Shown here piece by piece: positions 1-64,000 of a stretch of DNA of 64,000 nt. Source of the stretch: a virus. The stretch is from IMG/VR virus record IMGVR_UViG_3300021959_007960, positions 64,001 to 128,000 of that record; one strand, 5' to 3'. A model generated the notes under the pieces. The model searched no databases, had not been told where the DNA came from, and was given only the letters and a program-made list of their open reading frames with translations. The position numbers were made by a program, and so were the translations under genes. Every line of letters begins with the position of its first letter. The first letter of the stretch is position 1.

Positions 1-1043
1 ATAGCACTGTAGTCTACTGAGAAAACAGGAACACCACAAGAAGCAGCTTCAAGCTGAGGGATACCTAATCCTTCACATATTGCATATTGAACATAGACAT
101 CAAAAAAATTATAGATATTTTTTAATTCATTATCTGTTAAGCCGTGTACCACATTAGGAAAACTTGCGCCGTTTTTATGGCAGAAAGGACATTTTGTTTT
201 AGGTCCTTTCCATAATGAAGCCCATGCTTTTTTACAGTGTGGGCAATAATATGTAAAGAAAGTAAAATTATATGCCTCATACTCTTGTAATAATGAAGGG
301 ATGTCCCATCCACTTTTTTCGGGGTAGCTGGTATGTAGATATAGATAGACATTACTGTTTTTCGACAGCAATCTTAGATCTCTGATAGCACCCATTAGAT
401 TAGGAATTAATTTGCGTTTTTGATTCCTCATAACTGCTCCTACCACAAAAGAATCAGTAGGTAGCATGTGTAAAGCTTTGTTTGTTTTGTGAGAAAAATT
501 GATTGGCCTAAATACATCTGTATCTACAGAATCAGATACGCTTGGACATGTATTTATATTATATCCAGATGCATCCATGTAATTTACAGCCCAATCTGTA
601 TGACCAGAAACAAAGTCTGCATTAGCAAAAGTTTGCATCCAATGATATTGTTGAGGTAATGAGTCTACAGTAGGAGCAATAACCCAATGAAAATATGGCC
701 TAAGTAAAGAAGCATCTTGCCAAGCAAGCATCCAATAGTCTCTAATATCAAATACAATATCTGGTCTAAAATCTAAAACAACTTGATCAAATCTCCATTT
801 ACCAAAAACATTTTCTGGATCAGCATTATATTGTTTAGCATGTTCATGGTCATTACCAACTGCATTAGGATAAACTTTCCATGGAACTTGATTATTATGC
901 AGATTAGTATTGAAGCAACTTAATTCTGCTATCTTATACTTTCCAGTATTATGTAGTCTTTGTAGGATTTCTCTAGTATACAAGCCGAACCCTGATTTGG
1001 CGACATGGTGTTCACCAACCATTAAAATTCTTTTTTTTCTCAT
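1..1043 (-). CDS. Glycosyltransferase family 4 (GT-B) with Zn-ribbon insertion, 3' end runs off window
   Basis: Hand-translated (absent from ORF track): MRKKRILMVGEHHVAKSGFG...MRNQKRK...CPHC..CPFC...EGLGIPQLEAASCGVPV (GT4 ExxGxxxxEA motif). Confidence 0.85.
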   Translation of the reverse strand, partial: MRKKRILMVGEHHVAKSGFGLYTREILQRLHNTGKYKIAELSCFNTNLHNNQVPWKVYPNAVGNDHEHAKQYNADPENVFGKWRFDQVVLDFRPDIVFDIRDYWMLAWQDASLLRPYFHWVIAPTVDSLPQQYHWMQTFANADFVSGHTDWAVNYMDASGYNINTCPSVSDSVDTDVFRPINFSHKTNKALHMLPTDSFVVGAVMRNQKRKLIPNLMGAIRDLRLLSKNSNVYLYLHTSYPEKSGWDIPSLLQEYEAYNFTFFTYYCPHCKKAWASLWKGPKTKCPFCHKNGASFPNVVHGLTDNELKNIYNFFDVYVQYAICEGLGIPQLEAASCGVPVFSVDYSA

Positions 1044-1079
1044 ATACTAGAGACTCCTTTTGCTATTAATAAAAAATAA

Positions 1080-1460
1080 TTAGAATGCTACAGGTTGTTG
1101 TTCCTTAGATTCTGTACTAGTGGTACTCTTCTTTAGCTTAGTAATCTTTGAAAAGTTATTTACTCTAACTTTCATAGTACTATGCTTTACTCCATCCTTT
1201 TCCCACTTATCGTTTCTCATCGAACCCTCGACAAAAACCAGGTCTCCTTTTCTGAAAGACTCTGCGATAAGTTCTGCACCACTATCCCATGCTTCACAAG
1301 GAATATATGAAACAATCTTATCTCTCACACCGTTTGCTTTGGTGTATTCTCTAGAGACAGCTACAGTAAAATTAATAACAGAGATTTGTCTATCTCCACT
1401 ATCAATCTTTCTAAGTTCTGGATCTCTAGTAAGATTGCCTCGTAAAATAACTGTATTCAT
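1080..1460 (-). CDS. ssb: Single-stranded DNA-binding protein
   Basis: MNTVILRGNLTRDPELR...VEGSMR OB-fold SSB signature; C-terminal ..VAF. Confidence 0.95.
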   Translation of the reverse strand: MNTVILRGNLTRDPELRKIDSGDRQISVINFTVAVSREYTKANGVRDKIVSYIPCEAWDSGAELIAESFRKGDLVFVEGSMRNDKWEKDGVKHSTMKVRVNNFSKITKLKKSTTSTESKEQQPVAF

Positions 1461-1511
1461 ATCAATTACTCCATATCAAAAGGGTTAAAAAAACAGATTA
1501 AGCTGTTACGT

Positions 1512-1539
1512 ATTATAGGCTAATCTTGAACTTTGTCAA
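1512..1539 (-). promoter_or_regulatory. sigma70-type promoter for ssb
   Basis: TTGACA-16nt-TATAAT; -35 overlaps the dnaE-C stop codon; overlapped by an imperfect AGATTA/TAATCT hairpin followed by a T-run. Confidence 0.7.
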
Positions 1540-3137
1540 GACTGTGGAATAAAAATTTTATCCACTATTAAACTTTCCTTATCTTTAGATCTATTTCCTT
1601 TAATAATAACAATATTTCCATCAAATAAAACATTTTGATAAACTCTATATGTCTCTGGAAATATAATAATAGAATCTAAAACTCCTGTACTATCTGACAG
1701 GCTCAAAAATGCCATTTCAGCACCTTTGTTTTTTCCTGATTTAGTTTTGACTACATTTACTTGTTCTATTTCTCCAGCCAATACTACTTCTTTTTGAGCA
1801 TTTTTTAAGAAATCCCCACAAGTACAATTTGTATTAGAAACATCATACATGTCAATTCTGGAGCAGGATATGGAGTATCCTAATAGTTCATATTCTTTAT
1901 CAGAAATCCACTCTATTGAGTCGTTTAAGTCAAATGGTGGTTTGTCTATACTTTTAATATGATTGTTGACAATTGCTTGTCTTCTAATATTAATTTTATC
2001 TAACATTAGTTTTTGCAGTATGTCTTTTATGGTCGAGTCTTCAGAGATGTATTTTTGACATTTTTCTATTTCTTTTTTTGTTAGATCTGAAATTATACTA
2101 TATTCAAATAACATGCAGTTTCTAGTTTTGCCATAATGATCCATTGCCCCAGAAGATATCAAGCCTTTAACTGCTGTGCTATTCAAGTTTAGTAATATAT
2201 TAAAAAGTAATTCTATCCAACTTAATTTATCTATATCATAATCTTTTACTAAAGTCTCTAGCTTCTTAAAAACAGATTGACCAACACCCTTAATATCTGT
2301 CAAACCAAAATATATAATTTTATTTTTTAAAACAAAATATTGGTTTAGCTTTCTAATATCTGGCGTGGAAACCAAGATGTTCATTTGAGAAGCATTTTGT
2401 ATGAGTTCTTTGATTTCTTGTTGTGTATCTATTTTATCCTTAGCAAATTTAAGATATGACGCAAAAAATGTTCTGGTGAAGTGTGCTTTGCTATATGCAG
2501 ATAAGTAAGCATTCATTGCATAGCTAACAGCATGACTTTTATTAAAGCTGTATCTTTGGCTTTTTTCAATCCAAGAAAATATTTGTTCTGCTTGTTCAGC
2601 GGAAATAATATCTAATTTTTTACAACCTTTAATAAATTTGTCTTTTAGCTTAGACATCTCTCCTGCTTTTTTCTTACCAATAGCTTTACGCAGCATATCT
2701 GCTTCCTGTAAGTCAAAACCAGCTAATTCTTTAGCAATCTGCATAGCCTGTTCTTGATAAACCATTTCTCCAAAAGTATTTTTAAGAATAGGTTCTAGAG
2801 CAGGGTGAAAGTAATCTATAGACTCTAGTCCGTTTTTCTTGTCTATGTAATGATTACTAACTGTCTTGCTATCTCTTACAGCCTCCAAACATCCCGGTCG
2901 CATAATACTAATTAAGGCTGAAAGTTGCTCTATAGAATCTGGCTTGAGTTTTTTAGCCATACTTCTTCCAAGTCTGGACTCTAGCTGAAAACAGCCTTTA
3001 GTATTTCCACTTGATATTAAATCCCAAGTAGCATTACATTTTAAGTTTATAGAAGAAATTTGTGGATCAAAAATGATGTTTTCATTTTCGTCTAGAGCAA
3101 ATTTACATCCACAGTTTTTGTATTCAAAGTATTTCAT
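1536..3137 (-). CDS. dnaE: DNA polymerase III alpha, C-terminal half (fingers, HhH, OB)
   Basis: GCFQLES, MRPG, VYQEQ, ADMLRKAIGKK, YSFNKSHAVSY, FGLTDIKGVG, C-terminal OB-fold MAFLSLSD. Confidence 0.93.
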   Translation of the reverse strand: MKYFEYKNCGCKFALDENENIIFDPQISSINLKCNATWDLISSGNTKGCFQLESRLGRSMAKKLKPDSIEQLSALISIMRPGCLEAVRDSKTVSNHYIDKKNGLESIDYFHPALEPILKNTFGEMVYQEQAMQIAKELAGFDLQEADMLRKAIGKKKAGEMSKLKDKFIKGCKKLDIISAEQAEQIFSWIEKSQRYSFNKSHAVSYAMNAYLSAYSKAHFTRTFFASYLKFAKDKIDTQQEIKELIQNASQMNILVSTPDIRKLNQYFVLKNKIIYFGLTDIKGVGQSVFKKLETLVKDYDIDKLSWIELLFNILLNLNSTAVKGLISSGAMDHYGKTRNCMLFEYSIISDLTKKEIEKCQKYISEDSTIKDILQKLMLDKINIRRQAIVNNHIKSIDKPPFDLNDSIEWISDKEYELLGYSISCSRIDMYDVSNTNCTCGDFLKNAQKEVVLAGEIEQVNVVKTKSGKNKGAEMAFLSLSDSTGVLDSIIIFPETYRVYQNVLFDGNIVIIKGNRSKDKESLIVDKIFIPQS

Positions 3138-3820
3138 TGTGCAAAAGAATTTCTAAATTTAATCTTTTTGGCTTCATTCCTATGAAGCCTTAAAAACCTA
3201 ATCAACATAGCAGCACAGTCATTGACATCTTTCATAGCGTCATGTGCTCCTTCTTTACTTATGCCTAAATACTCACGCATAGTATCTAGCGAAAGACTTT
3301 TTAAATCTTCATTGTTTTCAAACCAAAGAAACATTAGATGCATTAAATCTATTTTGTCTCTTGGATGAAAAATATTATTGGTTTTATCTTTCCCTACATT
3401 TTTATATTTTAAAGCCATTCTGTCTACTATAGGAATATCAAATCTCAGTATATTATATCCTGCTGCTATTGGAGCAGAGAACATACTTTTACGAGAGCTT
3501 CTAGTGTGATATTTATCTAAGTAGTTAACAAATTGACTCCAAGATTGTTTTTGTGGAGGGAAATTTTGCCAACTGTTTAAGACTTCTGAAGCTGTACTAT
3601 TTTGTGCTTTAGCATGGAACTCTAGTAAGTCGGTTTCGTATTGATGGTCTGGATTCTTATCTAGTAATTCAGGTTTAAGATTTATATTAAACTCAGAATT
3701 AGGGATAACTTCCAATTTATCTGCATCCACCATAACAGCAGCAAGCTGAACAGGGCTACATTGGAACGGATCTTTACCATCTGTTTCAAAGTCAAAAACA
3801 CATATTTTATTTTTTTTCAA
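3134..3820 (-). CDS. DEDDh 3'-5' exonuclease (DnaQ/epsilon-like)
   Basis: VFDFETDG (ExoI), GYNILRFD (ExoII), AHDAMKD (ExoIII). Confidence 0.9.
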   Translation of the reverse strand: MKKNKICVFDFETDGKDPFQCSPVQLAAVMVDADKLEVIPNSEFNINLKPELLDKNPDHQYETDLLEFHAKAQNSTASEVLNSWQNFPPQKQSWSQFVNYLDKYHTRSSRKSMFSAPIAAGYNILRFDIPIVDRMALKYKNVGKDKTNNIFHPRDKIDLMHLMFLWFENNEDLKSLSLDTMREYLGISKEGAHDAMKDVNDCAAMLIRFLRLHRNEAKKIKFRNSFAQ

Positions 3821-3992
3821 GTCTTGTTACCTCGTCTAAGGGTCGGAATACAGCGTCGGCATTATCTAGCTTTCGTTTTGCGTTACATTTTACTTTACAA
3901 CAGCTAACTCTTACTTCAGGAACCTTTGTGTATTGAGCATTTTGCCCCGGTTTCACGAAGATGTCGTTAATACTTAGATCTTTAAATTGCAT
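3807..3992 (-). CDS. Small hypothetical protein within the split dnaE locus
   Basis: 61 aa ORF tightly coupled to neighbours, AGGAG SD. Confidence 0.7.
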   Translation of the reverse strand: MQFKDLSINDIFVKPGQNAQYTKVPEVRVSCCKVKCNAKRKLDNADAVFRPLDEVTRLEKK

Positions 3993-3993
3993 T

Positions 3994-5871
3994 TTATACT
4001 CCTTGTTTTAACATTGAAGATATGTTCATGATTTTATCTAATACCGCTACTCCTAGAATATCAAATTTAATCACTCCAATGTTCTCTAGGTCTTGCATTT
4101 CCATACCAGCTATCAAATTCTTATTTTTGGTATCATATACCATCGGACAAATATTACTTAGTTTTTCTGGAGCAATCACGACTCCAGCAGCATGTTTGGA
4201 TTGATTTGTTTTAGTACCCTCTAGTCTAATAGACTGTTCAAAGCGTTTTGACAAGGGCCCTTGTAGATTTCCTTCTTTATCTATCGAACACCACTCTTTT
4301 AAATCTTTAGCTTTATTTTCTAAAGTCCACTTAATAATAGATGCCTCTCCCTGTTCTTTTTTCATTTCTTCTAACTCATCAGAAATTTTAGCTTCATCAG
4401 GTATGTTTTTAGTAATTTTATTCATGTCTTCAAAAGACAAATTACCATACGCCCTTAAAACATCTTTCAATGCACCTCGACCTTTCATTGTATTAAAAGT
4501 TAACATTTGAGAAACTTTGTCTTCTCCATAAGTTTTTTTAATGTATTCAATAATACCTTCTCTCTTATCAATAGGAACATCTAAATCAATATCTGGCATA
4601 GAAACTCTATCTTTAGTATTTCTACCAGCGTTATAAAATCTATCAAACAATAAGTCGTATTTCATAGGATCAATTGAAGTAATACCCAAAAGGTAAGAAA
4701 CCAGACATCCTGCTGCACTACCTCTACCCGGCCCCGGCAACCAAGAAGAATTTCTAATATATTTAACGATATCTTGTACAATTAAAAAATAACTAGATAG
4801 ACCAGCACCATGCAAAACATCAAATTCATATTTTAATCTGCTGACATATTTATCTTGTATTTGCTTATCTAAGCCATTAAGTTTGTTATTTCTCCAACCT
4901 TCTCTACAAAGTTGTCTTAAATAGTCTGAGTCAGAATCATACTCACTAGGATATTGAAAAGGTGGTAAAATAGGCTGACTAAGAATATTATAATCTTCAC
5001 ACAATTGATCTACAAATATTGTATTTTCTATTTCTTCTTCAGTATGTAAACCATGCATTTCTTCGCTAGATGGTATGTAATACTTGTCACTATTGAAAAA
5101 GCAAGATAATCCAACCTCTATATTATTTTGTAATTTATGATTCACAGCAGATAGAGTTGTTCTCATATTGTTGCACAATAAAATTCTTTGATCTACTGCA
5201 TCTTCTTGTTTTGCATAATGTGCATCGGGTGTGCAGATAACCTTAGTTTGTGTAGAATGTCCAAGCGATCTAATGCTATCAGTAAGTTCAACTTGAATAG
5301 GGTTTGCTATTCTATCTATTAATTGAGCTTCTAAAAATACGTTTTCTTTTCCAAAGATATTATGTAAGTGCGATATGTGGTTTGTTGCGTCTTTCTTCCA
5401 GCTATCACTTATCTTATCTTCGACTACAATACGGTTGGCTAATGTAGAACCTAAATGTCCTGTAATCGCTATAATGTTATCATCTAACAAATCCCCTAAA
5501 GTATCTAAATCCACTCTAGGTTTGTGATAGAATCTATCAGGATGGTTAGACTCTGAAACTATTTTAATTAAAGTTTTCCATCCCTGTAGATTTTTACATA
5601 ATACAACAAGGTGTTCTAGTTTTGCGTTTTCTTTTTTCTTTTCTTTAGAACACTTTTTAGATATGTAAAGTTCACAACCTAAAATGGGTTTGATATTATT
5701 GCTTTTTAATTGTTGATAAAATTGAACGGCTCCAGAGATTGAACCATGATCTGTTATAGCACAAGACGTTGCTCCTATAGTTTTACATCTGTTAACAATG
5801 TCTTTAGGTTTACTTAAACCATCCAATAAAGAATAATGAGTGTGAACATGCAAAGGAGTATATAATTTCAT
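3994..5871 (-). CDS. dnaE: DNA polymerase III alpha, N-terminal half (PHP + palm)
   Basis: HVHTHYSLLDG, TDHG, DAHY, GRGSAAG, PDIDLD, HAAGVV, KFDILG. Confidence 0.95.
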   Translation of the reverse strand: MKLYTPLHVHTHYSLLDGLSKPKDIVNRCKTIGATSCAITDHGSISGAVQFYQQLKSNNIKPILGCELYISKKCSKEKKKENAKLEHLVVLCKNLQGWKTLIKIVSESNHPDRFYHKPRVDLDTLGDLLDDNIIAITGHLGSTLANRIVVEDKISDSWKKDATNHISHLHNIFGKENVFLEAQLIDRIANPIQVELTDSIRSLGHSTQTKVICTPDAHYAKQEDAVDQRILLCNNMRTTLSAVNHKLQNNIEVGLSCFFNSDKYYIPSSEEMHGLHTEEEIENTIFVDQLCEDYNILSQPILPPFQYPSEYDSDSDYLRQLCREGWRNNKLNGLDKQIQDKYVSRLKYEFDVLHGAGLSSYFLIVQDIVKYIRNSSWLPGPGRGSAAGCLVSYLLGITSIDPMKYDLLFDRFYNAGRNTKDRVSMPDIDLDVPIDKREGIIEYIKKTYGEDKVSQMLTFNTMKGRGALKDVLRAYGNLSFEDMNKITKNIPDEAKISDELEEMKKEQGEASIIKWTLENKAKDLKEWCSIDKEGNLQGPLSKRFEQSIRLEGTKTNQSKHAAGVVIAPEKLSNICPMVYDTKNKNLIAGMEMQDLENIGVIKFDILGVAVLDKIMNISSMLKQGV

Positions 5872-6911
5872 TCTGTGCTTCCTGGGGCCTTGTAGTGTCC
5901 TATATTATAGCCTGGAACAGTGTATTCGTCAACAGTATTTTTGTATCCTTTTACAGAAATGTCATGAGCCACCTGTTCGCATTTGGTCATAGGAGTATTT
6001 ACAGAACAAACTTGGCCATCCCTATATTCTACCAATGGCTGTATATCGGTATCTTCGAATGTAGTTTTCCCATAATGACACAACTTAGTGCATTTCCAAG
6101 TCTTTTTTAATTCTGGTTTGACAGTATTTTTAATATGTTTAAATTTTTTCTTTAGTAATTCTTCAGTTTTACATAGGTCTTTTTTACTAAACGTCATACT
6201 AAAAGGACCACCATCATTTATAAAATATATAGTTACGATACAATGATCTATTTCAGGATAAAGTTTATTTACTGCATAATAATAAATCATTAGCTGTGGA
6301 TCAATCTCTAATTTTTCTTGCGTCTTTTCCTCTCCGGTCGCCCAATTAAGTCTACGTCCTGTTTTCCAATCAATAATTTCAGCAGTATTTTCGTTTGGTT
6401 TTGTTATTAAGTCAATTGTTCCTTTGATAGATAATTGACCTTCTAGTGGCCCATCTTTCGTGTCATACTTGAATTTAGCCCAAGGCTTATCAATAGTTAT
6501 ATCAAATTGTTGTTCTGGATATAATATATTTTTATTACGAGGATCAAACATTCCATCAGCATAATTAATTGCTTTATATGTCCACTTAGAGCAATCTTTA
6601 AAATCAACATTTGTCCACTTATGATGAGTAAAAGCACTAGTATAATAGGTATATACAGACTCTATAATACCGTCCAAATTGTAATCTTCAACATATACCT
6701 CCCCTACAATATCGTCTGTAAAAGACCGATTACCTTGTTGTTGGTGATACTTAATAAATGCCAAAATTTCTAATACTTTATGTACAATAGTACCCTTGTC
6801 TGCTTTTTTATTAGAAGGAGATCTATACCCTAATACATAATCAAAGAAGTATTGTTGTTCGCACATATTGTGTGTGTTGTAGGATGAACTACGAAAGTAT
6901 GTAATTATAAT
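5868..6911 (-). CDS. PD-(D/E)XK RecB/Cas4-like exonuclease with Cys cluster
   Basis: GTIVHKVLE, GTIDL, IIDWKTG, QLMIY, C-terminal CTKLC..C; frame extends 15 codons above the ATG at 6866 to an ATT at 6911. Confidence 0.85.
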   Translation of the reverse strand: MIITYFRSSSYNTHNMCEQQYFFDYVLGYRSPSNKKADKGTIVHKVLEILAFIKYHQQQGNRSFTDDIVGEVYVEDYNLDGIIESVYTYYTSAFTHHKWTNVDFKDCSKWTYKAINYADGMFDPRNKNILYPEQQFDITIDKPWAKFKYDTKDGPLEGQLSIKGTIDLITKPNENTAEIIDWKTGRRLNWATGEEKTQEKLEIDPQLMIYYYAVNKLYPEIDHCIVTIYFINDGGPFSMTFSKKDLCKTEELLKKKFKHIKNTVKPELKKTWKCTKLCHYGKTTFEDTDIQPLVEYRDGQVCSVNTPMTKCEQVAHDISVKGYKNTVDEYTVPGYNIGHYKAPGSTE

Positions 6912-7528
6912 GATATCACCTTTTGTTCTGTAAGAAAATTATAAATATGTTGGTCTTTATCTTCAATAGATAACGAGTGATTATCAATAATTAAATCAAA
7001 ATTAGATTGGTCGTAGCTGGCTTCATCTAGTGCAGTTTCACTAGCATGAGTTGACGAATACAAACTCCTATCTAGTTTTATAACTAATCCACCTGCTTGT
7101 TTAACAGCTGCAACTTCATTAGGAAAACGACAGTCTGCAATTAAAGCTAACGGGAAATTCTCTTTTTTTATTTTTCTAAGCGTAGCATCGGACCATACAT
7201 TGTTTTGCATCCTTCTTAATACATCAGTTCCCACATATTGCATCACCTCTCGCGCTGTCATTTGTGCGTCAATACCTGGCCAAAAACAATTAACCAGTTC
7301 ATTTTTATTTTCATCTGTACCATAACACTGTGCTTCAGTTAAACCTAATATGTCTATACACAGCTTTTTTAATGGGTCAGCAAAATTATATGTGCTGACA
7401 ACTTCGCAGTAATCGCTTTGATCGAGAACCGTTCTATATTTATAGTAATGATTAGTAAAAAGTCTAGAAGCAAATTTACACGCACTAGTTTTACCAGATT
7501 GTTTTTTACCAGCAAATGCAATAATCAT
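6905..7528 (-). CDS. Deoxynucleoside monophosphate kinase (T4 gp1-like)
   Basis: GKKQSGKT P-loop, FADPLK, REVMQYVGT, DCRFPNE, HASE. Confidence 0.88.
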   Translation of the reverse strand: MIIAFAGKKQSGKTSACKFASRLFTNHYYKYRTVLDQSDYCEVVSTYNFADPLKKLCIDILGLTEAQCYGTDENKNELVNCFWPGIDAQMTAREVMQYVGTDVLRRMQNNVWSDATLRKIKKENFPLALIADCRFPNEVAAVKQAGGLVIKLDRSLYSSTHASETALDEASYDQSNFDLIIDNHSLSIEDKDQHIYNFLTEQKVISL

Positions 7529-8709
7529 GTTCTTTCCTTTATAAATTGTATAATTTGAGTATCAATTTCTTCACGAGTCATTTCTGCAATGTCTGTTGCA
7601 GTAATTTGTGGTCTATGTATTGTATAGGTGTTTTCGCATTTTTGTTGTATTTCTGTAGCTGCTTTGTCTCCAGCTTCATCGTTATCCATAATAAGAAATA
7701 GTGTCATAGCCCCAGAAGAATCTAAAATTAGTTTCTGTCTATCGCTTAAATTACAACCGAAAATTGCAACACTATTATGAATATTATTTTCTTCTAATTT
7801 CCATACATTACCTGGACTTTCTACAAGTATTGCATAATTATTATTGTATATGTATTCTTTAGCATTCCAAAAATTATACAGATAATGCTGAGACTTAAAA
7901 CCATAGCTATGTTTCCACTTAGAGTATTGCCAAGCCACATCTTTAGATGGACACATTTCTTCTGGATTGTGATACGATTGACAAGTAGTGCATTTATCAA
8001 ATATACTTCTACCTGTACATCCTACCAAAAACTCTCCAGTGTCATCATATATTGGCACAATAACTCTATTATACATAGGCTTGTCTGGATTACTACAAAG
8101 TCCAACATCATATTTAGTTAGTATGTCTTTTGAAAAACCCCTATCTATATAGTATTGAGAAGGTATTTCAATATTTTTTATTGCTGAATTCCTAGTTATC
8201 TTACTGTTTATTAATTGTTTAGGATTAATTTTATCAACTATTCTAGCAAAATTATTTTTATCTTGAGAGACCTTACTAACCAATAGATCATTGTTGTCAG
8301 AGCCTAGCAAATTTTTGCAGAATTCTACCACCTCATTAAAGGAGCACATTTTATCTCCTTGTTCAGACCAATTATATTTTTGAGAAGATATGACACCTCT
8401 GATAAATCCTAAGATAGATCCTCTGAAACAATGTTCACACTGATGGGTTCTACATTTCCAATTGCCTCTATATGTATCGCCTTCATAGTACAAATTTAAA
8501 GCAGAATCATTATCTCCACTATGAATAGGACAAGACATAGTAATCATCTTACTATTATCTCTATAATCATCTAAACCTAAAGCGTTCAAAACATCTTCTA
8601 TATTATCACACAATAGATCACACATGCGTTTCAATTCTTGTTGATTATACGAATGGGATTTCGTCTTTATCATTGTCAACCACAAACCCTTCTGTATCAT
8701 TTGAGTCAT
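7525..8709 (-). CDS. dnaG: DNA primase (Zn-binding domain + TOPRIM)
   Basis: CPIH..C..C Zn domain, RVIVPI, GR, VESPG, MDNDEAG; true start probably near 8673. Confidence 0.88.
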   Translation of the reverse strand: MTQMIQKGLWLTMIKTKSHSYNQQELKRMCDLLCDNIEDVLNALGLDDYRDNSKMITMSCPIHSGDNDSALNLYYEGDTYRGNWKCRTHQCEHCFRGSILGFIRGVISSQKYNWSEQGDKMCSFNEVVEFCKNLLGSDNNDLLVSKVSQDKNNFARIVDKINPKQLINSKITRNSAIKNIEIPSQYYIDRGFSKDILTKYDVGLCSNPDKPMYNRVIVPIYDDTGEFLVGCTGRSIFDKCTTCQSYHNPEEMCPSKDVAWQYSKWKHSYGFKSQHYLYNFWNAKEYIYNNNYAILVESPGNVWKLEENNIHNSVAIFGCNLSDRQKLILDSSGAMTLFLIMDNDEAGDKAATEIQQKCENTYTIHRPQITATDIAEMTREEIDTQIIQFIKERT

Positions 8710-10093
8710 TATTTGCCAATTCCAATTTAGTTCTACCTTCTGTTATCTTCGCACACCAGCCCTTCATATTACAGTTTATGTAATCGTTATCGTCTAAACC
8801 TCCACCGTGTCTACTAATAATAGGAATGAGTTTTCTATTACCAGCAGAAGGTCCGTCTTCTGATATTTCTTCATCACTCTTTCTTTTAAAAATTGTAAAA
8901 TTACTACACAACCAAATAATTCTATCAGAGCCACTAGCTGTATCTGTACTTTCTTTAGTTATCCCATCACGGTTTAACTGTATAAAGGCAACAATAGGTA
9001 TTTTATATTTACTAGCAAAATTATGCAAACTAGTCATCATGAATCCTAAAAGCTGATATTCTTTCATATCGGCAGAAAGTCCTTGAGTATCCATTAATTT
9101 TAGATAGTCATAAAAAACTACGCAATCCTTCGCAGTCCCGTCATCGTTTAGACCTACTTCCTTTACTATCCATCTTTTCATAATAGATAACTGTTCGTCA
9201 AATGGTTTTCCTGCAATAGACTTATGATAAAAATTAGCATTTTTTAATTCCTCTGCTGCTTTATTCACTTTTTGTATGGAAGCATGTGAATCTGCAAACT
9301 TGCCAGTTTCTATTTTGTTCATTTCTATTTCTGTCATCATAGCTATAAGTCTGTTCATATGATCTTGTTTGGTCATTTCAGTGTCCATATTTAAAACCGG
9401 AATGCCTGACTTAGCTATGTTTAAACCCATGTTGTCTGACAATAAAGTTTTACCAGTTTTTGGTCTAGCAGCAATAACATTAATTGTACTTTTTCGCAAA
9501 CCTCCTCCAATTGATTGGTCGTATACTGGAAAGCCTGTAGGAATACCTACCTGATCTATAGGGTTTTCTTGTAATTCTTTTAAATAATCATCTAATCCTG
9601 TAGCCATTTGTTCTGGAGCAGTATCGTCGTTACTAATTAAGTTAGTAAAATCAAAAATCGGATCTTCTGCCAAAGAGATAATATGAGAAACACTTTCTGA
9701 ACCATTTATTCCATTGATATTTTTCTGAGCATTACCCAGTTGTTCTTTTAAAAGTCTTGCTATTTTTAGTTTGGCTATTTTAGTAGCAAACTTTTTTACA
9801 TTGTCTCGATGTATAGGAAAATTTAAAACAGCCTGCAGGTGGCTGAGTTCATCTTTTTTATTAAAAAAATCTTCATAACCTAATTCTTTTGCTTTAGATA
9901 AAATAGATGCTATATCTATTGCTGTTATGTTTTCTTCACAAAGGCTATGTAAACATTGAAAAATTAATTTATTACTATCTATAGTAAAACACTCAGCGTC
10001 CATAACGTCTGCAATTTCCAAATATATGCCATCTGCATATTTACATATGCCAGATAGTACTGCTCTTTCTGCTGCTGTGTCTTTTAACGACAT
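8645..10093 (-). CDS. dnaB: Replicative DNA helicase
   Basis: AAERAVL, GIPTGF, AARPKTGKT, TEM, DYLKLM, QLNR; start moved to MSLKD. Confidence 0.92.
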   Translation of the reverse strand: MSLKDTAAERAVLSGICKYADGIYLEIADVMDAECFTIDSNKLIFQCLHSLCEENITAIDIASILSKAKELGYEDFFNKKDELSHLQAVLNFPIHRDNVKKFATKIAKLKIARLLKEQLGNAQKNINGINGSESVSHIISLAEDPIFDFTNLISNDDTAPEQMATGLDDYLKELQENPIDQVGIPTGFPVYDQSIGGGLRKSTINVIAARPKTGKTLLSDNMGLNIAKSGIPVLNMDTEMTKQDHMNRLIAMMTEIEMNKIETGKFADSHASIQKVNKAAEELKNANFYHKSIAGKPFDEQLSIMKRWIVKEVGLNDDGTAKDCVVFYDYLKLMDTQGLSADMKEYQLLGFMMTSLHNFASKYKIPIVAFIQLNRDGITKESTDTASGSDRIIWLCSNFTIFKRKSDEEISEDGPSAGNRKLIPIISRHGGGLDDNDYINCNMKGWCAKITEGRTKLELANNDSNDTEGFVVDNDKDEIPFV

Positions 10094-10094
10094 A

Positions 10095-10484
10095 CTAACC
10101 CCCAATCCTTGAGCAAGCATTACATTTATAGCGAGAAGATTCTGTAACTAATACAGGATTTACTTTTTCTCTCTTACCACAAGAACGACATGTAACATCA
10201 ACACTATTGTACTTTCTGGTTCTTGGAGCAGGAGGTTTTACATTTAACTTTCTGTCTATTTCTACATCTTCTTTGTGCATACCTCTAATGTCCATACTCT
10301 CAAATTTATTTAGACTTGCTTTTTTTGTAGTTGTTGTGCTCTTTTTTCTGTTAGTTTTTGTTTTTTTACTAGTAGTTCTTTTTTTTCTAGTAGTCTTCTT
10401 AGGTGCTTCTTGGGGTTCGTCGTCATCAACCAAAGACCTTAAAAGATCTACAATTTGTTCTATGGTTTCTTTTTTATTGCTCAT
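10095..10484 (-). CDS. Basic hypothetical protein with C-terminal Zn ribbon
   Basis: K/T-rich tract; CRSC...CNAC. Confidence 0.7.
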   Translation of the reverse strand: MSNKKETIEQIVDLLRSLVDDDEPQEAPKKTTRKKRTTSKKTKTNRKKSTTTTKKASLNKFESMDIRGMHKEDVEIDRKLNVKPPAPRTRKYNSVDVTCRSCGKREKVNPVLVTESSRYKCNACSRIGG

Positions 10485-10956
10485 GTTTCAATTTACTCCT
10501 CTGAATATTTAGCAAGATATCTGATAGGTTTTTGATACTATTTGCTATATACTGCAATCTGTCAGATCTCATCTTAGCGTATTTTTTAATTTTGTTCAAT
10601 GAATTTGCACTATCATTATGCTTTATTGCTTGTGTTGATTTTTCAATATAGCCATATCCTTTGTATGTGTTTAGTTCATCTGCAATGACTTCTTTAATAT
10701 TCTCTTCAGCCCAATTACATCTTGCTAATTCTCTATTTATACTTCGTTGAATATGAAAACTAAACTGACCTAATCTATATGCTATCTCGCCACAATCTTG
10801 TGGTGTCATAGTTTCCAAAACTTTTCTGTCCATTGAAAAATAGTGTTCAAGTTCATCGTTAGAAAATTGCTGTCCTTGATAAACAGGAAGACCAATACCT
10901 TTTTCATATTCATCTAAAACGCTATCCCACTCTTTAACTTTTTCTTTAGTATTCAT
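10474..10956 (-). CDS. Hypothetical helical protein (possible recombination mediator)
   Basis: Coupled ORF between RecA and DnaB; function inferred from position only. Confidence 0.55.
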   Translation of the reverse strand: MNTKEKVKEWDSVLDEYEKGIGLPVYQGQQFSNDELEHYFSMDRKVLETMTPQDCGEIAYRLGQFSFHIQRSINRELARCNWAEENIKEVIADELNTYKGYGYIEKSTQAIKHNDSANSLNKIKKYAKMRSDRLQYIANSIKNLSDILLNIQRSKLKHEQ

Positions 10957-11353
10957 CTATTTTTTTTGTCCAATCGTCTAAATTTTCATTATAAGGTAGT
11001 TCAACATATGTAATATTATTTTGCTCACACCATTCTTTTTTTTCGTTATCTCTTTTCTTCGCCTTCAAAAAATTTAATTTAGTAGTATGATAAAAAGGAA
11101 TAAACTTATAATGTTGTTCCCCATGTACTTCGACACAAGTTTTTATGAGAGGTAAATAAAAATCCAAATACATAACTTCTTTAGGTCTAACTGGTATAGA
11201 TACTTCTTCTAAAATTTGAAGGGTAGGAAATAGTTCATGTAATAATTGTCTAGCACGAATATGATATGTAGATTTATTAGTAGCTGTAGCCTTAGAGATA
11301 TATCCCTTTAGATTCCATTGTTTAGTATTATTATCTAAATCTACGATATTCAT
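10946..11353 (-). CDS. Vsr/DUF559-like endonuclease
   Basis: LDFYLP...VEVHGEQHY...RDNEKKEWC...YVELPY. Confidence 0.75.
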   Translation of the reverse strand: MNIVDLDNNTKQWNLKGYISKATATNKSTYHIRARQLLHELFPTLQILEEVSIPVRPKEVMYLDFYLPLIKTCVEVHGEQHYKFIPFYHTTKLNFLKAKKRDNEKKEWCEQNNITYVELPYNENLDDWTKKIDEY

Positions 11354-12420
11354 TATATTCCTAACGCATCACTGACTTCTGATATTAAATTGTTATAAAC
11401 TTCAGGATTGTTTACCATAAAATCTCTAGCCTTTTCGGAACCTTGAAACTTAGGTGTTTCATCTATACTAGTAAAAGTATACCAAGCACCACCTTTACTA
11501 ATAATGCCAATGTCTACTGCAAGATTAAATAATTCCATATATTTATCCAAACCTTCTCCATATCTAATATAGCTTGTGGTTGTTGCTCCCGGAGGGCCTA
11601 GAGCAGAACATACCACTTGCCATTCCACTTCTTGTCCAATTTGATTGTTTTCTTTACCTAAAAGCCAAGGACTAAATCTTTTTGCTCGTAACTTAATATC
11701 GGTTTGGTATGCAATAGCTTGTCCAGATTTTTCTTTAAACTCCGCACCATACCCTGTAGGATTTCCCATTAGATGAGTAATACCTATCACAATATTTTTA
11801 TTAACAGGAATAACATTTGCAACTTTCCTACAAAATTTTGCTAATAACTTTGCCCCATCTGCTCTTTGCATTTTATTCATATCTGACGTAATTTCTGCTT
11901 CAGTACATAGTGCAGAATAGGAGTCTATAATTACAATACTTCCCGGTTCTTGGTTAATAATTCTTTCTGCAATCTGGAGATATTCTTCTGCATGTAAAAT
12001 CTTACCTTGAGTAGAGCCTATCAAAGTAAACCTATTCAAGTCCAAACCTTTAATGCCTTCTATATCTCTTTTCTTTAGTCTTCCTTCTATATTTAAATAG
12101 TATACATGTCTTGGTTTTTCTAGATTGCCTTGATACTTAGGGTCTAATGCGGTAGCTGCCAAACTTAATGATGTAACAGTTTTACCACACTTAGGCTGTC
12201 CTGTCAATACTACAAAACTACCTTCTGGAACACCTCCGTTTAGTATCATGTCTAATGATGGACTTAAAGGAATAACAATAGTTTGCTTTTCCTTAATAGC
12301 ACTACCAGACATTAAAATATCTTCACCAAACGTTTTCTTTAAGTCTGTAGCTAAAGCAGTATTGATAGAGGGAACAGACAGTGCTGTTGATTTTTTAGTA
12401 CTAAGTGCCTTACTCGCCAT
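11353..12420 (-). CDS. recA: RecA/UvsX-like recombinase
   Basis: SLDMILNGGVP, GQPKCGKT, IIDSYSAL, GGAWY, KFQG. Confidence 0.9.
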   Translation of the reverse strand: MASKALSTKKSTALSVPSINTALATDLKKTFGEDILMSGSAIKEKQTIVIPLSPSLDMILNGGVPEGSFVVLTGQPKCGKTVTSLSLAATALDPKYQGNLEKPRHVYYLNIEGRLKKRDIEGIKGLDLNRFTLIGSTQGKILHAEEYLQIAERIINQEPGSIVIIDSYSALCTEAEITSDMNKMQRADGAKLLAKFCRKVANVIPVNKNIVIGITHLMGNPTGYGAEFKEKSGQAIAYQTDIKLRAKRFSPWLLGKENNQIGQEVEWQVVCSALGPPGATTTSYIRYGEGLDKYMELFNLAVDIGIISKGGAWYTFTSIDETPKFQGSEKARDFMVNNPEVYNNLISEVSDALGI

Positions 12421-12835
12421 TGTCTAAGTCCTTTATTTTAGAAATAATACTTTTTTTGTTTTTATTTGTAGCAAATTTTTTGATAGTTTTTCGTTCATAG
12501 CTATTGTTTAAATCTGTATTTTCTATTAATAGCTTATCTTCTTCACTCTCTATTATAGCAATAAGATGTGGAGCCCTCAAGGAATAAATTCTAGAACTTT
12601 TCGGATTATTTAAAGCTCTGATGATAGCTTTAGAATTATACTTTTTAAGTAATTTATTTGCAGTTCCTATTTGATTTCTGTAATAAGCCGACCATGTTTT
12701 ATGAGTCCAGAATCTATAATGTAAATCTAGCTTATTTTTTTGAGCATAATGTTCACATATAATCTCAGTAATATATTGTGCAGCAGTTACTTGTTTATCA
12801 TTAGAATATTTTGAAATATATTGTTGCTGTTTCAT
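12410..12835 (-). CDS. Hypothetical protein
   Basis: Coupled ORF in operon. Confidence 0.65.
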   Translation of the reverse strand: MKQQQYISKYSNDKQVTAAQYITEIICEHYAQKNKLDLHYRFWTHKTWSAYYRNQIGTANKLLKKYNSKAIIRALNNPKSSRIYSLRAPHLIAIIESEEDKLLIENTDLNNSYERKTIKKFATNKNKKSIISKIKDLDNGE

Positions 12836-13164
12836 TCTGTGATTTTAAAAATGTTTTTATTATGCTTATGTTCTGTAAATGCTGGATGTTTCTTATTTGC
12901 GTCGTTTACTTCTGATGCTTCCTTAGTCATAACAGCGACTTGGTTATTATTCTTGCTGTTGGTATGTCTGATCATTAAATCCTTAGAATTTACTGGGCCA
13001 GATTTAACATCTGTTGTTTTCTCTTTTGTCGCTACAGAATTTTTAGCTACAAAATTGCTGACTGTTTTTTCAGGAAGTTTTAATTCTTTAACAATTTCTG
13101 GCACAGACTTATCGTTGTGCATTAGCCACTGAATTGCATATTTTTGTGTGTTATTTAATCTCAT
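12832..13164 (-). CDS. Hypothetical protein, N-terminal HTH-like
   Basis: SVPEIVKELKLPEKTV resembles an HTH. Confidence 0.55.
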   Translation of the reverse strand: MRLNNTQKYAIQWLMHNDKSVPEIVKELKLPEKTVSNFVAKNSVATKEKTTDVKSGPVNSKDLMIRHTNSKNNNQVAVMTKEASEVNDANKKHPAFTEHKHNKNIFKITE

Positions 13165-13559
13165 GATAGTTCCCTGTTAGTATTATTAAGCCATGCAATA
13201 TTTTTGGTCCTCAAAAAAGATAGATAAAGTTCAAAAACTCTTTGATTAACTTTTTTGTAGTTAAATTCATTTTTACCTATTTTAGACAAGACTTTATTAT
13301 GTTGACCTTCTGAAAACAAACCAATAGGATTATGTGCTCTATTATCTAATCCTACTTTAATAAAAAACTTACCATCTATTGTCTTTGCAAAAGTATTATC
13401 GTGTTCTTCGTTTTGTCTTGTATTACCTTCATCATCAATATAGTCTTGATTCCCTACAGCAGTATAATACATACCTTCTTTTTGTTTTGTTGCAGACTCA
13501 TTGTCTTTTGTTTTATTTACAATAAATTGGTCAAAATTATCAGTCATAATTATCTCCAC
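13161..13559 (-). CDS. Hypothetical protein
   Basis: Coupled ORF. Confidence 0.65.
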   Translation of the reverse strand: MEIIMTDNFDQFIVNKTKDNESATKQKEGMYYTAVGNQDYIDDEGNTRQNEEHDNTFAKTIDGKFFIKVGLDNRAHNPIGLFSEGQHNKVLSKIGKNEFNYKKVNQRVFELYLSFLRTKNIAWLNNTNRELS

Positions 13560-13891
13560 TTAATTTTCTTTTGAGGTTTTTTCATTCTCGACATACCTTT
13601 TGGTAATTCTTTAACCAAATCCTGATCTTTATATTCATTATGCTTTTTATCTAATGCAATCTTTTGGTCATCTGATAAATTGTCTCTGTTTCTATTAGCT
13701 AAATCTCCAATGGTTTTGAGTTCACTATCAGCTTTTTTAACAGATGCAGACTGCGTTAAGATATCATCGTAATCTCTTTGACAGGTTTTCTTACAGTCTG
13801 GACATCTCACCCTTTCTTTATACTTGCTAATATAAAAAAACTTTTCGAAAGTTATATCGCACTTAGGACAAAAATAACTATAATTAGGCAT
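13550..13891 (-). CDS. FmdB-family Zn-ribbon regulatory protein
   Basis: MPNYSYFCPKC...FE...CPDC. Confidence 0.8.
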   Translation of the reverse strand: MPNYSYFCPKCDITFEKFFYISKYKERVRCPDCKKTCQRDYDDILTQSASVKKADSELKTIGDLANRNRDNLSDDQKIALDKKHNEYKDQDLVKELPKGMSRMKKPQKKIKWR

Positions 13892-13931
13892 CAGATATAA
13901 TATCTCCCATTTCTCAGTATCCTTTGGTCTA

Positions 13932-13962
13932 CTATAGTATGCAGCTGACAGGCGAATGGCAA
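13932..13962 (-). promoter_or_regulatory. sigma70-type promoter
   Basis: TTGCCA-17nt-TACTAT upstream of the FmdB-like gene. Confidence 0.55.
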
Positions 13963-13966
13963 GGGT

Positions 13967-14677
13967 TCATTTTAATTTATTAACAATGTCAGCTATAATA
14001 GGATTTCTGACAATATCAACAGGTTCTAGATATGAAAAACCTATATGATATGTATCTTGTAATCTATCTATTACAGTTTTAAAACCACCTTGTTTTCTAA
14101 ATTCTAGATCAGACTGTTCTACATCTCCAGTTAAGACCATTTTACTATCCATGCCGATACGTGTCAATAGCATTTTTAATTGATCGTAAGAAGCATTTTG
14201 GCATTCATCAGCAACAATAAAAGAGTTGTGAAAACTTCTACCCCTCATAAGACCTAGAGGTACAATTTCTACTTGACGAGTATGAACTAATTTACTATAA
14301 TGTTCTTTTTTTAGAAAGTAATTAATTTCATCAAATAATGGTAATAAATAAGGGTGTAATTTTTCTTCTGCTGTTCCCGGTAAAAAACCTAGTTTTTCTC
14401 CAGCCTCTACAACAGGTCTAGTAATTACTACTTTTTCTACCTTTCCATGTATCAAATGTTCAAAGGCCATACCTACAGCTATATGAGTTTTACCACTTCC
14501 AGCAACACCTTGACAGAAAGTGATCGTATTTTCTGCAACAGCTCTAATATAGTCTTTCTGATTGTTGCTTCTAGGCTTTAATCTATTTTTAAAACCTATA
14601 CCCACATCTTCTATATTATCAATACTATGTTTATCTCCCTGTATATGTATGGTTCCTTTTTTATTTTTTTTTCTCAA
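13967..14677 (-). CDS. phoH: PhoH family ATPase
   Basis: GVAGSGKT, TRPVVEAGEKLGFLPG, MRGRSF, DECQN, LTRIG, VRNP; probable TTG start at 14677. Confidence 0.95.
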   Translation of the reverse strand: MRKKNKKGTIHIQGDKHSIDNIEDVGIGFKNRLKPRSNNQKDYIRAVAENTITFCQGVAGSGKTHIAVGMAFEHLIHGKVEKVVITRPVVEAGEKLGFLPGTAEEKLHPYLLPLFDEINYFLKKEHYSKLVHTRQVEIVPLGLMRGRSFHNSFIVADECQNASYDQLKMLLTRIGMDSKMVLTGDVEQSDLEFRKQGGFKTVIDRLQDTYHIGFSYLEPVDIVRNPIIADIVNKLK

Positions 14678-14703
14678 AATTATACCCCTTTTTAGGATAA
14701 AGA

Positions 14704-16899
14704 CTAAATCAGACAAGCGCCACCGGCACAACTAATTTCTTCTATTCCTACGGTATTGTCTTCAGTTTCCAGTAGTTGTGTGTAATCAACCTTTTTAAAA
14801 CTATCATAAAGATCCATATAAAATTTCCAGTTATAGACATCTTTCATACAGTATGTTAAACGCCTTAAATCTCCATCAAAATACTTTTTAGCAAATCTAT
14901 TCATTTTTGTAGCAAAAAGTTTTTTAGCTTCTGAGTCTTCTTCAGTTGCTTGTTCAAGAGTCATATAATCACAAGCTGCCCAAAGATTTAAATGGAAAGC
15001 ATTTAGGCCTAATTCAATTAAACCAGAACACCACAAAGCAGCATCTCCATATTCTTTTACTATTTCTCTACTAGTATAAACTGTAGTAAAAGGAGCCTGA
15101 GGATAGTCTTTATCTCCACTTTGAGGAATAAGACTAATACCAGCAAAAAACTTTCTATTATTATAAATAAATTTAGTTACATCTTCCCACTCGTCTGGTT
15201 GTACTGTAACAGTATTACTTACATTATGACTTAAAAAATCTTGTGTACAGAGGGATCTGTTTTTACCAGAATGCACCCAGTTTTTTTGAGCGTCTTTCAC
15301 AACACCTAACATAGCTACGGCAGGTAATTGATTTTTTAATTTAGAGCCATCAGGAACTTCTATAGGGAATTTTACTACCTCATCTGTATTATTAGCAGAC
15401 CAAGCAGATTTTTCACAGGCTTGTGGATTATAGTTTTTAAAATGCTGATATGGAGCTTCTAAAACATTAGCTTGTACATGTCTAATATATCGTTTAGCAT
15501 GATGCGGATGTATGCCCGAACTAGTTCCTAACATACTACTACTTGTTCCTTCTGGCTTGAGACAAGTAACTCTAGCAGCTTGATTGATATTAATTTTTTT
15601 AGACAATTCTTTATTTGTAGAGACAGCAATCTTTGCCCCATTTTTTAATACTTTTTCTGTTAGTACTAGTTCATGTTTTTCCATAATGCCTGTGAGACTT
15701 ACCCCTAGAAGTGCTTCACGATCAAAGATAGACTTGCTTACTTCTCCTAAGTAATCTAATTGTGTGAAACCAGCCTGTAAAGTACCTATGATTGCAGCAG
15801 CTTTACATCTTTCATAGAAATCCTCTTCATCTACTACAGAAGAACAATTAATAGTAGAAAGATTACAACCTTGCCATCCTGACTTACCAGATTTTTCATC
15901 TACAGGCCACATCCCAACTTCCACACAAGGATTAAAAGTCATTTCAGTAGAGTCACTCCAGATAAAACCTGGCTCACCAAATTGTTTAACTGATTCCATT
16001 AGTACTTGAAACTGTTCATATGTCGTATCATCTTTTATCAATAAAGCTGAGTTATTACTTCTGGCTCTTTGAGGATTATCTACATACCAATTCCCTGTTT
16101 TAGCTTTAGCCATTTCTTCATCGTCTGCACTAAATAATGCTAACGATGCGCTTCTACGAACACCACCAGATAATACAGCATCGCTTGAGTGCATAATAAT
16201 ATCATAAGCATCAATAGGCCTGAGTTTTTTTTGTTTGTTTTCAACGCACTTCTCCAATAATTCTCTAATTTTTTCTAAACCATTTTGTAAAGGCTCAAAG
16301 CCCGGAGCTTTGCCCACACCAGAAGATAATTGAGCGCCTTTTTCTCTAATGTTACTATAATCAAAAACAATGTGTTGATTTTTATATTCTTTGAATTTAT
16401 CTTCAGATGGCTTATTAAAATAAGAACTAAGCAAAACACCTAAAGCATCAGCCCAGCCCTCAATACTATCTTCTATAACATACTTTATACCACGTTTAGG
16501 TTTAGCTTCATGAGATAAAGTAGGCAGTTTAGCAACATGGTGTTTTTGGACACTAAATCCTGTACCGCTTCCGCACAACAACAACCAGAAGCACTCTTGG
16601 AAAAATCTTAATCTATCGCAATATGAACTAGTACAATTATATATTTTAGCATGTCTTTTTAATATAGGATCTCCACCAAACTGCAAGGCTCTTTGACTAC
16701 CTAGTACTCTTTTTTTAAACATTAAATCATAAGCCCAATCAATTTCTTCGGCAATATTGTCTTCAGAATATTGAGTATGCATCATATTTTTAACACGATC
16801 TACTGCTTCTTTCCATGTTTCTCTTCTATTTTCACTCTCTATCCAACGGGCATACTTACTAACAAATGTATAATTCTGTAATTCATTTAATGCCGACAT
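14704..16899 (-). CDS. nrdJ: Class II (adenosylcobalamin) monomeric ribonucleotide reductase
   Basis: GGVRRSA, NPCVE, CNL, KPEGT, C-terminal CAGGAC. Confidence 0.9.
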   Translation of the reverse strand: MSALNELQNYTFVSKYARWIESENRRETWKEAVDRVKNMMHTQYSEDNIAEEIDWAYDLMFKKRVLGSQRALQFGGDPILKRHAKIYNCTSSYCDRLRFFQECFWLLLCGSGTGFSVQKHHVAKLPTLSHEAKPKRGIKYVIEDSIEGWADALGVLLSSYFNKPSEDKFKEYKNQHIVFDYSNIREKGAQLSSGVGKAPGFEPLQNGLEKIRELLEKCVENKQKKLRPIDAYDIIMHSSDAVLSGGVRRSASLALFSADDEEMAKAKTGNWYVDNPQRARSNNSALLIKDDTTYEQFQVLMESVKQFGEPGFIWSDSTEMTFNPCVEVGMWPVDEKSGKSGWQGCNLSTINCSSVVDEEDFYERCKAAAIIGTLQAGFTQLDYLGEVSKSIFDREALLGVSLTGIMEKHELVLTEKVLKNGAKIAVSTNKELSKKININQAARVTCLKPEGTSSSMLGTSSGIHPHHAKRYIRHVQANVLEAPYQHFKNYNPQACEKSAWSANNTDEVVKFPIEVPDGSKLKNQLPAVAMLGVVKDAQKNWVHSGKNRSLCTQDFLSHNVSNTVTVQPDEWEDVTKFIYNNRKFFAGISLIPQSGDKDYPQAPFTTVYTSREIVKEYGDAALWCSGLIELGLNAFHLNLWAACDYMTLEQATEEDSEAKKLFATKMNRFAKKYFDGDLRRLTYCMKDVYNWKFYMDLYDSFKKVDYTQLLETEDNTVGIEEISCAGGACLI

Positions 16900-17075
16900 A
16901 CTTGCACACTCCTTGAAAAATCTCTTGAAAAAGCCCTTTGGAAGAAAATATTGAAGTCATAAACATATGATAGCGTTCCGTTTATGTTTGGCAAGGGCTA
17001 GAGGAAAAATAGTTAATTTGGATAACTTAATATTACACCTGATAGAATTAGCATGAGAAAAAGTTTTTATAATTT

Positions 17076-17537
17076 TTAAATATCAATTTCTTTTATCCAA
17101 GAAATATTTGGTGTAGCATAAACAACCTGCATACCGCTTTGTTTTACGAAAAAATCAAAATTGTGTTTTTCTTTATCGTTAAATAATTTTGTTCCATGAG
17201 AGTTTGCCATAATGACTTTGGTCACGCCTTCTTGCCACAAAGATAAAATACAATCGTTACAACACTGCCCTGTGACATAAGCTATTCCGTTGTCTGGTCG
17301 GATAACGCAATTACTTAAAGCATTTCTTTCTGCGTGTATCATCCAATCGTATTTTTCTGGTCTAGAAGTTGGCAACAAAGAATCATTCATACCTTTAGGA
17401 AAACCATTATATCCTACACCTAATATTATATGGTTTTGGTCTGTGATCACACAACCATGTTGAGTATGAATATCATGACTACGTTGTGAAATAACTTTTG
17501 CAAGTCCTAAAAAATAGTCTGTCCACTCTGGTCTCAT
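17076..17537 (-). CDS. dCMP deaminase
   Basis: GYNG, HAERNAL, CCNDC Zn motif. Confidence 0.9.
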   Translation of the reverse strand: MRPEWTDYFLGLAKVISQRSHDIHTQHGCVITDQNHIILGVGYNGFPKGMNDSLLPTSRPEKYDWMIHAERNALSNCVIRPDNGIAYVTGQCCNDCILSLWQEGVTKVIMANSHGTKLFNDKEKHNFDFFVKQSGMQVVYATPNISWIKEIDI

Positions 17538-18340
17538 CTAAAATCATATCCTTTAATATTATTGTATTCTTCTAATATTTTTATAGCTTGCAACCTAGAG
17601 CAACGTTCCCCATCATTATGTAAAAGATGAGAAACGTCTTCAACTGATCTTAATGTAGAATCTGGTTTACAAAATATTCCATTATGGTAATGGATAAGAA
17701 ATGGAGGTTTTAAATTTTTTAACACCGTTTCATTTGGTACTCTGCTTAATAAAGGATGATAGATAGGCAGCTTAACTAACCTAGCTGTTATCATCAGATC
17801 GCTAAATTTATGAGCAAGTCTTTCATCTGGATGCGTATTTATAATTTTTGCTAAAGTTTTAGGTTCATATCCTCCTGTTTGAACCTCAAAAAAAGTATCT
17901 AATGTTTTTCTACCTCCCCAAGTATTCAATTTACCCACAGACGAACACCCTGACAGTCTAAAATTTTCATCTGGAATGTCATTGTCTGGAACAAATCCAT
18001 AATTTATTACATCATAGTCTGCCCAGTAGATAAAACCATTCTCTTTGGCAAACTTATAGTAAGCTAACCATCTCATATAGCAAGCTCTCGTATACTCGCA
18101 ATCAAAGTCAAGACTATACTTACATAAAATTGATTCTGAGAAATTATCAAATTTTAAATCAGTATAATATTTTTCATCTTTGATATAATCTTCTGTCAAT
18201 ACATGAGCTTTCCATCCGTTGCTCTCCCAGCTTTGTTTCCAGTATTGAATTAATGGAAAACATTGTTCCGTAAATTTTTTTGTACAATGATTGTTTGTTA
18301 GCTCAGTATAAAAACATGCTACTTTATTGGTTTTACTCAT
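17534..18340 (-). CDS. Putative GT-A glycosyltransferase-like protein
   Basis: CYMRWLAY, ADYDV (DxD). Confidence 0.5.
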   Translation of the reverse strand: MSKTNKVACFYTELTNNHCTKKFTEQCFPLIQYWKQSWESNGWKAHVLTEDYIKDEKYYTDLKFDNFSESILCKYSLDFDCEYTRACYMRWLAYYKFAKENGFIYWADYDVINYGFVPDNDIPDENFRLSGCSSVGKLNTWGGRKTLDTFFEVQTGGYEPKTLAKIINTHPDERLAHKFSDLMITARLVKLPIYHPLLSRVPNETVLKNLKPPFLIHYHNGIFCKPDSTLRSVEDVSHLLHNDGERCSRLQAIKILEEYNNIKGYDFR

Positions 18341-19437
18341 AAGAAATTTTTGTCCTGAGTTTCTTCTGGATGATTAATAAAATCTAGTAACTTGTTTGGT
18401 TCACACAACTTACAACACATCTGACATTTTTCTTTATAGTTCAAAGACCTAACATATTTTATAGCCTCTTTCCGTTGTTCTGAGTACCAAATATCTTTAA
18501 ATGAATCTGTATTAATATTGCCAAAAGATAATTTAGGATCATCAGGATGATACGTACAAACTTTGACATCTCCTGCCGCTGTTAGTATTGGTTCAAAAAA
18601 ATGACCTTCACAACTTCTAAATGAAAAGGCTGTACCGTTTTTCAAGTCTCTTCTTTTGTCATCGCTGAGATTAATCTTAGCCATTTGTTTTTGAGGAAGA
18701 TTATCTAGGTAATCCCAAACCTCTAAATTTATCTCTGCTGTACCAGTTTCTTTGTATGCTGTTTCTGCTTCTTTATAAAACCTGGGAAGTATAGGCCTAA
18801 ATTGTAAATAACATATATTATCACTATTATTAACCCAATTCACTAGATCTTTAGCATGTTGAAGAGTGATATTAGGGCCAACATTACAATTAATACCAAT
18901 ATTACAGCTGCCCATTCCATGCATTGTTTCAATATTTTTTTTAATAATTCTGACACCATCTACCTCTTTCCATTCTTTGTATTTGTCTTCATCCAAAGTA
19001 TCAAGAGATATACGAATCCATTGGAAATTTTCTGCAATCAATCTACAGTACTTGTTTTTGAATACGGCATTAGTCATCATTCCTAGTTCTAATCCAGCCT
19101 CTTTTGCTGAAACAACAGCTTCTTCAAAGTCAGGATAAAACGTAGGTTCCCCTTGACCAGCAAATGTTACTGCTTTCCCTCCCATATCAGCAAAATCTAT
19201 AAAATATTGTTTAAGAGCATTTATACTAATATGTAGTCCTGCCTTATTATCTCTTCCCAATTCTGTAATGCACCAATAGCAAGCCATGTTACACTTATCC
19301 GTTAATCCTATCTCCATAAAAATAGGACAATCAGTATCTCCATTAGTTTGATACTGGTGTAATTTATCTAGATGCAATAACATCTTAGCTTGTGTAGCAA
19401 AGGGATTGTCTCCAGAAAATAAAGTATAATTATTCAT
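18337..19437 (-). CDS. Radical SAM/SPASM (twitch) protein
   Basis: CNMACYWC, GQGEP, C-terminal C..GDV..C...CQMCC. Confidence 0.92.
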   Translation of the reverse strand: MNNYTLFSGDNPFATQAKMLLHLDKLHQYQTNGDTDCPIFMEIGLTDKCNMACYWCITELGRDNKAGLHISINALKQYFIDFADMGGKAVTFAGQGEPTFYPDFEEAVVSAKEAGLELGMMTNAVFKNKYCRLIAENFQWIRISLDTLDEDKYKEWKEVDGVRIIKKNIETMHGMGSCNIGINCNVGPNITLQHAKDLVNWVNNSDNICYLQFRPILPRFYKEAETAYKETGTAEINLEVWDYLDNLPQKQMAKINLSDDKRRDLKNGTAFSFRSCEGHFFEPILTAAGDVKVCTYHPDDPKLSFGNINTDSFKDIWYSEQRKEAIKYVRSLNYKEKCQMCCKLCEPNKLLDFINHPEETQDKNFL

Positions 19438-20266
19438 TATTGCTTTCTATTATTCTGTCTAGACCTGTAAAAATTGATATGGTTGGTTTGAACCCAAGAG
19501 ACTTTAGCTTAGAAATATCTAAATACATATCTTGAACCTGTACTGTTTTATGAAAATCTGGTGGTGCAATAGTAATCAATTTAGATGTAGAACCCGTTTT
19601 AAATTTTACATATTCAATTAGGGGTCTAAATCTTTGTGGTATACCACTCCCTACATTTATTATAGTATTTGTATCAGCTTTGTCAATGCACAAAGTTATA
19701 GCTTTACACACATCTTTTACATGCATAAAATCACGAATATTTGAACCATCATCATATAATTCAACATCTTCATTAGCAATAACCTTTCGAACCATAAACT
19801 GTAAAGCATTTCTTTTTACGGATACATTAGTTGCATTTTCTCCGTAAACATTACACAACCTTAATATTCTATATTTTAAATTAAAAGTTTCACAATAAGA
19901 TTGAATTAATTGCTCTGCTGCATATTTGGTAATAGAATAAAACCCCTTAGGCTTACAAGTACTGTCTTCATTGGCTGGAAAATCAGTATCTCCATAGACA
20001 AACCACGAGCTTATAAAATTAAAGATGTTATTGGGGCATTTTACTTTAAACTCTTTAAGCACAGAAACTAGTTTAGTTAAGTTTACATCAATATCAAGAT
20101 TAACATTTTCAAACACATTATAGTTATGTGTAGTACTAATAAAATATACGGTATCTGTATTAGAAATTGGCTTATTACTTTCTCTAGATATTTTAAATAG
20201 ATCAGAATCAGAAGAACAAAAATGACTTCCTATAAAACCGCTAGATCCAAATATAGATTTTTTCAT
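19430..20266 (-). CDS. NAD-dependent epimerase/dehydratase
   Basis: GSSGFIG, SSWFVYG, YSITK, RLCNVYG, RDFMHV. Confidence 0.9.
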   Translation of the reverse strand: MKKSIFGSSGFIGSHFCSSDSDLFKISRESNKPISNTDTVYFISTTHNYNVFENVNLDIDVNLTKLVSVLKEFKVKCPNNIFNFISSWFVYGDTDFPANEDSTCKPKGFYSITKYAAEQLIQSYCETFNLKYRILRLCNVYGENATNVSVKRNALQFMVRKVIANEDVELYDDGSNIRDFMHVKDVCKAITLCIDKADTNTIINVGSGIPQRFRPLIEYVKFKTGSTSKLITIAPPDFHKTVQVQDMYLDISKLKSLGFKPTISIFTGLDRIIESNNE

Positions 20267-21222
20267 AAAGATAAGACCTTTACATCAAAAGGTATATTAT
20301 ATATTTTACTAGGCCACATAATAAAACTAGATCCCCAAGCATAGCAACTAAACGTAATATTTTTTTTACTATTAATAATAAATTTTAAATCTAAAGCAGT
20401 ATCTCTAAGTGCCGTTTTTTTAATAGGATTTTTAAATTCTGTATATTTTAGCAGGCCCGGACTAGGAGATGTATGAACACTATTGCAATGTAAAACATGA
20501 ATATTTTTATGACGAGAGCCTTCTTCTTGTACAAATTTTTTAAAATCATTAGAGTCTGATAGAACAACAGTATTTTTAAAATTATTTTTTTTTGATTCTT
20601 TTTTAATTAGATAGTAGTAATAATCATAGTCGTGTTGAAACTTTTTTAAGTTATAATTATTTTTAACAATTTCATCTGTGTCTTGTAATTTTTGGTCTAT
20701 GTCTTTTAATGTGTGTCGGTCTCCTAATCTAAAATGAACTATACCATAATCTTGAGGAGATAATTTCTTAAATAATTTATTAATTTCTGAACTAAAAATT
20801 ATGCTATCTTTTACCATACTTATACACTTATCAGATACTGCACTATTGCATATATTTTTTGTTCTGTTTTCAGAAAAATCGTTATCTAAAGCAGAATACC
20901 ACGAAGATACTGTTGCTGGCTTAAAAGAAGAGTCTTCAAATATTGTATTTACAATGTCGTTAAGACCTGTTTCTATTCTTTTTTCATGAGGGATATTTAA
21001 TAAAGAATTTCTAAAGTCCTCTGCATCTATTATATATTTAGTATCGTATTTAGGATATTTATGTTGAGAGTAGATGTATTGACTGATAGCATGATTACTC
21101 CAATCCATACCAACATCTAAACCAAATTTAAGACATATTGTTTGGAGATGGCTTGTTCCTTTTATAAAATCTCCTATACCACCACTGAATTTATCGTGGT
21201 AGCAATTAATAATATCAAACAT
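20263..21222 (-). CDS. Fucosyltransferase-like (NodZ/GT23/GT11-type)
   Basis: GGIGD, VHFRLGD, LSDS, SSF. Confidence 0.65.
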   Translation of the reverse strand: MFDIINCYHDKFSGGIGDFIKGTSHLQTICLKFGLDVGMDWSNHAISQYIYSQHKYPKYDTKYIIDAEDFRNSLLNIPHEKRIETGLNDIVNTIFEDSSFKPATVSSWYSALDNDFSENRTKNICNSAVSDKCISMVKDSIIFSSEINKLFKKLSPQDYGIVHFRLGDRHTLKDIDQKLQDTDEIVKNNYNLKKFQHDYDYYYYLIKKESKKNNFKNTVVLSDSNDFKKFVQEEGSRHKNIHVLHCNSVHTSPSPGLLKYTEFKNPIKKTALRDTALDLKFIINSKKNITFSCYAWGSSFIMWPSKIYNIPFDVKVLSL

Positions 21223-21240
21223 AAGTCCTTAATTTTCCTA

Positions 21241-21489
21241 TTATCTTTTAGTTAACTTATTATATACTAATAGTGCAACTACTGATCCAGCAATTCCTAA
21301 AATGATACCAGCAGGAGCAACTGCGCTTTCTACGCCAAGTAAATATGCCGCCGCACCACCAGCATATGAACCAGCAACACCCAAGCAAATAGTTTGGAAG
21401 AAACCCATTTTTTCTTCGCCGGGGACAATGCTTTTAGCAATAGAACCTACTGCCACACCATAAACACACCATATTAAAATACTAATCAT
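21241..21489 (-). CDS. GlsB/YeaQ/YmgE stress-response membrane protein
   Basis: G-rich 3-TM pattern, IAKSIVPG...TICLGVAGSYAGG. Confidence 0.85.
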   Translation of the reverse strand: MISILIWCVYGVAVGSIAKSIVPGEEKMGFFQTICLGVAGSYAGGAAAYLLGVESAVAPAGIILGIAGSVVALLVYNKLTKR

Positions 21490-21844
21490 TTGCAGCCTCC
21501 ATTAAAGCCTTTGTTTCAGAAAGTGAAATATTGTTACCCACATTTAAAATGGCCGACTCCAATTCGCCCCTATATTTTATATATTGATCTGTACTCATAA
21601 CTTTTCTCATTTCTCTGCGAAGTCTCCATCTTGCCAGAGCTCTTTGATTACAGAATTTTTTCATATCACTATATATATCTTCGGTAGAACTATTTACCTT
21701 ATTACATTCTTGTATAATGCGTATAGCAGTAAAGCACAAACTAAGTACCATTAATAGTGCTATAACACTACCAAATTTTTCTTCTTCTGGTATATTAGTT
21801 TCTGCTAAAATCTTTTTAGAGATATTTTGTAATTCTGTATTCAT
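21482..21844 (-). CDS. Hypothetical membrane protein
   Basis: One TM segment. Confidence 0.6.
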   Translation of the reverse strand: MNTELQNISKKILAETNIPEEEKFGSVIALLMVLSLCFTAIRIIQECNKVNSSTEDIYSDMKKFCNQRALARWRLRREMRKVMSTDQYIKYRGELESAILNVGNNISLSETKALMEAAND

Positions 21845-21857
21845 AATGATATTTATG

Positions 21858-22739
21858 TTATATAGTATTTTTATCTGTGTTAGGATACACCGTTTCTGTT
21901 TTTCTTCGATGTTCTAAATACGATTTAATATTATTTAATAATAGTGAATTGTTTATAGCATATAAGTTATTGTCGTCAATTCGTAAATCTGTAGAAGGGG
22001 CAAAATTATATGCTGTTAGTATATTATTTCTGGATAGGTATTTCCTATTGTGTATAGAGCCGTGGAAAAAATGCTCTATTGAACCTTTAGTATAGCCGAT
22101 ATTGCCCTGTACTTTTGACCAACTATCCCAAGCCCACAGTAAAAATTCTTTACGATATTTAAGGTTTAAATCAATAATATATTGATGATTCCATATACCC
22201 ATCCAAGCCATTAGTTGCAACACATCTCCATTACCTACTGGATCACAATCATATAATTTATTGTTCACTAGAATATCTTTTCTAAAAGCCCAACAAAAAC
22301 CGACATGAGGATATGTTGGCTGTTCATGATCGTGTGCAAGTTTAAATCCTAAGCTAGTATTATTATTGTATTCATTTATTTTTGGAGTTTCAAAGCAGGT
22401 GTCAAACATTTGAACTACAGAATATCTATCTAACTGCTTTAATGTATCCTTAGCGAAATGACGACTATAAAACCTAATGTCTGTATCTATCCAAGCTATA
22501 GCCTGAGCGTTGAGGGGTAATGTTTCTATAGCAAGATTAAGACATCTTTCTTTTTGCCAAAAAATATTATTTGGATTAGATCTAATCTTAATACTATCTT
22601 CAATAAAAAATTGCTGATGAGGTAAAGCTACCTCTATTGTTGTTATAGGGTGTGGAAAGTGTTTTCTAAATTTAATATAATTTTCTTTAATCTTAATAGA
22701 ATCACTAAAATTAAAATAAGAGCAAATAAAATGTAGCAT
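21858..22739 (-). CDS. GT-A-like glycosyltransferase
   Basis: WQKERCLN, WIDTD, GFCWAFR, GNGD, HFFHG..NRKY. Confidence 0.6.
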   Translation of the reverse strand: MLHFICSYFNFSDSIKIKENYIKFRKHFPHPITTIEVALPHQQFFIEDSIKIRSNPNNIFWQKERCLNLAIETLPLNAQAIAWIDTDIRFYSRHFAKDTLKQLDRYSVVQMFDTCFETPKINEYNNNTSLGFKLAHDHEQPTYPHVGFCWAFRKDILVNNKLYDCDPVGNGDVLQLMAWMGIWNHQYIIDLNLKYRKEFLLWAWDSWSKVQGNIGYTKGSIEHFFHGSIHNRKYLSRNNILTAYNFAPSTDLRIDDNNLYAINNSLLLNNIKSYLEHRRKTETVYPNTDKNTI

Positions 22740-23008
22740 TAGTCTCTGATGATTTTAGTTTTTTGAATACCATTTTCAGGTTCGCAATATCCACAATCCA
22801 CTTTAGCTATACCATCTCCACTAATGTACCATCCCTTACCTTTGCATACAGGACAGTCTTTCCTTTTGTATTTTACAGAAATAGCATCGCTAGTTTTTAG
22901 AACAGCACCGCTAAGGCATACTCCTGCCATAGTGGATATTTTGCTTGTGTCAGTGCTTACTGATACTGTAGAGATTAAAGCTAACGCTATAATAGTTTTA
23001 TGAATCAT
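22739..23008 (-). CDS. Secreted protein with DnaJ-type Zn repeat
   Basis: Signal-like N-terminus, CPVCKGKG...CGYC. Confidence 0.6.
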   Translation of the reverse strand: MIHKTIIALALISTVSVSTDTSKISTMAGVCLSGAVLKTSDAISVKYKRKDCPVCKGKGWYISGDGIAKVDCGYCEPENGIQKTKIIRD

Positions 23009-23175
23009 TTAAACCACCTATCTAAAATATCTTTTAGGGGTTTTCTTCTTTTAGGTTCTGAAGAGTCGTTAGGTGAAAACATTTTTAAAATAGCCAAAAT
23101 AAAATCAGTAATAATTTTAACAAGTTGATTAATTGCTATTTTATCTAAAAAACCTTTATGTTTATTGTCTGTCAT
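23005..23175 (-). CDS. Small hypothetical protein (56 aa, below ORF-track cutoff)
   Basis: MTDNKHKGFLDK...LDRWFK fills the gap with ATGA overlaps on both sides. Confidence 0.65.
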   Translation of the reverse strand: MTDNKHKGFLDKIAINQLVKIITDFILAILKMFSPNDSSEPKRRKPLKDILDRWFK

Positions 23176-24098
23176 AAGTATTCTCCAAATCCGTAATCGG
23201 GTAATTTTTGAGGAGGAAAACCATTGAAATCACTAAAGGCATAAGCCCCGTTTTGTCTAAGCATCCCTTCTGCTACATCGGCATGTATCAAGAAAGAGCC
23301 GTCTGGAATTGGCCCCCATTCAGGATGCCCACCGGAGTTCCATTTACCCCAGCTGTTTTGTACTAAGAATGCTGGTTCTTTACCAGTATCATCACAAGCT
23401 GTCCATGCCATTGCGTGAGCCCATGACCCACTTTTTCGAGCAAATCCAGTACTACTACGTTTATTGGAAAATCCATAACCACTACACACACTTAAACCAT
23501 AGCCATTAGCTAGAGCATCTCTCGCTTCTTCTACAGTTTTGATTAGCGATACTGTTCTAATTTGGTGATCATCTGCTTTATCTACAACTTTATCGGGAAC
23601 TCCCCTACCTCCCCAATTAGTGCCGATCTTACTATTATATTTACTTAAGTTTATAATTCCTGGGTAGTTTTTTCTGACTAATAATCCTCCAGTTTTACTT
23701 ACAAAAGTTGCGGCCCTAGCACAACTCATACCTTGTCCAGTATGACCTCTTGCTCCATAGATTGCTTCTGTTGCCCCTCTAGCAATCCAACTTTCTTTAT
23801 CTCCCTTAACATCTATTTCTACTGCTCTTGTTAAATCGCATCCGTTACGAGTAGCGTGTGAAACACAATCGCCTGTAGTTTGTCTTTCTACATAGGCATT
23901 CTTATCAAACTTTAGTACTGACATAAACGGAGTTGATAGTTTGCCTTTTCCGCTATTTTTAATTCTTTTAGCACCATCTTTAAAATATGCATACTTAGAC
24001 ATCTCTACTAAATCATCAAAAACATGCTGTTCCCAAAGACATCCGCTAAAACCTTTTCTGTATTCGTTATATAGAGCTTCTGGTGTGAACTTAGACAT
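23172..24098 (-). CDS. Papain-like (C1) cysteine protease
   Basis: QTTGDCVS (Cys), AHAMAW (His), VQNSWG (Asn). Confidence 0.88.
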   Translation of the reverse strand: MSKFTPEALYNEYRKGFSGCLWEQHVFDDLVEMSKYAYFKDGAKRIKNSGKGKLSTPFMSVLKFDKNAYVERQTTGDCVSHATRNGCDLTRAVEIDVKGDKESWIARGATEAIYGARGHTGQGMSCARAATFVSKTGGLLVRKNYPGIINLSKYNSKIGTNWGGRGVPDKVVDKADDHQIRTVSLIKTVEEARDALANGYGLSVCSGYGFSNKRSSTGFARKSGSWAHAMAWTACDDTGKEPAFLVQNSWGKWNSGGHPEWGPIPDGSFLIHADVAEGMLRQNGAYAFSDFNGFPPQKLPDYGFGEYL

Positions 24099-24593
24099 TT
24101 ACTTTGCTCCCTCTAAACAGCCCCAAGCTAAAGCCTGAAATGCTTCTACAGATTTATTTCTTAATGCTTTGTCTAAAGCAACAGAATCTCCAGAGACATG
24201 CTCTTTCACTAATTTGTCACATGCTTCAGCCAATCCCGGATACTTGCCCCTTAAATCAATACGCAATAGTTGTGCAGCTAATACGTTGGCTTCTTTAATA
24301 GTTTCTGTAGTTTTGATAATAGGCTTGTCATCTAGCGATATTAATTTTGACATATCATTATATAATTGTGCCAATCTATATCCATCTTGTTTTCTATCAT
24401 CATCACCTTGCTTAAATTTATCGGCTACATTTTCTGCTAATGTTTTTAATGTAGAATTTGATGGTTCTGGAATATCTAATTCCTCCACAGGAATCACAGA
24501 TGGAACATTAACTATAGGTAGAGAAATATTGGATCTGTTTAATCCTAAGACAATAAATATAGCAATGATAACAAGCAGTATTTTTTTACTCAT
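24099..24593 (-). CDS. Membrane-anchored/secreted hypothetical protein
   Basis: N-terminal hydrophobic anchor. Confidence 0.65.
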   Translation of the reverse strand: MSKKILLVIIAIFIVLGLNRSNISLPIVNVPSVIPVEELDIPEPSNSTLKTLAENVADKFKQGDDDRKQDGYRLAQLYNDMSKLISLDDKPIIKTTETIKEANVLAAQLLRIDLRGKYPGLAEACDKLVKEHVSGDSVALDKALRNKSVEAFQALAWGCLEGAK

Positions 24594-24936
24594 TTTTATC
24601 TTCTTCCTTTGGAACTAAATATGGAAACATTTGATCTGCTATTTCAACAGCTTTATCGGCTCCATAAATCTCAGCTAAATCTCTTGTTTGTTTCCAACTT
24701 TTGATCAATTCAAAAAAGACATCATCTTGTATAGAGTCTGGGTACTCAACATCCACAGGAATTAAATCAGTCTTATTTTTATTATCTTGCCAAGAGTTGA
24801 AATTATTTTTTAGATTATTTACAATTTTATTTATTTGTTCCTGAAATAATACATATAAGACTACAAGTAATCCTGCATAAAGAACAAGATCAACAGTTGA
24901 TAATCCTGCTCCAAAATTTTCTAACGCTTCTTTCAT
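24586..24936 (-). CDS. Membrane hypothetical protein
   Basis: Single TM. Confidence 0.65.
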   Translation of the reverse strand: MKEALENFGAGLSTVDLVLYAGLLVVLYVLFQEQINKIVNNLKNNFNSWQDNKNKTDLIPVDVEYPDSIQDDVFFELIKSWKQTRDLAEIYGADKAVEIADQMFPYLVPKEEDKNE

Positions 24937-25382
24937 GTCGTCCTCGCTATCTCTGTTAAGTGGTCTAAAAAGTCATTAATTGGTGCTTCAGTAGTAAGTT
25001 CTGTTGTTTTTATCACATTAAACACACCTACATCTTTAAAAGTAGCAACTAAAGCGTCTATAGCTGAATCTACCAAAATCATTAAAATTTTCTTGATATA
25101 GTCATGAATCAAAGACTCTAATGCACTAGGTAAAAATGGTAGGTCAATATGTTCAAAAATTGCATCATAGAAACTATTAATCAGTTCCATAGCCAGTTTC
25201 TTCTTTTCAGCACCGCCTAAATCCGTAGCTATATTTTCAATTACTTGTATTACTGCTGCTGTTAAAAGTTGCAAAATCTTCCATGCTTCTGCTATTGCAA
25301 AGCTCTTAACTTCACCTAAAGATTTTTTACTGGCTTCAATTAATTTATCAATTTCTGCTCGTACCTGATCAGATGTTGTCAT
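24933..25382 (-). CDS. Hypothetical amphipathic helical protein (holin-like)
   Basis: GAEKKKLA motif seen in phage holin-like proteins. Confidence 0.5.
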   Translation of the reverse strand: MTTSDQVRAEIDKLIEASKKSLGEVKSFAIAEAWKILQLLTAAVIQVIENIATDLGGAEKKKLAMELINSFYDAIFEHIDLPFLPSALESLIHDYIKKILMILVDSAIDALVATFKDVGVFNVIKTTELTTEAPINDFLDHLTEIARTT

Positions 25383-25846
25383 GATTTTTCCTCTACTGTT
25401 AAATACTTTTCTATATCTCTATAAGTTCGTTCACCTATACCATTTACAGACATAAGATCTGTTACATTTTCAAAAGGGCCATTAGCATCTCTGTGTCTAA
25501 TAATTTTTTGAGCCAGAGAAGTGCCAATATGAGGTAGCTGTATTAGTTCTGCAAGGCTGGCACTATTTATATTAACCTCAGAAATGGTTTTGTCAACCCC
25601 TATATAATTTTCTAATTCAGTGCTGATATTTTGTTCTTCTTGTTCTTTTGCTCTTTTTTTAGACATATAGCGAGCAAATACAGCAACTTGGCCTACAATT
25701 AAAATTATGCTCTCTACGGCGTGAGTGACCACGTATGTTAATTCTTCTTTATCGTAGTCACTAATAACGCCAAGTAAAAATAAACCGCTAATTATAAAAC
25801 TTACTATAGTAAACCAAAATTCAGAAGTTTTATATCTTGAGTTCAT
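25379..25846 (-). CDS. 2-TM membrane protein fused to ComEA-type HhH DNA-binding domain
   Basis: YKTSEFW + 2 TMs; NINSASLAELIQLPHIG...GPF..V.DL..VNGIG. Confidence 0.85.
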   Translation of the reverse strand: MNSRYKTSEFWFTIVSFIISGLFLLGVISDYDKEELTYVVTHAVESIILIVGQVAVFARYMSKKRAKEQEEQNISTELENYIGVDKTISEVNINSASLAELIQLPHIGTSLAQKIIRHRDANGPFENVTDLMSVNGIGERTYRDIEKYLTVEEKS

Positions 25847-25849
25847 TTA

Positions 25850-26083
25850 TCATGCCCCGCCACCGTCGATACCTGAAGCTGTATTGTAGTATGCAACCTC
25901 GTCTAGTCTATTCGTATATGTGGTTTCAACCGTAGCATGTAAAGGAGTATTTACAACATAAGTATCAATAGTTTGATAGATATTACCAGGAACTTTAGAA
26001 GTCCCAATTACAATAGTACCATGCTTAATAGTGTCTGTGCTTGTGACTGCTGACTGTAAAACATCTGTAGTGCTAACTGCCAT
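25850..26083 (-). CDS. Hypothetical protein
   Basis: 77 aa, GAGG SD, GGTGTATAAT motif upstream. Confidence 0.6.
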   Translation of the reverse strand: MAVSTTDVLQSAVTSTDTIKHGTIVIGTSKVPGNIYQTIDTYVVNTPLHATVETTYTNRLDEVAYYNTASGIDGGGA

Positions 26084-26140
26084 GATTATGCCTCATATGA
26101 GTAAAGTGTGATATATCAATATATTATACACCGTTTTAAA

Positions 26141-26347
26141 CTATTGTGCGTTGCGATCATAAACAACTACTTGTCCAATAGCTATTTTATCTATACTATT
26201 ACCACCTACTTTTAGGTCAGAAACAGCGGTACTACCTATTTTATTAGTGTCTGTAATAGGATCGTCATAAGCCAAACCAGTAACTATCTTCTTAGGGGTT
26301 TCCCCACCGAGTATTCTTTCATACAATTGTCTATTCTGATCAGACAT
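26141..26347 (-). CDS. Hypothetical protein (possible virion fibre accessory)
   Basis: LKVGGNSIDKIAIGQVVVY resembles fibre-associated repeats. Confidence 0.5.
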   Translation of the reverse strand: MSDQNRQLYERILGGETPKKIVTGLAYDDPITDTNKIGSTAVSDLKVGGNSIDKIAIGQVVVYDRNAQ

Positions 26348-26348
26348 A

Positions 26349-26738
26349 TTATGTTCCTGTTACGAAATATACTGTTGAAGGATGCTTTGATCCTAAAGCT
26401 GAATAATCACCAGAACTAATACTAACTATATTAGTAACAATATTACCTCCACCGGCAACTCCTGTGTTACTTAGTAGTTCAGCATTAATGGTTACAGCAC
26501 CTGTTGTGCCACCACCACTTAATCCACTACCAGCAGTTACAGCAGTAATATCTCCAGCACCACCACCCCCAGCAATTAGTCCACTTAAAGAAGAAAAAGA
26601 ATCAGATCCGTTTCCTATTTTTAAGGTTTCTGTATCGGTAGCATACGCTGGTTCTCCGCTAGATAATACTTTACTAGCTAAATTTGATGCTGTATCTCTT
26701 CTTAATTGTATTTTTACCTTGCCATATTCATAAGCCAT
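26349..26738 (-). CDS. Short fibre protein with Mtd/hyaluronidase-type N-terminal domain
   Basis: IQLRRDTA...GEPAYATDT..LKIGNG; DITAVTAGSGLSGGG fibre repeat. Confidence 0.75.
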   Translation of the reverse strand: MAYEYGKVKIQLRRDTASNLASKVLSSGEPAYATDTETLKIGNGSDSFSSLSGLIAGGGGAGDITAVTAGSGLSGGGTTGAVTINAELLSNTGVAGGGNIVTNIVSISSGDYSALGSKHPSTVYFVTGT

Positions 26739-26743
26739 AATAG

Positions 26744-27094
26744 TTACCTTTCGATTCTATTTTCTAGTGCTTCTAAAGTTTTTCCTAAAGTAGCTATTTG
26801 TATTTTGAGTTCTGTCATTACTTCTGTATTTTTTTCTAATGCCCTAAATAATATATTAGTATCTTCTTTATGGCTGTTTAATCTTTCCATAATAAACTGT
26901 CTATCTTTAGCATATTGACTAGCCTGTGCTGTAGCAGCTATCATTTCTTCAACTTCTTTCCTGTTTACTAAGTTTTTAACAAAAGTAGTCCAAAATCCTA
27001 TAAGAGCAATTACAACACTGAACATTGATGTTGTAAAATTTTCAAAAAAATGACCTAATGTATTTGGATCTGGTTCTGACATGTGTTTCTCCAA
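26744..27094 (-). CDS. Single-TM coiled-coil protein (holin-like)
   Basis: TM followed by heptad coiled coil. Confidence 0.55.
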   Translation of the reverse strand: MEKHMSEPDPNTLGHFFENFTTSMFSVVIALIGFWTTFVKNLVNRKEVEEMIAATAQASQYAKDRQFIMERLNSHKEDTNILFRALEKNTEVMTELKIQIATLGKTLEALENRIER

Positions 27095-27106
27095 TAATTA
27101 GTTATA

Positions 27107-27142
27107 ATAAAAGCCAGAGATGCCTTAACATCCCTGGCTTCT
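27107..27142 (-). terminator. Intrinsic terminator-like hairpin
   Basis: AAGCCAGGGATG-TTAAGG-CATCTCTGGCTT followed by TTATT on minus strand. Confidence 0.65.
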
Positions 27143-27176
27143 CTAAATGATTTATACACCTAAATAATAATTCAAA

Positions 27177-27701
27177 TTAAGTATTTTTGGCACTATATTC
27201 ATCTTGAATCGCAAGAGGACTACCATCACGATAAGCAAACTCACCGGGAGTAGCACGGCTTGGATTAGCAGCATTATCATTGCCAAAATCAGGATCGAGG
27301 CCAGATAGTACAGGACTAAACTCTCCACTGAAAGCATTCCATCTACCATCTCTAATAGCCGTTGTAAGATCGCTTACAATGATACCAGAAGTTTGGTGAA
27401 TAGCATCTCTTTGACTTGGAACAGCAGCACCAGCTTGCAAAATGGTGTTACTAATACCTCCAATAGTGGTATTTACTCTACGAATAACACCTCTAGGACT
27501 ATCAAAAGCAAGTGTTCCAGCACTAACCGATTCATCTACTTGGCTGTTGTCTACAACAGTGGATGCAAATACTGTTTTTTCACCGGAAAAGAAAGGTCTA
27601 TCAGTTAATAAGTCTGAAGTCCCAACATGCTTACCTACTCCACCGTTATTCTTGGTGCTGGTAGTTGTAACGGCTGATCCGTCTACTTGTTTAGTGGCCA
27701 T
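27177..27701 (-). CDS. Hypothetical, probable virion protein
   Basis: G/T/S/A-rich, GGAG SD, followed by terminator. Confidence 0.6.
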   Translation of the reverse strand: MATKQVDGSAVTTTSTKNNGGVGKHVGTSDLLTDRPFFSGEKTVFASTVVDNSQVDESVSAGTLAFDSPRGVIRRVNTTIGGISNTILQAGAAVPSQRDAIHQTSGIIVSDLTTAIRDGRWNAFSGEFSPVLSGLDPDFGNDNAANPSRATPGEFAYRDGSPLAIQDEYSAKNT

Positions 27702-27773
27702 ATTAATTCTCCATATTTTAAAATTCGGGTTCTATAGCTATATGAACTAATACTACATTACCCCAAAGTAGAT

Positions 27774-28430
27774 TTAAATTCTATATTTTTGAGAAATATT
27801 AGCTAAAATCTGTGTATTATTGACCCTAAAATGAGTAATTTTATTTTTTTCTAATAAATTTAGATGATTATCGTTATAAATGTTAGCATTAGGAATTGTC
27901 TTAATTTCAGGTATTTCCTTCTCTATCATGGCTACTGCTATTAAATGGTCGAAAATATCGTCTAATTTATCTCCAGTAGATAGGTATATATCATTGAGAT
28001 CAAATTTAATCAAATTTTTTATAAGCCTATATAAACAAGCATAATTATATGATCTATATTCTAGAATATAGTGCAAATCCACAGAATTATTAGAACATAA
28101 TTCATAGCATTTAGAAATATCTGTTTTAATTTTAACGGTTTGCTTATTATTGATTAAAAAAGAAGGGGTTACCACTTCTATAGACTGACAGCCATCGGTA
28201 ATAGCCTGATTAATGATTTCTAATTTATGAGAAGTTTGAAGAACACCTAAAGGGAAATCTACAATAGCAGATATAACATATCTATCTTTAAAATGATTTT
28301 TAATACATTTAACATAAGGGGGTAAGCAAGCAATTTTTTTAACAAAATTATGCTCTTTTATTTTTTCTAAAGTATTAATCACTTCTTCGTTAGATAGTAC
28401 TGAGTCTGTACACTGAAATTCTATATTCAT
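27774..28430 (-). CDS. DeoC-like aldolase fold, catalytic Lys apparently lost
   Basis: IVDFPLG, AITDG..IEVV, YILE, YLSTG in place of KTSTG. Confidence 0.7.
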   Translation of the reverse strand: MNIEFQCTDSVLSNEEVINTLEKIKEHNFVKKIACLPPYVKCIKNHFKDRYVISAIVDFPLGVLQTSHKLEIINQAITDGCQSIEVVTPSFLINNKQTVKIKTDISKCYELCSNNSVDLHYILEYRSYNYACLYRLIKNLIKFDLNDIYLSTGDKLDDIFDHLIAVAMIEKEIPEIKTIPNANIYNDNHLNLLEKNKITHFRVNNTQILANISQKYRI

Positions 28431-28469
28431 TTTACTGTTCTCTTAGTATATTTTCTATTTATCAATACA

Positions 28470-29102
28470 CTATTTGAGAACCTTATCTGCAAAACCATAA
28501 TACACAGAATCTTCAGCATTTAAAAACCAATCTCCATCTTTTAATTTTCTTTTCAACCAAGCGTTTACTTTTGATATGCTGTCTTTTGTACCTCCATATT
28601 TTTCTTTAAAATATTTACCTTTGTAACAATTGCTTGAATAAATATCAAACATAATATTACAAATATTTTTTTCAAACCTAACCCAATTTTGTACATTCAA
28701 ATATTCTCCATTAGCATCAGTTGTTCCATAATGAGGCATGAAGTAACTATGACGAGACATAATTCTTTCATCAGCAGCTTGTAAAATAATACTACTCATA
28801 CTTTCTGCTTGACCATATACAATAATTTTTACATAAGATTGACACATAGCAATAGCGTCAAAGATAGCCATACCATCCGACCATTCTCCACCAACACTAT
28901 TCATGTGTATAGTAATTTCATCGTTAGATTTTTTCTCTAGTATTTTTATATTCTTTAAAAAAACATTAGCCATTCTATAGTCAACGCCGGGATTTTCTTC
29001 TTCAGATGAGTAATAATTGTGTAAAAATATTTCTCTAGAGTGTAAAGATGCCCCGTAGTTGTGCATATCTTGTAAAATATCTGAATTATTATAATAGTTC
29101 AT
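28470..29102 (-). CDS. clpP: ClpP-like protease
   Basis: MNSVGG, AESMSS (Ser), MPH (His), DWFLNAEDSVYYGFAD. Confidence 0.9.
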   Translation of the reverse strand: MNYYNNSDILQDMHNYGASLHSREIFLHNYYSSEEENPGVDYRMANVFLKNIKILEKKSNDEITIHMNSVGGEWSDGMAIFDAIAMCQSYVKIIVYGQAESMSSIILQAADERIMSRHSYFMPHYGTTDANGEYLNVQNWVRFEKNICNIMFDIYSSNCYKGKYFKEKYGGTKDSISKVNAWLKRKLKDGDWFLNAEDSVYYGFADKVLK

Positions 29103-29530
29103 ATTATACTTTTTTGTATGACGTGATTAAGTAAAATATTAAAATCCATATCGGGGCTAAAACCACTATGCTGAGTGCTGTTTACTACTTTTGTCCATTG
29201 AAAATCCTCTAAACATTTGTATTGCAGAAGAATCCCTCCATAACAAACGATTAAGTCTTCTTTTTCTACAAAGTCAAAATTTTTATGAACATACTTGCAA
29301 GTTAATTCGTCTTGTATAGAAAGAAAATTATACTTACAAGCATCATTGAATTTTATAGAGCCTGCTTCAAAAAAGTTAACTATATGTTGCATAGCTTCCT
29401 TATGAAAGAACTCTGTATATTTAATTTCGACAAGAGGGACAATAAATTTTTCTCCCTTTAATGTTAATAAAAAACTTTCATTGTCTTTCGTATTTGCCGA
29501 AAAAATAATTGGTAAAATATAAACTTTCAT
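29099..29530 (-). CDS. Hypothetical protein
   Basis: Coupled ORF. Confidence 0.6.
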   Translation of the reverse strand: MKVYILPIIFSANTKDNESFLLTLKGEKFIVPLVEIKYTEFFHKEAMQHIVNFFEAGSIKFNDACKYNFLSIQDELTCKYVHKNFDFVEKEDLIVCYGGILLQYKCLEDFQWTKVVNSTQHSGFSPDMDFNILLNHVIQKSII

Positions 29531-30111
29531 ACAAATTCACCCTGTAGTTTTTTAATGCAGCTTTTAAGTGTCTGTCTAATTGCTTCTCTTGTTACTCCGT
29601 ATTTTTTGCCAACTTTAGCTAAACTATAACCTTCTAAATAATAAAGTCTAACTTTATCTTTTTGTTCTTGTGTTAATAATTTAGAATCAAAGATATCATT
29701 AATAGTCTGAAATTTTAAGTCTTCTTTTTCTTGGTCTAAAAGCTGTGTAATAGGTTCGTTCTGTCTTTCGTCTACTAGCAAATCAGTTAAATCCATTTCT
29801 TGATCTTGCACTAAATTGTTCAGGTAGACCGTTTTTCTTTTGAGTCTTTTTTTAAGATAGGTTTGAATGCCCCAAATAGCACATTGATTCCTATAAGAAT
29901 ATTGGGTTTTTGAAAGATTACTTATTTGCCCTTTTCTGTTAGGGTCATATTTCCAATCTCCCCACATAATAGCCTGAGCCACATCAGCAATTGCATCCTC
30001 ACTTTGAGACATCTGATAAGAAATGCCGGGACAAATTTTATCAGCAAAAGCCTTAATTGCTTTCTGTGCAATCTCTATATATTCTACCATATCCTTGTAT
30101 TCTGTTTCCAT
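29527..30111 (-). CDS. Phage RNA polymerase sigma factor (sigma70 family)
   Basis: Region 2-like DWKYDP..YSYRNQCAIW; region 4 HTH YSLAKVGKKYGVTREAIRQ. Confidence 0.85.
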   Translation of the reverse strand: METEYKDMVEYIEIAQKAIKAFADKICPGISYQMSQSEDAIADVAQAIMWGDWKYDPNRKGQISNLSKTQYSYRNQCAIWGIQTYLKKRLKRKTVYLNNLVQDQEMDLTDLLVDERQNEPITQLLDQEKEDLKFQTINDIFDSKLLTQEQKDKVRLYYLEGYSLAKVGKKYGVTREAIRQTLKSCIKKLQGEFV

Positions 30112-30156
30112 AATTAAAAGTCCTATCTAAATTGTCAAAAACAAACGTGCTCAAAG

Positions 30157-30546
30157 CTAACTGTTCTGAGCTCTTTTCCATGCTTCTTTATTAGGTCTGT
30201 CTTTATCTCCAGGTTTTGCTGGTTTATATTTCTTACCTTCACGAAGCTTTTTCTTTCTAATATTCTCCCACAAACTTGCAGGAGCCATATCTTCTTTATC
30301 GTCATCAGAAGGAACATACTTTACAAAATCATGAATTGTTGTCATGTAGTCTTCTGTTATAGCAATTTTACCCTGTAACCAACTCTCTGTCAAGTTGTTT
30401 TTTACCATAGGATTTTCAAGATCAGCTAAGATAGACTGTGCTTTACGCATAATAGCATTTAGTGAACCGATATTCATTTCCAGAAAATCTTTTTTGTATT
30501 CTGATAAATTATCTTGTGCTTCAGATAGAATTTTGTATTTTCTCAT
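30157..30546 (-). CDS. Hypothetical phage protein
   Basis: ESWLQGKI and SLWENIRKK modules typical of large-phage head-associated proteins. Confidence 0.6.
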   Translation of the reverse strand: MRKYKILSEAQDNLSEYKKDFLEMNIGSLNAIMRKAQSILADLENPMVKNNLTESWLQGKIAITEDYMTTIHDFVKYVPSDDDKEDMAPASLWENIRKKKLREGKKYKPAKPGDKDRPNKEAWKRAQNS

Positions 30547-31282
30547 AATATTTGCTCAGTATAGGGTAAATAGTTTGAATGATTTTTAGTGAGGCTTTAT
30601 TATCCGAAGGATAATGTACACCTTGTAATACACGAATATGGCCACATTTTTTTGCTAAAGAACGAAAAGACTGCCTTTTTTCAGGATATTTTTCACTTAA
30701 AATTTCCGCAGCCAAGCCTGCATACATGGTGTGACCACTAGGATATGCTGGTGTTCCATCACTACCAGTGCGTATAATATCAATAGGAATTTTATAAAAT
30801 TCTGCAATTTGAAAAGGTCTAGGTCTATTATAATAATATTTTAAATGATCAATTAATTCTTGTACAACTAAATTATATAAGGTAGCAAATTTATTATCTG
30901 GAAATATTAAATTATTACTATCTATAAAATCATTAAAAACAGAATTAGCATCCTCATCAACATCATAAACTAATTTGATCTGTTCACTAGTACGGTTTTG
31001 AGTAAGTGTACTAATATATGATATTTCTTTTTTAGTAGTAACCCCAGCATTAGACGGAGGCTTAGGCACAATATTAAATATGTCTATATTAGATAGTTCT
31101 GGAAAAGACATATGTACATACTTAGATTGTTTATAATCAAAATTTTGATCATAACGTAAATCATCAATATTAGAAATACTATATTGTAATTCTTTTTGAA
31201 CAGAGTGAATTAATCTAGGCATGTTATTACCAGAACTTACAAGACCAATATCTTGCTTTATGTTTTGGCCCCGGGTTATCAC
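30521..31282 (-). CDS. PAP2/acid phosphatase/vanadium haloperoxidase family protein
   Basis: KYYYNRPRP, YPSGH, RVLQGVHYPSD; true start probably MPRLIH (~31222). Confidence 0.85.
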   Translation of the reverse strand: MITRGQNIKQDIGLVSSGNNMPRLIHSVQKELQYSISNIDDLRYDQNFDYKQSKYVHMSFPELSNIDIFNIVPKPPSNAGVTTKKEISYISTLTQNRTSEQIKLVYDVDEDANSVFNDFIDSNNLIFPDNKFATLYNLVVQELIDHLKYYYNRPRPFQIAEFYKIPIDIIRTGSDGTPAYPSGHTMYAGLAAEILSEKYPEKRQSFRSLAKKCGHIRVLQGVHYPSDNKASLKIIQTIYPILSKYYEKIQNSI

Positions 31283-31742
31283 AATTATGTCTAGCTCTAA
31301 AAGATTTTCGTCTAGCAGGATCGCTTTTTTTGATCTTCATGTTAGGATCGCCAAAGTTTACCTTAACGACATTACCTTTATCGTTTTTAACATAAACGCT
31401 TCTCTTCTTTGGCCCTTTAGGAGTCAGGAAAGGTTTGTTGAGAGTTACTTTTCTACCTTGGTATTCTGCTCCTAAAGCATTACCTTCTTCATCATAAACC
31501 ATTTCTGCTACAACCTCCTGAACAAATTCATCACACTCATCATCCCATGTAGCATTTGCAACTAATAATTCATCGTGAACATCTGATATTAAAGATGACT
31601 TGGTGCCTTCTTTAGCTTCTTTAACACAGTAGGCTATACGCTGCTTTGTGTCTGAAAAATCTTTTTTAGAATTCGGATCAGACATACAACGACTTACAAA
31701 TTTCTTTCGATCTTCACCGGGCTTATGTTTTGGTAGAGGCAT
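31227..31742 (-). CDS. Conserved large-phage hypothetical protein
   Basis: AEYQGRKVTLNKP...RRKSFRARHNC...ARYWSC module. Confidence 0.7.
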   Translation of the reverse strand: MPLPKHKPGEDRKKFVSRCMSDPNSKKDFSDTKQRIAYCVKEAKEGTKSSLISDVHDELLVANATWDDECDEFVQEVVAEMVYDEEGNALGAEYQGRKVTLNKPFLTPKGPKKRSVYVKNDKGNVVKVNFGDPNMKIKKSDPARRKSFRARHNCDNPGPKHKARYWSCKFW

Positions 31743-32814
31743 TTAACATCTCCTTAGATAAAATAGAGGCTGTATTATTCCATGTGTATTGTTTAACTGT
31801 TTCAAGACCTGCTGTATTAGTCTTGACACTATCTTTATACACCCTTTTCAGAAACTCTACAGTTTGATCCATTTGATTTGATCCTAAATCTGCCCATTGA
31901 CCCTCATTATTGAAAAATTTACCATCATCAGCACTGGTTAAATTATCAATTTCAATTAGCATACTATTATCTTTTGTACAATATTCTGTATGTGCTGAAT
32001 AATTTGTGGCAATAATAGGCTTATTTAAAGCCATGACTTCTAGAATCTCGTTGTTCCAACCCTCAGCCCTTGCTGGGAAAACACCACAATCACAATGCTG
32101 AATAACTTTAGACAGATCATTATGTGTAGCAAGTCTAGGTAGGATGGTTACTTTTTCTCCTAGCTTACTATTTTTATACATATCTGCCCAAATTTGATTT
32201 TCCTGTCCACTTAGAAAAGGATTTTGATTAATCATAACTAGTTCAACATTATCTTCTTTTTCAAAAGCCTTATTAAAAGCTTCTAGTAAAAAATCATGTC
32301 CTTTACGAATTTCCCATTTCCCAATGTTAATAAATCTATACGCTTCTTTTTCAAACGGTGACTTACCATTTCTATTTTGGAAAACTGTTGTATCAACAGC
32401 CAGTGGAGAAACTACAACAGGAATTGTGATATCATTTTTTTCCAAGACAGTCTTAGCCCATTTGCTTGCAACAAATACAACATCTAAATTATTAATCATA
32501 TGTTTTTCGAGATCTTTCAATGTGTCTATCTCAAAAAATATTAATGCTCCATATTTGCCATTTCCTATTCTACTAGCTAAATCATATTGATGCCAAATTT
32601 TTAAACATGGAGCGTTACCCGTCCAGTTTTTTAAAGTGTCTTCCAATATAGATTTGACCATCTTTTCATGTTGTGCTTCTACAGAAGTTTGTCCAATACC
32701 AAACAGCTTCACATCAACATCTTTGTCTTCATGCAAGGCTTTTAAGATGTTGGTTGACGTAATACCATATCCAGTACTATTATTAATTGGAGCATTTAAA
32801 TTAAGTGTTGACAT
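31723..32814 (-). CDS. Glycosyltransferase family 4
   Basis: TGYG, GKWEIRKG, RAEGWNNEILEVMA. Confidence 0.88.
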   Translation of the reverse strand: MSTLNLNAPINNSTGYGITSTNILKALHEDKDVDVKLFGIGQTSVEAQHEKMVKSILEDTLKNWTGNAPCLKIWHQYDLASRIGNGKYGALIFFEIDTLKDLEKHMINNLDVVFVASKWAKTVLEKNDITIPVVVSPLAVDTTVFQNRNGKSPFEKEAYRFINIGKWEIRKGHDFLLEAFNKAFEKEDNVELVMINQNPFLSGQENQIWADMYKNSKLGEKVTILPRLATHNDLSKVIQHCDCGVFPARAEGWNNEILEVMALNKPIIATNYSAHTEYCTKDNSMLIEIDNLTSADDGKFFNNEGQWADLGSNQMDQTVEFLKRVYKDSVKTNTAGLETVKQYTWNNTASILSKEMLNASTKT

Positions 32815-32844
32815 ATTTATTCCTTGTTTTTAAAAGTATTTTAT

Positions 32845-33597
32845 TTATTCTCCCAAATAGTATTTTCGTACGACTCTAGGATCATCATTAACTTTAGATA
32901 AGTTAACTTTATTGTAGTGTAACAAAGCAATCGTGTCCATACCAACACATTTCATACCATACTTTCTATAGTCAAGCCATTGTTTCATTTCTTCTTCCCA
33001 TAAGTCCCATGACTCAATATCTTTAGGGATATGAATTGCCATTCTGTCGTTAGGAATTGCTTCTCTCATCTTTTTAATAGCGTTTTGGAATTTTTCATGC
33101 TTAAAATCACCGGGAACACCCAAACTCAAAGATAAATCATACGGACCAATAAGATGAAAATCAAAACCATAATTTCTAATTTTATCAATATTATCAATTC
33201 CTAGTTTAGATTCAATTTGAGGAACGATTATAGGGATTCTACTGACCAGACCACCTTTTTCTCCCCATGAGTTTTCTCTGACGAGACCTAAACCTCTTTT
33301 GCCTTTAGGGGGATAGTAACAAGCATTTATTATCTCTTGGCATTGTTGTTCTGTTTCCACTGTAGAGAATATCAAGCCATCACATCCTGCATCAAGACAA
33401 TACCTAACTAGTGTTAGATTAACTTCTGTAAGTCTTACAAAAGCTTTTAGTCCTTTTAGTTTAATAATTTGTATAGAACTAAAAATACTTTCATTATTAA
33501 AACAACCATGTTCGGTATCTAGCACAACGCCATCGAAACCTTTACACATGATTTCGGTTATTTGAGTAGATGGAATTTGCTGCCACGATAGTTTCAT
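32845..33597 (-). CDS. HpcH/HpaI class II pyruvate aldolase
   Basis: LDTEHG, LDAG, YPPKGKRG, QIES, IGPYDLS. Confidence 0.9.
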   Translation of the reverse strand: MKLSWQQIPSTQITEIMCKGFDGVVLDTEHGCFNNESIFSSIQIIKLKGLKAFVRLTEVNLTLVRYCLDAGCDGLIFSTVETEQQCQEIINACYYPPKGKRGLGLVRENSWGEKGGLVSRIPIIVPQIESKLGIDNIDKIRNYGFDFHLIGPYDLSLSLGVPGDFKHEKFQNAIKKMREAIPNDRMAIHIPKDIESWDLWEEEMKQWLDYRKYGMKCVGMDTIALLHYNKVNLSKVNDDPRVVRKYYLGE

Positions 33598-34076
33598 TGA
33601 TAATCTCCTATATAATCAGAACAAATACCAGCACAATTTTCAAAGTAAACTTGATGATATTCTAATGAACATTTTTCTGGAAGTACCCATATTGATTGCG
33701 AACCTATGCTATATCCTGGATATGTCCAGATATAACCGTTGCTCGTTAATGTATAATAGTCATTTTGATGCCAAAGGCAAGTAGCTTTTATATTTAATAG
33801 GTTCTCTAATGCTGATAAATTTTTAGCATGGCACCACAAATGTTGCTTATATTCGAGAAAAAATGATAAATCTATATTGACAGAACCTTCGTCATGACCT
33901 AGCCACCATTTATTTTTTTTACAAACCCTTACATCTATTTCAACATCAAATCCTTTTTTTATTGCAGAAATTATGTAATCGGGCGTATTCTCGTATTCAG
34001 GATTGGGGCCGTTTATATTCCCTCTATGTGATATGTATATTTTATTCATTGTTTTATTATATATGCTGTTGGACAT
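33594..34076 (-). CDS. Small GDPD/PLC-like phosphodiesterase
   Basis: ISHRGN, ENTP, VEIDV, LGHD, WCHAKN, GICSD. Confidence 0.8.
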   Translation of the reverse strand: MSNSIYNKTMNKIYISHRGNINGPNPEYENTPDYIISAIKKGFDVEIDVRVCKKNKWWLGHDEGSVNIDLSFFLEYKQHLWCHAKNLSALENLLNIKATCLWHQNDYYTLTSNGYIWTYPGYSIGSQSIWVLPEKCSLEYHQVYFENCAGICSDYIGDYQ

Positions 34077-34741
34077 ATATAGTTTAGTGTTTTAATTGTA
34101 ATATTTTTATCTTTAAAAAATCTGTCCACACCATTTGCTTCAGACCATTTATGAAAAGCGTATTCATCAAATACTACGATACCTCCTCTTGATACTTTAT
34201 CCCACAATGCGTTAAGAGTTTCGTAGCTGGGTACATCTAAGTCTAAATCAATATATAGTAAAGATATTCTAAATCCCGGTTTGTCTTTCACATATTCGTG
34301 AGATGTTTGAGTAATATCACCAGCAACTAATTCAAATTCATGTTCTGCAAAACCACAATTTAAAATATATTCAGCTAATATTTCTTCGTGCTTATTTTTG
34401 TGCTCATAATTTCTACCTTCAAACAAAGTTGCCATAGCCTCTCTGTCGATATCTTTTAAGGTTTTTAATAGGTCGGACGAATTAAAAAAGTCAAAACCAA
34501 TTACTTTCTTATGTCCATTGGGACACAGAAATTTTTTGGCTTTTAGAAAGGTCATAAGACCAGTTCCTTTAAATACTCCGCATTCTACAATGTCTCCCGG
34601 TATGTCTTTGACTTGATCTAATAGTAAACATCTAGCCAGTAGTTTGCCGAATACTTTTGTGTCCGCACTTAATATGAAATCATTAAAACTATCAAACAAA
34701 TGTTGACTAGAATTTATAATTTCTAAATCTTTTATTTTCAT
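34046..34741 (-). CDS. TylF/NovP-family sugar O-methyltransferase
   Basis: PGDIVECGVFKG, GFDFF, IDLDL, GGIVVFDEY. Confidence 0.88.
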   Translation of the reverse strand: MKIKDLEIINSSQHLFDSFNDFILSADTKVFGKLLARCLLLDQVKDIPGDIVECGVFKGTGLMTFLKAKKFLCPNGHKKVIGFDFFNSSDLLKTLKDIDREAMATLFEGRNYEHKNKHEEILAEYILNCGFAEHEFELVAGDITQTSHEYVKDKPGFRISLLYIDLDLDVPSYETLNALWDKVSRGGIVVFDEYAFHKWSEANGVDRFFKDKNITIKTLNYICPTAYIIKQ

Positions 34742-36114
34742 TATTGTTTACCATATTCCTTATTAAATATATCTAAATCTTCAGGAGTTCCTATTCCCCA
34801 CATACCATCGAAATGAAAAGTTTTAATTTTCTTGTGGTCTTTGATGGCTTCATTAAATACCGGGCACACATAAAACTCATTATTCACTCTAATATTTTCT
34901 CTTATCATTTGTTCAGCGTATTTTACATAATCAGATCCATGTTTCCAATAATAAACTCCTACTGTTGCAATATCACTAATTGGCTTTTTCTCTGCTACTT
35001 CAGTAACAAAACCATCATTGTCTAATTTAGCAAAGCTCCACTTAGGGTGAGTAGCCGTAAAAGTTAGCATACCTCCATCAATTTCATCTGCTTCCATTGA
35101 ATACATAAATTCGTTACTATCCCAATCTAAAAATTGATCTGAATTGGCAAACACCAAAGGTTCATTATTATCTATAAATTTTTTAGCAAGTAAAGTTGTG
35201 CAAGCAGCGCCTTCTGTCACGCCATCTACACATACAATTTCACAATTTGGAGAAACTAGATTAAGTAAATGTTTTAAATTGTATTTTTCGTAGTGAGATT
35301 TTTGTACCACAAATATATGTTTAGCATCAATATTTAAGCTATCTACAACTAATTGTATCATGGGCTTACCTTTAACCTCAATTAAGGGCTTGGGAAAAGT
35401 GTACCCTGCTTGTTCAAATCTTGATCCAGCACCCGCCATAGGGATTAGCACATTCATCTTATCTCCTTGCCATTTGGGTTTAATTGTGGCTTGTTTATCT
35501 ATTTTATTTATAAAATTTTGTATTTTATTGTATGTCACATCACTACTATTTTTTACTGGGCATAAATGACCACCACTATTAATGGCAGCTTTTCTTCCAT
35601 GATGTGAATCTTCTATGATAAGTGTTTCTTGTGGATCAACGTCTGCTTTCAACATGCATCTTAAATATATTTCAGAACTTGGTTTGGGCTTGTTCACATC
35701 TTGATTAGAATACATAAAATCAATATATTCAAAAAATCCCTTTTTTATCAACTGTAATTTTGCTGTATCTCTAATAGAATTGGTGGCACATGCAATAGTA
35801 ATTCCTTGTTCTTTTATTTTTTGTAGTAAAGAAATAATTCTAAGATCAGGCTCAAAACGCCGAATAATATCTAGTGTTTTTTCTTGTTTTAATTTCCATA
35901 TTTCATCATGTAGGTGTTGTGGTAAATTTTTTTCTTTTGTAAGCATGTTCAGCTTTTTAGTAGTAGAGAGACCATCATAGGTAGATAAATGCTCTTGCCT
36001 GCCTATAACATATTTATTGTTTATGGTTGATAGTGCAGCATTTAGAGCTTCATAATGTAGTTCTCTTGCGTCTACTAAAACTCCATCTAAATCAAAAATT
36101 ATTAATTTAATCAT
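34741..36114 (-). CDS. HAD phosphatase fused to sugar nucleotidyltransferase
   Basis: FDLDGVL, KP, IEDS; then IPMAGAGSRF..PKPLI, GTPEDL. Confidence 0.92.
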   Translation of the reverse strand: MIKLIIFDLDGVLVDARELHYEALNAALSTINNKYVIGRQEHLSTYDGLSTTKKLNMLTKEKNLPQHLHDEIWKLKQEKTLDIIRRFEPDLRIISLLQKIKEQGITIACATNSIRDTAKLQLIKKGFFEYIDFMYSNQDVNKPKPSSEIYLRCMLKADVDPQETLIIEDSHHGRKAAINSGGHLCPVKNSSDVTYNKIQNFINKIDKQATIKPKWQGDKMNVLIPMAGAGSRFEQAGYTFPKPLIEVKGKPMIQLVVDSLNIDAKHIFVVQKSHYEKYNLKHLLNLVSPNCEIVCVDGVTEGAACTTLLAKKFIDNNEPLVFANSDQFLDWDSNEFMYSMEADEIDGGMLTFTATHPKWSFAKLDNDGFVTEVAEKKPISDIATVGVYYWKHGSDYVKYAEQMIRENIRVNNEFYVCPVFNEAIKDHKKIKTFHFDGMWGIGTPEDLDIFNKEYGKQ

Positions 36115-37040
36115 GTCCTAAAGGGTTGTCCTTTTTTAAATGGGTGTACATCTATATCACAACACTTATCAGCGTCTAACCAGTAATCGCCTTTACGCCA
36201 TCCAACATAATTCTTATCTCTCAGTTCAATGTCTTTTTCAAAATAAGCATATTGCACAAAGTTTGGTGCTTTTGGTGGAGATGGTGGATTGTTTATAAAA
36301 TCTTCTGACCATTTCGTTAGCCAGCCGTAATAACTTGGCTGAGTTTTCCAAGTATCTTTCCATTTCCAATAAAAGATTTGTGAAGTATGATACCAGCCTT
36401 CTCTGCTGTTTTCATTATTTTTAAAAGTAGCACGCCAATCTGCATCATTACCTTGATACTCGCTAGTATCTAACTCTAAAGCATCTGCAACATTCAATAA
36501 TCTTCCGTGGGCTTTGTCATTAATTAATGATTTATCTTTATTATAAATTAATGCCCTAATAAAATAGTCTGCTTCTTTATTTACTGGAGTTAGATATCTT
36601 TCGTCCCACATGCCAATTTTCTGTACTGCTTCAGGTTTATAGCTTATAATATTATCACCAAGCTGACCAGTTACAAATGTGTATTTTTTGTGCATTTTAA
36701 TTAAATTAGTGGCCCAGTTTTTACCTAATACAATATCATTCTGCATGGTTGTCACAATATCTGCATCAGGATTTTTTAGGTCTTTAAACCCATGCAATAA
36801 AGACTCATTCCAATTTCTAGCTAAGTTACCAGTGTCCCAATCAGGTCTAGTATTATTATGTATTACATTTACTTTATTTTCAAACTGAGAATCTAATGAA
36901 AACTCAGAATGATTATTAATAATATTAACTTGTGTGTTTGGAATAGACATAAAATCAGTATGATTAAACAATCTGTCTAATGTATTATTTAAAGTTTTAA
37001 CTCTTCTGTAGGTAACAATAAAAACTTTAATATTTTTCAT
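36111..37040 (-). CDS. Glycosyltransferase family 2-like
   Basis: IVTYRR, LARNWN, QND, IGMWDERY, EADY. Confidence 0.75.
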   Translation of the reverse strand: MKNIKVFIVTYRRVKTLNNTLDRLFNHTDFMSIPNTQVNIINNHSEFSLDSQFENKVNVIHNNTRPDWDTGNLARNWNESLLHGFKDLKNPDADIVTTMQNDIVLGKNWATNLIKMHKKYTFVTGQLGDNIISYKPEAVQKIGMWDERYLTPVNKEADYFIRALIYNKDKSLINDKAHGRLLNVADALELDTSEYQGNDADWRATFKNNENSREGWYHTSQIFYWKWKDTWKTQPSYYGWLTKWSEDFINNPPSPPKAPNFVQYAYFEKDIELRDKNYVGWRKGDYWLDADKCCDIDVHPFKKGQPFRT

Positions 37041-37768
37041 GTTCTTCCCTTGTTTTTGTACAGCATTTCCGCTAACATAAAATCAAACTCATTGTCCACA
37101 TCTACGGCTTCTACATCGTCTATCATGTACGCATAAAAATGATCTCCTAAAATATTTTTATTTTTAATCATGACATTTCTAGGTAAAATATTAGCGGCAA
37201 AATTTAAGGCATAAATTTGAGGCAAGTCTTGTGATCTTGGATGATTTTTAGGATCATAGTTTATTGCCTTGTTATCTAACCACATGTATTCTTGTATAAT
37301 ATTTGTAGTGACTACACAATCGTATTCTGTTTTGTTTTTATATATATCAATACATGATTCTATGGTGTCGGTAGACACTAATGGGCTTGTTACAGGAGTC
37401 CACAAGATATCTTTGCAGTCCATGATAGAAGCTAAATGAACATACACATCACCCATAGGAACAGAATCACTAGCATAGTAAGGATCTCTTTTCATAGGAT
37501 GCGCACCTAAATCACTCGCTATGTCAAGCATTTCTTCACTATCTGAACTAACTACGACCTTTCTTACGTCTTTTAAAGACAAGGTTTGTTTTACTTTTGC
37601 CGAAAGCATATTTGTATCACCAAAAGGTCTAATATTTTTATTAGGAACTCTTTTTGATCCTGCTCTCACTGCTATAAGAACGTTAATATCAATATCTCTG
37701 ATCATTAAAACTGACCTCCGTTTACGTCTAATGTAGTGCCTGCTATATAAGAGGCAGCACTTGAACAC
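37037..37768 (-). CDS. Acylneuraminate cytidylyltransferase (NeuA/CMAS family)
   Basis: VRAGSKRVPNKN, TSPL, RSQDL, VDVDNEFD; start likely MIRD (~37705). Confidence 0.9.
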   Translation of the reverse strand: MFKCCLLYSRHYIRRKRRSVLMIRDIDINVLIAVRAGSKRVPNKNIRPFGDTNMLSAKVKQTLSLKDVRKVVVSSDSEEMLDIASDLGAHPMKRDPYYASDSVPMGDVYVHLASIMDCKDILWTPVTSPLVSTDTIESCIDIYKNKTEYDCVVTTNIIQEYMWLDNKAINYDPKNHPRSQDLPQIYALNFAANILPRNVMIKNKNILGDHFYAYMIDDVEAVDVDNEFDFMLAEMLYKNKGRT

Positions 37769-38424
37769 AAAAATAATATAGGTATTGCTTGTTCTTTTGT
37801 AGAAGCTATTCTTTTAACAGGTATAGATTGTTCTAATTTGTGTCTTTGACTGTCTGACATTGACTCTTTTAACATTTGGGTCATTGTTTGGCTAGGACAA
37901 ACAGAATTCACCAATATATTAAATTGAGAAACTTCATTAGCTAATTGTTTTGTTAAACCTATAACACCATACTTGCTGGCAGTGTAATGAACGCCACTAA
38001 CAATGCTTTTATTTCTCCCTGCAATAGAAGAAACATTAACAATTCTACCGTAGTTAAAACGCTTCATTAGTTTTACAGACTCTTTACAAATAATGAAGAA
38101 AGACTTTAAGTTTACAGACATAAGCCTGTCCCATTCTTCTGTACTAATATTTTCTATTGGCTCACATAGGTTAGTACCGGCAACATTAATTACAAAATCT
38201 AATCTATCAAACTGCTTGAATACATTGCAGATTTCAGATTCTTTAGATATGTCACATTCTATAAAGTTTAAATTTGTTATCAAAGGATTAGTTCTAGATA
38301 TACAATATACTTTTGCATTGCATTGTAAAAATTGTTCACAAACTTCCTTACCAATACCTTTACTTCCTCCAAATACTAGTACTATTTTATCTTTAAAATC
38401 AAACTTAATATCATTCATACACAT
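37705..38424 (-). CDS. Short-chain dehydrogenase/reductase
   Basis: GGSKGIG, NVAG, NVSS, YTASK. Confidence 0.92.
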   Translation of the reverse strand: MCMNDIKFDFKDKIVLVFGGSKGIGKEVCEQFLQCNAKVYCISRTNPLITNLNFIECDISKESEICNVFKQFDRLDFVINVAGTNLCEPIENISTEEWDRLMSVNLKSFFIICKESVKLMKRFNYGRIVNVSSIAGRNKSIVSGVHYTASKYGVIGLTKQLANEVSQFNILVNSVCPSQTMTQMLKESMSDSQRHKLEQSIPVKRIASTKEQAIPILFLCSSAASYIAGTTLDVNGGQF

Positions 38425-38830
38425 GATTTACATCCGGTCTTGTTATAGCATACCTAACGCCAGGTTTATTTCCTATACATTTAATATGATGCCATGTGTT
38501 TTTAGGCACCACAATAATGTCATTGGTTTTAACAACTTTAGTACCAATACCTTCTATCCACCACTCCCATTCTCCATCTAATATAACCCAGTTTTCATCG
38601 GCATCTGGATGAAAATGTTTTCTGTTCCCTTCACCGGGATGCTGCTGTATAACAACACCTCCAAACAAATCATTATAAGCTATCCTCGCAGCCCACGAAC
38701 CCATACCCAGATCCGAACGCAGTTGTTCTAAATTAACTGTGCTACAGTTTTCGTATTTGACAAGTTCAGATACGGGAACACCATCGTTTTTTAATACATT
38801 ATTTAAATTGCTATCAGAATTTTTACTCAT
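38411..38830 (-). CDS. Cupin domain protein
   Basis: HFHPDADE.W..L.G; VPKNTWH. Confidence 0.85.
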   Translation of the reverse strand: MSKNSDSNLNNVLKNDGVPVSELVKYENCSTVNLEQLRSDLGMGSWAARIAYNDLFGGVVIQQHPGEGNRKHFHPDADENWVILDGEWEWWIEGIGTKVVKTNDIIVVPKNTWHHIKCIGNKPGVRYAITRPDVNHVYE

Positions 38831-40701
38831 TATCTAGTCTCGTTTTGTAATTTAGGTAACTGTAAGAAATTTTTAATTCTATTTTTTACGCTTTCAGATA
38901 CAATTTTATCTGCCACTTCTTTGTCTAATTGAAATCTGGGGTCTTTCACCAGTACATTGACACAGTGCATCATTTGTGACATTTGATCATGTAAAATATG
39001 GTCTGGGCCAAAAGGAGTTCCTGACTTACCGTAAGTGTCAGTATATTCATTGTGATATTTTTCTGTGTCGTTTTGCGGTATACCTGTATTATAGAAGTCT
39101 AAACCGAAAATAGCAAGTTTTTTTATAGGATATCTCAAGATCATATTAATTGATCCGTAGCCTGAGTTAAAATTTTCCGAGTATTGTGTTTGTCTATTAT
39201 TATCAAAAGTTTCTACATGTTTTTTAGGATATATTTCCCAATATAAAGCCCACCTATCCCAAGTACCGTCATTATTATGCAGATGTACAAAAGGAATATC
39301 CAGTTCTTTAAATTGTTGTTCATAAACTTCATCAACACAAGCCCAGTCACCATTACTTTTAGGTTGACTACTAGTGTCGTTACAGATAATAAACTTTGGT
39401 CTTTTGTCTTTATCAATAGTTTTTAAATATTGAATCAAAGGAGGGCCATAATTAAGATTTAAACAACTCTGAATAATATCAGTTCTAGAACCATAATCGT
39501 CTGTATTAGGGATACCGTGTTGAATCCTAATAACTACATCATAACTATCAATGATCGAGCCTTTATTTTGCCCTAGAAGATAGGGTGCTGGCCCAACTAT
39601 AGCTACAGTTTTATCTTGTAAATATGATAATAGTTCTTGATTGATGTTTGAGGCTTTATAAAATAAAGAGTCTCCATTGTTTTTTTGATATAAATCAACA
39701 CATTCAGAAGTTGTTATCAGTCCATGCTCTGTTTCTTTACTTATCTTTTTAGCAATACTAATCCAAGGATTATTTGTGGTTTTAAGATCGCTAAATGTTA
39801 TTTCATTTAGTATATCTTTTATATCTCTTTTTCCTACTGGAGAGACATGATCAAATGCATCATGATTTAAATCAAAAGTATGATTGAAAATATCTTTATT
39901 AAAATAATTCACATCTCTTGCAGATTTTACAGGGGCTATGTGATTATTTGTATATTGTGATTGATATACTGATTTAACTAGAAAAGCATTATTTTTATCT
40001 TGTTCTGTAGGCGCATGACTATATACAAGGTTAGCTGGCTTGAATGCTGGCTTTAGCCAATTCCACATTGTATGCATATGTTTATCGCCCATTTGATTGT
40101 GTGGAGTATTTACGTTAACGCTACCATTTTCATAAATCATTTTATGGCTACAAACAACATGTTGCATAAATGCTATTTCTAAAATATTAAAAAAATGACA
40201 AGCCTCAACACCTCCTCCAAATTTTGTTAGCATAGGGAAAAACCAACCAAGTAATGACTTATGTACAATTTTTAAACCACAATGACTAAATGGTAAAATT
40301 GAATAATCAAAACTATTGAAATACTTTTCATTCGTGGCAAATGGAGTTTCTAAGCCCACCTTACCGGGATAATAAGTGAGAACAGCAGGGTTATATAAGT
40401 CTAAATCCTCCAGCATTTGATTTAAAACATTGTTTTCTCTTTGTGGTTTTAGAACATAGTCATAATCTATAAATGCATAATAGTCATATTCTTTAGGAAC
40501 TTTTTCTGCTAAAATATTTCTAGTATCTGTCCATGTAGTATTGGGACAAAACTGTAATGCTTCTGAATTTTCAGCATCGTGTGTTACAAAGAAGAAGTCA
40601 CAGTTATCTTTATTTTGGAAATAAGACACATGATCTGTGTTAGGTTTATGTGGTGTGACTTGTAACACACATAATCTTTTGCTCATAGTTCTTGCTCCCA
40701 T
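38830..40701 (-). CDS. Two-domain glycosyltransferase with C-terminal GT29 (sialyltransferase-like) domain
   Basis: N-terminal IDYD; VAIVGPA..L..G..IDSYDVVIR..DYGSRTD (L-sialylmotif-like), NSG, FGLDFY. Confidence 0.7.
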   Translation of the reverse strand: MGARTMSKRLCVLQVTPHKPNTDHVSYFQNKDNCDFFFVTHDAENSEALQFCPNTTWTDTRNILAEKVPKEYDYYAFIDYDYVLKPQRENNVLNQMLEDLDLYNPAVLTYYPGKVGLETPFATNEKYFNSFDYSILPFSHCGLKIVHKSLLGWFFPMLTKFGGGVEACHFFNILEIAFMQHVVCSHKMIYENGSVNVNTPHNQMGDKHMHTMWNWLKPAFKPANLVYSHAPTEQDKNNAFLVKSVYQSQYTNNHIAPVKSARDVNYFNKDIFNHTFDLNHDAFDHVSPVGKRDIKDILNEITFSDLKTTNNPWISIAKKISKETEHGLITTSECVDLYQKNNGDSLFYKASNINQELLSYLQDKTVAIVGPAPYLLGQNKGSIIDSYDVVIRIQHGIPNTDDYGSRTDIIQSCLNLNYGPPLIQYLKTIDKDKRPKFIICNDTSSQPKSNGDWACVDEVYEQQFKELDIPFVHLHNNDGTWDRWALYWEIYPKKHVETFDNNRQTQYSENFNSGYGSINMILRYPIKKLAIFGLDFYNTGIPQNDTEKYHNEYTDTYGKSGTPFGPDHILHDQMSQMMHCVNVLVKDPRFQLDKEVADKIVSESVKNRIKNFLQLPKLQNETR

Positions 40702-41654
40702 CTTTGTATCATCTCGTCTATCATACTGTCAAAAGTATATTCTGGTTGCCAACCTAAAACCTCTCTAGATTTTGTAGAATCTCCTTTAAGGTATCTCAAT
40801 TCTTCTGGCCTCATATATTTTGGATTTTGAACCACAAACTCCTTGTAGTCCATACCAAGTTTATTAAATACTACTTCGCACAACTCTCTAACAGAATGGC
40901 TTTCTCCTGTTGATATAATAAAATCATCTGGGATTTTATGGTTGATTATCATGTGCATTGCTCTGACATAATCTTTTGAATGGCCCCAATCTCTAGAAGA
41001 ATCCATATTCCCTAATTCTAGCTTGTTTTCTAATCCTTTTTTAATGGCAACTGCTGTTTTTATTACTTTATTAGTAACAAAATTAGAACCTCTTCTGGGT
41101 GATTCATGATTAAATAAAATACCATTACACGCATGTAGACCATAGGCATGTCTATAGTGTCTAATCAAATTGTATCCCAGTACTTTAGAACATCCATAAG
41201 GACTGACGGGGTTCATAGGAGTCGTGAGTCTTTGCACCCCATCATCATCTACAGAATTACCAAACATTTCAGAAGATGAGGCTTGATAAAATTTAGCATT
41301 TGGACATAGAGCTTTGTATATTTCCAACATATTCAAAACGCCCAAAGCATTGGTCTGAATAGTATAGGAAGGCATGTCAAAACTAATCCTAACGTGACTC
41401 ATGGCTCCTAAGTTATATATCTCATCTGGTGAAACTTCAGAAACAATTCTGACCAGAGAAGGATAGTCAGTTAAATCTCCGTAGTGAGTATGACTATTAG
41501 AATTAATATTATGTTTAGCTAATCTATAATTTTGATTTTCTGCTACAGAGTGCCTTCTTACGATACCATGAACTTCATATCCTAATGATAAAAGGTATTC
41601 TGTAAGATAGCTTCCGTCTTGTCCGTTGATACCAGTTATTAGTGCTTTTTTCAC
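40683..41654 (-). CDS. gmd: GDP-mannose 4,6-dehydratase
   Basis: ALITGINGQDGSYL, YQASSSE, SPYGCSK, LFNHESPRRG, RDWGH. Confidence 0.96.
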   Translation of the reverse strand: MKKALITGINGQDGSYLTEYLLSLGYEVHGIVRRHSVAENQNYRLAKHNINSNSHTHYGDLTDYPSLVRIVSEVSPDEIYNLGAMSHVRISFDMPSYTIQTNALGVLNMLEIYKALCPNAKFYQASSSEMFGNSVDDDGVQRLTTPMNPVSPYGCSKVLGYNLIRHYRHAYGLHACNGILFNHESPRRGSNFVTNKVIKTAVAIKKGLENKLELGNMDSSRDWGHSKDYVRAMHMIINHKIPDDFIISTGESHSVRELCEVVFNKLGMDYKEFVVQNPKYMRPEELRYLKGDSTKSREVLGWQPEYTFDSMIDEMIQRWEQEL

Positions 41655-42250
41655 TTAAAAATCTCCATTTGTGTTAAATCAGGCCAATCTAAGACTTGCC
41701 ATTTTCTAGGTTTTCTTTTGATGGCTTCAGGTAATTTTTGTATGCCCATGTTTGCTGTTTCTGGAGTCATATAATAATGATAACCCATAGTATTAATATT
41801 TTGCTCTCTCCAAGGAGTATTCGGTAGTCTTCCATCGTATGACATTTTTTTGAGAGTCTCATAACTGTCCTGACTATCTGTTAATATCATACCTCCTCTG
41901 CCTAAACTCAAATGTTTTTGAAACTGAAAACTTAAACACATAAAAGTATTCTTTATATAACTATTAGCTTTCCAGTTTACTGCTGCATCTATAATATTTG
42001 TATTCCCTAAAAAATAATAGTATTGCCAATTTAAATCCTGCCAAGAAAAAGTTATTTGTAATTTATTAGCCAGCATAGGTATCGAAATGTACGTCCTCTT
42101 TGGGACGGAGTAATGCAAAGTATTTGTATGTCTGAGACATAATTCTATACCATGAGTACAACAATCTACAGCAACAGCATATGGAGACCCATAAAAATCT
42201 GCAATTTTTTCTTCAAAGATTTGTACAGAGTTAAAACTCACTTTATACAC
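41651..42250 (-). CDS. Short DegT/DnrJ PLP aminotransferase
   Basis: FEEKIA, AVDCCT, IIDAA, SFQFQKHL..GRGGMI. Confidence 0.82.
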   Translation of the reverse strand: MYKVSFNSVQIFEEKIADFYGSPYAVAVDCCTHGIELCLRHTNTLHYSVPKRTYISIPMLANKLQITFSWQDLNWQYYYFLGNTNIIDAAVNWKANSYIKNTFMCLSFQFQKHLSLGRGGMILTDSQDSYETLKKMSYDGRLPNTPWREQNINTMGYHYYMTPETANMGIQKLPEAIKRKPRKWQVLDWPDLTQMEIFK

Positions 42251-42780
42251 TCCAAGTTTAGGCTAAGTAGTTTTCCATTCTCTTTATCCATGTGGGGTAA
42301 ATATGCTTGAGAATGATCATCAAAATTTGCATGGTCTGTTCTTCTCCAATCGTAAAGATGTATATTTTTAAAATTTAAATCATACAACAAGGACGATAAT
42401 GAGTGTAAGTCGTAAACTGTTTTATGGTATATTGTTTCTTTACCCATAGTCATTTTGCCATATAAAGGCCCAAGAAATTTATGTAAATCGTATGTTTTAT
42501 TTAAATATAAGTGAGCAATCTGTCTAAAATCAGGAACAGAAAGCCTTAAAACTCCACTTGTAACCAAAACTCTTTGCCACTCTAGTAAAACATTCTTTAC
42601 CTCTTCTCTATCAAAATACTCAATTACATGAGAAGCATAAATTAAATCGACTGAATTATCTTTAAATTGTTCTAGGTTTGTTATAGAACTATAATCTAAA
42701 TGTTCATAATCACCAGAATCAATATGAATCCAATCTGTCCCAAAATTTCTCCAGCCACATCCCATATTTATTTTAATCAT
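42238..42780 (-). CDS. Class I SAM methyltransferase (type 11)
   Basis: NMGCG, HVIEY, RVL..GVL..SVPD. Confidence 0.85.
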   Translation of the reverse strand: MIKINMGCGWRNFGTDWIHIDSGDYEHLDYSSITNLEQFKDNSVDLIYASHVIEYFDREEVKNVLLEWQRVLVTSGVLRLSVPDFRQIAHLYLNKTYDLHKFLGPLYGKMTMGKETIYHKTVYDLHSLSSLLYDLNFKNIHLYDWRRTDHANFDDHSQAYLPHMDKENGKLLSLNLECIK

Positions 42781-43189
42781 CTATAAACCTTTTATCTAAT
42801 GCTTGTCCTTCGTATGGGCCTGTCTTATATTCATATATAATAGTATCATCTTCTAGTATTTCATAATTATGTCCACCTTCTAGAGTAAAACTAGCATCAC
42901 CTTTTTCTAATATGTGTTCTGCTATAATAGTATTATCAATATCATAAAAGATACCTTTAACTTTACCCTGAATGATAACCCAAGATTCTTGTGCTATTTG
43001 TTTGTTATAATGTCTTTCTTTTTTTATATGATAATGTGGAGCAAAAGTTTTGCCTTTACTATGTTTAAAGTATGAACATTGTAAAAAATTATTTTCAGGA
43101 ATTATATCGACTCTTTTTTGAGTCGCCTCAGAATTATTTATTATATGAAGCAGAAGGTTTGGATTAATCTTAGAATATATTTTTATCAT
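42773..43189 (-). CDS. WbuC-like cupin
   Basis: PHYH...QE, GGH, YEYKTGPY. Confidence 0.75.
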   Translation of the reverse strand: MIKIYSKINPNLLLHIINNSEATQKRVDIIPENNFLQCSYFKHSKGKTFAPHYHIKKERHYNKQIAQESWVIIQGKVKGIFYDIDNTIIAEHILEKGDASFTLEGGHNYEILEDDTIIYEYKTGPYEGQALDKRFIDD

Positions 43190-43872
43190 TTGACAGCCTC
43201 TTCTAGACTTTGCTTTTTAAAACATTCCAGTGTAGATATGGGGCTACAATTAATAACTTCAATATTATTTTCCTTGGCTAAATGAGAAAAATGATTCCAA
43301 GTGGGTTTATGAAATGTTTGTCCTCTAGGCACATTGTATTTATCTCCTTTTTGTTGATAATCGTCAAACCAATAATTGGGATTTTTATCAGGAGTTCTTG
43401 TCATTTGTAGTCCTCCACCATGAGGTGCAGAACCATCTACATATTCAACATAATTACAATCTACTCCAATCAATATAATCTTTTTGTATCCTAAACACAT
43501 ACCTACAGAACAAGCGTTAGCACCACTATTTCCGTTATCTGTAAAACATTTGAAATCTTCTACAGACTTATTTACTTTATTAGTTGATCCATATGTTTGT
43601 AAATTTATGTGTGTAAAATTTTCTGCATTGGCAATAGGATGTATATAAAAATGTCTCTTTACTTTACCGCTATTTATTAGATTTACAAAATTATTTTCAT
43701 GACAGTCTGTAACCAAATGATCAAAACACCCATGATATGTAGGATACCAATTTAGTTTTTCATAGGCTCTGTAAGCTGAATTTAAACCAAACGTATCACA
43801 TTCTTTCAACAAATCCCAATCTATATCTTTTAAAGATGGGCCATTACCCATAACAACTAATGTGTTGTTCAT
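43186..43872 (-). CDS. DUF115/Maf-like glycosyltransferase
   Basis: VMGNGPSL, LGYKKIILIGVDC, INCS. Confidence 0.75.
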   Translation of the reverse strand: MNNTLVVMGNGPSLKDIDWDLLKECDTFGLNSAYRAYEKLNWYPTYHGCFDHLVTDCHENNFVNLINSGKVKRHFYIHPIANAENFTHINLQTYGSTNKVNKSVEDFKCFTDNGNSGANACSVGMCLGYKKIILIGVDCNYVEYVDGSAPHGGGLQMTRTPDKNPNYWFDDYQQKGDKYNVPRGQTFHKPTWNHFSHLAKENNIEVINCSPISTLECFKKQSLEEAVK

Positions 43873-44720
43873 ATTGTCTCCCAGAAAAATTTAGTTCTAC
43901 TTTTTAAATAATTAATAATTTCATTTTTACCTTTACTAAACCATTCTTCATCCTTATGTTGTACGTTATCGTTTAAAATTAATTCACAGCCTAACAATTT
44001 AGCCTCAATAGTTACTCTGGGGCATGTATCGAATTGTGTAGGTGTAAAAATTAATCCTTTAGATTCAGAGAATTTTTTTAGCATTTCATCGTGAGTTAGA
44101 TTGGCAAACAATTCAAATTCTAAACCTTCTGTATTTGCCAATTCTATTGCCTGTGGGGTTCCTTTGAGTATGTGTGAATGATTTTGTATTAAATACTTAT
44201 TATTTTTCTTAGAACAATCCAGAGTATTTATTTTATTGAATATCTCATCTCCTAGTGTGGAACTTAACACAAAACTGTTTTTAATTTGTTTTAAAACAGG
44301 AAAAGCATTTTCTATCCATTGTTTTTGTTGTTCAGACATCCACCATACACTTTTTGCTAGTGAAAAAAACAAAGATATTAGTTGTCCTCTTGTTGTCTTT
44401 TCGCAGCACTGACCGTATTGTTTTTTATGTAGCTTAGGTATTCTGACTATACAGTATTTATAATCGTACTCTATAACAGAATATTCTATTCTTTGAGCCA
44501 AAAAATATATCATAGTGTCTGGATTAAGATTGAAAAAATTACCAAATATCCACTTATGAGTTTTATGCTGATCAATAAATTCTATAGTTAATTCTGTACT
44601 TTTAATTTTTGTTACATTTGTATTATGTGGAGCCTCATTTATAATTGCTTCTGTAGTTAATTCTGCTCCCCCAAGCCAATCCTGAACAAAAGCATCTGAA
44701 ACAAAAACTATATTAGTCAT
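43869..44720 (-). CDS. GT-B glycosyltransferase
   Basis: GGAE, LKGT, DTCPRVTIEAKLLGC. Confidence 0.75.
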   Translation of the reverse strand: MTNIVFVSDAFVQDWLGGAELTTEAIINEAPHNTNVTKIKSTELTIEFIDQHKTHKWIFGNFFNLNPDTMIYFLAQRIEYSVIEYDYKYCIVRIPKLHKKQYGQCCEKTTRGQLISLFFSLAKSVWWMSEQQKQWIENAFPVLKQIKNSFVLSSTLGDEIFNKINTLDCSKKNNKYLIQNHSHILKGTPQAIELANTEGLEFELFANLTHDEMLKKFSESKGLIFTPTQFDTCPRVTIEAKLLGCELILNDNVQHKDEEWFSKGKNEIINYLKSRTKFFWETI

Positions 44721-45258
44721 TTAAAAAATACCATCTATTTAAGGAGTCTATGTTAGCGCTAGTGTTAATATGATATAAGTATGATATGATACCGTCCCAT
44801 GTATCAAAAAATAATTCGTGTGGAATAGTACCAAAAAGCCAATCTGGACAATTATGTTTACCTTGTTGTATATGAACTATAATAGGTTTCTTTTGTCTAT
44901 TGGCAAGAAAAATTTCTTCCAAAGTTCCACAGGGATGAGTATCTGTATCTAGATGTACAATTAAGAAATCACTTATATCAACGAGCCTTAAATCAACTGC
45001 TCTAATGGTTTTCATTATTTCAGTTAGCTGGTCGTATTTTTTAGCGAGTTTTAAGGTTTGCTTGACTTTATGTGTTTCTTCATTTTCTAAACCTATAGCC
45101 CCTGGTTTTTTAATGGGATCAAACACATTAATCTCTAATGTTTTTAAAACAGGAGTAATATGTTCTCTCCATCCCATTCCTCTATCTGGGACTCTATCCA
45201 TAGCGCCAGCTAAATATACACGCTGTCCTTTAAGTCTATTAGTCACGGGTATAACCAC
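44713..45258 (-). CDS. Nucleoside 2-deoxyribosyltransferase-like protein
   Basis: VYLAGAM, WRE, FDP, DL..V..SD, GTLEE. Confidence 0.78.
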   Translation of the reverse strand: MVIPVTNRLKGQRVYLAGAMDRVPDRGMGWREHITPVLKTLEINVFDPIKKPGAIGLENEETHKVKQTLKLAKKYDQLTEIMKTIRAVDLRLVDISDFLIVHLDTDTHPCGTLEEIFLANRQKKPIIVHIQQGKHNCPDWLFGTIPHELFFDTWDGIISYLYHINTSANIDSLNRWYFLND

Positions 45259-45305
45259 CGATAAAGCTAACTACCATAATAAATAGTAAAAAAATATAAT
45301 AATCA

Positions 45306-45848
45306 CTACGCATAAATAGTCACCTCCATACCTTGCCAACAATCTTTGATCAAATCAGATATTGTAGACCACTTACCTCCAAACAGACTATCGACACCTA
45401 TATCTTGTTTACTGCAATGAATTTGAACATCTTTATCAACTTTTTTCTTTAAGTTTATAGAGATATTTCTAATATCTAACATACATTTAACTAGATGGGC
45501 ATAGTTTATATGTCTTCTATGTCTTTGGTGTTTAGCTGTAAACATTTTACAGAAATAAATATTATTATTTTTAAAACTACCAGCTTTAATCAAACTACTT
45601 TGACCTAGTTTTTTCTTACCTTCATATTCTAATGCTCTTAACGAAGGAAATATTTCACTAGCATCTCTTAACAATCCTACTGTTTTAATTTTAGAAACAT
45701 TACAACATACTGGCACAATAATATCACACTCTTTAGTGATGTCAGCAGCTATATTTCTAATATTATTTAATATATATTCTTCAGAAACAGAATACGGCAG
45801 TAAAGACTGCATTACCATTTTTTTATTGGACATTTTTGATCCTTCCAA
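45306..45848 (-). CDS. Divergent Macro domain (Poa1p/TARG1-like)
   Basis: IIVPVCCN, KLG, INYAHLVKCM, IHC..IG...GGKW..I..LI. Confidence 0.55.
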   Translation of the reverse strand: MEGSKMSNKKMVMQSLLPYSVSEEYILNNIRNIAADITKECDIIVPVCCNVSKIKTVGLLRDASEIFPSLRALEYEGKKKLGQSSLIKAGSFKNNNIYFCKMFTAKHQRHRRHINYAHLVKCMLDIRNISINLKKKVDKDVQIHCSKQDIGVDSLFGGKWSTISDLIKDCWQGMEVTIYA

Positions 45849-46084
45849 GCTAATTTATTCATAAAAATTTTCTTATCTGACAATCCACAACCACAGCGAT
45901 CACAAGTCGCTTTTATTTCGGGCCTGTCTTTAGTATCAGAGACAAAACTGAAATATTGACATCCTGTACATATACTGTATCTATGATTAATGAGTTTTTG
46001 AGAACTCTTTTTCATTCCTGTTTTGATATGATGGTATAATGCTCTAATGAAATTTTTGATTTTTTGAGTAGTAGATATACTCAT
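45812..46084 (-). CDS. Cys-rich small protein
   Basis: RYSICTGC...CDRCGC...KCPIKKW. Confidence 0.7.
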   Translation of the reverse strand: MSISTTQKIKNFIRALYHHIKTGMKKSSQKLINHRYSICTGCQYFSFVSDTKDRPEIKATCDRCGCGLSDKKIFMNKLAWKDQKCPIKKW

Positions 46085-46211
46085 TGTCTAATTCCTCTTC
46101 CTGAATATGTCTTTTCCTTTGTTTAAAATTTTGATTCTTTTTCTTTTCAGTATCAAAATCAATATTATATTGTTGCTTTTTTTTCTTTTTATTTTTTAAG
46201 TGATTACCCAT
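46044..46211 (-). CDS. Small basic hypothetical protein (55 aa)
   Basis: MGNHLKNKKKKK... hand-read ORF filling the gap, GAGG SD. Confidence 0.45.
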   Translation of the reverse strand: MGNHLKNKKKKKQQYNIDFDTEKKKNQNFKQRKRHIQEEELDNEYIYYSKNQKFH

Positions 46212-46257
46212 TGAATTTTAAACCTCTACTATGATTATAACACAATTAGGAAGCGTG

Positions 46258-47154
46258 TCAAGAAAGTATGGGTGTAATAATACCTCTAGACTGATATGTT
46301 TTAAAAATATGTTCTGGTTTTAAACTATATTTGGAAAAATGCTCAATATAATCATATTTAGTTAATTTTCTTTTCTTATAAGCTAGTAACAATGCAGCAC
46401 ACCCTGCCGCAAATGGATTCGCCATGCTAGTTCCTGTCATATTTGCATAGCTATTATCGGGAACACAACTAATAACATCTTCTCCCGGTGCTAAAAAGTC
46501 TAGTTCACTTCCATTACTGCAACTAAATCTAGAAATTTTAAAGTTATTACTAATAGAACCAATAGAAATAGTATCTGTATATTTTGCTGGATAAGACAGT
46601 TCTTTACTTTGTCCACTATTACCGGCAGCACAAAACAAAGCACAACCTTTATCTACTGCATAATTTATACATTGTCTTAATACAAGAGAACCAACAGGGG
46701 TTCCCAGAGACATCGTTATAATATCAGCACCATTGTCAGCAGCATACAAAATTGCTTCTCCAATATCTTTTATATTTCCTGATCCATTATCCCCCAAACT
46801 TTTTAAAGGCATAATTTTACATTTAGGAGCCACTCCTACTATTCCCTTTTTATTATTACGAGCAGCAATCGTACCCGCAACATGAGAACCATGACCATTA
46901 CGATCTACAGGGGCTTTGTTTCTTTCGCAAAAATTATAACCATCTACCAAACTTTCTTGCAAATCTGGATGATCCAAATCACAACCAGTATCTATAACAG
47001 CAACTACGACTCCTTCTCCCTGTGACTTTGACCATTCTTCCTGAACATTAAATTTAGATATAGACCAAGGAATTACTTGTTGATTATTATAATTTAAACC
47101 ATAGATATTTTGACGAATAAATGGTAGTAGTTTACATTTCTGTCTTGACAACAT
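46258..47154 (-). CDS. Subtilisin-family (S8) serine protease
   Basis: VIDTG, HGSHVAG, AAGN, GTSMA. Confidence 0.95.
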   Translation of the reverse strand: MLSRQKCKLLPFIRQNIYGLNYNNQQVIPWSISKFNVQEEWSKSQGEGVVVAVIDTGCDLDHPDLQESLVDGYNFCERNKAPVDRNGHGSHVAGTIAARNNKKGIVGVAPKCKIMPLKSLGDNGSGNIKDIGEAILYAADNGADIITMSLGTPVGSLVLRQCINYAVDKGCALFCAAGNSGQSKELSYPAKYTDTISIGSISNNFKISRFSCSNGSELDFLAPGEDVISCVPDNSYANMTGTSMANPFAAGCAALLLAYKKRKLTKYDYIEHFSKYSLKPEHIFKTYQSRGIITPILS

Positions 47155-47899
47155 GCTTTTGTATCCATTCTAAATAAGGGTATATTTCTGTAAAAGAACC
47201 TTTATCTCCATAACTAGAATCTGCTTTGCCATCCATGCCTATAATGCAAGAGGTTATACCAGCTAAAGCACCTTTAACAAATAAACCACCACCACTGTCT
47301 CCAGTGTTAGGTAGCCACTCTAGGCTGGTTTTTGTGTGGTCTTTAGACCCTGTGACTAGTACACAATCGTTACGTCTATCTGAAATAATATTAGAACCAC
47401 CTCTTATTTTATCATCTAATATTTTATCTTTACTTTGAATACCAGTTAACATACTTCCAAAAAAACCAAACCCAGCCATTGAACAGGTATCTCCTATTTT
47501 TATTTTTTGTTTGTATAATTTAGGTTCTGTAATATCATCTCCAAATCCTTGCTTGCAAAAACCTAAAGCAATATCGCATTTATGTTCTTTCATATCAAAA
47601 TCTTTGTGAATGATAAATTTATCAATAAAATAAGCATTACCATTATGTAGAACCTTAATGCTATCAACCTGTCTGCCTTCTGGTATGTGTCCGGCAGTTA
47701 TTATCCAATGTTTATTTAGAATAACGCAAGAAGCAAAACCATATACTGTACCATCTTTTTCTTTAGTTGTGGTAACTAATTGCTTAACGCAATAAAATTT
47801 TTTACCAAAGTCTAAATATTTTGATTCAGAAACATCATGTCTCATACTACCTGCTAATGCAGATGAAGTTAAACATAATATTAAAAGTAAGGTTTTCAT
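47132..47899 (-). CDS. Secreted trypsin-like (S1) serine protease
   Basis: Signal peptide; ITAGH, DIAL, GDSGGG. Confidence 0.9.
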   Translation of the reverse strand: MKTLLLILCLTSSALAGSMRHDVSESKYLDFGKKFYCVKQLVTTTKEKDGTVYGFASCVILNKHWIITAGHIPEGRQVDSIKVLHNGNAYFIDKFIIHKDFDMKEHKCDIALGFCKQGFGDDITEPKLYKQKIKIGDTCSMAGFGFFGSMLTGIQSKDKILDDKIRGGSNIISDRRNDCVLVTGSKDHTKTSLEWLPNTGDSGGGLFVKGALAGITSCIIGMDGKADSSYGDKGSFTEIYPYLEWIQKHVVKTEM

Positions 47900-48210
47900 G
47901 GTCTTGCCTTTAATTTCTTATAATAAATATCGCAATCCTGAACAACATCAACATTCCAGCTTTTCCAATATTTTAAATGTCCAAACATTATATGACAAGG
48001 ATCAGCACATAATGTAATTAAATTGTCAGGCTGTAATTCTAGTTCTGGATATTTATGAACTGGTAGTATGTGGTGGACTTCCAATTTGTCTGTTTTCCCA
48101 CATGCTACACAGCAAGGTTGTTTTTTAAGGTGTTCTTTTCTAACTTTTGACCAACTAGAAGAACGCCTAGCGCATCTAACAGGAATAAAATTAAAAATAG
48201 AAAATGTCAT
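47896..48210 (-). CDS. HNH endonuclease
   Basis: CVAC..LEVHH...NLITLC..CH. Confidence 0.9.
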   Translation of the reverse strand: MTFSIFNFIPVRCARRSSSWSKVRKEHLKKQPCCVACGKTDKLEVHHILPVHKYPELELQPDNLITLCADPCHIMFGHLKYWKSWNVDVVQDCDIYYKKLKARP

Positions 48211-48232
48211 AATAATATTAATACACCGAAAA

Positions 48233-49180
48233 TCAATACTTTCCTAATATACGGCCTTTGCTGGTTCTTCTAACATATCCCATCCTGACAAGATATGGCT
48301 CAATACTGTTTTCTATAGTATCCATAGCGATACCTGTCATGCTAGAAATGTTTTTTATTCCTAAAGCAGTACCTCTACTATCTTTAAGAACTTCCATATA
48401 TTTTCTATCATTTTCATCTAATCCCGAGGAGTCTATCCCTTGTTCTGCAAAAACTTCTTCTACGCTTACAGAATCATCTTTAAAGTACAATTTATAATTT
48501 TGATACCACTCTAGTCTAGCATTTAAAATACGAGGAGTACCTTTGCTTCTTACGGCAATTTGATATGCAGTATCATCGTTCATAGACAATCCTGATCTTT
48601 GTGCATTCAATCTTGCTAGTTTAGCTAGTTCATCTTCAGTATAAAAAGTTAGATGTTCCTTGATTGTAAATCTATCATAGAAAGGTTGAGTTAAAGTACC
48701 ACCACTAGTTGTAGCGCCAACTAAAGTAAATGGAGGTATTTCAATTTCTTCTGGCTCTGAGTCAACAGCAATATTAGCAGTAAAGTTTTCCATGACTGGA
48801 TATAGAAATTCTTCTACTAACTTAGGAAGATTATGTATTTCATCAATAAACAAAACACAATCTCTTGTCACGTTATATAAATACTTCATGACATTTCCAA
48901 CACTACGAATTGCTGCTGCATTGGCAGTAATTAATTCACTACCTAGTTCTTCAGCGATTGCTGCTGCTATTGTAGTTTTACCTAAACCGGGAGGCCCGTC
49001 TAGCAACACATGGGATAATGGCTTGTTTTGTTGTTTAGAAGCAAAGGTAGATATTTTTAATCTTTTAATTACTTCTTCCTGACCAATTACATCATCAAAA
49101 GAACTAGGTCTGAAACTTTGCATCTTAATCTTCCTTAAAGTTTTTTGTCCAAAAAATAAAATCGTTTCTATCTTCATCAA
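48233..49180 (-). CDS. ruvB: Holliday junction branch-migration ATPase RuvB
   Basis: FRP..F....GQ, GPPGLGKTT, FIDEIH, LVGATT, GTPR, IEPYL; start likely MQSFRP (~49123). Confidence 0.95.
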   Translation of the reverse strand: MMKIETILFFGQKTLRKIKMQSFRPSSFDDVIGQEEVIKRLKISTFASKQQNKPLSHVLLDGPPGLGKTTIAAAIAEELGSELITANAAAIRSVGNVMKYLYNVTRDCVLFIDEIHNLPKLVEEFLYPVMENFTANIAVDSEPEEIEIPPFTLVGATTSGGTLTQPFYDRFTIKEHLTFYTEDELAKLARLNAQRSGLSMNDDTAYQIAVRSKGTPRILNARLEWYQNYKLYFKDDSVSVEEVFAEQGIDSSGLDENDRKYMEVLKDSRGTALGIKNISSMTGIAMDTIENSIEPYLVRMGYVRRTSKGRILGKY

Positions 49181-49568
49181 AAGCAGAATCTAGATAGCCT
49201 TTTTTAACCAAAATTGAAATCATATTACTAATAAATCTTCTTTGAATATTTTCAATAATATGACCCACACCATCAATACTTATTAAATATACTTTTTCTT
49301 TAGTCTTTTTGTGTCTTAATCTTTTAGCGGTATCTTTAACTATAGTCACACATTCCGAAAGGGCTAATAAATTGTTTAATTCTTCTTTTTCTTCATCTGT
49401 TAAATCGCTAATATCGCAATCAAGTAAAAATTCAGGTTCCTCTTCAGTATCTTCTTCGTCTATGTGTTTAAGTACTGAGCCGTTAAAGTTAATATAAACC
49501 ATAGTTCTAAGATAGTTTGTAAACTTATCAAGGTCATCTATTTCTAACCATTCTGAATCTTTGCTCAT
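49125..49568 (-). CDS. Hypothetical protein
   Basis: Acidic ORF. Confidence 0.65.
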   Translation of the reverse strand: MSKDSEWLEIDDLDKFTNYLRTMVYINFNGSVLKHIDEEDTEEEPEFLLDCDISDLTDEEKEELNNLLALSECVTIVKDTAKRLRHKKTKEKVYLISIDGVGHIIENIQRRFISNMISILVKKGYLDSAFDEDRNDFIFWTKNFKED

Positions 49569-49578
49569 TTTTATATCC

Positions 49579-49938
49579 TTAATTTAAGTTATCAAACAAA
49601 CCTCTGTAGTAACGTGGTTCTTTTAATATGTATTTAGAGTGACTTTGTAAATAGTTTATATATCTCTGTGCAAGTTTATTATCAGTAAAGTACTCTTTTT
49701 TCCATAAAGGTTGACTTGCCATACCTTCTGGTAGTTCTATAGGTTCTGGGTTTGTATTTGCTCCCACTGTCCATACATTGTCTTGTTCTTGTACTATATC
49801 TTTAATAGCGTCTTCCAGCCATAATTCCCAAGTTTCCCAATCAAATTGAAACTCTATTGGTTCTTGGTTTGTTTCTGGGTAATAATTGTAATAATCATCA
49901 TCATATTCGTTATGTTCTGGTTCTTCTTTATCATACAT
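49579..49938 (-). CDS. Hypothetical acidic protein
   Basis: AGGAG SD, downstream of promoter. Confidence 0.65.
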   Translation of the reverse strand: MYDKEEPEHNEYDDDYYNYYPETNQEPIEFQFDWETWELWLEDAIKDIVQEQDNVWTVGANTNPEPIELPEGMASQPLWKKEYFTDNKLAQRYINYLQSHSKYILKEPRYYRGLFDNLN

Positions 49939-49979
49939 AAGAAGGCTCCTGTCTAAGAAAGGTGTAGTACCTATTCTCT

Positions 49980-50007
49980 ATTATACCCCACAATTCAGAA
50001 ATGTCAA
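49980..50007 (-). promoter_or_regulatory. sigma70-type promoter
   Basis: TTGACA-16nt-TATAAT. Confidence 0.75.
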
Positions 50008-50011
50008 CACA

Positions 50012-50075
50012 GAAAAGAGGTGTGGCGGGATCGAACCGCCATAGCCCTAATTGCCCACCTACTATCACAGGAAAC
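50012..50075 (-). ncRNA. tRNA-like structured element (T-arm + partial acceptor stem) with antisense 5' tail; may double as a terminator
   Basis: GTTTCCTGTGATAGT-AGGTG...TGGCGG-TTCGATC-CCGCCA-CACCT-CTTTT. Confidence 0.5.
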
Positions 50076-50914
50076 TAAAACTCATCATCATCATCTTCTT
50101 CAAATTGATCCCAATAATCTTCATCATACTCATCGTAAACTGTAGAGTATTCTTCATTATCAACATAGGAGTCTGCTTCAAATTCAGCCTTATAAAGAGG
50201 CTTTGGCAATTCACCCTGATACAGACCGACTACTTCATATTTACAAGTACGAAGTTTCTCACAATTACAATCGCTAGGAACACTAACAACATCTTCAGGA
50301 TTGATTTTAACAATCACGATATTATCACCAGCATCAATACTACCATAAGTAGCGACATAGTTCAACGCACCTGCATGAAGACCTTGTGAACATCCAACCT
50401 TACGGTTATCGTCTACCTTTGCTCTACGCATTTCGCAGACCTTGCCAACACTATTGTCAAATGTACCTCTCCACTTATCCTTAAAATTACTATTGACTGC
50501 TTTATATGCAAGGAAGCATCCGTCTTCAGTGATAGGTAGATTTTCATGCTCCAAGAAGTCATACAGTTCTTGCTGACTCTGCATACTTGGATTTTGCATA
50601 AGATTTTCCAAGAACTTTACAAGAGGCTCGAAAGGCAAACCTTTGCTCATAAATTCTAGGATACGCTTACTGATGCTGCCATGAACTTCTTCACCCTCAA
50701 ACATTACCTTGCCATTTACGATTGATACCTGTCCTTGGCTAAAAGTAGCAACCGCTTTTTCAATGTCTACCAATTCTAGCAACTCATCTTCTGTTGCTGT
50801 TGGTAGTGCCTCCAGAATCAACTTGTAATTAGTATGATCTGGAATTACTTGGTGAGACTTATTTTTTAAGATCACCGTCAAGTTACCATCAACCCACATA
50901 AAAGGAACACTCAT
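50075..50914 (-). CDS. rIIB: rIIB-like protein
   Basis: FLENLMQNPS..ELYDFL..ITEDGCFLAYK...CSQGLH...VKINPEDVVSVP.D...KLRTCKY. Confidence 0.92.
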   Translation of the reverse strand: MSVPFMWVDGNLTVILKNKSHQVIPDHTNYKLILEALPTATEDELLELVDIEKAVATFSQGQVSIVNGKVMFEGEEVHGSISKRILEFMSKGLPFEPLVKFLENLMQNPSMQSQQELYDFLEHENLPITEDGCFLAYKAVNSNFKDKWRGTFDNSVGKVCEMRRAKVDDNRKVGCSQGLHAGALNYVATYGSIDAGDNIVIVKINPEDVVSVPSDCNCEKLRTCKYEVVGLYQGELPKPLYKAEFEADSYVDNEEYSTVYDEYDEDYWDQFEEDDDDEF

Positions 50915-50938
50915 AATTAAACTCCTGTGATAAAAACC

Positions 50939-53584
50939 TTAAACCAAATTTCCTATTGCTGTTCTCAGTTCGCTGAGTTCAACATTGTCAAACCATTTGT
51001 CTCGACCATAGTAACCATTGTTGTGAATATTTGTAGGATCACTGTCCTTGATCTTCTCAATATCCAACTCGTCGTTACTACTAACAATATACTTTAGTAT
51101 CGGTGACTTGTCAATAGTACCTTTAAGAATTTTTCTAAGAATATCCATTTTAGGCAGGGTCTTGATGATCGCCTGACTATGTGATTTCTTACCAGATGGC
51201 AATTCTTCATAACCATATAGTTTCTTAAATTCAAAAAGCATATTATCTAATTTAAGAATCTTAGTGTGAATATCCTTTGCATCTTCTACGATGTTGTATT
51301 CACTTGCTATATTATTTACATGCTGTTCAAGTCTTTGTCTACTAAATACTCTGAGATTAAAGTATTCACTATTTGCAACCTGAGCAAAGTAGTACATGAG
51401 TAGCCACTCATCAATAGCCTTAGTGACTGTCTCGTTTTTAATATAGTCTTTGTAGTCAAGACCATAGATATTTAAAAGATTAGCCATGACAACTCTATCT
51501 GAACGCTCAGGCTGACTACTCCAACTTCTTGTCTTCTTAAAATCTGAAGTAGAATACTCTTTGTCACAATAGTTTATGACTGCATCATACTTACCTACTT
51601 CTTCTCTTAATTTCTTAGAGATTTTTGCAGCCTTGCCCTTAAACCATTTGTTAAAGGAAACTAGATTGATGCCTTGCTTTTCTAGTTTAGATACTGAACT
51701 TTGCTTGATAGCATAGATATTATATCGCTTGAATAGTAAAGCACCTAAGACGTTATCTTTACCTGCTAGATTATAAATCTTATGTAAATCAGGATAAGGG
51801 CTAATAGACTTATATCTAGTAATAGGAACATAGATTACTTGTTCAGCATCTTCTAATCCTCCTATCAGACTATCACTTAATTCACTAAGCATGTTAGAGT
51901 CATTAAGATTATTACCACCAAGACTAGAACACTCATCTGGCTGGTAATCTTTAGAACTTTTTAGTAGAAAGATTTCGTCCTTACTGATCATACCAGCACC
52001 AGTACCAGTTCTTCCCTTGGTACTAGATTGTAGCAGACTACGATACTCAGAGATATTCTTGACGTTTTCTTCGCCACCAATATCTTTGATAAGTTTAGCG
52101 AAACCCTCACCAGAATCTTCTGCTGGATTTTGAGTGTCTACCATAAGATATGCCATACAATCATTTTGATTACAATATCTAATCGCAATCTTCTTGGCAG
52201 TCTCAGGACTTCTAGTATCGCAGACAAAGAAGGCTAGAGGATTACTCTTACGCTTATTATCCCAATAATTAGACGATCTACCCTGTAGACTTTCGTGATG
52301 GATTTTATCTGTTAGATATAGCATTCTCTTAGAACGATGACTAGCAGTACGATAATTAATAACATACAACTGTTTGTGCTTACCTAATTTATAATCTAAA
52401 TCTTCACCAGCAGACAAATCATGCTTTTTGCCTTCTGGATCAACCCACTCTGCACCAGCAGTATATCCACCAGCAATATCAGCCAGCTTATAATATGTCT
52501 GGTAAGCATCTACAAGATTAGTACACTCTTCAACCTTGGTTGACATATTGCTCTTGAGTTGTAGATAAATATCTTGAGTCTTTTCTCTAAGAGTTTTAAT
52601 AACACCCTTAGTATACTGTAGACCTTCTCTACTAACATCCATCTCTAGTTCACCAATATCGCAGGTAATTTCAAGATACATACCAGAATTTAGAATCTCT
52701 TTGACTAGATTAGTCCAGTTATCTACGTCTGCTTTCTTAAATGCTCTGTTCCATCTTTGGATAGCATCACTCTTTTGCTCTTGTTCTTCTTTGCCGATAA
52801 TTTTATCGGAATCTACTGGGTACGCAATATTACCCATGATAGCCACAATACCAGCACCGGGACTATTATATGTGCTAGGATATTTGTCATCATTATCAGA
52901 GATTCTACCAACACGCCAGTTTGTTCCTTCTATAATTGTATTAGTATGAGAATAAGCATGATTATGAAGAAGTCTGCAAGTACCACCTTCCATCATCGGT
53001 TTAGTCTTAAAGTAATGAAAGATTCTTTTAGACTTATTAGTAAACTCTTGGAAGTCGCTTTGCTTTACTGCAAAACTAATCTCAAGACCATTAGGCTCAT
53101 CGGTATGACTGATTCCGAATAGACTTAGACTAGGCACACCATTCTCGTCCATAGCCGCTATGTAGTTGTATGCTTGCCCATTGTAGTAACTAGTTGTACT
53201 AAAACTCTTAGTGTAAGCAAATGGACTCTTAGAACCAAGACCAAGACAACCAGTAAAATCGTTACTGTCATTCTTATTACTAGCCCCGTAAGTCGTATAA
53301 AGTTCTTCCATGTCTTCCTGAGAAAGTCCCGTACCATAATCTCTCACCGTAAAATTGGGATTAGCTTGCGTAGGTAGAACAACCTTAAAGGGATTCCGAT
53401 TCCCTGCCGCAATATGAGCATCGTTAGCATTAGTGGACAGTTCACGAATAACTGCCATCACTTTATCAGAATACAAGGAGTCTGATAAAATCTTAAACAT
53501 TTTACTTGTTTGAGCAATACTAAACTGGTTATTGCTGTCAACACCATTAGAATGAATTTCAACTGTACGATCTGCAAGTTTCAT
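50939..53584 (-). CDS. rIIA: rIIA-like protein (N-terminal GHKL ATPase)
   Basis: LYSDK..AVIRELSTNA.DAH, VRDYGTGLS, GCLGLGSKSPFAY, SREGL; adjacent to rIIB. Confidence 0.92.
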   Translation of the reverse strand: MKLADRTVEIHSNGVDSNNQFSIAQTSKMFKILSDSLYSDKVMAVIRELSTNANDAHIAAGNRNPFKVVLPTQANPNFTVRDYGTGLSQEDMEELYTTYGASNKNDSNDFTGCLGLGSKSPFAYTKSFSTTSYYNGQAYNYIAAMDENGVPSLSLFGISHTDEPNGLEISFAVKQSDFQEFTNKSKRIFHYFKTKPMMEGGTCRLLHNHAYSHTNTIIEGTNWRVGRISDNDDKYPSTYNSPGAGIVAIMGNIAYPVDSDKIIGKEEQEQKSDAIQRWNRAFKKADVDNWTNLVKEILNSGMYLEITCDIGELEMDVSREGLQYTKGVIKTLREKTQDIYLQLKSNMSTKVEECTNLVDAYQTYYKLADIAGGYTAGAEWVDPEGKKHDLSAGEDLDYKLGKHKQLYVINYRTASHRSKRMLYLTDKIHHESLQGRSSNYWDNKRKSNPLAFFVCDTRSPETAKKIAIRYCNQNDCMAYLMVDTQNPAEDSGEGFAKLIKDIGGEENVKNISEYRSLLQSSTKGRTGTGAGMISKDEIFLLKSSKDYQPDECSSLGGNNLNDSNMLSELSDSLIGGLEDAEQVIYVPITRYKSISPYPDLHKIYNLAGKDNVLGALLFKRYNIYAIKQSSVSKLEKQGINLVSFNKWFKGKAAKISKKLREEVGKYDAVINYCDKEYSTSDFKKTRSWSSQPERSDRVVMANLLNIYGLDYKDYIKNETVTKAIDEWLLMYYFAQVANSEYFNLRVFSRQRLEQHVNNIASEYNIVEDAKDIHTKILKLDNMLFEFKKLYGYEELPSGKKSHSQAIIKTLPKMDILRKILKGTIDKSPILKYIVSSNDELDIEKIKDSDPTNIHNNGYYGRDKWFDNVELSELRTAIGNLV

Positions 53585-53655
53585 TTGTAGTCTCCAAAAA
53601 AAAGTTTCCTGTCCTGTGATATTCTAATTATATCATCGTCTGTTTGCTGTGTCAA
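53585..53655 (-). promoter_or_regulatory. Promoter and conserved leader of rIIA
   Basis: TTGACA-17nt(contains AGACGAT)-TATAAT then TATCACAGGACAGGAAACT8GGAGACTA. Confidence 0.8.
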
Positions 53656-53658
53656 GCA

Positions 53659-53928
53659 TTAATCTGATTCGGGATTTTCTGAATCATCTTCGTAATCTTC
53701 TGGCTCGACATGATAAGGATCAAATTCCTCTTCATCTTCTTCACCAGCTTCTTCTATAAACTCAAACATAGACATTTTATCAAGTAAAAAATCTAGTTTG
53801 TCATCTATAATTGATAAACTTTTAATCATGCTATTTGTCCTTTTAACTAATACATTATATTTAGTTTCTAAAGACTTATGATGTTTATCTATTTCTATTA
53901 GGACTTTTTCTAATTCGTTATCTGCCAC
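53659..53928 (-). CDS. Coiled-coil/acidic hypothetical protein
   Basis: GGAGG SD before GTG at 53928. Confidence 0.65.
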   Translation of the reverse strand: MADNELEKVLIEIDKHHKSLETKYNVLVKRTNSMIKSLSIIDDKLDFLLDKMSMFEFIEEAGEEDEEEFDPYHVEPEDYEDDSENPESD

Positions 53929-54029
53929 ATTAATACCTCCAGATAAAAATATCAGTGTATTAATTTTATACACCAAATACTGCACCAATCAATATCTATC
54001 CAATAATTCATTATTTACCATTTACATTC

Positions 54030-54701
54030 CTATATGCTTGACAAATTATCGTATCTCTCTAGTAAATCACCCATTATCCTATTTATAAAAAATATCTCGC
54101 ACTCATTAAATTTATTTAAATATTCTTTATGATCTAGGTTTCTTACATGACTGATTAAGCCGTTATTAACAATATCGTCACTTCGATCTTTACCATGAAA
54201 AACAAATTCATTCTTAAAATTATTATACACTTTATCTAATAAATCTATCCTATCAATTTTATTAAGAATTAAAGACATATATCTTTTAGGTTTATCCATT
54301 ATGTCTTCGTATTTCAGAAAACAAACATTACTTATGCTTAATATTTTTTCATACACATTTCTTTGTCTCTGTAGTAATTTGCCACTAATAACATATTCTG
54401 ACAAACTTGATTCTCTAATTTCTTTTCTACGTTTCCATGATTCATCGTTAAAATTATCAGTACAGTGTGTCCATCCAACAGAATAATATCTAGAAATTAT
54501 TCTATTTATAGGATGTCTCAATACGATAATATCAGAATCTTTAGTAGACTGAAACCATTCTTGGTGGTTTGCTTCGGAAAACACTCTGTCAAAATCTATA
54601 ACATTATGATTACATAAATGGTTAATATAATCGTATATTGTACTCTGTAAACTACTACCAGATTTATGTATCGCTCTAATCTTTAGTTGATGGTTGGTCA
54701 T
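54030..54701 (-). CDS. Sulfotransferase family protein
   Basis: HKSGSS (5'-PSB), RHP..RIISRY (3'-PB), LKYED. Confidence 0.75.
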   Translation of the reverse strand: MTNHQLKIRAIHKSGSSLQSTIYDYINHLCNHNVIDFDRVFSEANHQEWFQSTKDSDIIVLRHPINRIISRYYSVGWTHCTDNFNDESWKRRKEIRESSLSEYVISGKLLQRQRNVYEKILSISNVCFLKYEDIMDKPKRYMSLILNKIDRIDLLDKVYNNFKNEFVFHGKDRSDDIVNNGLISHVRNLDHKEYLNKFNECEIFFINRIMGDLLERYDNLSSI

Positions 54702-54918
54702 TTACATTCCTGTATTCTTCATCAGTCCACATTTTGTATACTAAATAAAAATCTCTAGGTTTCCACTGTCTCACCTTTTCCATATCGGATACTTCTCCCC
54801 TTGGAACGGAGAGAAGCATCACTAGATATAAAAATAGCAACCCAAAAATAATCCAAAAACTTTTATCTTTAGTCAATAGTCTGTGTTTCTCTACCATTAC
54901 GAGTAATTGCAGCAGCAA
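54676..54918 (-). CDS. Small membrane protein
   Basis: One TM; start probably TTG near 54876. Confidence 0.5.
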   Translation of the reverse strand: MLLQLLVMVEKHRLLTKDKSFWIIFGLLFLYLVMLLSVPRGEVSDMEKVRQWKPRDFYLVYKMWTDEEYRNVNDQPSTKD

Positions 54919-55846
54919 ATGCTCTTAAATCTACGTTATCATTAATAGTTCTAGTAGAACCGTCTGAATATACGCAGTTCATTACGCCGGGGTGCATACT
55001 ATATGCTTCACCGTCATTAATAACATTAAATGGCACATTGCCAGCACAATTCTTACATTTATCACCATTAGAATCAACACCATGTAATTTAAATGGCCCC
55101 AATGAATCTGCCCAACTAATACACTGGTTAGTATTCCCTGTAGCACTTTTACCATTACTAGCTTTATAAGTATCAGGTCTGCTTGCACACTCTACAATCA
55201 TAAGAGTGTTAGAAAAACCATCAACAATTTCTTGCTCTTTAGTTACTTTATCTTTAATTAAACAACCATCATCATTAGTTTTACTTGCATAAGGATCGCT
55301 ACCAGCAGGAAAGATTTTATCTTTTACCCCAGTGAACACCTCATAGTCTGTATAACCAAGAAGATTAGGGTCTAAACTTGGTGCAGCACTGTCGCTATCT
55401 CTACTAGGCCCATCAATACTGACATACCCACCCACAGGAGGAAGGGCAGTTGGACATTTAAATACAGATGCTTCTGTAACAATAGCGGCAGTATTTTGCC
55501 ACCAATGTTTATTGAAGTCATAAATGTTTGCTACGTTACCCTGTTCTAAATTTGCCAAAACAAATGCTCTCCAGCTATGTTCTGTTCGTGAAGGATTGCC
55601 GAGAGAACTAGGAGTTTCAGATAGGTCTTTAGCTTCAACAGTCCATGCGGCAGCAGGAAAATATCTTTTTTGATCTAAACTCATGTGCATAGCCAAACCT
55701 TGTTGTTTTAAATTATTAGAACAAGATGCTCGTCTTGCTGCTTCTCTAGCAGATTGTACAGCAGGTAGTAATAAACCTACTAAAACGCCGATAATTGCAA
55801 TAACTACCAGTAATTCGATGAGAGTAAAACCTTTGCGATTTTTCAT
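54869..55846 (-). CDS. DUF1559 family prepilin-like protein (Planctomycete-type)
   Basis: RKGFTLIELLVVIAIIGVLVGLLLPAVQSAREAARR.SC.NNLKQ; DGFSNT; H-X9-DG (HPGVMNCVYSDG). Confidence 0.95.
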   Translation of the reverse strand: MKNRKGFTLIELLVVIAIIGVLVGLLLPAVQSAREAARRASCSNNLKQQGLAMHMSLDQKRYFPAAAWTVEAKDLSETPSSLGNPSRTEHSWRAFVLANLEQGNVANIYDFNKHWWQNTAAIVTEASVFKCPTALPPVGGYVSIDGPSRDSDSAAPSLDPNLLGYTDYEVFTGVKDKIFPAGSDPYASKTNDDGCLIKDKVTKEQEIVDGFSNTLMIVECASRPDTYKASNGKSATGNTNQCISWADSLGPFKLHGVDSNGDKCKNCAGNVPFNVINDGEAYSMHPGVMNCVYSDGSTRTINDNVDLRAFAAAITRNGRETQTID

Positions 55847-55961
55847 TATAAATTCCTCTTATATGGGGAAGTTTGGCGAGAGACTACAATTAGCCTTGAT
55901 TACCTATTATACCCATACCGGCAAAAAATACAAGGTCATAGACTGTTAGTATTGTGTTAAG

Positions 55962-56282
55962 TTAATAAGAATAAATATGTACAGGATTGCCCGTTAATTC
56001 TCTAATAAATTGTGTTGCTTCATGTATATCATAAAAATCAGCTATGGCTTTTCTGGATCTAAAATAATCTTTTTTATATACAGCAAATACTCTGTAAAAT
56101 GGATCATCTAAACCAAACTCATCAGTATCTAAAAAATCTTCTGCTGTTTTTAATTCTTGTATAATAGTACCACCATCGTAGTCATTCATTTCTCTACAAG
56201 TGATAATTTCAAAAGCATTAATAACAGATTGTTTATTAGTATTTAATGTAAAAGCATTACACAGTCTGTTTGACCGCTGCAT
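55962..56282 (-). CDS. Hypothetical protein
   Basis: Coupled ORF. Confidence 0.55.
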   Translation of the reverse strand: MQRSNRLCNAFTLNTNKQSVINAFEIITCREMNDYDGGTIIQELKTAEDFLDTDEFGLDDPFYRVFAVYKKDYFRSRKAIADFYDIHEATQFIRELTGNPVHIYSY

Positions 56283-56442
56283 TTTCTTGCTCCTGTAATT
56301 GTTTTTGTGCTTTGTGTAATTGTCTCAGTCTTTCTTTTTGTAGATAGTCGTAATATCCTAGAAAAACTTGAGAAGTGATTACGCCCATCCCTGCGATGAG
56401 CGTAACCACAATACCGCACACGAATAGTGCGAAATTATCCAT
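56257..56442 (-). CDS. Small single-TM protein
   Basis: Hydrophobic N-terminus, coiled-coil tail. Confidence 0.65.
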   Translation of the reverse strand: MDNFALFVCGIVVTLIAGMGVITSQVFLGYYDYLQKERLRQLHKAQKQLQEQENAAVKQTV

Positions 56443-56602
56443 TATTAAAATATCCCCCTAGCGAAAGGATGCTAGGAACCCATAGACCAACAAAAATAGC
56501 CTGTTCCTTGGCAGTTGATTGATCTCCTAAAAACCAAAGAGAAACACTTAGTACAAAACTGGCAAACGCCGCTACAATAAAGTAACTCTTACTATTCATC
56601 AT
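56435..56602 (-). CDS. Small 2-TM membrane protein (55 aa)
   Basis: Hand-read MMNSKSYFIVAAFASFVLSVSLWF...AIFVGLWVPSILSLG. Confidence 0.7.
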   Translation of the reverse strand: MMNSKSYFIVAAFASFVLSVSLWFLGDQSTAKEQAIFVGLWVPSILSLGGYFNNG

Positions 56603-56627
56603 CTATCTTTCTAGTTAAGGTAAAACA

Positions 56628-57035
56628 TTAAAACATATTATCATAAGCTGCATCCCACAACTTATCAAAAATCTCTTCCATCATTTTATCGTTATATTTT
56701 CTTGCATCTTTATCTTTTGCAAAGAAGCCTATTTGGTCTAATCTTTCTTTGTATAGTTCAAGAAAACTTTCTTTAGTTTTTCTTTTACACTTTATATGGC
56801 CTCGGAACATAGCAACACAATGTACTATTTCCATATAGGTATCAATAACACCAGCTACAAATTTCCATTGTTCTCTAGATAATTCTATGGTAGCGAAATT
56901 TTTTTCGTGTTCGTATTCTTCTTTATCTAGTGGAGTACCATATAGATGATTTTGTTGTATTAAAAATTCATCATCATCTTCAGCAACCCAATCTCCTGAT
57001 CTTATCATGTCTGTTATATCTTGCCAATCACTCAT
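56628..57035 (-). CDS. Hypothetical protein
   Basis: AAGGA SD. Confidence 0.6.
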   Translation of the reverse strand: MSDWQDITDMIRSGDWVAEDDDEFLIQQNHLYGTPLDKEEYEHEKNFATIELSREQWKFVAGVIDTYMEIVHCVAMFRGHIKCKRKTKESFLELYKERLDQIGFFAKDKDARKYNDKMMEEIFDKLWDAAYDNMF

Positions 57036-57071
57036 AATTTATTCCTTTGATTAAATTAATATTACAAATAA

Positions 57072-57144
57072 TAGGAGTGGCGGGAGTCGAACCCGCACTG
57101 GAAGGATTTTAAGTCCTTTGTCTCTGCCTTTGGACTACACTCCC
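57072..57144 (-). tRNA. tRNA-Leu (anticodon UAA), short variable loop, CCA not encoded
   Basis: GGGAGTG acceptor, GTC/GAC D-stem, AAGGA-CTTAAAA-TCCTT, GCGGG-TTCGACT-CCCGC, discriminator A. Confidence 0.9.
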
Positions 57145-57151
57145 AAAACCT

Positions 57152-57400
57152 CTATGAAATCTCTTGTAATTTTTTTGAGAGTGCTACTAATTCATCAATA
57201 TTAGTAGAATCACTTTGGTTTTGAAGAGTAGGTATTTCAACACCCTTAGAGCGCAGAGTGTCCTTCATCTTTTTATAACGGGTCTTTGTAGAACTTACAG
57301 TTTGACCAACCATTCTAGCAAGTTCTGGGAATGTTTTGCAGGCATGGACTGCCATTAAAAACATCTGATCGTTACATCTGCCACAAGTTTTTTTACTCAT
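57152..57400 (-). CDS. Small HTH-like protein
   Basis: TFPELARMVGQTVSSTKTR. Confidence 0.55.
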   Translation of the reverse strand: MSKKTCGRCNDQMFLMAVHACKTFPELARMVGQTVSSTKTRYKKMKDTLRSKGVEIPTLQNQSDSTNIDELVALSKKLQEIS

Positions 57401-57439
57401 TTTATTTCCTTTCCAATTAGAGTAAGTAATACTGCTTGT

Positions 57440-57480
57440 ATTCTATCCTATAGTATCGTCTTTGTCAACCACTATCTTTA
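57440..57480 (-). promoter_or_regulatory. AGACGATAC-class promoter
   Basis: TAAAGAT-N5-TTGACA-AAGACGATACTATAGGA-TAGAAT. Confidence 0.75.
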
Positions 57481-57496
57481 CTTTTTTTAAAAAACT

Positions 57497-57576
57497 CGTA
57501 AGTCCTTGTCAGATAAAGACTTACGTTAAATAGTACTTTCTAAATAACGTAAGTCCTTTTGTAGTAACGAGTTAGC
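57497..57576. repeat. Two tandem CGTAAGTC-N13-GACTTACG palindromic sites
   Basis: Perfect copy 57497-57525; degenerate copy 57548-57576; 51 bp period. Confidence 0.75.
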
Positions 57577-57580
57577 TACT

Positions 57581-57769
57581 TTAATCTTCTTTTTTTGGCA
57601 ACAATATACCTAATAGTAAGTATACCCAAAAGATAATACTACCAGAGGCAATAGCACCAAAAACAGTTAGTAGTCTAATAATAGTAACATCAATGCCTGT
57701 GTAATCAGATAGACCAGCACAAACACCAAAAATCATACCGTCTTTTTTATTTTTCAATAAGTTACTCAT
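57581..57769 (-). CDS. pspC: PspC domain protein
   Basis: DGMIFGVCAGLSDY.GID...IRL...YL...ILLP. Confidence 0.9.
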   Translation of the reverse strand: MSNLLKNKKDGMIFGVCAGLSDYTGIDVTIIRLLTVFGAIASGSIIFWVYLLLGILLPKKED

Positions 57770-58073
57770 ATTTTTTTAACCACTCCGTAAAGTTATAAGG
57801 GGTAAAACCACGCAATTCACCAATCTTTTTATCGTTGTCAAAGATAAATGAAGTAGGATAAACTTTTATATGTAACTTATTTACTAATTCAGGATGCTCG
57901 TCAATATCAATGTATTCTAAATCAAAATTCTTAATAATATCTGGATTATCTTTCATATACTGTTTTTGCTTAACACAGTATGGACACCAATCTGCGCCTA
58001 TAACAAGAAGGTCTTTGGCGTATGCTGTACTACAACTTAACAGTAGTAGAATTAATAATTTGAATAATTTCAT
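57762..58073 (-). CDS. Secreted thioredoxin-like protein
   Basis: Signal peptide, WCPYC, cis-Pro YPT. Confidence 0.85.
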   Translation of the reverse strand: MKLFKLLILLLLSCSTAYAKDLLVIGADWCPYCVKQKQYMKDNPDIIKNFDLEYIDIDEHPELVNKLHIKVYPTSFIFDNDKKIGELRGFTPYNFTEWLKKYE

Positions 58074-58252
58074 TTGGAGGTATTCCTATTAGTAAATAAT
58101 ATTCATATAAGCTAAACATATATACACCCCCATAGATTATTGTTTATTTTCTGTCTTTTGCTAGATTAACAAAAAAACAAACTACACTTAAATCTACAAC
58201 AACTACGATCCACCATACACTTAAAACATCTAGTAAAGTATGATCCATCTTT

Positions 58253-58957
58253 TTAACTTTCTAGTACATAAGACCAGTAACGAGAGTCTTGCTTGTCTTG
58301 CAAGTCATCCCAATATACACATCTGGCAATATATGATGGTATTTTATTCTTACCACAATTTACACTCCAATGCTGTTCCATTTTTTTGTATTTTTCTGTA
58401 CCTACTTTGCTCTTATTATAGCTTAGATGTTCCATGTTGTAAAGGCGAAGCTGATGAACATCTCCACATAAAACTCTTGCTTCATTAGGATGAATCATTT
58501 CTAAAGCAAAACTAACCTTAGCCATACCCAATCCAATAATCTTATCTACAATAGCATCACGTTTTTTGACATGGTATTTTTTAGTAGTAAGATAGAAATC
58601 TTTAGGATTTTTCCAAAACTGTTCACTGAAATTCCAAATATACTTTGTCCTGTTGTTATAAAGACCAACACCAGAATGTTTCAGTTTGTCTAAGAGCGTT
58701 TCTTGGTCGTCAATCCATTCTTCGTAGTTCTTAATGGCATTGTAGCCACGGCAATTCCCCTGCCAACTTGTATGAACAGAACAATAAGCAAACAAATAAC
58801 GCCTAAAAATATCGCCGTGATTCTGTGGTCGTACACTCTCCCAGTACTCCTTATATGCTTTAATCTTATCTCTAGGAAATTCTTTAAAAAATTCATCAGC
58901 CTTACTTCTGCAATATGTCGTATTCTTTTCTGTTTTAGTTTCTGTTGCAATAACCAT
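58253..58957 (-). CDS. HhH-GPD DNA glycosylase-like protein (OGG2-like)
   Basis: GLYNNRTKYI, IIGLGMAKVSF (HhH), GDVH; start set at MVIAT after the GGAG SD. Confidence 0.65.
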   Translation of the reverse strand: MVIATETKTEKNTTYCRSKADEFFKEFPRDKIKAYKEYWESVRPQNHGDIFRRYLFAYCSVHTSWQGNCRGYNAIKNYEEWIDDQETLLDKLKHSGVGLYNNRTKYIWNFSEQFWKNPKDFYLTTKKYHVKKRDAIVDKIIGLGMAKVSFALEMIHPNEARVLCGDVHQLRLYNMEHLSYNKSKVGTEKYKKMEQHWSVNCGKNKIPSYIARCVYWDDLQDKQDSRYWSYVLES

Positions 58958-59037
58958 GATAGTCTCCAAAAGTTTCAAGTCCTGTGATACATTCAATTCT
59001 ATACTATTGGTATCGTCTTGTCAAGGTGCAATCTTTA
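58958..59037 (-). promoter_or_regulatory. AGACGATAC-class promoter and conserved leader
   Basis: TAAAGAT-N6-TTGACA-AGACGATACCAATAGTA-TAGAAT then TATCACAGGACTTGAAACTTTTGGAGACTA. Confidence 0.8.
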
Positions 59038-59046
59038 AAATATTTT

Positions 59047-59589
59047 CTACGGTTGTTGCATCATGTAACTGCTATCTCTGTAAGTTTTGATTAGTAAATT
59101 TCTTAAATCTGCAAATTCATCCACTGCTTGCACCACTCCGGGCCAAGCATTACTGTTGTAATCATGTCCGCAAATAAATCCTCCTGATTTAATTTTTTTA
59201 GGCCAAGTTTCCAAATCTCTTTTTACTGTATCATAATCATGGTCCGCATCTATATAAACCATATCTATGCTATTGTCTTGTATTATCTTAGCATATTGTT
59301 CAGATGCCTCAAACCATATTTTTGCTCTACTATATCTTAATCTTTGTTGTATATCCTCGTTCTCAAAAGGGTCAACACAGTGTAATATATTAACAAACGG
59401 AAAAGCAGATATAATTAAAGCTGACTCACCCCTATGAGAACCAATTTCAACACATTCTATTTTATCACTATCTTTCAGCGTATTGATATCACACATCATT
59501 TGTATCAATCCAGATATTTGATTTCCGTTATTTTTATCCCAATCTGGAAAAAATCTCATACTTTTTATAGAAGTAGGATCATCTGTCAT
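59047..59589 (-). CDS. Class I SAM methyltransferase (Methyltransf_24)
   Basis: VEIGSHRGES, VDPF, YIDADHDY, GGFICGHDY, GVVQAV. Confidence 0.9.
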   Translation of the reverse strand: MTDDPTSIKSMRFFPDWDKNNGNQISGLIQMMCDINTLKDSDKIECVEIGSHRGESALIISAFPFVNILHCVDPFENEDIQQRLRYSRAKIWFEASEQYAKIIQDNSIDMVYIDADHDYDTVKRDLETWPKKIKSGGFICGHDYNSNAWPGVVQAVDEFADLRNLLIKTYRDSSYMMQQP

Positions 59590-60272
59590 TAGTGTAACCT
59601 CACTCTATCACATTCTCTAACATCATTATTATAGGATTCAATGTACTCCCACGCCAAACTATATCTAAAATCGTCGGAAGTATTTTCATAGCACCCATGT
59701 ACTAAATTTATGTCAAACAGTACTGCATAAGGTGCTTTTAGTTCTAAGTCTAATATATCATATTTTCTAAGATGAGAATTGTCAATCCATTTTACATACT
59801 TATTTATCTTACTTGTAATTTCATGTGGGAATATACCCTGTGTATGAGAGTTCTTTACTAATCTCAAACAACCGTTCTCTTTATTGGTGTCTGTTAGATA
59901 TACAGCACAACTTAATATTTTTTTATTGTCACCGTTAAAATAATAATTGTCTTGGTGCATAAATGTTGATGTACCAGTTTTAGGTTGCATTGGGAAAAAT
60001 TTACTTATGTAACAATCAAGAGTATCACTTGTTTGTATTATATTCTTTGCGTGAGCAACTAGAGTAGCATTGTTAGCCAAGTTTCTAAAGGCTTCATTGT
60101 TTGTACAGGCATAATTTATTTTGTTTAATTGTCCACGCTCATCCCATTCGTAATGTTTATTATTCTTGTTCTTCTGTGCTTGATTATATAAGCCATCACA
60201 AGTATGTAATAATTCTTGATGTTCTTCTTTAGATAAGAAGTTTTCTATAACTAGGTATCCTTCATCCATCAT
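59589..60272 (-). CDS. Phytanoyl-CoA dioxygenase family 2OG-Fe(II) enzyme
   Basis: EGYLVI, HQD, ENGCL..V..SH, VHG..N.S..R. Confidence 0.9.
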   Translation of the reverse strand: MMDEGYLVIENFLSKEEHQELLHTCDGLYNQAQKNKNNKHYEWDERGQLNKINYACTNNEAFRNLANNATLVAHAKNIIQTSDTLDCYISKFFPMQPKTGTSTFMHQDNYYFNGDNKKILSCAVYLTDTNKENGCLRLVKNSHTQGIFPHEITSKINKYVKWIDNSHLRKYDILDLELKAPYAVLFDINLVHGCYENTSDDFRYSLAWEYIESYNNDVRECDRVRLH

Positions 60273-60858
60273 AAGTATATCCCATTAATTCTATGGCTTT
60301 ATAATCTTTTTCGTAAACCTTATCTATCAACTCTTTAGTATAATAATCTTTGTAGTCATACTTTTTATTTTCATTTAGATGTGGGATTTTATTTGAATCT
60401 AAATTTATATTAAACCTATCAAAAAATTTTAATAATTCTTCTTTATAATTTTCAAATTTAGCTATGTAATCTACAGTCTTCTTGTAATCTTTCGAGTACA
60501 ACCAGTAAAATTGAGGTGGTTGATTGTCAATATAAAATTCCAAGGATTGGTTTTTTTTGAAATGCCTGTTGTGATAGAGCATAAGCGAAACTAATCTAGC
60601 CCAAGGGTTTCTAACAAAAGAAAAACTAAAATATGTATCTGGATCATAACCATCAATTTTCAAGTCGTATATAGCAGCAGTCAGGTTTGAGTGTTGTTTA
60701 TACTTACAGGAATTATATTTTCCTGCAAAACTTAATTCTTCACATTCACGGAAACCATCCCTGTGCTGTGCCTTTGTTGCTAGACATGCTCTAAAAGTTC
60801 TAGTACCAGTTTTAGGTATATCTATTGTAAAAAATTTATGATTATGTGAAACTAACAT
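60262..60858 (-). CDS. Sulfotransferase family 2
   Basis: IPKTGT, FVRNPWARLVS, KFEN. Confidence 0.85.
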   Translation of the reverse strand: MLVSHNHKFFTIDIPKTGTRTFRACLATKAQHRDGFRECEELSFAGKYNSCKYKQHSNLTAAIYDLKIDGYDPDTYFSFSFVRNPWARLVSLMLYHNRHFKKNQSLEFYIDNQPPQFYWLYSKDYKKTVDYIAKFENYKEELLKFFDRFNINLDSNKIPHLNENKKYDYKDYYTKELIDKVYEKDYKAIELMGYTYDG

Positions 60859-61454
60859 CAGTCACCAAACGTATAATTAAAAAAGTCTATGTCTTCTCTA
60901 TAATCTTCAGCTATCTTGTCACGCATTTCATCTGTGTAGTACTCTGTGTAATGTCTATGATTTGTTTTCTTTTTATGTGGTAATTGCGAAAGGTCACAAG
61001 GCAGATCAAGAATATTGCACACATTTTTTACGTCTTCATGTAGTTTCTCAAATCGTATGTAATAATCCATTTCTAAATTATAAAAATCATGCAAAGTTCT
61101 AAAGCTAAAATGTTTTTCATTTGAATACATACAGTATTGTTCAAACGTGCTTGGTGTGTCTAATTGTTTTTGAGTTTTACAAAAAAAATAACTAGACAGT
61201 TTTCTGTCCCAAGGATTTCTTACACAACCAAATTTAAAATATTGATTCCAAACTTCATCATTATTTAGCTTTGTTTTAATTTCCAATGGACTCATGTGGT
61301 TCCACCAATCACAATTATCCGGTATCGGGTTTGGGCCTCTGTATCCTACAATATCTGAATCTTTGCAAAATCTTTCAAAAAATATTTCTACAGATGTAGA
61401 TGCTGTTTTGTACCCTTTAACATATATAAATTTATGGGAGTGACATATTATCAA
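60858..61454 (-). CDS. Sulfotransferase family 2
   Basis: KTASTS, VRNPWDRKLS, RFE. Confidence 0.85.
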   Translation of the reverse strand: MIICHSHKFIYVKGYKTASTSVEIFFERFCKDSDIVGYRGPNPIPDNCDWWNHMSPLEIKTKLNNDEVWNQYFKFGCVRNPWDRKLSSYFFCKTQKQLDTPSTFEQYCMYSNEKHFSFRTLHDFYNLEMDYYIRFEKLHEDVKNVCNILDLPCDLSQLPHKKKTNHRHYTEYYTDEMRDKIAEDYREDIDFFNYTFGD

Positions 61455-62128
61455 AATTTATACTTTCCTACCTCTATATCTAACTTGTAGTAATCAGCTA
61501 TCATATCTCTGGTTTCCTTGTTATAGTATTCTCTATAATTTTTGCTTTCTACCTTTTCTTTTTCCTTCCAACCATCAGGGTCTATAATTTTAAATTCTGC
61601 CCTACCTACTTTAGTTTCAAGAATAGAATCATTTATATCGTCCATAATTTTATTTACATCTAGTTCTTCAGTTTTATATAATTTAAATTTACTATAATCT
61701 TCTCCAAACATCTCTTCAATATTTCTACAAGCATATTTAAATAGGTTGTTGCGGTTGGCTTTATCAAATTTAAAAAGCCATTCTGTAAAAGTGCAAGAAG
61801 TTCCTTCTTCACGCTTTCCCCCATATTTATAATCCCAAAAAGCCATTCCGTTCTTGTCTGGTTTGGCGTAATGATACAAACTTACTATTCTCTCCCAAGG
61901 GTTTCTAATAGTTGAAAAAAGAAAAAAAGTACTAATATCAATATTATGTTCAGTCAAAACATATTTTGACACATCCTTGTATGTTACGTGTGGATTGTTT
62001 CTGTTTTGTTTTTGTATACTATCGATGAGTTCTTTATCTTTTATTTTATAGAAATGTTTTCTAATTGTACTACTAGCGCATTTGGCGTTAGAAATATATA
62101 GGATTTTATGTTCAGTATTAATAATCAT
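61451..62128 (-). CDS. Sulfotransferase family 2
   Basis: KCASST, IRNPWERIVS. Confidence 0.85.
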   Translation of the reverse strand: MIINTEHKILYISNAKCASSTIRKHFYKIKDKELIDSIQKQNRNNPHVTYKDVSKYVLTEHNIDISTFFLFSTIRNPWERIVSLYHYAKPDKNGMAFWDYKYGGKREEGTSCTFTEWLFKFDKANRNNLFKYACRNIEEMFGEDYSKFKLYKTEELDVNKIMDDINDSILETKVGRAEFKIIDPDGWKEKEKVESKNYREYYNKETRDMIADYYKLDIEVGKYKF

Positions 62129-62130
62129 TA

Positions 62131-63783
62131 TTAATAATTGTTTAAGTCGAATTGATGGTCACTAATGAATTTATTAAAGTTTACACCATTCCAATAGTCT
62201 TCTATAGTAGTAGCTGATAAATGACGATACCAATCGTGTGAGCCAAACTTTTCAACATAGTAAGTATGAATAACAATAGCCTCTTCTTTACTTGTAATAT
62301 CAGAACATCGTTCAGTAGTTTTATGGCAATGTTTTATAATTATATCATTACAAGGATTCCAAGCCTGATATTGCTTAGATTTATAAATACAATAATCTAA
62401 AATCACATCACAATAAAAAGTACCTATGATAATATCATCTGGTAATAATTCAAAATCATCAACCATAGGTGATCTAAATATCCAAGCATCTTGAGAACAA
62501 AAAGCATCTCTATGTCTATCTTGCAGTAGCTTTCCATCATCTTCATGTCTTGTAAGAGCAATCATATCTCTAGGTCTAAGTCCTCTTATCTTTGATAAGT
62601 CATCATTAAAAAGAATATCATTGTTTGCTACAATACACTGTGTATTAACAATGTTTTTATTTGTATAAGCAAATATTTTTTTAAAGGACATTCTGCAAAT
62701 GGTATTGTTTACAATTATTTTTTCTTCATAATCTTTTTTTAATTCATAAAATTCTGGAAAGTCTTCATAGTTTTCTAAAAAGATATGAACCTTAGCTATG
62801 TATTTGTTTTGTAGGTTTAGTTTTAGGCAGTCAAGAATCTCTTTTGTTCTTTCTGGTAGTGGGTCTTTGTAAAGATTAATAACTAATTCAAAAGTTGATT
62901 GACCATATTTTTTATTCATATAGTTCAAAGTTTTGTGTGTATGATTATCTTTTCTGTTGTACCCCCTAACACGATGACTATGGGGATTATGATATACTGG
63001 AACACAATTAGGTTCAAAATAAATATTTTTTCTAGTAAGACCAAGGTTTTCTAGCTTTTCAAACATTTCACAATCTTCTCTACCATAATTGTCAATGTCT
63101 TCATTATATAATCCAACATCTATAAAAAACTTTTTATGGCAACATATAATTCCATTGAGATTTTTAATAAAACCCAGTTCATTATCAAGATAACACTGAT
63201 TCCAATTACCCGCAACAAACTGTCCCGGTGATATATCAATTAAACTTTGTAATGGAACATAGGGGTTAAGTATGTAATCCACATCCATCTTTAATATTTT
63301 TTCATGTTTGGCAGCTTTTATAGCGATATTAATAGGCTTGCTGGCATTATAAAACTTTTCACCTTCTATCCTGATAACTTTAATTCTGGCATCAACATTT
63401 TCAAGATGTTTTAAACTTTTTTCGGATGACCAATCTACAATTATAATCTCTTTAATCTGTGGGTGTAAAATCCAAGACCTTAAACTTACACTCAACATAT
63501 TCTCTCTGTCTTTACAAGCAACTACAAGAGATATATCCTCAAACAAAATCTTTGGATCGTATTCTTTTACATCTTCATGGTTTTCGTATGGTTTTTTGAG
63601 TTCATTCTCACCAAAAGTAATCCAATGGTGATATAGTCTTTGTCTTTCAGTAAATCCATTGTCTTTACAATATGGTTGATAATAATCTTTTACATCATAC
63701 GTGTGAGCGTAAAATTCATCATCAAACTCTTTTGGAACACTGTTGTTTTCATAAAAAGCATCTATAGATATTGGCTCATTCAT
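62131..63783 (-). CDS. Multidomain glycosyltransferase (GT2/GT7-like plus a second GT-A-like domain)
   Basis: IIIVDWSS, MDVD, YNE...YGRED; second domain ANNDI, SQDAWIF. Confidence 0.78.
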   Translation of the reverse strand: MNEPISIDAFYENNSVPKEFDDEFYAHTYDVKDYYQPYCKDNGFTERQRLYHHWITFGENELKKPYENHEDVKEYDPKILFEDISLVVACKDRENMLSVSLRSWILHPQIKEIIIVDWSSEKSLKHLENVDARIKVIRIEGEKFYNASKPINIAIKAAKHEKILKMDVDYILNPYVPLQSLIDISPGQFVAGNWNQCYLDNELGFIKNLNGIICCHKKFFIDVGLYNEDIDNYGREDCEMFEKLENLGLTRKNIYFEPNCVPVYHNPHSHRVRGYNRKDNHTHKTLNYMNKKYGQSTFELVINLYKDPLPERTKEILDCLKLNLQNKYIAKVHIFLENYEDFPEFYELKKDYEEKIIVNNTICRMSFKKIFAYTNKNIVNTQCIVANNDILFNDDLSKIRGLRPRDMIALTRHEDDGKLLQDRHRDAFCSQDAWIFRSPMVDDFELLPDDIIIGTFYCDVILDYCIYKSKQYQAWNPCNDIIIKHCHKTTERCSDITSKEEAIVIHTYYVEKFGSHDWYRHLSATTIEDYWNGVNFNKFISDHQFDLNNY

Positions 63784-63789
63784 AATGTT

Positions 63790-64000
63790 TTATACAGTTC
63801 TCATATCTCCATGTAGTATTTTAAATGTTGGAAACCTGAGACTAATACCACCTTCCTGATTCTTAGTCTCTTCAAAATACTGCACTGTTATAATTTTACC
63901 TAAGATAGCATCAGGGTTTTTGTAAAAGTCTTGTCTTTGTTCTATAGTAAACCCACTACCAACTTTGACAAGGTTATCTTTGTGTTTAATATAAACACAG
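63790..64000 (-). CDS. ATP-dependent DNA ligase, C-terminal OB domain (partial)
   Basis: Hand-read VKVGSGF...GKIITVQYFE...SLRFPTF. Confidence 0.85.
   Translation of the reverse strand, partial: CVYIKHKDNLVKVGSGFTIEQRQDFYKNPDAILGKIITVQYFEETKNQEGGISLRFPTFKILHGDMRTV

Follow-up and report, generated by a model that had tools for sequence, protein, structure and literature searches.

Complementarity between the 5' leaders of rIIA and rIIB and a short antisense element downstream of them (hereafter the anti-leader), kept across ~120 relatives of an uncultured virus, points to long-range RNA pairing that may control these classic early genes. The locus lies in the window, by which we mean the whole 64-kb stretch analyzed here (positions 64,001 to 128,000 of IMG/VR virus record IMGVR_UViG_3300021959_007960). 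Our evidence comes from the placement of the motif copies, from codon usage where the anti-leader falls inside a gene, from duplex energies and from changes that occurred in leader and target together, and it is weighed below against DNA-level, protein-mediated, small-RNA and nonfunctional explanations.

A repeated leader motif with one inverted copy

The exact motif TATCACAGGA occurs four times in the window, always in intergenic DNA (4/4), against 0.18 copies expected by chance (sd 0.46), and none of 100 dinucleotide shuffles contained four or more; with one mismatch allowed, the 8 copies found against 4.2 expected are not significant. A first-pass annotation of this DNA had named these four sites and proposed counting the motif against the background, and all four proved to be exact copies. 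Its readings of the leaders of rIIA, rIIB and a helix-hairpin-helix (HhH) glycosylase gene likewise match the sequence as written, and its gene identities were borne out by matches to PHROG RIIB families, annotated rIIA genes and the Pfam Ogg-HhH family. The four copies are:

50063-50072, plus strand (antisense on the transcribed minus strand): antisense copy of TATCACAGGA, right after the rIIB stop
50923-50932, minus strand: sense copy in the rIIB leader
53612-53621, minus strand: sense copy in the rIIA leader
58980-58989, minus strand: sense copy in the glycosylase leader

The 8-mer TCACAGGA marks the same four intergenic sites of the window and no other. Across five related genomes of 92-178 kb it is present in 4-10 copies per genome against 1-5 for a control, a weak genome-wide enrichment, and thus is no general promoter or leader signal. 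The remaining genome-wide matches fall in two further leaders and in some coding sites. Leader copies are always in sense and downstream copies always in antisense orientation with respect to a single transcribed strand. The genes and signals around the four copies are as follows:

58996..59024, minus strand: glycosylase early promoter, TTGACA, 17-nt spacer, TAGAAT
58955..58989, minus strand: glycosylase leader with the sense motif (58980-58989), GAAAC, a U4 tract and GGAGACTA; ATG at 58952-58954
58253..58954, minus strand: Ogg-type HhH DNA glycosylase, 233 aa (Pfam PF22175 Ogg-HhH, 3.9e-10)
53627..53655, minus strand: rIIA early promoter, TTGACA, 17-nt spacer with TG before the -10, TATAAT (12/12 in a consensus scan)
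53585..53620, minus strand: rIIA 5' leader, conserved in relatives, predicted +1 at 53620 (A of ATCAC)
53612-53621, 53607-53612, minus strand: sense motif and second ACAGGA of the rIIA leader, followed by a U8 tract
53592-53595, 53582-53584, minus strand: rIIA Shine-Dalgarno (SD) sequence GGAG and ATG
50939..53584, minus strand: rIIA coding sequence (CDS), 881 aa (tblastn to annotated rIIA genes, 27-35% identity)
50915..50938, minus strand: rIIA-rIIB intergenic leader, sense motif TATCACAGGAG (50922-50932) overlapping the SD
50075..50914, minus strand: rIIB CDS, 279 aa (PHROG RIIB families, 5e-72), stop TAG at 50075-50077
50062..50085, minus strand: anti-leader element, core GTTTCCTGTGATA at 50063-50075
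49980..50007, minus strand: next early promoter, TTGACA, 16-nt spacer, TATAAT, driving the small downstream gene
49579..49938, minus strand: conserved small acidic gene, 119 aa, no family match

The rIIA leader reads TATCACAGGAC-AG-GAAAC-T8-GGAGACTAcaaATG and the glycosylase leader TATCACAGGAC-TT-GAAAC-T4-GGAGACTAtcATG, and in both the motif starts 6-7 nt after the -10 hexamer of a near-perfect sigma-70 promoter; the motif is therefore predicted to form the first 10 nt of the RNA, the rIIA start being placed solely from promoter geometry. This geometry was not a point of the first-pass annotation. About 45 relatives share the rIIA promoter, including its extended -10 (GATGnTATACT). In the rIIB leader, TATCACAGGAG overlaps the SD 10 nt before the ATG, and CACAGG is retained there in 114 of 120 non-redundant relatives. 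Co-transcription of rIIA and rIIB is inferred because the two genes are separated by a 24-nt gap with no predicted terminator in it. We found no close cultured relative, rIIA identity being at most 35%. Four marine metatranscriptome runs yielded contigs, which carry no start, end or strand information, covering rIIA, rIIB and DUF1559 genes of relatives; gaps in this coverage carry no weight.

The anti-leader is retained in relatives and constrains the codons it occupies

The core of the window's anti-leader begins with the last base (G) of TAG, the stop codon of rIIB, and GAGTTTT upstream of it, in the last rIIB codons, adds a second short helix. We collected 124 non-redundant related loci from uncultured aquatic large phages, in 97 of which the antisense element could be scored, and it was present in all 97. 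Its position differs: 83 loci carry it only within a CDS, 12 only in the untranslated region (UTR), 2 in both and 0 in neither (Fisher's test on CDS/UTR placement, 1e-13, without correction for phylogeny), counts that overstate the number of independent events given that the loci are kin to one another. Elements of the UTR type lie 0-4 nt after the rIIB stop, those of the CDS type within a conserved gene of ~130 aa downstream of rIIB, and no scorable locus places the anti-leader anywhere but in translated sequence or 0-4 nt past a stop (83/12/2).

In most relatives a variable loop of this small gene encodes the anti-leader through the codons (K)(S/K)F-P-V-(S/N), which are missing from the window's copy of the small acidic gene. 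Within the loop, proline is written CCT in 96 of 96 unique versions, against 37% across the same genes, and valine GTG in 86 of 96, against 30%; for comparison, a conserved VPSD site within rIIB varies synonymously as usual. Judged from these frequencies, the codon constraint is that of selection acting on nucleotides inside a gene. One locus, L074, has neither the leader motif nor the loop element. A reading of this locus as another compensated switch was dropped, since the candidate partner lies in a RuvB-like open reading frame and is not the top match.

Predicted pairing strength and compensatory change

When ~1,900 windows per locus were ranked with RNAduplex as partners of the rIIA leader, the anti-leader came first in most of the lineages scanned, with example duplexes of -32.1, -36.8, -31.5 and -37.1 kcal/mol (z between -5.9 and -7.2), and second or third in most of the others; the window and its near-identical relative L001 are not among these. 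The window's own rIIA duplex, predicted at 9 bp (+1 to +9) plus 7 bp (+13 to +19) and -19.2 kcal/mol, is modest, being equaled by 66 of 12,792 overlapping windows, and it leaves the SD GGAG uncovered. The rIIB leader is predicted to form 12 or more bp with the same element at -18.1 kcal/mol, a duplex that includes its SD. In several lineages (L018, L066, L213, L219 and L220, for example) the duplex covers the SD or the SD-AUG spacer. The first-pass annotation had read the antisense copy as a partner of the rIIB leader too, and many lineages bear this out, the anti-leader being that leader's top partner in L018, L045, L063, L072, L189, L209, L213, L220 and L249. Another recurrent partner lies within the 3' part of the rIIB CDS (codons DVVSVPSDCNCEK) and was the top match in L211 and L243; its codons vary normally, and we do not claim it as a selected partner.

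Related loci had been suggested as a place to look for compensatory changes between leader and antisense copy, and such changes exist. Leader AAUC is matched by target GAUU in L063/L071 (Phe to Ile), CAGGG by CCCUG in L259, and GGU by ACC in L079 (Phe to Leu). The fullest case is L029/L030, in which the leader has changed to ACACAUACGAACUUUG and is matched by CAAAGUCGUGUGUG directly after the rIIB stop, a target that outranks all others among 1,876 windows and pairs specifically with its cognate leader. Cognate leader-target pairs reach -23.5 against -21.9 kcal/mol for non-cognate pairs, a difference matched in 7 of 20,000 permutations (pair counts were made in scripts); many individual lineages, though, show no advantage of the cognate pair over non-cognate ones. 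A 7-8 nt core is deeply conserved in both leaders, and most of the complementarity rests on it, so that part cannot covary; its conservation suggests a further function, for example a protein or ribosome contact. Taken with the presence of the element in 97 of 97 relatives, its constrained codons and the extended complementarity, the compensatory changes support the earlier proposal that the antisense copy is under selection as a counterpart of the leaders.

The same invariance could be explained at the level of DNA, with TCACAGGA as the site of a DNA-binding protein at +1 of rIIA and of the glycosylase gene, before rIIB, and in an inverted downstream copy, possibly with looping. Such an arrangement has precedent in the lac operators O1 and O2, which loop DNA and of which O2 is an auxiliary operator within coding sequence. 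The site does overlap the +1 of two strong promoters, its core is invariant across distant lineages in both orientations, and the mismatch tally (5 G-U compatible vs 3 of A-C type) does not favor RNA. We nevertheless regard a DNA operator as unlikely. The site lacks dyad symmetry, no candidate DNA-binding protein was identified, and every downstream copy is inverted and lies on the transcribed strand. Lineage-specific complementarity with the rIIA leader spans 25-35 nt in several collinear helices, which take in +1 to +9, the leader's middle part, and either the SD or the SD-AUG spacer; the spacing between helices differs between leader and target, which RNA loops tolerate and a protein operator would not, and this argues for RNA pairing. 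In the L029 switch, moreover, a different sequence appears jointly in the rIIA leader and in the downstream copy.

Conservation of the core beyond the needs of pairing would also fit a protein-binding RNA motif, in which ACAGGA/AGGA repeats serve as sites for a host protein like CsrA/RsmA, for a phage translational repressor like RegA, or as ribosome standby sites, with the antisense copy secondary, for example as a built-in competitor by which those repeats are hidden. CsrA/RsmA-controlled leaders have at least two A(N)GGA motifs, one of them at the SD, typically in hairpin loops and at a spacing suited to the dimer. Some leaders here do contain AGGA two or three times: the window's rIIA leader has two ACAGGA and that of L086 three, and distant rIIB leaders read ACAGGAAACAGGAG. 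These copies read ACAGGA, which differs from the canonical A-N-GGA in a hairpin loop, and they stand just 5-8 nt apart; the codon-constrained antisense element and the L029 switch would be left unexplained. In T4, RegA and RegB control early mRNAs, and rIIB is a classical RegA target, repressed at the level of translation (PMC3014915). The likeness lies in post-transcriptional shut-off of early genes at ribosome-binding sites; the T4 systems differ in being protein-mediated, and their sites bear no sequence resemblance to ours, RegA sites being A+U-rich and RegB cutting GGAG. A scan of the T4 rII region revealed no comparable antisense partner of a leader. As the main explanation we consider protein binding quite improbable; it is compatible with RNA pairing, not exclusive of it, and for the conserved core a CsrA-type role, which the first-pass annotation had raised, may hold.

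The tRNA-like element and the glycosylase leader

Behind the window's anti-leader, single-sequence folds predict a tRNA-like three-way element:

50013..50060, minus strand: tRNA-like three-way element
50056-50060 with 50018-50022, minus strand: acceptor-like stem AGGTG/CACCT, plus a mini-arm
50023-50041, minus strand: T-arm GGCGG-TTCGATC-CCGCC, loop TTCGATC
50013-50016, minus strand: U run at the end of the element

Relatives carry compensatory variants both of the T-arm stem (GGCGG, GGTGG, GGAGG, GATGG) and of the outer stem (AGGTG, GGGTG, GAGTG, AGATGG), and RNAalifold on a short alignment recovered the T-arm, the outer stem being mis-registered through a 1-nt alignment shift. ARAGORN called a single tRNA in the window, a tRNA-Leu at 57071-57145, and not the three-way element, for which Rfam returned no family above threshold; under permissive settings the window's element scored 12.9 bits as tRNA-Sec, short of the cut-off of 47, and that of L065 matched beta-tmRNA over 17 nt of T-arm. 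The element is probably a terminator or processing signal.

The first-pass annotation had suggested a small RNA derived from the rIIB 3'UTR, which for the window clade would be a trans-acting RNA of ~65 nt made of seed, tRNA-like hairpin and terminator, acting on the rIIA, rIIB and glycosylase leaders. The seed does lie 1-4 nt before the structured, terminator-like element in this clade, and the anti-leader is the best site for the window's glycosylase leader on the whole 64-kb strand (-24.7 kcal/mol); in the close relatives L018 and L014, the glycosylase leader is predicted to pair as well as the rIIA leader. The model does not generalize. Seed and hairpin adjoin only in the window clade and in the clades of L032 and L061, other clades keep the hairpin with no adjacent seed, and in 83 of 97 relatives the element sits within a CDS away from the hairpin, by up to 1.8 kb. 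Nor was an internal promoter or processing site seen, and we judge a small RNA to be decidedly improbable even for the window clade.

A regulatory circuit of three genes, put forward at the same time, survives in part: the rIIA and rIIB leaders target one element, and the glycosylase leader is a partner in the window clade only. In 8 other genomes the glycosylase leader pairs no better with its own element than with non-cognate ones, its motif is conserved in close relatives only, and ACAGGA is not conserved there in wider relatives.

Near-identity of the rIIA and glycosylase promoter-leaders is likewise confined to the window clade and fits the sharing of cassettes. In T4-like phages, promoter/stem-loop (PeSL) cassettes, each a terminator stem-loop combined with an early promoter and recurring where variable genes begin and end, are shuffled and have been proposed as recombination substrates (PMC4122927, PMC2839356). 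Our loci resemble these in their repeated early-promoter units on unrelated genes and, in some relatives, in promoter-plus-stem-loop units that stand after rIIB in place of the tRNA-like element. Recombination of this kind could thus account for the shared leaders with no regulatory role at all, the antisense copy being an inverted duplication kept by drift or by selection on the protein. We think this very improbable: PeSLs lack an antisense partner under codon-level constraint, and the near-fixed proline and valine codons, an element that moves between UTR and CDS and is never lost, the compensatory changes and the top-ranked duplexes all stand against it.

A model of long-range pairing and its known counterparts

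Our preferred explanation, and one in which we have moderate confidence, is RNA pairing over a long distance that would conceal the 5' end and ribosome-binding region. In it, the rIIA leader would pair, from its predicted first base through the ribosome-binding region, with the anti-leader 3.5-6 kb downstream on the same strand, and the rIIB ribosome-binding region would pair with the same anti-leader. In the window the anti-leader lies behind the rIIB stop and upstream of the terminator-like element, and therefore the primary rIIA-rIIB transcript could close on itself, 5' end to 3' end; pairing of the two mRNA ends had been one option of the first-pass annotation, and for the window it is the reading we prefer. 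In most relatives the anti-leader would instead act from the loop codons of the conserved small gene that follows. Such a duplex would hide the 5' end together with the site of 30S landing, and once the distal part has been transcribed, translation of rIIA and rIIB may be lowered, mRNA decay changed, or both. Ribosomes passing the anti-leader would melt the duplex, and the pairing is probably sensitive to translation because the anti-leader always lies in translated sequence or 0-4 nt after a stop. Kinetically, it is demanding for two sites that lie 3.5-6 kb apart, or on two mRNAs divided by the terminator-like element, to find each other; that they do so in vivo, with an effect on translation or stability, we infer from sequence. 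More tentatively, and as a possibility that we would put below even, the anti-leader may be overprinted on a protein loop whose F-P-V-S/N it dictates, forming a ribosome-opened, transcription-delayed switch that closes the rII 5' end and both ribosome-binding sites, and that hops between the CDS and the space behind the rIIB stop but is never lost.

The nearest counterparts are cellular. In Staphylococcus aureus, pairing of the icaR 5'UTR and 3'UTR is reported to block formation of the initiation complex and to create a substrate for RNase III, a short pyrimidine-rich element after the CDS complementing the leader and SD region of the same mRNA (PMC3868564). Formally the window shows the same arrangement, its element lying in the rIIB 3'UTR on the leaders' strand, between stop codon and terminator-like element. 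By comparison with what is described for icaR, the phage mRNA is polycistronic, spans 3.6 kb and would pair from its predicted 5' terminal nucleotide; it has two leaders for one partner, that partner is in a CDS in most relatives, and its regulatory effect is a prediction. Pairing between two mRNA ends is also a feature of Bacillus subtilis hbs, where 5'/3'-UTR pairing is reported to affect ribonuclease action and to link stability to translation (PMC5737220). The hbs mRNA differs in being short and monocistronic and in showing an effect on stability, whereas the effect of the phage element is a prediction. In the Min Jou interaction of phage MS2, the ribosome-binding site is sequestered by a distant upstream coat-gene sequence, and translating ribosomes open the structure. 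At all scorable loci the anti-leader likewise lies where translating ribosomes pass; MS2 differs in having an RNA genome and an upstream partner, whereas here the genome is DNA, the partner is downstream and the coupling is hypothetical.

Significance

To our knowledge, very few cases of long-range pairing between both ends of a bacterial-type mRNA are known (icaR, hbs), and our literature search returned no description of such end-to-end pairing in a double-stranded DNA phage. The relatives amount to a natural mutagenesis set of ~120 distinct versions, with movement between UTR and CDS, codon-level constraint and one full sequence switch, and this wealth of natural variants makes the hypothesis directly testable though the phage is uncultured. 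If the proposed pairing is real, it would be a clear case of an RNA regulatory element shaping protein sequence, and these phages would have a further way to tune or silence the classic rII early genes, one that needs no protein.

Genomic context and relatives sampled

The window belongs to the replication/early region of a large phage (G+C content of 32%), whose minus strand carries a DNA polymerase in two open reading frames, a primase, a DnaB-like helicase, UvsX and ribonucleotide reductase. We found no close cultured relative, and the identity of rIIA to its counterparts in known phages does not exceed 35%. The polymerase is of family B, and its reading frames (1536-3137, 533 aa, and 3994-5871, 625 aa, both minus strand) match one PHROG, phrog_405, in its C-terminal and N-terminal halves, with a gap of ~850 nt between them. 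The first-pass annotation had assumed a planctomycete-type host, and a DUF1559/N-methyl prepilin-like gene gives a hint of one; the product of this gene (54869-55846, minus strand) is a DUF1559 protein with a prepilin methylation motif at the N terminus (Pfam, 2.8e-40 and 1e-9), and contigs of its relatives occur in marine RNA libraries, an occurrence that is not proof of transcription. Four marine metatranscriptome runs also yielded contigs over the rIIA and rIIB genes of relatives. IMG/VR contained hundreds of related contigs, and we retrieved 175 rII loci, with rIIB 71-99% identical to that of the window, together with 80 glycosylase loci.

A shared motif at predicted RNA 5' ends

The 64-kb window contains four exact copies of the 10-mer TATCACAGGA, against 0.18 expected from shuffles (0 of 100 shuffles reached four), and the 8-mer core of this word, TCACAGGA, is confined within the window to the same four sites. 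All are intergenic, and they comprise the three leader copies on the transcribed strand and the antisense copy that the first-pass annotation had claimed, listed here with neighbouring features:

58980-58989, minus strand: sense copy before an Ogg-type HhH glycosylase
53612-53621, minus strand: sense copy before rIIA (881 aa)
50923-50932, minus strand: sense copy before rIIB (279 aa)
50062-50085, minus strand: anti-leader with the reverse-complement copy, whose first base is the stop-codon G of rIIB
50013-50060, minus strand: tRNA-like element
49980-50007: promoter after rIIB
49579-49938, minus strand: small acidic gene (119 aa)

The rIIA and glycosylase leaders are nearly identical from the motif through the start codon, a likeness that neutral duplication of a cassette would explain, although such duplication leaves the constrained antisense element unaccounted for. 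In both, the motif starts 6-7 nt past the -10 hexamer of a near-perfect sigma-70 promoter (TTGACA-17-TATAAT for rIIA, TTGACA-17-TAGAAT for the glycosylase), and on promoter geometry alone it is therefore predicted to form the first ten nucleotides of the two RNAs.

The rIIA promoter is conserved at ~45 loci of the first set of relatives and also in the second, and in both sets the leader starts with (T/C)ATCAC(AC)AGGA and ends in a U tract and GGAGA. At 114 of 120 non-redundant loci the rIIB leader has retained (T/A)TCACAGG(A), and this deep conservation of the core in both rII leaders suggests that it also contacts a protein or the ribosome. ACAGGA is repeated two or three times in some leaders, which may thus contain a site for a CsrA-like protein. 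The glycosylase leader has ACAGGA in close relatives only, and elsewhere reads TATCACATTTGG or CATACACTTTGG. The 8-mer is not a genome-wide signal, with 4-10 copies per genome versus 1-5 for a control word in five related genomes (92-178 kb); among the additional copies are those in two other early leaders. Motif-bearing early leaders were seen in two related genomes at G002:C1:4160 (L081), G003:C1:40271 (L087) and G003:C1:35364 (L086); one such leader precedes a small Cys-rich protein (MPKGKKTCEKCG...) and has TTTAATTTCACAGGAG at its ribosome-binding site, and another has the sequence AACAGGAATCACAGGACACAGGA, which contains three repeats.

The antisense element persists in two locations

Three clades, the window's among them, have one or two antisense copies 0-4 nt past the rIIB stop, beside the tRNA-like element. 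All other lineages have nothing at this site and carry TTTCCTGTGA(G/A)T within a conserved ~130-aa acidic gene farther downstream, the homologue of the window's small gene, where it forms the codons F-P-V-S/N of a length-variable loop; in the window, the gene is without these codons. The antisense copy persists in relatives, in the UTR and/or coding sequence (CDS) at all 97 loci that could be scored among 124 non-redundant ones (UTR-only 12, CDS-only 83, both 2, neither 0; Fisher's test, 1e-13, with relatedness of loci ignored). The element can apparently move between UTR and coding sequence and is never lost, and the 3'UTR-derived small RNA suggested in the first-pass annotation fits the window's clade and no other.

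Among 96 unique loop versions, counted without bias, proline is encoded by CCT in all 96, compared to 37% overall in the same genes, and valine by GTG in 86, compared to 30%, whereas an equally conserved VPSD peptide within rIIB shows normal synonymous variation. We therefore infer that the loop nucleotides are under selection beyond that on the amino acids. In distant lineages, an extra gene between rIIB and the small gene has tandem CCTGTGA as codons P-V-x-P-V-S (peptide YGDPMPV.PVS; +1045 after the rIIB stop in L046, +1113 in L079, +1070 in L071 and +1079 in L066), which may be an additional anti-leader site.

Predicted pairing of leaders and anti-leader

Predicted duplexes of the window's leaders with 50062-50085 (minus strand), ranked against overlapping windows of the 64-kb strand
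rIIA leader: -19.2 kcal/mol; 9 bp + 7 bp; 66 of 12,792 windows as good
rIIB leader: -18.1 kcal/mol; 12+ bp including the Shine-Dalgarno sequence (SD); 30 of 12,792 windows as good
Glycosylase leader: -24.7 kcal/mol; 9 bp + 9 bp + extra pairs; best on the strand

Evidence from the window alone would be no more than suggestive, and the case is carried by relatives. When the rIIA leader was scanned against every 40-nt window of its locus (~700-1,900 windows per locus), the anti-leader was its top partner in most lineages examined and ranked second or third in most others; in the window and its near-identical relative L001 it did not rank that high. The best duplexes reached -32.1 (L204), -36.8 (L219), -31.5 (L220), -29.9 (L213) and -37.1 kcal/mol (L259), with standard scores of -5.9 to -7.2, and consist of two to four collinear helices at +1 to +9, mid-leader, and the SD or SD-AUG spacer. 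Two sense copies in the leader face two antisense copies in the target in L219, L259 and L018-type UTRs. A pair of DNA operators is a less likely alternative: the core is invariant and overlaps the +1 of two promoters, and a wobble tally of five G-U type versus three A-C type does not lean toward RNA. The helices, however, are contiguous on the target side and loop-separated on the leader side, an unequal spacing that suits RNA but not a protein operator, whose geometry is fixed.

Compensatory changes between leader and antisense copy, proposed as a check in the first-pass annotation, are present in several lineages: leader AAUC with target GAUU (Phe to Ile) in L063/L071, CAGGG with CCCUG in L259, GGU with ACC (Phe to Leu) in L079, and, in L029/L030, a leader now reading ACACAUACGAACUUUG with a matching CAAAGUCGUGUGUG directly 3' of the rIIB stop, the best of 1,876 windows and cognate-specific. 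L074 has neither leader motif nor loop element but retains the rIIB-leader motif. Across 34 unique pairs, cognate duplexes averaged -23.5 versus -21.9 kcal/mol for non-cognate ones, an advantage equalled by 7 of 20,000 permutations; the effect is real and modest, and many lineages, in which the shared core is dominant, pair better in a non-cognate combination. Of the three-leader circuit originally envisaged, the rII part extends to relatives, the anti-leader being the top partner of the rIIB leader in at least nine lineages, whereas the glycosylase leader pairs well in the window's clade only and not in eight other genomes. A separate stretch of rIIB codons, DVVSVPSDCNCEK, ~250-290 nt before the stop (L211, L243, L213, L219), is a strong predicted rIIA-leader partner in some lineages (down to -30.8 kcal/mol); since these codons vary normally, we do not claim selection for pairing there.

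A tRNA-like element after rIIB

In the window, a tRNA-like three-way element that includes a U run lies 3' of the antisense copy, ahead of the next promoter. The element, also found in relatives (e.g., L045:6865-6927, L065:5286-5384, L071:6907-7005), has an acceptor-like stem, a mini-arm or longer inserts, a T-arm (loop TTCGAT(C/T)) and the U run, with compensatory changes in the stem and T-arm in many lineages. It yielded neither a tRNA call nor an Rfam family. It is a conserved structured RNA separate from the anti-leader, and may act as a terminator, as an RNase P/Z processing signal or by mimicking a tRNA. Relatives without it (L005, L006, L008, L009, L017, L020, L021, L027, L029, L031) have an early promoter just past the rIIB stop with its -10 in the loop of a GC-rich stem (TGCGGGG-TATAAT...CCCGCA), resembling the PeSL promoter/stem-loop cassettes, the closest counterpart described among the repeated promoter units of T4-like phages (PMC4122927).

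Proposed mechanism and known systems

We propose RNA-RNA pairing as the best-supported reading of the leaders and anti-leader, as judged from sequence comparison. In the window, both would lie on the primary rIIA-rIIB transcript, and pairing would join its 5' terminal nucleotides to the stretch immediately 5' of the tRNA-like element, a putative terminator or processing signal; speculatively, were that element cut at its 5' side like a tRNA precursor, the mRNA would begin and end with the two paired sequences. Masking of the 5' end and 30S landing zone could lower initiation, change decay that depends on the 5' end, or generate a site for RNase III. The first ribosomes would load freely before the anti-leader is made, and any effect would be delayed because the partner is made only after at least 3.6 kb has been transcribed. 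In phage MS2, translating ribosomes open a long-distance interaction, and by analogy they should open the pairing proposed here, as the anti-leader is always in, or at most 4 nt from, translated sequence.

The closest known systems appear to be the Min Jou interaction of MS2, the hbs 5'/3'-UTR interaction (PMC5737220) and icaR 5'-3'UTR pairing, described as reducing initiation and creating an RNase III site (PMC3868564). T4 controls rIIB through the proteins RegA and RegB (PMC3014915), in contrast to the RNA pairing predicted here, and on scanning the rII region of T4 we found no leader partner comparable to the anti-leader. What would be new in these phages is long-range masking of leaders in a DNA phage operon by a partner that may be overprinted on coding sequence.
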